A stretch of DNA of 64,000 bases from Bugula neritina (Eukaryota; Animalia; Bryozoa): the NCBI GenBank assembly GCA_964035545.1, contig OZ037766.1, positions 29,700,640 to 29,764,639 on the forward strand, written 5' to 3'. The position numbers and the translations under genes are program-made. Position 1 is the stretch's first letter. Each line of letters opens with the position of its first letter. This document shows, piece by piece, positions 1-64,000 of this stretch. A model generated the notes under the pieces. The model searched no databases. It had not been told where the DNA came from and saw only the letters and a list, made by a program, of their open reading frames with translations.

Positions 1-1263
1 TAAAATTTCCTGCATAACACTTTGCTACTGCTCAGTCCTAACTAAAGCAGCTTTGAACATTGTTATAATAGCGAATTTTTTTGCTGTCAAAATTTATTAT
101 ACTTTAATTGGCTTATAACAACATTTAATAATTTTTGTTAGCCTATATAACTTTTAATAGTATGCATGGTATACAAATTATTATTATTATAATATAAATA
201 ATGGTAGTTTAATCATTAGCTCTTAAACTTTTACGTTCCAACTTTGTACTCCATAAAATTTTTTTGCTATCTGTATTAATTGTATATTAATTTATTAGGC
301 TCTTTAAAAAGTTACTAATTCGGCCAAAATTGCATTTAGTTATAGTGCATGTGCATATTGTGGACACTATGCTTGAAAAATTTCTTTGCATTATCACTAA
401 CATGCAATCTTGTACAGATAGCCTTACATTTAATGCATACATATAATTTTATTTTAATTTCTTATAAAAATAAGAGGAACATAATAAACTGAAGGAATAC
501 AAGAAGTAGCTGCTTCATATAAAAATAGTTTATTGATTCATCTAATAATTGATTTATGTGTATACATCATAAAAAGCACAACTGAACTTTATAGAAAAAT
601 ATTTTGATAGGAAAATACGCAAGTATAACATTATATAGGTTTATAAGTGTATGTAACAATATCATTATTTGATCGGCCAAATATGCTACTAATCTATTTG
701 AAAATAAACTCATTGTATTATGTGCTAAAGATGCACATAATTTCATAATCAAATATATCAGTATATTATATTTCTCTATTTTCAGGTAAATAACAACCAA
801 TATATATGATTTTTAATAGATAATAAAAAAATAAATTATATACCATATAGATATAATATAAAAAGAGTTTGCATGACAAACAAATAAAAACAATTGTTTA
901 CCTTATACTGTGTCGTAGCAACACCACAAAGAGATAAAAGCAAATTATACAAATCCCGGCAATGTGTACATAGTGTTATGCTGGTATGTAAACAGTATGG
1001 CATATCTACGCATACACCTGCATTTTGATTTGTAATTAACAGGAACTGCAAATATGGACATGATTCAAACTGCTTGTGTGATATAGTTTGTAAAAATAAT
1101 TGCATGGTGTGAGCATAGTCAACATCAAAAACCAGGTTACACAATAATACTATAGCACATACTAGAGTCTTTTGATGTTCAACTAAAGTGAAAAAAGGAC
1201 AAGTTGCAAGTAGATATACCTGTGCAACATGTACCTGTGCAACAGCACTTTCCCGCAACGAAT

Positions 1264-1407
1264 TGTTCTATAGGCAGCTCTAAGTTAGGGTTGATTAGGT
1301 ACAGTAGTTTGAGGTTCTCAAGTTTGGAGTTGCGTCCCCAACTCTCAACTTGACAAGCCTAAACTGCTGCACTCAGTCACCCCCAACTTAGAGCTGCTTA
1401 TAGAGCA
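1264..1407. mobile_element. Palindromic (fold-back) MITE-like element downstream of the PAQR stop codon
   Basis: Left arm TGTTCTATAGGCAGCTCTAAGTTAGGGTTGATT.. is the imperfect reverse complement of right arm ..AGTCACCCCCAACTTAGAGCTGCTTATAGAGCA. Pairing continues to a small central loop. No coding capacity. Confidence 0.6.
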
Positions 1408-1675
1408 TTTCTATCACGACAGAATAATAGCCTAATATCCAATATAGTAATAATGATTTTAATTGGTAAAAGTGTAGCAGTTTAAGTATCACTGCTAATT
1501 GCGAGTATACAGTTGGAGAGTAGACAACTCTAAATTGACTTAAACCATAAAGTATGTTACAACAAGCCTCTAGGTATCCGAGGTAGAAAGGATGTGGTCT
1601 GAAAATGTAAGTGAATAAATTTAAAAGAATTTTTACTAATAACTAAATACCTAAAATAGTTTGGATTCATGCAGT

Positions 1676-2704
1676 TTAGTTAGCCTTCTTAACACCATTG
1701 TACGCCATATTGTTGTGGGCGCTGTTGCCATTGCAGTAACGACGGTGGTGGTCCAAACCAGATGTTTTACCCCTTTGAACAGAATGCATTTTCCGGATGT
1801 AGTAGAGAGTTACCAAAGCTTTTGTGAGAGCTGCAAGAGACACTAGCAGGGTACAGTTTGGTATCTCAATGAAGGTGTGGCCAGATTCATAGTCAGCCAT
1901 CAGCCCTTTAAGCTTGAAATACGTTCCGAGAGCTACGAATACATGGAATATCTGATGGCTGTGGAAGTATACATTGAAATATCCCGGAAATGCAAGTTCA
2001 GGAAAATGGCTGCTGTAAAATCCAAAAGTGAAGACGGCATCAATAAAATGCCGGTAATAATGTACAGTCCCATCCTTAGCGTCATATTCCATAGTGACTC
2101 TGTAGAAAAGGGGGCTCATTGAAATTACATAGGAAAGGACAAATGGTAGCAGTCTCATAAGTTTACACGCCAGGCCGAACTTTGGAAATCGAGATTTACA
2201 AGCTAAGGAGACGGCGAGTAAAGTGCTAAGAAAATTTGCAGCAATAAAGGACTGTTCTACTCGAGTGGACCTCCAGCGGTCAGGGAAAGCATAGGACAGG
2301 TTGCTAATGGCAGTGACAAAGGCATACACGCATATGCCGTAGTAGTCTATCATAAAACCAACATGTTGAGAAAGTTCATTCATGGAGTTGAAGGTATGAG
2401 CAAGAACGCTGGTGGTTGAGTAGAGACAGGAAGATAGAAACATGAATAGTAGTGGACGAAGTGCAACATCGGTGAGCAAGTTGAGTGAAGAAGACGTATA
2501 GCACAAATAACCTAAGAAAAAAGCTAAAGCACCAAGATGTGTCCAGATGTTGAGAGTTTCATTGTGGAGCTCAAAGATGCTGACTAAACTCTCTTTCACG
2601 GAGATGCCCGGTTTTCGGTAGCCTCCAACAATCCCTGGTTCCCAAAAGAACTCTGGTATTTCTGTGCTAGTATACTTATGGGAGCGTCCTCGTTCACAGC
2701 CCAT
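1676..2704 (-). CDS. PAQR family (HlyIII/CREST) 7-TM protein, membrane progestin receptor-like, 342 aa, intronless CDS
   Basis: PAQR motifs present: EPGIVGGYR, HNETLNIWTH, SVLAHTF, DYYGI, FPE..FPG.F...HSHQIFH. Multiple hydrophobic segments. Confidence 0.93.
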   Translation of the reverse strand: MGCERGRSHKYTSTEIPEFFWEPGIVGGYRKPGISVKESLVSIFELHNETLNIWTHLGALAFFLGYLCYTSSSLNLLTDVALRPLLFMFLSSCLYSTTSVLAHTFNSMNELSQHVGFMIDYYGICVYAFVTAISNLSYAFPDRWRSTRVEQSFIAANFLSTLLAVSLACKSRFPKFGLACKLMRLLPFVLSYVISMSPLFYRVTMEYDAKDGTVHYYRHFIDAVFTFGFYSSHFPELAFPGYFNVYFHSHQIFHVFVALGTYFKLKGLMADYESGHTFIEIPNCTLLVSLAALTKALVTLYYIRKMHSVQRGKTSGLDHHRRYCNGNSAHNNMAYNGVKKAN

Positions 2705-5700
2705 CTTTATGATTATTCACTAAAGAGCCTTAGTCTATAGTTCATGACATAGAGATGTCTTTCTTCTAAATATTTCTACAACATATATTATGGCAACAAT
2801 TACATAATGCCACCATGCAGTGCAAGATTCGTGATGGAAAGTTTTACATTGGCTATGCAACCTAAATAGTACAGCAGACAGCATTTTCTAATGAACCCTT
2901 AATAAGTTCAACATAATGGCACATAGTGATGAATTTTAATATAAGCATATTGTTATAGTATATTAAGTACTACCAAAATAAAGCCATAATTGCTACATGC
3001 AGAAAAGTTGCCATTTTTCAGCAAAATAAATTAAACAAATGTGGATATGGTTACATGAGGAAATAAAATCTTGTGTATATAAAGTATATTATTAAATATT
3101 CTATAATGAGTTGCATTACTGTAGTTTGCATATTCTTATAATAAATTTTATTACACATGGTGCACCATATTGCCATAACAATGACATATTTCTGCATCAT
3201 ACATATCAAATTTCAATAATCCTATTGCTATAAATGCATGTGCACAACTTTCCAAGTTATGCAATAAAATGACATTTAGTTGTAACATAGAATGTGTACT
3301 GTAAAACTAATAAACGCTCAACACTAAACACTAAACACTAAACATATACCAGCATAATTTTAAACTTGATGAAGGTATGCATGCATTTAAATTATTTATA
3401 TCTATCAGAAAACTTGCTAGTACACACATAGAGCCATGCATATGCTTCTAATATGTTATTTATCTTATTTTATTATAAAAAAAATTAATCAAATAATCAA
3501 TATTTACTTAATTAGTGTAAACATGGTACAAGAAGATAATATTTAATAGCAAATCCAGAAATTAATAAGATTCTATAAAATGTTAGGTATAGCAGCTGTT
3601 AGCTGTTGCAGTTCAAATTTACACAGTTTCATCTGGTTCTAGTTGAAACATAACTGGCTATTTACTTTAAAGTCTGAACCGAGAGTTTTCCAAAAGTGAA
3701 GCTCAATCAAATTTGAAGAAATGAATCCTCAGTAGCATATCTATACAGCTGAGATTGGAGGCAATAAAATAATCATGTTTTTATTGTGCTATGGAATTCT
3801 TAGCTGATAGAGCAACTGTTGCATGAATGAAATAACAGCAGGCAGACAAGCTCTTAACATAAACAGACAGTTTATGTTGGGTCTACACTATAGAGTCTCG
3901 CAAATATTACTTGCAATATTAAGAGAATTTAGTCTCCTTCATAAAATAACTTGTGCAAAACCAGGCACATTGCAGTGTCTGATATAATTACTAGCTGTTT
4001 AGTGTGTTGGTGAAATATACTTGTTTACAAATAAAATTGCTCACAGTTCTATTGCTGTATTTTCTTGCATCAAATAAAGAATTAAATAGATGTCATCACA
4101 CTAAAAGATTACTGCTAAGGAATTTCCATAAATCATTGTCAAACAGATATACAATTATATACACATGCTGATACTATCACTGCATTTTCATTACTTTGCA
4201 TTATATGCAAATGGATGCTTGTGCATTGAAATAGTTGTGGTGGTTTCATGTTTGATGCAACTGTTTCCAAACATCAAATGAAAAATCCGCTTGATGTATG
4301 TTATATTTCTGATGTTATGTCACAATATCTCTCATTCAGATACTAAATGTTGGTTTTGAACAATTGTTAAAAAACTTTCCTTTTGATGGAATTATGAAAA
4401 TTTATTTTTTATAATAGCAGCTGCTAGTCTTGAAGTCCCCAGAGATTTTTACCTATCACGAAAGTGCAACTATACCAATAACATTATGTTAGTAAATTGC
4501 TACTATAACAAGTGATTTATAATATATAAATAATAACTATAATATAAATATATTCATGCATACTTGCAACATTATTCATACTCTAAAGTATCAGGTATAG
4601 GGATCAATTAAGGAAATACAATCACGTGATGTAGTACAGCCTAGCTATAAGGTAGCATATTTTACATTTACAAGTCATAAAACACTTGATGCGTAACCAG
4701 AAGCAATGCATAATCTCATATTACATGTCTATCACAGCTTACTATGTGCACTATGTATACTATGCATACAATGTATAGTACAGTGTACACAATAGATAGA
4801 ATGTATATGATGCACATTAGGAGAAGATAATGAGATTATGAAATGAGCAAAGAAGCATTTGATTGCAATAGACATGTTTGATATATGTTTAGTATAATTA
4901 TAGTGGCCTTTAATTAGTCTAGCAGCTATTGCTATTACTATTACAAAATGTTTTCTGAGAAGTTTGGCAGAGGATAAAATACTGGTCTTTTTGTTGAGAT
5001 GCACTAAAGATTGATGACTGTGTATATGATATGGCTTCTTCAGCTAGAAGCTTTAAAGAGACCACCCGAGTTATTTAGGTCACACTGGGTGGTCTTTTCA
5101 CTTAACAGAGCTTCATTTATCTAGACATGATCTTTACCAAAACAAAGCTCGGCTAATGTATTAGAGGGTATCCCCAAATGCAGTAGTTGCTGACAAGACC
5201 AGCTGCTTCTAGTAAAACTCAAAACTTATTTCGATATATATGGCCAATTATTTGTTTTTAGAAAGTGTATTAAAACACCAAATAAACTCCCAGATAAAAT
5301 TGAGAAGGATATGCTACGGTTTGGTATCTGTTTACACACGTTTTTATCAGAAGACCTCACAAGGATAAGGGGAATATAAGCTCACTAAGTTTCTTTTAAA
5401 CAATTTTCTATAACAAGGAGGTAAAAATGCTTTTCCTTCAACTTTCTTTGACTAAGTAACTTTTATAGTTCAATATTTGATAAGCAATTAGTAGAAGCCC
5501 ATTGGTTGGTTGGTTCTATAAGACCTAATAACAGGGGTGGTAATTTACTGTTGTGTCATATAAATTAGCAAACAAAAGGCTTTAAACAAAAAGATGGTAT
5601 TTTAAAGAAACAAAGTATAATGATGTAAATATTGAATATTGTTTTGGAAATGATAAATATTCTTAGGTTCTTGATGGTGTTATCCCCACTTACCTGTACA

Positions 5701-6973
5701 TCTAAGACGGCAAGTGTTTAGTTTAATAGTATTCCCCTTCTGTGCCTAAGATACAGTGACTAAACAGTTGTGACTATGTAGCATTAACTAATTCACAGTT
5801 CACAGAACCATCACTTACTCAAGCTGTTAACTATTTCACTAAAGATGAAGCACTGCTATGTCTAACGAGGTCCACATAACATATAGCACTGGGTATTCAA
5901 AGGAAATAGAGCGTTACATACTGTACTGCATACATTTTCATTTCCATTCATCTATATAAAATAATTTATTTATGGCCAGTGATTTGCTAAACACAATGCC
6001 CTAAGCCTTTATGCAAATGCAACCTGCATACTTTTTATTCATATCATAATTTGTTGTGCTGTAAATAGTTACGGAACAATGGATACTATACTACGTTAGA
6101 TTAGTAATTCAGTGTGTTGATCTTACCACCTAACAACCGATATGCAAGCCTTACTAAAGATACAAGTGATACATGTTAGCTATACACCTTTAGTCTAGGT
6201 TCATTGTTTTATAGTGTAATAAACTACTTGGCTAAGTTATTAGCAGCAGGCACTAAAGCAATATATCATGAATATCATTTCAAACTGTTGCCATCTAATG
6301 ATAATTATTACCAAACTGCTCCTGCCAGTATAGCTTATGTCATATGGAACTCAGTAATGCTGTAGTTTATATTTATGTAGTTGTCTTTTCCGTGTAAAAA
6401 ACAGGTGAGGCATACCTTAGTTATAAATTCTACTATATAACGGCGAAGCAAATTTTTACATATCAATTAAATTGTACTTTAAAATATTATAATAAAGTAC
6501 AAATGACTTCTGAAAGTGAAATTAGAAAAATATTTTTTTGCAGTTTTGTGTGCTTAATTAAAACAGTTTGCATTTAGCTGCCATCATTCAAGGAAAGTTG
6601 CCAACTCTTTTAGTGCAAAAATGTGGTAATTTTAATGCCCAGTTTTAGCTTCACAATTGCTGTGGTTAATATTATACTGACAGATGAACTAAAGAGTTTA
6701 AATGTATATAATTACTACATGTATATGCAGTTTCTACGCCATCTTTTACAATATTGTCATGATTTTAGTATGATATTCTACTAATCGTTACATTGCAGAA
6801 GAGAGCAGAAGAGATATTCCACAAGAGTGGGTATAGGAAGAAAGAAGGCAATTACTAAATTTAATAAATCAACTTTTAAAAAACTCATTTGAATTGATTG
6901 AAAAAATAAAAACAGCTGCTAGGCAAATAAGTTGAAGCCAATATTTTATTTTTTCCCAAAAATTCATTTGAAG

Positions 6974-9900
6974 CTAAATTTTGTTGCTGCATGAACTATA
7001 AATTTCTTCTCTCAGTTCCTTTACAGCCTGCATCATATTAGACAGCTTCTGATGCAGGCAATCCTTTGGAAGAAGACCTAGCCCACAATCTGGGGCTAAG
7101 ATTAGTCTATCTCCTGGCATATAGTTCAATGCTTCTCTAATACGCTCCTGTAAAGCCAAAAAGATAAGATGTATAAATATAAAGTATATCAATAAGAGAA
7201 AATTTATCAGAGTTATCTTCTCTATAAATGATGACATCTTAAAAATATTTCTCATTATAGGCCTTCATATGTATATGAGCAAAGTTATTGCATGCATACT
7301 GATGATTATATACTTCAAATTATGTATGAAGATACCATAGAATACTTTAATCTAATAAATATCACATAATATATTAACATAATACAACATAAAATAGCAA
7401 AATATAGTTAATATTTTTGTTTAAGCTGTGGAAATAATTTTAGAAACAATTTTGAGCTTTGAAGCCCAAGTTGCATTATTTTCTTTACATATATCTGAAA
7501 CTATTTAATAGATATAATAAAACTATTGTACCTTAAAATTTATCTCTATGTGCTATGTAATATATTATATTGAATTATAATATAAATTCACCTTAATATA
7601 AGGTACGCTCTCCACTGCCGATTTACAAACAGCTATCACACCCAACATGATTCTTGTGTCTTTGTACCTGCACATGAGCATATCCCGTGTTAATTATAAT
7701 TAATTATTGAATTGATGTGATAACATTATTCCATGCTCCACCATATAGACAGGTTGGTTAATAGACATTGAAGTTGAAAAATTACGGCTGTATAATTTTT
7801 ATAAATCATATACAGTACATTCACAAATATATTTTATGACTTCAAAATTCAAATTGATTAGCCTATACAGCAATTCAGCACTCCTATGAAATTGATTGAA
7901 TTATTTCTAAAATATGTATTGACTAATTCAATTGACCTTGACAAGACCTCAAGGTCAAGGTCACAGTGAGCTCCTTCTATGGATATAGCAGAGGCTCCCA
8001 TCTTGTCAAGTTTCTCGGCTAGGGTCGTGTAGATGTTAGGGTTTGCATTTACATAGTCGGTCTGGTCAAGATACACTGGATATCCGCAGCAGATGTGAAC
8101 AGTGCTACAGAATATACAGTATAGTAATACAGAATACACAGGACAGTATTACAGAACATACAGTATAGTATTACAAAATATACAAGGCAGAAAATATTCA
8201 TAATAGTATATATAAACCTGAATACATCCTTTGGCATAGTCTTTAATACCGAAGAGAGAATTTCTATTCCATATTCCAAAGCTTCAGAGGGTTTCCTTGC
8301 AAAAACTGGCTCATCAATCTGAATGAACTTACAGCCTCTCTTTACCAACTCTGAAATTTCTGTCTTCAGGCATTCGGCCAGATTCAAACAAGACTCTTTT
8401 TCAGTCTCAAAATATCTGCCAAAAAAAGAAAACATTAAATTAAAATCTTTATGACTAATAGTTTTGCCATTTTTCAAAATACTCAAATATTATATTTACA
8501 TTAGTTAGTACACTGACTGCCCTCCATCTGGTTACAGTGGAATGACGATCACTGTACCTGGAAGCTAGCTATTATAGCTCCCCAGACACAATGAATGAAA
8601 CCAATGCAGATGTTGCGCAAAAGCAGCCAGTAGAAAAAATTCCTCTCAGGCTTTTTATTGCATTTACCTGGTCAGCTGATGAAATATTTTAGAGGATAAA
8701 TCAATGTAATTGGTTTGGTTACAGCCATGCAAATATAATTTTGACTTTTTTTACCAGCTAATTGATTTTAATTTTCAGTTTATATAATTAGCTATAAGCT
8801 GACTTTTTTAATCTAAATATGTATGTCACCAGCAGCTATTTGCAAGTCCTGATGTACACTGGATTCAACTACGGAAAGTTAGAAAGTTACATCTTGAGTT
8901 TTATCTTAATTCCATTAGGCAATAAATATTTTAGTCTTCAATAAGTGTGTTCATGTAGCTTATAGTTGAACTCATATCATCTTCTGCTGGTAGTGTGACA
9001 GCTATTTTGATTGGTTAAATTACATTGTGTGAACCTATCATACCTTCTGCCAGTAGTGTTGGTGATTGTCATTGGTCCAGGTATGGTGACTTTCACTGGT
9101 GTATCAGTCAGCTTCTGGCAATTCTCCCAAATGTCTGCTACAAACCCAACCTTTTCTTCCTTCACTTTGACAGGACCTGGTGCAACCAATAACAGTACAG
9201 GAAATAATTTATAATGTCATTTTGAAATTGGAAGCATTTAGGTTCTAACTAATATGGTTAAGTTTCGTCAAAAGAAGTTGCCTTTTTCATTGATTTTTTT
9301 CTTTGTAAAACAGTATTTTACCTAAATTATCATTCTTCCAATTTTTTTACCTTATAATTTATTTCAACATGCAATTTGGGTTTGAAACAAAACATAAACA
9401 AACATATATATGCATAATGCTATTAATAACGGTAATTTAGTCCAAACATTATAAATAAGTATACAATGTATCAATATTTAAACTTGAAGATTTTCAAGAT
9501 CGTTATTTGATTAGTTAAAATTTATTTGTTTTATATTTTAAATGTCAGTTGTAAATTCAGCTGTTCACAGCAACACCATAATATAACGGATCAAAGTTTT
9601 ATTTGAACGCAGACTATGTTACTAAAATTTATTAATTGGCTGCAAAATTTTAACAAAGTTGTGAGTAAAATTTGTCAATTAGTCAGTCAGTTGTTAGACA
9701 TTATTAAAAGATAAAACCTCTATAGATATTGTGGTAAAAGTGTGGTATTGTGATTCCACAGTAGCTCCCTGCATAGTTTAATGTGGGTATAGCACTTGCG
9801 AGTTTGAAGACTGCTGAATCGATTCGTGGTGAGGACATTTCCTTTACAATAGAGTTTCTGTTATTTGGTTCCATTTTACTAAATTAATTCTTGGTTGCAC

Positions 9901-10817
9901 TTGGCCATGTTATATATTTATATATACCTGTGATCAGTGGTAGTACCCCTTTACGTGCTCCATTTCTGTAAGTGATTGTCTCAGCATTACTAAAGTCTAC
10001 ATTTTCACAGTGACGTAGAAAGTGGAAGACGTAAGTATCTCTGTAGATTTCTCCGTCAGTGATTACATCTATCTCATAAGACACTTGCTTGTCTATCGTC
10101 TGCAACGACAATAACCATTATAACCTAAATTAGTTAAGTGTATGCTCATGGCATGATTTGAGGGAAATTTCTAGAAAAATAGAAGCGGTTAACATACAGA
10201 TATGTTTTGTTTTGACTAGTCTAATACATTTGAGTAAATTTTTGCATAATATAATACAGTGAGCAAAACCTGAAAGAGACTGATTGGTCCTCAATAACAT
10301 GAGTTAAATTTGGAATTGAATCTAGCCACGACTTGGAGCAGTTGTAGTAAAACAAAGCATTCAAACTCACTGGTGCTTTTGATGCTCAAAATTATAAAAC
10401 TGTGCTCTTTTTATTCAACATAGTTTGGCAATATGGTAATCAATGTGAGATTACAATCATAAGAATTACTTCTAACACCACTTACAGTATAAAATATAGT
10501 ATGGTTTGAGCTTCAATGGCTTTTTACTAGATTAAGAAAAACAATATTTACCTTTTTCACGTGGTTTAAAAAGATTTTTCCCATGCTAATATAGGTATTT
10601 ACAGCCTATAGCATTTGTGGTTATAAATCACCTCTTGCTGTGCCTTTTCCATGACTCGGCTGAGTTCTTCTTTCTCCAACTTAGAAAGGCTGTTCATATA
10701 TTCCTCATAAAGTATTGTGGTAAACTGGCCTTTGCCCTCTCTGTACCAGACAGGTGTAGGAAGGTACTCTGGTTTGGGATATACCCCTACCACTGATGTA
10801 GCTAAGTACTTGTCCAT
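6974..10817 (-). CDS. Single-domain MetE-like (cobalamin-independent methionine synthase catalytic domain) protein, copy A, 368 aa
   Basis: Seven in-frame GT-AG exons: 10817-10632, 10099-9928, 9176-9044, 8415-8218, 8104-7937, 7667-7592, 7147-6974. Motifs: TSVVGVYPKP, DVITDGEIYR, KVTIPGPMT, IQIDEP, VHICCGY (Zn HxC), ISIE, LAPDCGLG. Confidence 0.93.
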
Positions 10818-13102
10818 CTTATCTACGGCGGTGAAAGATTTGAAGTTAGTGCCTGAAGTATTGGTTTGAATAGACCACAGGCAAACTAAAAGATCAAGTA
10901 AATGCAGCTATAATGCTATAGATGCAGCTATTCATTCATGCAGCTCTTTGTGTGTCTTTATATAAAGCAGCTTACAACAATGCGTGATAATAGTTCGTAC
11001 AAACCATTCTGATCAAATAACATTCATAACCAATGATTTCAATGCCACATAAAAAAAATCCATGGGTCTTGTGATTAATGGAACCATCATGTTGATTGGA
11101 TTGAATCTAACTAGTTTTTGGCTTTATCTGATTTTAATTAATTAAAATTAATTGGATTAAAATAAATTGCAATAAAATAGCCAGGTGTCAAAAAAAACTG
11201 TTTTACTTATCTCAATAGTAGTAAGACTTGTAATATACTTTATTCTAAAGCTAAAAGGCTTCATTTAATCTATCTTATTCAGCTGACTGAAACTATAACC
11301 AACAACCTGAAGAATATCAATACACTATTAAATTAAACTAAAGTTTAAGATGTTAATGATTTTAAATACAATTTATTTAAATCTACCAAACATGCTAGTT
11401 TTATGTCAGCTATTGTATCTAATATTTGAATAGTAAATCAGCATTCTTTTATCCATTAGTGAAAACAAACAACATGAATAAATAGTAAAATATATTTGAA
11501 CTAAAACACTGCATATCACACCCTTAAAATATACAATATTCATAATGCTTTAAAGTTTTTTTTACATTGTTTTTCTATATAACCCATTCTGTTTGTTTTA
11601 AATCAACAGCACATATAGGGTAATACGCAATACCAACAGTTTCAGGGATATCAAACTGATGAAAAAAGAATTAAAATTTCAGCAGCTTAGGCTTACCCTT
11701 ACTCTCTGAGTACAACCATGCAAGAGTGTGCGAGTAGCAGTGTGGTGTTGCTTGAGATTTTTGTAACTTTTAATGTAACTCAACTGCTACATTGCCGATA
11801 GAAGGTATGCAATAATCTGTATCAAAATCTCATGCAGATTCAATCAATATCCATCTATATGACGTAAGAGTCATCCAAGACATAGTAAACGGTGTTTTTC
11901 CGGTCAAGTACACAATACTTGAGATAAATTTTTCTAACTACACATATAACAGCTGTCAATATGCACATGCTGATAACATTTGAGAGGTGTGATCTGTGCG
12001 TGTTTTACAGGCATGGGCCCTAGCCTTCTGCAAACCCCTTTTTACTCCGGATGTAACTATAAATCAATAAATGCTGCAAAGATTCAAGGCTTTAAATTTG
12101 AAACAAAAGAGAAGCCAAACTATAGGCACTACCGTAGCTACTTGTTATTTATAGCATACCAACGCCTATGAGCCGTTTTTAAAAGTATCTTATAATTCGA
12201 GCATAATATTAAGATCTTATACCCAATAAGATAGTAGAAAATTATATGTAACTTAATAGAACCCAAGTAGAAGTGTTGGGAAAGTTTCATGCAGCTAAAA
12301 AGCAAGCTGTTGTTTTATTAACAAAGCTGCTATATTTACACTTGCTAAGGCTAAGGCATTCAGACAGAAAAGCGCTACATATTAGAGTACCGCTGTAAGG
12401 GCCAATGTGCTTACTGTAGCAGTGCAGTATGCAAACATAAAGATATACAATAAAGCTTGTTTGAGTCAGAGGCTTTGTAGAAATGCTCTATCAGTATTCA
12501 AGTATGGCATATGTATTAATCAATACAGATGCTAGCATACAAACGAGTATGGTCTAATAATACGATATAGTGCATGATATATATGTATATAGATTTATGG
12601 CGTGATTGGTCAATTGTCATGCTGATAATATATTAGGTTAGTCTAGAATAAAACAATATTGAATTGCTGAAAATTGTGCTCAAGTTTTCTTTTAGAGACA
12701 GCTTCATATAAGTTACTGTTATTTTGTCTTGTGCAGCTGACAATTTGACAAACAGAACAAACTTATTGAAGTGAATGAATTTTTGCCCAACACTCATATT
12801 ATAAATATTTAAACACTAATACATCAAAGCTTTTTGCCTATGTTTCATCATCAAATTTGCCAGCAGTGTTTGGGCTGGTTTATGATCTGTAGTGTCATCA
12901 CTCTAGTTAACAGTTGACACCTCCTTTGGTTCGCATTCCAGCCTTGAGGCTAAGTTAGATACAAGCCTAACTTTAGCTCAGTGACTTATATTCCTTACCT
13001 AAAGTAACTCTACTTGGCTACAAGCAGATATTTGTTGGTTAAACTGCTTTTAGCTGCCTATACACAATTTTTAGCAGCTGTTTTGTTTAATCCAATAAGA
13101 TT

Positions 13103-13119
13103 ACAAAACAGCTTTGCAG

Positions 13120-13191
<72 letters not shown>
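13103..13191. repeat. (TA)n microsatellite
   Basis: Nearly perfect TA run. Confidence 0.95.
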
Positions 13192-13192
<1 letters not shown>

Positions 13193-14320
13193 ACGTATTT
13201 AATGGTTTTATCATATACAAAAATGCTATAATATGCTATTTTTAAGGAATTATTGTATCATTATGTCTATTTATATAGACTTGTTTTTGGCAGGTTCAAA
13301 TATTGAAAAACATTGAAATATATGTGAAATGAGCAACATTGTTTTGAAATAAATCTTGATTAAATTTGTCACATTTGTTACACAAAATACACACCTGGAA
13401 ATTTAAATTGTTTAGTTAAGATATTTTGTTGAAAAAACATAAGCTTGTGAGAAGGCAACGTCTATATTGACATAATTCATTGAATGTAGAGGCTGCAGCA
13501 CAACTATTTAGAATTACATATTGGATACAAGAATAAGCTAAATAATTTAAAACTCATCAATTAGTTTGTGAGTTTGTTGGCTGCTACCAAATATTTACAA
13601 GTATAGGAAAGTAACTTGCAGCCTTGCATGCTTGTGAAAGATTGTTTGTTTAAACTTTAAAGTAAGAACTTTCTTTGTATATTAATGAAGCTGCGAAACT
13701 GATTAGTTTTCTATAATTTCTGAAACTGCCAGAAAACCAGATTGAGTGTCAACTTTAGCTAAGCCATAATTATACAAAATATAAGCGATACACATAATGC
13801 ATATATTATTTATACACTGTAGCAAATCGTTTGTTTCTAAATTTGTTATTAATTTCTAAATTAATTTATTTTTAATAAGCCTGATAATTCACATAAAAAT
13901 ACAATTGACATTAGTGATGACAAAGCAATTTTGCATGCAAGGTAAGAATCAAAATAAAAGTTTCAATAAAGATAACTTTGCACTGTGTATAAGCACTAGA
14001 CATTTATAACAACCATGTCCCAATGTTCAAAGTGTAATAAAATTTTCAGTTTTTTAAATTGGTGTAGTAGCAATAGCATTAAGGCACAACCTTTATGTGC
14101 GAATTATAGGATGATAGCTGTGAAAAAATTAAATTGAATTTTAAACTTTATGTTTGTGGCCAAAGTCTGGAGAGACTTATGATCACTGACTTAAGCTAAC
14201 ATACTGATAGTTACAAACAAGCCTAGTTATTGTGGTTTAGAAAGGCAGTTGAATCAGCATGAAAAAATTTATAGTTTGATGATAATATTACAGATGTTTT
14301 TCTCAATTTGAGATGCGTAT

Positions 14321-17300
14321 TCATAAACTACACATTTCTTCTCTCAGTTCCTTTACAGCCTGCATCATGTTAAACAGCTTCTGATGCAGGCAATCCTTTG
14401 GAAGAAGACCTAGCCCACAATCTGGGGCTAAAATTAGCCTATCTCCTGGCATATAGTTCAACGCTTCTCTAATACGTTCCTGTAAAATTAGTACAACAGT
14501 AAAATATATAGTATATCACCATTAAAAAGCATTTCCATGAGCCAATGGAATGAAATATAGTTGTGAAGAATATCACTAGAGTGGCTCTCTCCTAATGAGG
14601 TTGCATAACAAAATACATTGGAAAGTTGGAATAAAATATTATTACATTTTGTTAAAGCATTATTACTAGTAACCTATGAGTAACTCACATTTATAGTTTT
14701 TGTGTTTTAATGTCCCTTTTCGTTTTGAGAACAGTTGGTGACAAACAAGCTACAACTATGGCCTTTTACCATACTGACAACATAGTTTAAGGATGGTTAC
14801 TGTATGTGGCACAGAAACAGTTATAACTGGTAATACTCCTGGTAATGACGGGTTCCAATCCCTAACCAGTATCATATTGATATGGTCTTTAACCACCAGG
14901 CCACAGCTACTCAACAATAGGCTATAAATAACATTATGCAAAAACTGAATTGATCATACCGTATTATAATACAAATGTGTGCAAATTCTTACAATAAATA
15001 ATCATATAAGTATTGTAGGCCAATATAATATATCTGTGTTATGTAATATTTATTGAATTATAATACAAATTCACCTTAATATAAGATACACTCTCCACTG
15101 CCGATTTACAGACAGCTATCACACCCAACATAATTCTTGTGTCTTTGTACCTGCAAAGCAGCATAAGTGTTAATCTTAAGCAACAATAATTATAACAGAC
15201 ATACAACTAGACCAAAGTATAAACATATGGTTGTTATATATGGCATTCTATGCAGCTGCAATAAACCAGGTAAAGCTTCGTATCTGAGCATGTGCTCTAC
15301 TTAGCAACAGCAGTTCTCAAACAGCTTATTCAACTGACCTTGACAAGACCTCAAGGTCAAGGTTACAGTGAGCTCCTTCTATGGATATAGCAGAGGCTCC
15401 CATCTTGTCCAGTTTCCCGGCTAGGATTGTGTAGACTTCAGGATTTGCTTTCTGGTAGTCAGTTTGATCTAGTGAGTCGGGGTAACCACAGCAGATGTGA
15501 ACAGTGCTACAGGATATACAGTAAAGTGTTTTAGAATATACTGCATAGTAATACAGAATATACGGTATAGTAATACAGAGTATATGGTACATTGCTACAG
15601 CATATATACGGTATATTAATACAAAATATACAGTATAGTGCTACAGAATATACAGTATAATAATACAGAATATACGATATAGTAATACATAATATACAGT
15701 ATAGTAATACAGAATATACGGTATAGTAATACAGAGTATATGGTACAATGCTACAGCATATATACGGTATATTAATACAAAATATACAGTATAGTGCTAC
15801 ATAATATACAGTATAATAATACAGAATATACGATATAGTAATACATAATATACAGTATAGTAATACAGAATATACGGTATATAATAATACAGAATATACA
15901 ACATAGTGCTACAGAATATACAGTATGGTAATACAGAATATACAGTATAATATTACAGAATATACAGTATAGTATTACAGAATATACAGTATAGTATTAC
16001 AGAATATACAGTATAGTATTACAGAATATACAGTATAAAATAATACAGAATATACAGTATAGTATTACAGACTATACAGTATAATACTACATAATATACT
16101 GTATAGTAATACAGAATATACAGTATAGTATTACAGAATATACAGTATAGTATTACAGAATATACAGTATAGTATTACAGAATATACAGTATAAAATAAT
16201 ACAGAATATACAGTATAGTATTACAGACTATACAGTATAATACTACAGAATATACAGTATAGTAATACAGAATATACAGTATAGTATTACAGAATATACG
16301 ATATAGTAATACATAATATAAAGTATAGTAATACATAATATACAGTATAGTAATACAGAATATACAACATAGTGCTACAGAATATACAGTATGGTAATAC
16401 AGAATATACAGTATATAATAATACAGAATATACAGTATAGTATAATACATAATATACAGTATAGTAATACATAATATACAGTATAGTAATACAGAATATA
16501 CGGTATATAATAATACAGAATATACAACATAGTGCTACAGAATATACAGTATGGTAATACAGAATATACAGTATAATATTACAGAATATACAGTGTAGTA
16601 TTACAGAATATACAGTATAGTATTACAGAATATACAGTATAGTATTACAGAATATACAGTATAAAATAATACAGAATATACAGTATAGTATTACAGACTA
16701 TACAGTATAATACTACAGAATATACAGTATAGTATTACAGAATATACAGTATAAAATAATACAGAATATACAGTATAGTATTACAGACTATACAGTATAA
16801 TACTACAGAATATACAGTATAGTAATACAGAATATACAGTATAGTATTACAGAATATACGATATAGTAATACATAATATAAAGTATAGTAATACATAATA
16901 TACAGTATAGTAATACAGAATATACAACATAGTGCTACAGAATATACAGTATGGTAATACAGAATATACAGTATATAATAATACAGAATATACAGTATAG
17001 TATAATACATAATATACAGTATAGTAATACATAATATACAGTATAGTAATACAGAATATATGGTATATAATAATACAGAATATACAACATAGTGCAACAG
17101 AATATACAGTATAGTATTACAGAATATACAGTATAGTATTACAGAATATACAGTATAGTATTACAGAATATACAGTATAAAATAATACAGAATATACAGT
17201 ATAGTATTACAGACTATACAGTATAATACTACAGAATATACAGTATAGTATTACAGAATATACAGTATAAAATAATACAGAATATACAGTATAGTATTAC

Positions 17301-20300
17301 AGACTATACAGTATAATACTACATAATATACAGTATAGTAATACAGAATATACAGTATAGTATTACAGAATATACGATATAGTAATACATAATATAAAGT
17401 ATAGTAATACATAATATACAGTATAGTAATACAGAATATACAACATAGTGCTACAGAATATACAGTATGGTAATACAGAATATACAGTATATAATAATAC
17501 AGAATATACAGTATAGTATAATACATAATATACAGTATAGTAATACATAATATACAGTATATAGTAATACAGAATATATGGTATATAATAATACAGAATA
17601 TACAACATAGTGCTACAGAATATACAGTATGGTAATACAGAATATACAGTATATAATAATACAGAATATACAATATAGTATTACAGAATATACAGTATAT
17701 AGTATTACAGAATATACAAGGCAGAAAATATGCATAATATTACATATAAACCTGAATACATCCTCTGGCATAGTCTTTAATACTGAAGAGAGAATTTCTA
17801 TTCCATATTCTAGAGCTTCAGAGGGTTTCCTTGCAAAAACTGGCTCATCAATCTGAATGAACTTACAGCCTCTCTTTACCAACTCTGAAATTTCTGTCTT
17901 CAGACATTCAGCCAGATTCAAACATGACTCTTTTTCAGTTTTAAAAAATCTGCAGGAAAATAAATAAACTTATATTATTTATGACATACAGTTTTCACAA
18001 TCTTCACACATTTTACACTCTGGTTGGTCATATTCAGTAGCAAAACAGAAACTCAAATGTAAATAAACATACTATCAAAAAGCTAGCCACTTGTACAACT
18101 AGAAGAACTGAATACTCAGATGTAGCTAATAAAAAGACAACCGAACTAGCTTGCATATTCTGCACTGAAGTTTTTATACATAAGATATTAAATAGTATTT
18201 TAAGCTATTTGTTACCACATGTAACAAAATTATAGTGTCCGTTAGTAAAATGCACTGTTATTACAAGATAAAAAGCATATTAGATGATTAAATATACTGA
18301 CAAGGCCATTGTCAGATTGTGATTGAAAAATTGTATTTCCATTTCCCCACTCTTGTAGATGGTACTTGGTTAAATTACCTACCATACCTTCTGCCAGTAG
18401 TGTTGGTGATTGTCATTGGTCCAGGCATGGTGACTTTCAGTGGTGTATCAGTCAACTTCTGGCAATTCTCCCAAATGTCTGCTACAAACCCAACCTTTTC
18501 TTCCTTCACTTTGACAGGACCTGGTGCAACCAGTAACAGCACAGGAGATAGTTTATAATGTTATTTGGGTGCATATGCCCGTATTTTTTCTTAGAAAAAA
18601 GAAATGAATATAAAAACTCAGTGATTATATAATATCACAGCATTATGTTACGTTGGTTGAATATGCTTGATCGAAAAACTCAATTCCTACTTTCAAAATA
18701 AAACATTTTATGTAAAACATTAAAACAGTGTCATGTGAATTTTCTTTGGCCTCAATGTTAAAATTTTCTTAACATTCAAAGCACCAGTTGTGGACATTTG
18801 AAATGATAGTTTAACCAAGTTTCCTTGATAAGTGAGATTTTGCAATCATAGCATGATGTCCAAACACATACCTGTAATCAGTGGCAGCACTCCGTGACAC
18901 GCCCCATTTCTGAAAGGGATTGTTTCAGCATTACTAAAGTCTACATTTTCACAGTGACGTAGAAAGTGGAAGATGTAAGTATCTCTGTAGATTTCTCCGT
19001 CAGTGATAACATCTATTCCATAAGACACTTGTTTGTCTATCGTCTGCAACAATATTCACACTGTCTAGTCTGCAACAATTATATAGTATAAAGCGGTGTT
19101 GGGCAAGAATAGCAAATTTCAATATTAAGGCTCGGTGTGGGGGTTGAGAGTTTGGAATGAGGGGTATAGGTTTAGGGATGAGGGTTTGATCAGGATTGGG
19201 AGTTTAGAAAAATTTCACATCTGTGTGCCATTTTTATCTTCTTTTCCATTTGTGCCATTTTTATCTGTACCATTATTACCTGTACCATTATTACCTGTAC
19301 CATTTTTACCTGTGCCATTTTTACCCAGAATCAGTAGAGCACACTACTTACCTTCAAGCTGAAGGAATCAAATGCATTTATGTCAGTTATCATAATTAAG
19401 TGAAGTAAAAAGAACACAGAGAGAAATATTAGTGCAGCTCGTGCACTAAAGTTGTTCGCAGCGCCTTTTATTGTCGTTATAGCCTGCACTACACCTCTAA
19501 TAGTTGTTAGACCTGCACTTATTTTGATAAAATTGAAAATTCATCAGATTAGTGTAAGCTGAACAATATTTGGTTGTAGCTCTGAAACCACTTAGTTGTT
19601 CAGTCAACACTACTTTTCACTATTATTATGTAACCATCATCACTAGATCTGAATGAGGCTGACCGGTGGTTGATGGGAGCAGAAAGTGAGATCAATGCTA
19701 CAACTAATTAATATATATATTCAAACAAAATTTTATTTACATAAGAATTATGGAACCATTGGCAGTTGTTCACCTAACAACATTATTCGTTCACATGTGC
19801 ACTAATGATGATCACAAAGCTTTATAGGAATTGCTAGGATGGAGTGCACACTCAAGTTGAACCCTACATTTGGGTCAATCCAAATAGTGCTTCCCAGTTA
19901 GATGCCATTTATACATTTTACGCGCAATTTATTTGAATACTATTGAAATATATGTATATTTAAATAAATTTAAAATATTTTCAAATAGCTTGCTACCAGA
20001 CTGATATTAAACATTGCCCCACCCTGTTTATCAAAAACTAAGGCTGCAGTTGAATTTATTAACAAAAAAATTCCAACTGCACATATCTCTTCCATGGGCA
20101 GTTTAGGCTTCACTAGTCAATTCCATTCATGGAAAGGAAAGCCAACTAATTTAAAATGTGTGTAAAAGAGAGATCAGGGAGATGCACCATTAAACTCCAA
20201 TGTACTCAGTTATTAGCAAATGTGTTTCAAACAAGAAGCCTAAAATTAACAATGAAACAAGCCACTGAATAGTCTGATCAGGGGAACCACTTCAAAAGCC

Positions 20301-23004
20301 TAAGTAAGTTGTGTAAGCTATCTGCTGGAACAAAAGAAAATGTTGCATAACAGAGCTATAGTACAGAAATATTTAAATTGTAATTCAATGGGGAGAACCT
20401 GGCTTACCAAGCAATGACAGAGCATAGCAATTGTTATTACATAACAGCACATAGTTTTCAGTCAGGTCTATTGACAGAAGAAATATTCTGCCGGCATAGT
20501 GAACACCAGAAGCTCAGACTAAGAGGTTGTGCTTTGAGATTCAGTAAATTTGTGCTTCCAAACAACCTCACAACATGGAAGACATTGAATCATTAATTTT
20601 AATCAGATGGGTAAAGATTGCAGTTACCTCTTAGAGATAGAAGATGATCACTTTCTTTCAGGGTTTGGAACTGAAGTCATTGCAGCAAAAGGTAAGCTCA
20701 ATCATTTGATATCACAATGACAGTATGACTATTGCTGTAGACAGTTAATTAATTTTGTGCAACTATAACTTTGAAGACCACATTGACTGATATTTCCCAA
20801 AACTACTCTATTCTTACAACAATTTGATTCGAGTTTTCCTGTAACCATCTATTTCCAAAAAATTAGCGTTTATTTCCACTTCACCTTCTAGCAATTTGTG
20901 CTAAATTCACTAATTTGAATTCCCCCCCCCCATTGTAGAAGTATTGTTAATAATGCAGTTAAGCAGCCTACAAGTAGTTATCGGCCTTAAGCAGCTGCCA
21001 AGTTGAGTGAGTGAAGTTAGCTTCTTGTTTTATACTTTATAGCTAAGTACCAAAATGAAAATGTCAAAATTAGTGGTGAGTTGGCAAAGTTGATAAATAC
21101 AAAACAATTTTTATAAACTTCCGCACCACCAGTTTATCCTTTTATTTATCTTTGCACAGCACAACTAAATATAAAAACATGTTTAAGTAGCAATATTTTT
21201 CTTGGTAGTACTTTATTTGTTGTTTAATTTATAGACATACTGAAACTTATCTGTTATCTCAATATGAGGGGTCTATATAAAATGCTGACTCTAGCTTAAA
21301 TTGTGGTTCTCTGACATTTTGAGATATTTTGCAGAGAAGCTTCTATTAACTAAACTAATTATGCCCAACAGCTCTTGCATTTGTAATTAAGAAAGAAGTA
21401 AAATAAAATGATCCAAAATTGTTACTAAATTTCGATAAGCTCAAACTGACCCAAACACTACGCAACATAATGATCATAAGTTTGCCAAAGCCTGTACAGT
21501 TATTCAGTTATTATGATGACACTGAAATTATGCTGAGAGATTTATAGCTAGCGTTGTTGATACTATTAGTTTTGGCCTTAGACTTCAGCTTCTACAAAGT
21601 TGAACTTAATTTATTTACGTTGCTTGTGATTGTATATCTTAACGCATTTTTACTGTTCATACTAATACGAGTTTAAATTTTAAACAACTTTTACCTTTTG
21701 TTGTAGATCCCATAACATTTTTCAAGAACATGCACTTAAAGATGCTGAATAGGAGCACAAAAAAGAATTTGACCGCCATCACTACACCTCACCCACTTCT
21801 CAAGAACTCAGCTGCCATTTTTATACTACTCTTTCAGACTTCCCTGGCCACTCAACTCCTCTTGGAGTACTACCACACTTTACTAACCGCTGAAATTAGT
21901 TGTAAAATTTTCCCCTCCCCCTCCCGTACTTGGGTTCCTATCACAGACCTCGGACTTGCACACAGGTGTGTTAACCATTACACACCACAACTGCTTGTTT
22001 ATCGCTACACTACAGAGCAAAAATGTAATGACAGACACTATGGTCTTAGCAGGTTCTGCTAATATTGAGAAAAGTTAACTGAATTTAAAGTCGTAGAAAA
22101 ATTCTGCAAATGTTCATTAATTTTTAAAAGTTAATTTTGTTGCATTTCTTATATTCAACTATTATATACAATAAAATCCACATTACTATACTCTCATACT
22201 GGTTAGAAGTTATAACAAGTTAGTTCAGAATGATCAGAAATAATTTTTTGCAGAAGCTTATTTCCAACAAACATTAGAGCAGCATGGAACATTTATAAGT
22301 TCAGCATTGAATATAACTTAGTAAAACATTGAGCATAACTAAGATCACCATTGAACATAAATAAGATCAACACTGAACATATATTAGATAACCACTGAAC
22401 TTATATTAGATCACTATTGAACATAACTTGGCTCATTGTGATAAATACAAAGAATCAACTTCACAACTCTTTATATCACCATTGATCTAACATACTATTC
22501 ACTGTGAACAGTACCTGGCACTAATTTCTATTCACTGCTGGTCAATTTAGGGATCCAAAAAACGAGAGGTTTTAGTTGTCAGCTAATGTTCACTCTAACA
22601 CTAATATTTCTCTCTGTGAAAGAACTAATAGCTTAAGTGCAGAAATCAATGCAATTGTTTGAACAAATTAGTGATGACTGTTTTATGACTTAAAATACAA
22701 AAGTACTTTTAGTGGGACTTGACGTGTAAACCAAACAAATAATTGCTACAATCCAGAAAGCTGTAGCCCACATTCCAAATCTGATCAGATAACTCCTTGT
22801 AGTATGGCGATAAATCACCTCTTTTTGTGCCTTTTCCATGACTTGATTGAGTTCTTCTTTCTCCAACTTAGAAAGGCTGTTCATATATTCCTCATAAGGT
22901 CTTGCAGTGAACTGACCTTTGCCCTCTTTGTACCAGACAGGTGTAGGGAGGTAATCTGGTTTGGGATACACCCCTACCACTGATGTAGCTAAGTACTTGT
23001 CCAT
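14321..23004 (-). CDS. Single-domain MetE-like protein, copy B, 363 aa (tandem paralog)
   Basis: Exons 23004-22819, 19043-18872, 18520-18388, 17949-17752, 15506-15339, 15150-15075, 14479-14321. Exons 1-6 have the same lengths and phases as copy A. HICCG, SIE and PDCG are intact. Confidence 0.93.
15507..17720. repeat. ~22-bp minisatellite (TATACAGTATAGTATTACAGAA) filling intron 4 of MetE-like copy B, with ~520-560 bp higher-order periodicity
   Basis: Direct inspection. Near-identical spurious ORFs recur at 16175, 16735 and 17251. Confidence 0.95.
19130..19326. repeat. G-rich tract followed by ~15-bp tandem repeat (CTGTGCCATTTTTAT/C); probable transposon-derived repeat
   Basis: GGGGTTGAGAGTTTGG..GGTTTAGGG tract followed by ~6 copies of a 15-mer. 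Confidence 0.6.
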
Positions 23005-23802
23005 CTTATCTGCAGTCAGTGGAAGAAAAGACAGTGCAACAGACTGAAAAGTAACAGAAGGCAAGTATTATGAATAATATAGAAAATAATAACTCCCAGA
23101 TACTGTAAACATGGATCTATTCACCTCTAGCCTTATCTAGGCATATATGGTAAACAAGCCAATAACAAAGCACTTTATAGACCGTATGCATAAAAAGAAA
23201 TTTTAGTGATTGCAATTAAAGCATTTCTACACTTGCTACAGTTGTACAGGAAGTGGTGGGCTACTCATAAGCACATTAATATGTTGTATAGTGATATTTT
23301 GTTGTTACTCAATAGAATAGATAGATGCTTGACCTAGAATACCCATCTAGCAATGGATCATATTTACTCTATTACTCTAAGATAAGACTGTGATAATAGT
23401 AAAGTTTATGCTCTGCCCATTTAATAAATTATGAAAATGACACAATAGCTAATTTGCTTCCTAAATAGTGAGCTTGATATAATATAAAGAAATAGAGTAA
23501 CTAATGACTATAATGACATAAATAATATATTATAAAAAAAGCAGGAATACTCATTGTCCGGCAGCAAGACACATAGAAATTATTAACTCACCGTGAGATT
23601 AAAGGGCAGTTATGATAGAATGTAAAATCTTTCAGGTGTGATAGGCTTTGCAGTTCAACTCAAAATGATATGATTGTAATGTTTCATAGGCTATTACACC
23701 TATGCTGCCAATAAACATGCCTGGATCACTGATGCTAGTTTTAGGGCGCTATTGTATATACCCATGCTGCCAATAAAAAACTCCTGACAACTGTCACCCA
23801 TC

Positions 23803-23900
23803 ATAGTAGGATATTGATATAGTCTTAGTAGGATATTGATATAATCATAGTAGTATATTGATATAATCATAGTAGTATATTGATATAATCATAGTAGTAT
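23803..23900. repeat. 22-bp tandem repeat (~4 copies)
   Basis: CATAGTAGTATATTGATATAAT units. Confidence 0.85.
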
Positions 23901-24356
23901 TTGCTATTAGAGTGTAGTGACCCAATAACCCTATTCTCATGAGTGTCTAGCCATTAAACTATGCAATATATAAACAATGTCAACATCTGGGTCCTATACA
24001 CAGTGTGTCTTTACCAAGTAAACTCATCAGCTATAACTGCTAGTATAACATAAGTAACTCAGTATATATAGTATTGGAAGAAGTTTATTAATCAGCTCTC
24101 CCACTCAACACAACCTACATACAATGGCTAGCATACCATGGGTTAAATCTCAGCACCACTCAAAAATTGAGTATAAATATTACAATAGGAAAATATACAT
24201 AATTATCATTAGCAAAGAACATGGACATAGATTAAATCGCTTATATACTGTAGCAGTAATTTTTATACATGCATGGCTGAATAGTTTATGAATTTGACGT
24301 TCTGACTGAATGGCTTCAGCAAAGTAGACTGAGTCCTAAGTCACCATAGAGTGAGG

Positions 24357-29739
<5,383 letters not shown>

Positions 29740-31841
29740 TTACATTCTAGCTTCGTTTAATACACAGTAGAAAAACTATTGACTGAGCATCAGGTAAACT
29801 AAGTAACCTCCACACCTGTAATAAATAGATTTGTTTTGTAGAAAACAAAAAACTACAATCTATGCAACTAATAATAATAATAAGTGTGTAGCTAGACTTC
29901 TAACAAAATTATTATTCTATGCCATAGGCTACGATAAAAATTTAATGTTAAGCTTCTATACAATAGAAAAAAGACTATTTTGTTACTGTAAGACCATTAC
30001 TCACTATTGCAGATATTATAAAAAAACATCACCTAGAATACAAAAACATAAAAAAGGCTAATATAAATATTAATAGTTAAATTAAAAAATCACTTAATTT
30101 TAAACTTAATGCAAGTCTTTAGTAATAGTTAAATAGTGTTAAAAAAAATGTTATAATTATAGTTATAGTTATATTTTTTTGTCAATAGTGATACTGTTAA
30201 GTAATATTTTGTTGTGACTTGAAGTTAATCTTATGGCATTCAATAGCTGCACTTGTAGTTATTGATTATCATTATGAATTTCATTTAATTTATGATTGAA
30301 AATCAAAATGACTGTAAAACTTGAACTAAACCAAAATGCACATAAAACTACAACTACAAGTGCAAGTTAAAGTACAAATTAAAGTTGGAATTTACTACAA
30401 ACTAAAACTAAAAGCTCAAAGGCCAAGAAGCAAAGGCTGATAGTAATACTAACTGTGAAGTCTGAGTTGAAGTTGTAGACAGTATGCTATGAGTAATGCA
30501 GCTGCAAACTGAAACTTCAACTTGTACTTGCAGTAGAGTAGTAGTAGAACTACTACTAGAACTTTAACTAGAAGTAGTAATAGTACACTTGCAGTACTAG
30601 TTCACTCACTACCAGTAGTACTCACTGAGTAGTAGCAGTACTAGTTTAAGTTGTATTACTACTAATATTTATATTACTACTTCAACTTCTTATGAAATTG
30701 AAAATAAAAATTTAGACTATCAGCTATCATTATTAGTATCAGTATCGCCATGAGTATGAGATCAAGTATGAGTATGATTATCAGTATGACTATGAGTATG
30801 ATATTGAGTATCAGTATGAGTGAATCAGAATGATTATCACTATCAATATTATTCTTTAGGTTAAAATTAACCTACACTACGGCAAAACTACATAACAAAC
30901 AATCAACATAACAATATTTATACATCATTGATAAGTTATTAAATTACCAAGGCAGCTATGTAGGTCTACTAATAGTAGTAGATCTACCACTGTCTACTAA
31001 TAGTAATAGTAGTTACTACTAATAGTAAGTGCAACAGGAAACTTGAAAACTTGTTGCCGGAAAAAGCGCATTCAGGTACAAATATTATTCACGATTTTTT
31101 TTAAACTAAAATAATGCATCAAGAAAAATTTTTTTCAAAATTTTAAATAAATTTTTTTTAGCAAATTATTATTTTTTGCTAAACTTATAAAACACGAAAC
31201 AATCCAAAAAAGTATGTCCCAGCGGTAAATTTAAAAGAGCGCAAGCGCATCGTTATGGTAAACAACATTGCTTCCTTTTGATTCAGTATGCACCGTTCAA
31301 ATTTATTCTTTACAGGTATTATGCTTACAGTTACTAGTATATTTTTACTTTGTTACATCAGAATAAACAAAAAATAATAAATTAGCAACATCTGAGTTTG
31401 TGTTTTATGTTCTCATTATAAAACCTCAACTGATTTTGACCCCAAATGAGCTAATATAACAAATAATTGAATTAACTTTAAGATTCCGATAGACGGATAG
31501 AGCTGTAGAGTTAGACGATAGTCATAAGTCTGTCATAGTGATATTTCTACTCATACTGATAATGAGAATCAAAATGAAAATTACTCAATCACATCGATAT
31601 TGAGTATCGTTATGATTATGAGCTAGACTTGAAACACGAGTAGCTATGTTTGTTATAAAATTTAATCAAAATTAATTAATCTAATTTAACTTGTAAGTAA
31701 TTGAAATTGTATTGAAAGTTGAAGGTTGTTAAAACCTGATAGAATGCATTTGAAGTTAATCAAATATATAATTTTTCATTATGTGATCTTTTTTAAATAG
31801 AGTTGGATGGTGATAAAATTAAAGTTATAAAACCATGAGAA

Positions 31842-51532
<19,691 letters not shown>

Positions 51533-54500
51533 TTAGAAAGCATTTATTTATTTTCATGATCTGCATATTTATATCTCTACTTGAGCCGTCTACAAATCAC
51601 TTTAATGACTCAGAAACATGACTTCATTCATCTGATTGTAAATTTAATATTTATTATTTCACATAATATTCATTAGATTATATTCAGCCTTTGGTTATGT
51701 TGTGTTGAGTATATTGAGTGACACATTAAATTTTCTCTGAAGTTTATTTGAAAGCCGATTTGCAGTTGATGAGTTGAACAGTTACGATCTTGACAAGCTT
51801 TTTATATATTATTTATGCTGATGTTTGTATCATCATGCAGCTTAGCAAATTTTCTGTCTTCCAACCTGAAAATAGCCAAGAAGAATATTATTTTCTTTTG
51901 ACATTTATATTGTGAAAACTGTCAGGTGCTTTACTGAATAAAATTTTAGAATTAATATTTTATGTTGCAAAGTAGAGTAATCGTAGAATTTATTACTGTG
52001 TTTGTAATCGTTGATAGTTTGAATCAATTACTATTCTGTTTGTTAGGACATGTTTTATTTATTGTAAATAAATCTGCTTTACTCTCTACATGTATTATAG
52101 AATTATATATATCACTAGCAGTTTCTGTTGTGTTGATTGGCTGAATTTATTTTTTGCCCATGAAGTGTTTAGTGTACCAAAGTTGTATTCCCTTTTTTTA
52201 ACCTGTCATGGTAATACTTTAAGTATATTTTAGTTACCTCTATAGCATTAAACAATGCATATAGTTTGATGTTTAAATGTGTTGAACTTAGCTTTTATAT
52301 TTAATAAATGCCACCCAATGTCAATATAACTCAATGCCCTATATTTTTCTGTGTGTTGTGTTCCTGAATAATACATCGCTGTCCATGAGAAGGCAATTTC
52401 TAAACAAAAATTATCAAAATAACCTTTAAGCTCTGCCGTAACTGATAATATAGTTTTAGTGTAATCCGAATTATTACCAGGATCCATGATAGACAGTTTT
52501 ATCACAAAAATTAGGATCAACTTTCGCAAAGAAATTAGATGATTCCAAAGGTTATTAGTCTTCAGCAGTTAACCTAATCCCCTCCTACATAAATAGTTAT
52601 GCATATTATAGGGATAATTAGGCGTATTATAAAAAATAAACCATCTGTAATACCTGAAAACAGTTTAATGTCATTAGCCAATATGAGAACTACTTTGTTT
52701 TGCTATGCTATATAGAACGTATTTTACAGATTACAAAACAGCTATACACATTAGAATCTGTAGGTTTTATGAAGATTTTAGGAAATTGATGTGAAAAAGT
52801 GGCAGTGCAGACAAATAAAGCTGCTTATACTACTTAAAAACAGTAGAATTCAATATAGCAGACAAAAACATGCACACAAGTGGCTAAAACTATGTTTTGA
52901 AGTGGTGCGGTAAAGAAAGTTATTGTTTTGTTTGCAGTTGACTTAACATGTTAACATATATCTTTTTATTAAATGTTAAAAATTTCCTCCATGTTTATTT
53001 GCCGAATATGAATCAATTTGGAGAGAAATAAACTATAGGAATGCTTCACTATAGTATGACATAGAACTTAATCAGGTAGTGTCAATAAAAACTTATAACA
53101 AGTGTTGGTAACAGGTCAGTCTAGATAAGTTTAGCAAAACAAAATAAGCTGGCAATTTTCCTAACAGCTGCCATATAGAGTCTGCATTGCTCAGCCTAAA
53201 TGGCATATAATTTTTATTTCTAATATTTTATATCAATGAAAACTTAGTAATATTACAATTGCATGCTTATTGGATATAGCATTGCGCTCAGTTGAAGCAA
53301 ATCTATGTTACGTGATATAATGCCACTGGAGAAATGTGCTGTAATGCTATTCCATATTAATTGTTATAGAATTTTAGACTTGATGTGTTACAAGTTATCT
53401 ATATATTATATTCTAGTATTTGTTATAGTCTCTGTTAGTTATTAATTGCTATGTCTTGCCAATCCCAAGGACGTGTTAAGGAGAGATTATCTTTGCTTTA
53501 GCCAATCACCTTGTTGGTAATAATAATTTTATATCTTTTGACATCATATATGGCAGTTTTTTAACATTTCAAAGCATTGTCTTTGAAAATAATCTTAAAA
53601 TTGAATACTAGTTAGCACTTAGCCCAAGAAACAAATAAAAATACCTTAAGAACTACTGGACTAAACTACATGTAATGTTGAATCATGGCTTAAACATGCT
53701 TTAAACAGATGTAAATTAATTGAAATATTACACATGATTATTTTCAGTAATAAACATACAATTATATGCTATTCTATTAATTTTTATTGTAAATTATTTT
53801 TTATAAATGCATTATCTGATTTAAACCAGCCCTGCATTATTAATCTATTGTAATTATCTTGTAATGGGAATTATAATATTATTTTGTAAACTAAGTTGTC
53901 CAATTGCAAAATTCTCATTATATATTTACAGATGTTATAAAAAATACTGATATACTTTGCTTGTCAATGTGACACTCGATCATTGATTTAGAATTTATTA
54001 TCATTTGTCAGAGACTAGAGATCATTAGCTGCTGATCTTCATGTCATTATGGTCTATATCTCAGATTATGAACCGAAATAACTTTGTTAATCTGCCAGAT
54101 TACAAGATTATCAAATGTTTTTGTTAGTTAAAAATTATTTTGGTTAAGCAAATTTGAGTATAAAAACAAAATTTATGCAAATAAATGGCACACTTGTGTT
54201 ACATCTCTCCATCTCATAGAACTTGGTGTATCAAGAGGTAATGAATATTAACTTATAATGTTTGGTTTGCATAGTTTTAGAGCAATAATTGTTCTATAAT
54301 GTATAGCACTATATTATAGTTTAAATATCTACAATAATGTTAAGTTTAATTTTCAAATACTGTGTTTTAGTTTTTTTTAAAATAATACAAACATTTTTGC
54401 TCAGAAGCAAGTCATTTAAATGGAAGTAAACAAGTTTGTATATTATAAATCTACAATTGTAACATACCCGTAAAGCAATAAAATGTAATGTAAATATTAG

Positions 54501-54815
54501 CTTTTTACTTATAGATTGTGTAGATTACAATTAGACATAAGAGTAAACTTTTGATTTAAAAGTAATTATGCTATGTTTGCAAATGGCAAGCTAGAGTAGT
54601 TTACATACTTTTCTGTTAGAGATAACTAGCATTATTACATCTACAAATGTATTAAAAACAATACATTATATAATTACTCTTTAACAGTTGTACTATACTA
54701 TTATGATCTTATATTAATTGCATATATGCACTCTATTTTTGTATATACGTGGAAGCAATCTCTATATCAATTTTCCAATTTTTCCTATAGGTAAGTTGCA
54801 GCTTGGTGAGAAACA

Positions 54816-56415
54816 ATGGACGATAAAGAAAAGAGGCTAACTCAGAAATTTCGCTCCCACTCCTGGATTCACGGCGTCACTGTAACCATTCTGATTGGGT
54901 GTATTGGTGCCAACATTATTATCTACAACTACTTGAGTAAGGAAATACATAAAGTAAGTACGCTATATAACTACTTCTTAAAATAATTAAAATCTTAAAA
55001 ATAAACAGTTATACAAATTTATTTCTACAGTTGTATGTTTCTATGTTATTTACTGTAAATGTATATTTTTCAATATTAAAACCATGTCTATGAATGTCCA
55101 TATGCTATAAAAGTAAACTTTTATCAACAATTATATGTATGTTTTGCTATGTATTATAATATGCTTTATTTTTAGAATACCAACAATGTGCAGGCATTAC
55201 TACTTGCACAAAGGCACACTGTCTTATTGCCAGACAACTCATTCGTAAGTGGCTTATAAACTGCATCTCATATAACCACTAAGTTATTATTTTAAGTATA
55301 ATAATAATAATGCAAATTATGTTAAAATTGAGAAAGGCTGTTAATTAAAGCTTTTTGATTGTGTTTATGGAAAGAAGTTGATATAACAGATTAAATTGTA
55401 TACAATGTACCAAATAGACAGAGTTTGTCTCAATAAGTTACTATACGTTTTTTTCAGTCGAGAGTGAAAAGAAGAGGCCCCCCATCAACATGCAGTTGCC
55501 CAGCAGGGCCCATAGGTCCAGCTGGTCCACCAGGTGCTCCAGGGGTAAAGGGAGACACTGGTGCAACCGGCGCTCCGGTGAGATTATATAAAATATAATT
55601 AATAGAACTAGAAACTTATTTATATATTTATTGTTAGCAATTGAGTATAGCATGCATTTGCAATTATAAAGATATTCTTCACGGGGCACTTGAAAACATG
55701 CAACTTTTAAAATAGGTAATTCAAAATCAGGTAAAGCCACACTTCAATTTGGATTTGCTCCATGAGGTAGCATGAAAGATTATAAATATAAATATATTAA
55801 TTTTCCCTTATAGATGAGATGCTTTTACATCCACTAAATATGAAAAGATATTAAAAGTAATACAATAATATGTAATTATATAGAATTTATACAATATATC
55901 ATATATTATAGGTATACTATAACATGTTATACATTATTAATTTTAAACATTTTATCAAATATAATGCAATATATATCACATAACATAATATATATTGTAT
56001 ATTATATATTTGAAAAACAACTTTATGTATCATCACTAGTTTGTTCTTTTTTGAAACAATGCTTTATGTTGAAAGCATCCTGCCCCAATTATTGTTTCAT
56101 GTTGTTTATATTTGAAAATAAATTGTGTTTTAAAAGGGTTCAAATGGAATAAATGGTGTGCCTGGTACCAAAGGAGACAAGGGAGATAAAGGTGATCGCG
56201 GTTCAAGTTATCCCGGTCCTACAGGACCTCGAGGCCCACCTGGTCCACCAGGACCACCCGGTTCTCAAGGAAACACAGGCAATACAGGTGAACCTGGAGC
56301 ACCAGGTCAAATAGGGCTCAGGGGCTCACCAGGTAGAGCTGGCAGAGATGGGAGACATGGTAGAGATGGAAAAACCCCAAAACTCCTGAAGAAAATCAAA
56401 AAAAGAAGACATTAG
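54816..56415 (+). CDS. Short type II transmembrane collagen-like protein (MACIT-like), 201 aa
   Basis: Phase-0 exons 54816-54953, 55176-55244, 55458-55577, 56137-56415. Architecture: short N-tail, hydrophobic segment ([21 protein letters not shown]), helical neck, furin site RVKR, CSCPAG, 16+18 Gly-X-Y triplets with one interruption, basic C-tail. Confidence 0.88.
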
Positions 56416-56989
56416 AAAATGTACCCTAGCAATATTCTCTCAATTCGTTTGATGCGTTTTCTATTGGTGGATTTTAAATTATTATACTAAAATTGCTTTG
56501 TGGCAACTTAAATAAAAAATACAGTATAATGACAAAGTATTTGCTATATATGTTTTGAAGAGCATATAACAGGAATCTTGTAACTAAAAAGTTTATTGGC
56601 ATTAAGTTAGCACATAAAGTTTTAATTGATTCAAATTTAAGTTTCGTTTTAATTTTGGGTAAATTTATCAAATAAATTAGAAATGCTTACAGGGTTTCTC
56701 AAGCGTGGGTTGTAATTCTCACAAAAATAAAATATTTTCATCATCATGGGGCCAAATAATATTTTATAGAGTATCTAATCAATATATATATCATATGCGG
56801 CATTATTAAAAACAAGGCTGAAACCAGCAGCAGATTTCTATTAGAATGATACAATATAATAAAAATTAAAAAGTGGTGCATTACAATTATTTACTATTAT
56901 AAGGTTGTTCCTAAAAATATATTATAAAAATGATAATAATAAAACATATTATATAGAGTTACTTAATAAGGATATGATTTGTCAAGAAG

Positions 56990-57066
56990 CCATATACATA
57001 TATACACATATATATACACACATATATAATATACACACACATATATATACACACATATATATATAT

Positions 57067-57115
<49 letters not shown>
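56990..57115. repeat. Compound (TA)n/(CA)n microsatellite
   Basis: Direct inspection. Confidence 0.9.
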
Positions 57116-57118
<3 letters not shown>

Positions 57119-57349
57119 TATATAATTAGAACCCTCATGCAGTCAGTTTCTTAGCTTCTTCTAATCTACCAGCTGGTAAACTGCTAGACACATATATCTG
57201 AACATGGATTGCATGTTCACTGAAAGAAAGTAGGACAATATATCACATCAGTGAAATTAATAAACACTTGTAATCTTTGGGTTCATCTGCACTCAAAATA
57301 CTGCCTTAAATCTGTGTAATTTGATGCACATGATACACCAGTTACAGAT

Positions 57350-58760
57350 TTTATGCAGTACGTTATGCATGGACAGCTTTAGGCTTATCCACTGACTATA
57401 GAACTGTTTCCGTTATCATATTTAGCAACCGGCAAAAGACTATAGCAAACATATTCCTGTAGGCGGTATATTATTTTACAGCTTAATACTTATTTTACAT
57501 CATTATCCTTTTATTTATTCAATGTGTCATTCTTTATCTATGCAAATATTACCTTACATAATACCATTCCTCCTAGATTATACCAATTGTAAGGCTCATA
57601 AAACTGGCTGTAACACATAGTGTTGAAATAATCCTTATAATGTTGATATGCAGATCATGAATATATTTTGAGGACATTTGTACCAGGCAAAGAGGTTCTG
57701 AATCATTCTACAGACTCAATAACTTGACAATAATATTTTATACCAGAGTGATATATGAATACAAGTCAACTGTTCTAAATTATCTTTATAGCTGATATAT
57801 ACAGCTGCCATTGTACTTTTCCACTGCATTATCTGTGATGCATCTTCACTCTTATATTAAATATTGTAATCAAAATATTATTGATTAGCTAGTCTAAGAT
57901 ATTTACAAACATAAAATAAACTAGGACACTACAGGTATATTTCTTTATTTGAGGAGTCTAAAATTAGCTATTAGAATATTTTGAGCAAAAATTTGAAGTA
58001 ATTTACGTGCTTCATCAGTTTGATTAAACTGTCTGTACATTTGCATCATAAATAATAAATTGTGTTAGCATGTTGTAAAAAACTCGCACGTCTAAATCAT
58101 GCAAATCATCCCGTCCAAATATATTATGTATCTTATGTAGCATGATGCTACAACCTACACAAAAACAATTTAAAATAATGTGTTCGGGTGAAAATGAAAA
58201 TTTTCAAAAAACTATGTAATGAATACTTTGAATAATAATATTTAATTAAAAGTTCTAAAAGACAATAAAAATTGCAAAATCAATTTTAGATGTTTTATAA
58301 TTGAAAGAAATTATCCTAGTCACTTACACTATATAGATTGCGTGCAGCAATAAAGTAAAACATATATAAGAAATTAGCATTAAATATCACTATGCTAAGC
58401 CCCATATTATTTTGTATAGCCTATAATAGTTATAGTTGAAAAGTCTCAAATTTATTAGGGCTACAATAAACCTTGTTTAATCAAATATTTTAATTTTATT
58501 CTTTTAAAATAATTCCCTTGATTTTTCAGCATTCAATTTAAATACAAATAATTTAGATCTTAGTGAACAAAACTTTTTCTTTAAACTAGCACAAACCTTT
58601 CGCAATCTAAAAGTACTGCATTCTGTGCATGCTGCTACAAAAGCAACTTTTAAGGTGATCCAAATCTAAGAAATGAAAAAATAAATGCATGAAACCATGA
58701 GAGTTTTTAACCAAAACTAATAGGGCTGGTTAAAATATTTCTTTTGATTTTCAACTTAAT
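57350..58760 (+). repeat. Diverged segmental duplicate, copy 1 (paralogous to 62615-64000)
   Basis: Colinear shared blocks, e.g. CAGCTTTAGGCTTAT, ATATTCCTGTAGGCGGTA, CATAAAACTGGCTGTAAC, TTTTGAGGACATTTGTACCA, TTTTTAACCAAA.CTAATAGGGCTG. Confidence 0.85.
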
Positions 58761-59170
58761 GTTTTTCAAATAACTTTGAAGTGATATAAAACGTATATGT
58801 TTAATTTAAATTGAATACCTACCATCTTTCCAAAACTTGAATCAAGACTTGTGAGCAAAATCTTAAAAAAAGCGTTTCCTGCATGTTTTGAGCAAAATTT
58901 AAATGTAAAACTATCTATCTTAACACATTTCTAATTCCATAAATATGTTGATCTATGAGTTATATATTATAATATATCTATATATATATATCAATAATAC
59001 AATTATATTGCTTAAAAATTTCTTTTATAAAAATATTTGCAAAGAAGTATATAATAAATGAAAATATGTTTGTATTTGTACTGCTCACTTCACAGCAACT
59101 ACAATAATCTACTGTAGCACCAAATACTATTTTAAGAACTCATGATTCAGTGTAAAAGAATGACGCAAAT

Positions 59171-59184
59171 GTTGCTATAGTAAC
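59171..59184. promoter_or_regulatory. RFX X-box-like motif upstream of a candidate first exon
   Basis: GTTGCTATAGTAAC, preceded by ATGACGCAA and followed by ATGGAGGGCTGCGTGGCAG|GTTAAG. Confidence 0.4.
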
Positions 59185-61114
59185 CGGCAAACAGCAAACA
59201 TTTCCAGAATAGATGGAGGGCTGCGTGGCAGGTTAAGTAGGTTTTGAGTAAGATCCATTTTATGGTCATATTCCTTATTATGATAAATTACTATACAATT
59301 ATTTTGGCTGTAAAAGTAGTGTTTGTGAGTTACTATAATAATTGTAAAAAAAGCAATAAAACTAATAACATTGACCTATCAATCAAAATCATCATTATTA
59401 AAATAATTTGGGTAGATATTGAGTCTTTAAGTCAAAAAGTGACTTTTTAAACAAAAATATATTTGTATTCAACAATGATTCATTGAGTAAGCTGAGAAGA
59501 TATTAACTAAGAAATCCTTGATTTATAGACATGACTTACAGGATAAGCTGATAAGTGATATGCAACAGTTTTAACAGAGAATATATGAAACTGACCAACA
59601 AGCATAATGAAAATAACAAAACCCAACGGTGCAATTAAATTTTAACACAAAAGCTAATTTTAGATCCACAATCAGTATTTAGTATGTCATAAGTAAGAGT
59701 TCATGCTATAGAAATAATTAGCCCAGCTTGCAAGTTGGGGCTGGTATTTGAGGAAAGGCTGATATATATACTGCTATAATGTTAGCTTTTCATCGCATTA
59801 CCCATGATGCCCTAATTTTATATTATGTGTTTTATTCAAAATACTTTTGATTGGCATAGTATGATTTCAAACATTAGATAAACTATGAGATCAAAACTCA
59901 TTTTTTCATCTAAGAAGATTGAAATTAGTTATTAGAATCATCTGATCAAGATGTTTTGGTGATTTAGATGGTTGAACAATTTGTATTTTTTGCACATAAT
60001 TTGCATTTTTATAACTTCTTTTAGCCCATATTGTTAAAGACTGCCTGTTTATATATGATATATATGCAAGTAATTTGGTCGAATTTAACAAAACTAGCAT
60101 GAGCTCTAACTTATACAAGCAATTTAAATTTTACTATTATGACAACAACCACCGTTTATATTTAACTATGTATAATAAATATTTTAATAGTTTATGTAAG
60201 CTATAAAGTGGTAAACAACAATGAAGTAGGCAAAATTCATTATAGATGCTTCAATTGGGGAAACTATCATAATCAGTTGCATCGAGGTAGATTGAAGAGA
60301 GCAATAAAAGAAAGTCTATAAAAATTAATATCGAGTGTCATCATGCTTGATATTAACAAATTTCAATTTTAAAGGTCCTAAAATTTAGCTTGCCTAATTA
60401 AATATTTTAATTTTATCCTTCTGTTCAAATTGAAATATAAAAGTTTTCTGCTTTCAATTTCAATACAATGGAAACAGCAACTTTTAGCAGTTTAGAAGTG
60501 CTATATATTCCTGTAATTTGCTGTAAAGACCAGTCATATGAGTAAGATGATCTGATGTTGACAAGCTACAAGCTAGCAGGTACTAAATCTACTGACAAGT
60601 GAGAGCCGAATGGAAGCCAACACAAAGCAGATCTTGAGCTGGAGCTTAGCTTGGTAAGTCAACATTACAATATGATTGTAGCGTTGCCACTAACTATAGA
60701 TGAGTTGTACTGGTGTTGGTTTTCGTAACTTTATTTTTACGTATTCCAACTGCCGTAAGAAACTGTAAAAGTAGGTTATTAATATATGCAACTATAACAG
60801 GTTTTTAAAATAAAACAAACAGAAATTATTTATGAAATTGTAAAATATTCAAACATATATACAAATCTTGAATTAATCACCTCTTGCCTTCTTTTAGTGG
60901 CTAGCTAGGTTAAGTTTGTTTCTATGAAACGGTATTACAGGTCTACTAAAAAATATCAAACTATAATAAAAATGACATTAAGTGATAACTGCAATTAGAC
61001 AAATGTTAAGACAATTAGTAAGAATGAATGTATAGCCCATAGACAGGGATTAAAAATTATATTCAATGTTCACTTAAATTAGTAGCTGCATTAAACTACT
61101 GTAAGTGTAAAAAT

Positions 61115-61360
61115 AAGGTTTTATAAACTGCCAATTAGAATACTAGCCAGTGATAAACTAATCAATCACTGGAGAGCTTGCCTTAAGAATTTGTAATTTT
61201 GTGAGAAATCTATTATGAAGTAAACACATAGCCATAAAGGTTTTATAAACTGCCAATTAGAATACTAGCCAGTGATAAACTAATCAATCACTGGAGAGCT
61301 TGCCTTAAGAATTTGTAATTTTGTGAGAAATCTATTATGAAGTAAACACATAGCCATAAA
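61115..61360. repeat. Perfect 122-bp direct tandem duplication
   Basis: AAGGTTTTATAAACTGCC...CACATAGCCATA repeated at 61115 and 61237. Confidence 0.93.
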
Positions 61361-62614
61361 TTCTATCATGCACTGACCACACTGGCATTCTAAAAATTGT
61401 CAAACTTATAAACGTGTTAAATAAACCAAATAGTTATTCTTATAGTTGAAATAGATAAAAAATACTTAAGGAAAGCTTCAAATTATTACAAATACTGAAG
61501 AAAAAAACTAACCTGTGCCTCTTTAAGTTAATTTCAATTTAAATTCACTTGTAATTTATTAATTATATCATTTAAAACTGATGTTATTGATGTAATAAGC
61601 TTGCATCGCTAGCGCGCTACTATTCCACTAACTGTAGGGTCAACGTCTGCACTCAAACATCCGGGCTGCCTAAGCGTTACGCCACAGCCAATGAGCGAGA
61701 GCGTGCTGTTATCTAATTAATGAATTTACAACTAGCAGTCGTTGCGTAGGCGAGAATCACGTAATGCGATAACCTATTTGAGTGGAACGTTGTGCTAAAC
61801 GCAACACTGAATGCTAGATTAACTATTATGTATTCTTTACACTACATTACTTTACTGCTTGAATTAATTATGTTCAGTGCTAACTTTACAATGATGATCA
61901 AAATAATTAAACTGTATAATAAAATGCAATAAGACTAAAACGGTTAGTGTAAATTCCTGTAATTTGCTGTAAAGATTGGTGTAGCAGTCAAATTTGTTAT
62001 CATTATTAAAATGACGTTGAAGAATATTTCTTTAACTCAAAAATACTATGTTTATAAATAAATATGTTTTTAAACAAAAATGCATTTCTATTCCCCAATG
62101 ATTCATCACAAGTAAGCTGAGAACACTACTTAGGAAATCCTTGATTTATTTATAGCCGTGACTTATACAGGATATTCCTATTAATTATGAATTATTATAA
62201 ATACAGTTACTTACTATTAATTATGTGTTCCTAAAAACATATTAGAAGATTTTAATATGAATAAACAAAATATATATAATTACTTAACGGGGATCTGACT
62301 TACTAAACGGTATCCTTATTGTTTGAAGATATCAGTTACATGATGATGTGTCTTTGAAAATATTGTTAATAGTAATAAAACACCTCTATAACAATATTAT
62401 TATACATAATTTAAAGACACACTCAGCAACTCTCACAGCTTGTTCTTAGCAAACCCTTATTTACATTAACTTGAACATAGATCACATATTGCACTCACTC
62501 AAAAAGTAGAACATTTAATTGTATGAATAAAAATCAAATACTGATAATTATTGAGTTCTTATGCACCCAAAATGTTATTTTCAATCTCTATAACTCAATG
62601 CACGGGACTTACCG

Positions 62615-64000
62615 TGCAGTTACGTGTAATCTGCGTGAGCAGCTTTAGGCTTATTTACTGATTAAACCTGTTTTTATTATGACATTTAGCAACCAGCAAA
62701 AGGCAAACAAAATATTCCTGTAGGCGGTAAATTATTTTTCAACTTAATACTCATTTTACATCATTATCACCTCATCAATCCTTAATATGTCACTTTTCAT
62801 TAAGATTTCCATTTAAATAATACCTGACAAAATACTATTCCTCCTAGATTATACTAATTGTGAGGCCCATAAAACTGGCTGTAACGCATGGTGTTGAAAT
62901 AATCTTTATAATGTTGAAATGTACACCACGATAATGTTTTTGAGGACATTTGTACCAAGCTGAAAAATTCTGAATTGATCTAGAAGCCCAGTAACAATTG
63001 ACAAAAGATTTTATACTAGAGTGATATGTATGGACAAACATTAACTGTCTTAAAAGCATTCATATTGTTTTATAACTGATATATAACTACTGCCAGTTTA
63101 CCTTTCCACCGCAATACCTCTACACTGCCTCAGTCTTATACTAAATATTTCTATCGCCTCAGTCTTATATTAAATATTGTAATCAAAATATTGTTGATTA
63201 ATTTATAGTATACTTACCATCATAAAAAGCTATGAAACTACAAATATATTTGTAATAGTTCAATGATATATTTTGTTTAGAAAACACAACTGATCACAGC
63301 AAACACATCTTCAAGACTGACAATATATACAATAGTTTTATAAACATTCAATTACTATTACATTTACCCACCGGTTGCTTGCAAAACCACAAAGATAAAG
63401 GCTATTTATGACATAAAGGAAAACAGCACAATCATCTAGTATTTACAAAACAGCTTACATGACTGCATGATGTGATGTCATGTGCATTACAATATTTCTT
63501 TATCTGAAGAGCTGTTAAAATATTTTAACCAAGGATTTTCAGCAATGTAAATGTCTTTTCAGTTTAATTAAACTTCACGTTATAATTCATAATCTGTTTT
63601 AGCTTATTGTAGAGACTCACATGTTTGTATCATGCAAATCATTCAGACCCAAATTTTTCAGTATTTTATTTAGCATGATTTACCACCTATAATATAAAAG
63701 CAATTGAAAGTAATATGTTTTGATGATACAATGAAAATTGCGAAAACTTATGTAATGGATATACAATGATTAATAGTTTAAACAAGAGCTCTCTAAAAGC
63801 CAATTAAAGCTGCAAAGCCCATTATAGATGTAATAATTGAGAATAAATATTATAGCCATTCAAACTATAGATAGATTGCATATAAAGCAGTAAAATAAAG
63901 CCTATAAATGAAATTGATAACAAATATCGCTGTAAGCTAAAATTTTTTAACCAAAGCTAATAGGGCTGATTAAAATGTCTTTTTTAGTTTTCAACCTAAT
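62615..64000 (+). repeat. Diverged segmental duplicate, copy 2 (runs off window end)
   Basis: Colinear with 57350-58760, with insertions. Confidence 0.85.

Follow-up and report, generated by a model that had tools for sequence, protein, structure and literature searches.

The 64,000-nucleotide stretch of Bugula neritina DNA analysed here (the window) contains two tandem genes, A and B, whose predicted proteins are assigned by sequence to the 'cobalamin-independent methionine synthase II' family (core MetE-like, Meth_synt_2 only). Our best explanation, to which we give a probability of about 0.5 as a joint claim, is that both are functional single-barrel zinc-dependent thiol methyltransferases using a small-molecule methyl donor, in a fast-evolved bryozoan lineage whose introns are all new. 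In textbook accounts, animals remethylate homocysteine by MetH and BHMT only; the same genome carries MetH and BHMT-like (S-methyl_trans) genes, and the pair is additional to them.

Gene models, neighbours and selection

Both genes lie on the reverse strand and have seven exons. Gene A (6974..10817; exons 10817-10632, 10099-9928, 9176-9044, 8415-8218, 8104-7937, 7667-7592 and 7147-6974) has 1107 coding nt (368 aa) in the joined model built from coordinates, with a sole, terminal stop and GT..AG at every intron. Gene B (14321..23004; exons 23004-22819, 19043-18872, 18520-18388, 17949-17752, 15506-15339, 15150-15075 and 14479-14321) encodes 363 aa in an intact reading frame; its exons were placed by alignment to gene A, show AG/GT flanks and repeat the exon lengths and phases of gene A, save for a shorter last exon. 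The two proteins are 91% identical. A minisatellite (15508..17718; about 99 copies of a 22-bp unit) fills intron 4 of gene B, and intron 4 of gene A, 113 bp long, is built of the same motif. The junctions, lengths and reading frames bear out the two intact seven-exon genes of 368 and 363 aa described in an earlier note on this DNA. The splice junctions of both genes are predicted; no RNA run turned up, and the one sequencing run that contains the locus is DNA, because its contigs span the introns of A and B. Database searches were run exon by exon, and the joined models were used for the length and stop checks, the alignment, dN/dS and the trees.

The pair is flanked by ordinary animal genes, in agreement with its earlier description as a tandem pair in an animal genome: ABHD18 upstream (24918..28182, reverse strand; exons seen at 24918-25130, 27591-27752 and 28042-28182), which bounds the 5' side of gene B; and a single-exon PAQR/HlyIII-family gene downstream (1676..2704, reverse strand, 342 aa). 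Bacterial contamination was rejected on the spliceosomal introns, the 33.6-Mb contig, the presence of ABHD18 and the PAQR gene on either side, and a G+C content (~30-33%) like that of the surroundings.

Both genes are under purifying selection: a comparison of A with B gives a dN/dS of 0.17 (dS 0.24), and identity across their alignable introns (2, 3, 5 and 6) is only 77-79%. A fragment of an ortholog (L034), obtained from a different sequencing run, shares 61-69% amino acid identity with the window genes, from which it differs by a dN of 0.27-0.28 with saturated dS, and its exon lengths (133, 198, 168 and 76) and phases are identical to theirs. An exhaustive search with exon 4 returned only exon-sized fragments above 52% identity, and no annotated ortholog of the subfamily is on record.

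The single barrel and its active site

The exon-wise Pfam and NCBIfam matches run in order along Meth_synt_2 and short 'methionine synthase' models (Meth_synt_2, PF01717, profile positions 42-91 for exon 2, 145-178 for exon 4 and 279-323 for exon 7). In this exon-wise scan the PF01717 cut-off (21 bits) was reached by exon 7 alone (21.9 bits); the domain is carried by full-length relatives 41-45% identical to the window proteins. The earlier note had claimed one MetE-like barrel without the folate-binding half, and this stands. Meth_synt_1 (PF08267, the N-terminal MetE barrel) is unmatched across the whole 216-Mb assembly, the start Met of the window proteins aligns with the N-termini of full-length homologues, and ABHD18 ends 1.9 kb from gene B on its upstream side; a hidden N-terminal barrel is consequently rejected. 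Canonical MetE (E. coli, Arabidopsis, fungi; ~750 aa; TIGR01371 / PRK05222) has the catalytic C-terminal barrel and zinc site of the window pair, but also the Meth_synt_1 barrel that this gene and genome lack, so the pair has no known way to bind methyl-tetrahydrofolate-polyglutamate.

The zinc-site residues previously read in both genes were confirmed. In gene A their codons, all on the reverse strand, are: His233-Ile-Cys235 in the HICCG motif (8089..8097; H233 at 8097-8095 and C235 at 8091-8089, the HxC ligands equivalent to E. coli MetE His641 and Cys643); Glu273 in SIE (7975..7977, the Glu665 equivalent); and Cys332 in PDCG (7085..7087, the Cys726 equivalent). All four are present in A and B, at columns invariant or nearly so among 61 family members. 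In MetE, Ser433 binds the homocysteine carboxylate; its equivalent is Val in the window proteins and Ser or Ala in relatives. The window proteins also keep E79 and D198, equivalents of the Glu484 and Asp599 that hold the homocysteine amino group in MetE and MesD (Price 2021, PMC7857596). Altogether 59 of the 65 columns conserved in at least 90% of 61 relatives are kept (91%), including H233, C235, E273, C332, E79 and D198. Because of this conservation and the dN/dS of 0.17, the window enzymes are probably active.

Two other views of the active site were weighed. The residue after the zinc ligand Glu273 is Gly throughout the window clade, compared with a near-invariant Asp (58/61) in relatives, and the substrate could therefore differ from that of the rest of the family. 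With the Val at the carboxylate contact and a long stem branch (0.5-0.8 changes per site) that fits functional change, this speaks for the same fold performing a different reaction: alkylation of another thiol (cf. epoxyalkane:CoM transferase), or demethylation of a methylated metabolite with a non-homocysteine thiol as acceptor. We consider this quite unlikely, given that both residues holding the homocysteine amino group and 91% of family-conserved positions are kept, and that Ala at the Ser position is tolerated in relatives. A catalytically idle relic, that is, a truncated functionless MetE such as Lin et al. suggested for the homologues of dinoflagellates, is highly improbable: the N-terminal domain is indeed absent, and the dinoflagellate copies neither rescue B12 auxotrophy nor respond to B12 (PMC11197592), but against this stand the low paralogue dN/dS, the dN against L034 with its saturated dS, intact reading frames, retained active-site residues for zinc and the homocysteine amino group, an exon structure conserved across species at 61-69% identity, and the retention of the family in many phyla with conserved introns.

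Relatives and the candidate methyl donor

The pair is not a peculiarity of one animal: it belongs to a large family with annotated members in many marine invertebrates, bacteria and algae. The surmise of the earlier note that similar proteins may exist in other invertebrates was right. Homologues of ~350 aa, annotated '5-methyltetrahydropteroyltriglutamate--homocysteine methyltransferase-like', form a supported clade with shared introns in: hemichordates (Saccoglossus, Glandiceps, Ptychodera); echinoderms (sea urchins, starfish); amphioxus (Branchiostoma); a brachiopod (Lingula); an annelid (Owenia); and corals (Stylophora, Oculina, Pocillopora). Like the window pair, they have Meth_synt_2 only and the motifs GxYPKP, TDGE, IQxDEP, HxCCGYP, SxE and PDCG, and their genes contain introns and are often tandem duplicates (three copies in Saccoglossus, two in Branchiostoma). 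The window pair is 41-45% identical to these proteins, which are 49-61% identical among themselves. Many marine bacteria, namely Alpha- and Gammaproteobacteria that are often represented by sponge-associated MAGs, encode 'cobalamin-independent methionine synthase II family protein' of the same length, motifs and single barrel, with no introns.

The dinoflagellate 'B12-independent methionine synthase 2', or N-terminally lacking MetE (Lin 2022, PMC11197592), belongs to the same family (P0049 is ~42% identical to the window proteins). As in the bryozoan, it occurs alongside MetH and lacks the folate-binding half; unlike the window pair, it falls in a separate, well-supported protist clade, and some copies are fused to other domains. 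It was reported to be without B12 regulation and read as non-functional (Lin 2022, PMC11197592). No experimental characterisation or assay of the family, and no animal-focused study of it, was found in the literature searched, in line with the earlier description of an uncharacterised enzyme.

The function most likely, we infer, is that of a zinc-dependent homocysteine methyltransferase with a non-folate small-molecule donor. The enzyme would activate homocysteine on zinc, and the methyl group would pass to it directly from a small methylated compound instead of 5-methyl-tetrahydrofolate; the donor may be a quaternary amine resembling betaine, or else a sulfonium (DMSP, for instance), and methionine would be made without folate or B12, in parallel to MetH and BHMT. 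Direct transfer from betaine or a sulfonium to zinc-activated homocysteine is the chemistry of BHMT, MmuM and bacterial Bmt, which belong to a separate Pfam family (S-methyl_trans and not Meth_synt_2). A folate donor is opposed by the genome-wide lack of Meth_synt_1, and by the fact that dinoflagellates with only the short form stay B12 auxotrophs (Lin 2022, PMC11197592).

The kind of donor is suggested only by the bacterial neighbourhoods of relatives, which share about 50% identity with the animal-clade proteins and about 40% with those of the window. Across 37 bacterial loci, it stands last in a PotABCD-like ABC-importer operon in 16-19; a methylmalonate-semialdehyde dehydrogenase follows it in 11, and a dimethylglycine-dehydrogenase-like flavoprotein (7/37) or an omega-aminotransferase (4/37) lies nearby. 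Neither a corrinoid protein nor MesX was among the gene families near the gene in at least 3 of the 37 loci. To our knowledge animals have no operons, so the animal genes offer no context evidence.

The nearest characterised enzymes suggest two further mechanisms. By the curated NCBIfam cut-offs the family members do not belong to MesA-D: they score 160-214 bits against cut-offs of 392-406 in the candidate models. PRK09121, which we take to be the model of MesD, is the best NCBIfam match of window exon 2; the window exons score 16-29 bits each against it, and full-length family members 164-187 bits, about half the curated cut-off of 392. MesD (3RPD) and MesA-C are single-barrel cores that share the zinc- and homocysteine-binding residues of the window pair and do not use methyl-folate (PMC7857596).

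A corrinoid-dependent core methionine synthase, with methylcobalamin or a methylated corrinoid protein as its methyl source in the manner of MesA/MesB, is decidedly unlikely. Methylcobalamin is the donor for those core synthases that have been characterised in vitro (Price 2021, PMC7857596), and the animal needs B12 anyway because MetH is present; however, MesA-C occur only in strict anaerobes that have corrinoid proteins of the Wood-Ljungdahl pathway or of methanogenesis (Price 2021, PMC7857596), whereas the host here, judged by the introns and by the neighbours ABHD18 and PAQR, is an aerobic animal and not one of the strict anaerobes that carry methyl groups on the corrinoid proteins MtrA or CoFeSP. 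The low family scores, the lack of a corrinoid-protein gene among conserved bacterial neighbours and a dinoflagellate form that is not B12-regulated (PMC11197592) also oppose it. We give very little credence to a MesD-like system that would need both oxygen and a partner protein, in the way that MesD needs MesX: among solved structures, the one nearest to the family is that of Shewanella MesD (3RPD; E 7e-42 with the amphioxus homologue as query) and PRK09121 leads for exon 2, but the latter scores fall to about half the cut-off, MesX is not among the conserved bacterial neighbours, and PF08908 (MesX, DUF1852) has no match in the genome, a weak point as the control genomes of that search gave none either.

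Introns, trees and the meaning of the pair

The window introns fall at alignment column/phase 91/0, 148/1, 192/2, 259/2, 315/2 and 341/0. The ancestral animal introns are at columns 79 (phase 1), 118 (phase 2), 191 (phase 1) and 299 (phase 1), with 272 (phase 0) also in coral. None of the six window introns is identical to those common to Owenia, sea urchin, Saccoglossus and amphioxus, while all five of the Owenia introns are common to deuterostomes; two of the six come within 1-3 codons of an ancestral position. A third, distant MetE-like copy in the same genome has kept ancestral introns: one is at exactly the ancestral position, and two are no more than a codon away. An intron set that is entirely new favours retrocopying or separate acquisition over plain vertical orthology, and bacterial ancestry with later intron gain, as suggested earlier, is possible because the introns of the pair differ from the ancestral animal ones.

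The phylogeny proposed in the earlier note gave a divided answer. Free trees placed the pair outside the animal clade (97-98% SH-aLRT), grouped with long-branch sequences including a bacterial contig, and this separation was not upheld by the AU test: neither a single clade of animals and window as sisters (delta lnL 7.8, p 0.59) nor the window with Lingula and Owenia inside the animal clade (p 0.22) was rejected (test done manually under LG+F+G4; tree searches stopped at 80 s). In the site-heterogeneous (quick PMSF) tree, the next branch outward is the animal clade, and by path length the sequences nearest to the pair are those of animals. The pair is a divergent branch of the family, and the trees do not discriminate between a divergent animal lineage and a copy acquired separately.

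Plain vertical descent, in which the pair would be the fast-evolving ortholog of the animal clade with its introns replaced wholesale and no retrocopying or second transfer involved, is possible but doubtful. The AU results, the position of the animal clade in the site-heterogeneous tree, the path lengths and the two near-ancestral introns are in its favour; the absence of any exactly common intron position (against five of five in Owenia), the ancestral introns retained by the other MetE-like gene of this genome and the free-tree grouping with long branches speak against it. In the reading that we prefer, the pair would be a fast-evolved bryozoan lineage of the family, either a retrocopy or a separately acquired copy. 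A fuller scenario we hold to be unlikely: a third, unrecognised homocysteine-to-methionine route in marine invertebrates, with an abundant osmolyte such as a betaine or DMSP as methyl source and no folate or B12, together with bryozoan copies that arose by retrocopying or were taken up a second time, independently, from a marine microbe, and that later gained six introns and were duplicated in tandem.

The locus alone is one more member of a family already in databases. That family of MetE-like zinc enzymes, under selection and absent from curated equivalog models, spans cnidarians, deuterostomes and lophotrochozoans. Its existence suggests that a reaction of marine animals has been overlooked, one that may tie the methyl cycle and B12 economy to pools of osmolytes. 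As a divergent lineage with a wholly replaced intron set, the pair from the bryozoan is a useful case for studies of intron gain or repeated gene acquisition in animals.

Gene models and active site

The tandem pair lies on the minus strand. Gene A (exons at 10817-10632, 10099-9928, 9176-9044, 8415-8218, 8104-7937, 7667-7592 and 7147-6974) encodes 368 aa in seven exons; its coding sequence totals 1107 nt with a single terminal stop, and all its introns start with GT and end with AG. Gene B (exons at 23004-22819, 19043-18872, 18520-18388, 17949-17752, 15506-15339, 15150-15075 and 14479-14321) encodes 363 aa, also in seven exons, with lengths and phases identical to those of gene A apart from a shorter last exon; the two proteins are 91% identical. 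The coordinates, exon number and protein lengths proposed in an earlier note were correct, as judged from the splice sites and stop of gene A and the exon placement of gene B. Database searches were run exon by exon, and the joined models were used only for counting, alignment, dN/dS and trees. A 22-bp minisatellite (15508-17718, about 99 copies, 83% matches) fills almost all of intron 4 of gene B; in gene A the 113-bp intron 4 is built from just a few such units. The depth of DNA contigs spikes at this repeat.

The exon translations match Pfam Meth_synt_2, the catalytic barrel of B12-independent methionine synthase (MetE), in profile order (exon 2, 42-91; exon 4, 145-178; exon 7, 279-323), as well as the NCBI models of approximately 340 aa named 'methionine synthase'; among solved structures, exon 4 also hits MetE in its C-terminal barrel. 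A hidden N-terminal barrel was excluded: the start codons of both genes line up with the N-termini of full-length homologues, no Meth_synt_1 domain (PF08267) was found in the whole 216-Mb assembly, and only 1.9 kb separate gene B from the end of its upstream neighbour, ABHD18. By the same three results, no upstream barrel exons were found and the absence of an N-terminal half, claimed in the earlier note, holds. Downstream of gene A lies a single-exon PAQR/HlyIII-family gene (1676-2704, minus strand, 342 aa, 122 bits).

In an alignment with 61 relatives, gene A keeps 59 of the 65 columns conserved at 90% or more. The zinc ligands previously proposed are present (His233, Cys235, Glu273, Cys332), together with Glu79 and Asp198, the equivalents of Glu484 and Asp599, the residues that in MetE and MesD bind homocysteine by its amino group (Price et al. 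2021, PMC7857596). Two substitutions near the active site mark the window clade (A, B and an ortholog fragment, L034): Val12 at the equivalent of Ser433, a homocysteine carboxylate contact, where relatives have Ser or Ala; and Gly274 as the residue following the zinc-binding Glu, a position occupied by Asp in 58 of the 61 relatives. Family members score about half of the NCBIfam equivalog curated cut-offs and their nearest solved structure is MesD (3RPD, with selenomethionine bound), which argues, at the sequence level, for a relative of the core methionine synthases MesA-D (Price 2021) and not a member of that group.

Both genes thus encode a zinc site and a homocysteine-type pocket but no folate-binding barrel, and methyl-folate is not used by core enzymes with this fold (Price 2021, PMC7857596). 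We put at about one in two the probability that the pair encodes an active zinc-dependent thiol methyltransferase whose donor is a small molecule other than a folate; any one specific donor is much less probable. A rival explanation is that the enzyme acts on another thiol or in another reaction; the Val at the carboxylate contact speaks for it, the retained Glu79 and Asp198 against it.

The active methyltransferase reading also competes with the genes being an idle relic, against which the evidence of selection speaks. The comparison of A with B gives a dS of 0.237, a dN of 0.041 and a dN/dS of 0.17, and identity across the alignable introns (2, 3, 5 and 6) is only 77-79%. L034, a contig of 2.2 kb from a different sequencing run, carries ortholog exons 3-6 (61-69% protein identity; dN 0.27-0.28, dS saturated) with the same lengths (133, 198, 168 and 76), AG/GT borders and phases as the window genes. 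Copies of exons 4 and 5 with 95-97% protein identity to gene A occur in two JGI metagenomes (3300002729, L036; 3300003318, L037), presumably because a closely related host animal contributed DNA to a symbiont metagenome. The dN/dS, L034 and the metagenome copies form the pattern expected of functional genes kept over a long time, as far as sequence can tell. The sole sequencing run in which the locus was found is DNA, since its contigs span introns.

Distribution of the family and replacement of introns

In an exhaustive search with exon 4, identities above 52% were confined to exon-sized fragments, and many proteins of about 350 aa matched at about 50% or lower; full-length matches across all exons showed 35-46% identity to gene A. 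Word searches seeded from two full-length matches recovered members in marine bacteria, where the annotation reads 'cobalamin-independent methionine synthase II family protein', in dinoflagellates, where it reads 'B12-independent methionine synthase 2', and in animals, where it reads '5-methyltetrahydropteroyltriglutamate--homocysteine methyltransferase-like' (Saccoglossus, Glandiceps, Ptychodera, Strongylocentrotus, Lytechinus, Diadema, Patiria, Acanthaster; Branchiostoma, Lingula, Owenia, Stylophora, Oculina, Pocillopora). The guess that other invertebrates have homologues was therefore right, and these are already annotated; no paper dedicated to the animal homologues was found in the literature searched. 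Tandem duplication recurs in the family, with three adjacent Meth_synt_2-only genes in Saccoglossus (L014) and two in Branchiostoma (L015). A metagenome/metatranscriptome lineage (P0125, P0356, P0357) with exon-sized genomic fragments, one edge of which coincides with an intron of the coral Stylophora (column 321, phase 0), lies near the window clade in free trees and is probably a further eukaryotic branch.

In the trees, all named animal proteins group together (97-98% SH-aLRT). Annelid, sea urchin, hemichordate and amphioxus share introns at columns 79 (phase 1), 118 (phase 2), 191 (phase 1) and 299 (phase 1), and the intron at column 272 (phase 0) is present in coral too. The window genes are only 41-45% identical to the six animal homologues in the alignment, whose mutual identities are 49-61%; none of their six introns (column/phase 91/0, 148/1, 192/2, 259/2, 315/2 and 341/0) is exactly at an ancestral position, and two lie within 1-3 codons of one. 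A third MetE-like gene, found on the same contig at a distance of 10 Mb (19511500-19517700, plus strand; loci L031/L032), is very divergent, with VTCG in place of PDCG, and no tblastn match covers its HxC region. It keeps one ancestral intron exactly, in the Cys codon (column 118, phase 2), and two more within one codon with the phase unchanged. The bryozoan lineage thus still carries old introns, and the window pair resembles a copy in which every ancestral intron was lost and new ones were gained, a pattern that fits a retrocopy or a gene of separate acquisition. The window clade (100% support; its stem measures 0.5-0.8 changes per site) is part of a polytomy with the animal clade and long-branch sequences, one of them on a bacterial contig. 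AU tests (LG+F+G4, tree searches limited to 80 s) rejected neither the grouping of animals with the window genes (delta lnL 7.8, p 0.59) nor that of the window genes with Lingula and Owenia (p 0.22); the trees do not settle between vertical descent of the pair and a separate origin.

Bacterial gene context and candidate donors

MetH is also encoded in the genome, as are BHMT-like proteins at several S-methyl_trans loci; the pair thus adds to the usual remethylation enzymes and replaces none. Dinoflagellates with only the short form are still B12 auxotrophs, and their short form is not regulated by B12 (Lin 2022, PMC11197592); the short form is therefore no stand-in for MetE.

Thirty-seven bacterial loci with full flanks were surveyed. 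In 16-19 of them the family gene comes last in an operon for a PotABCD-like ABC importer; a CoA-acylating methylmalonate-semialdehyde dehydrogenase follows it in 11, and a dimethylglycine-dehydrogenase-like flavoprotein (7 loci) or an omega-aminotransferase (4 loci) lies nearby. Many hosts of the bacterial loci (L038-L117) are MAGs associated with sponges (Spongiihabitans, Poriferihabitaceae, Kiloniellaceae, Arenicellales), and on the bacterial contig L033 (5013-7068) a short MetE-like gene comes right after a class I SAM-dependent methyltransferase gene. Two rival explanations are that the donor is a corrinoid, and that the enzyme belongs to a MesD-like system working with a partner; neither a corrinoid protein nor MesX, the partner of MesD, was among the gene families recurring in at least 3 of the 37 loci. 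The bacterial context resembles a pathway for import and degradation of methylated amines: the importer would bring in the methylated amine, its first methyl would be passed to homocysteine, as BHMT does with glycine betaine, and the remaining carbon skeleton would then be broken down. This resemblance favours, by analogy, a direct onium-compound:homocysteine methyltransferase.

Overall, the observations of the earlier note stood (gene models, zinc site, no second barrel) and its interpretation did so in part. The locus is not a unique animal invention, homologues being present in many marine invertebrates, bacteria and dinoflagellates. It adds a new, divergent member to a family already catalogued and apparently unstudied, and its main interest lies in the chemistry of the whole animal family and in the full intron replacement of the bryozoan copies.
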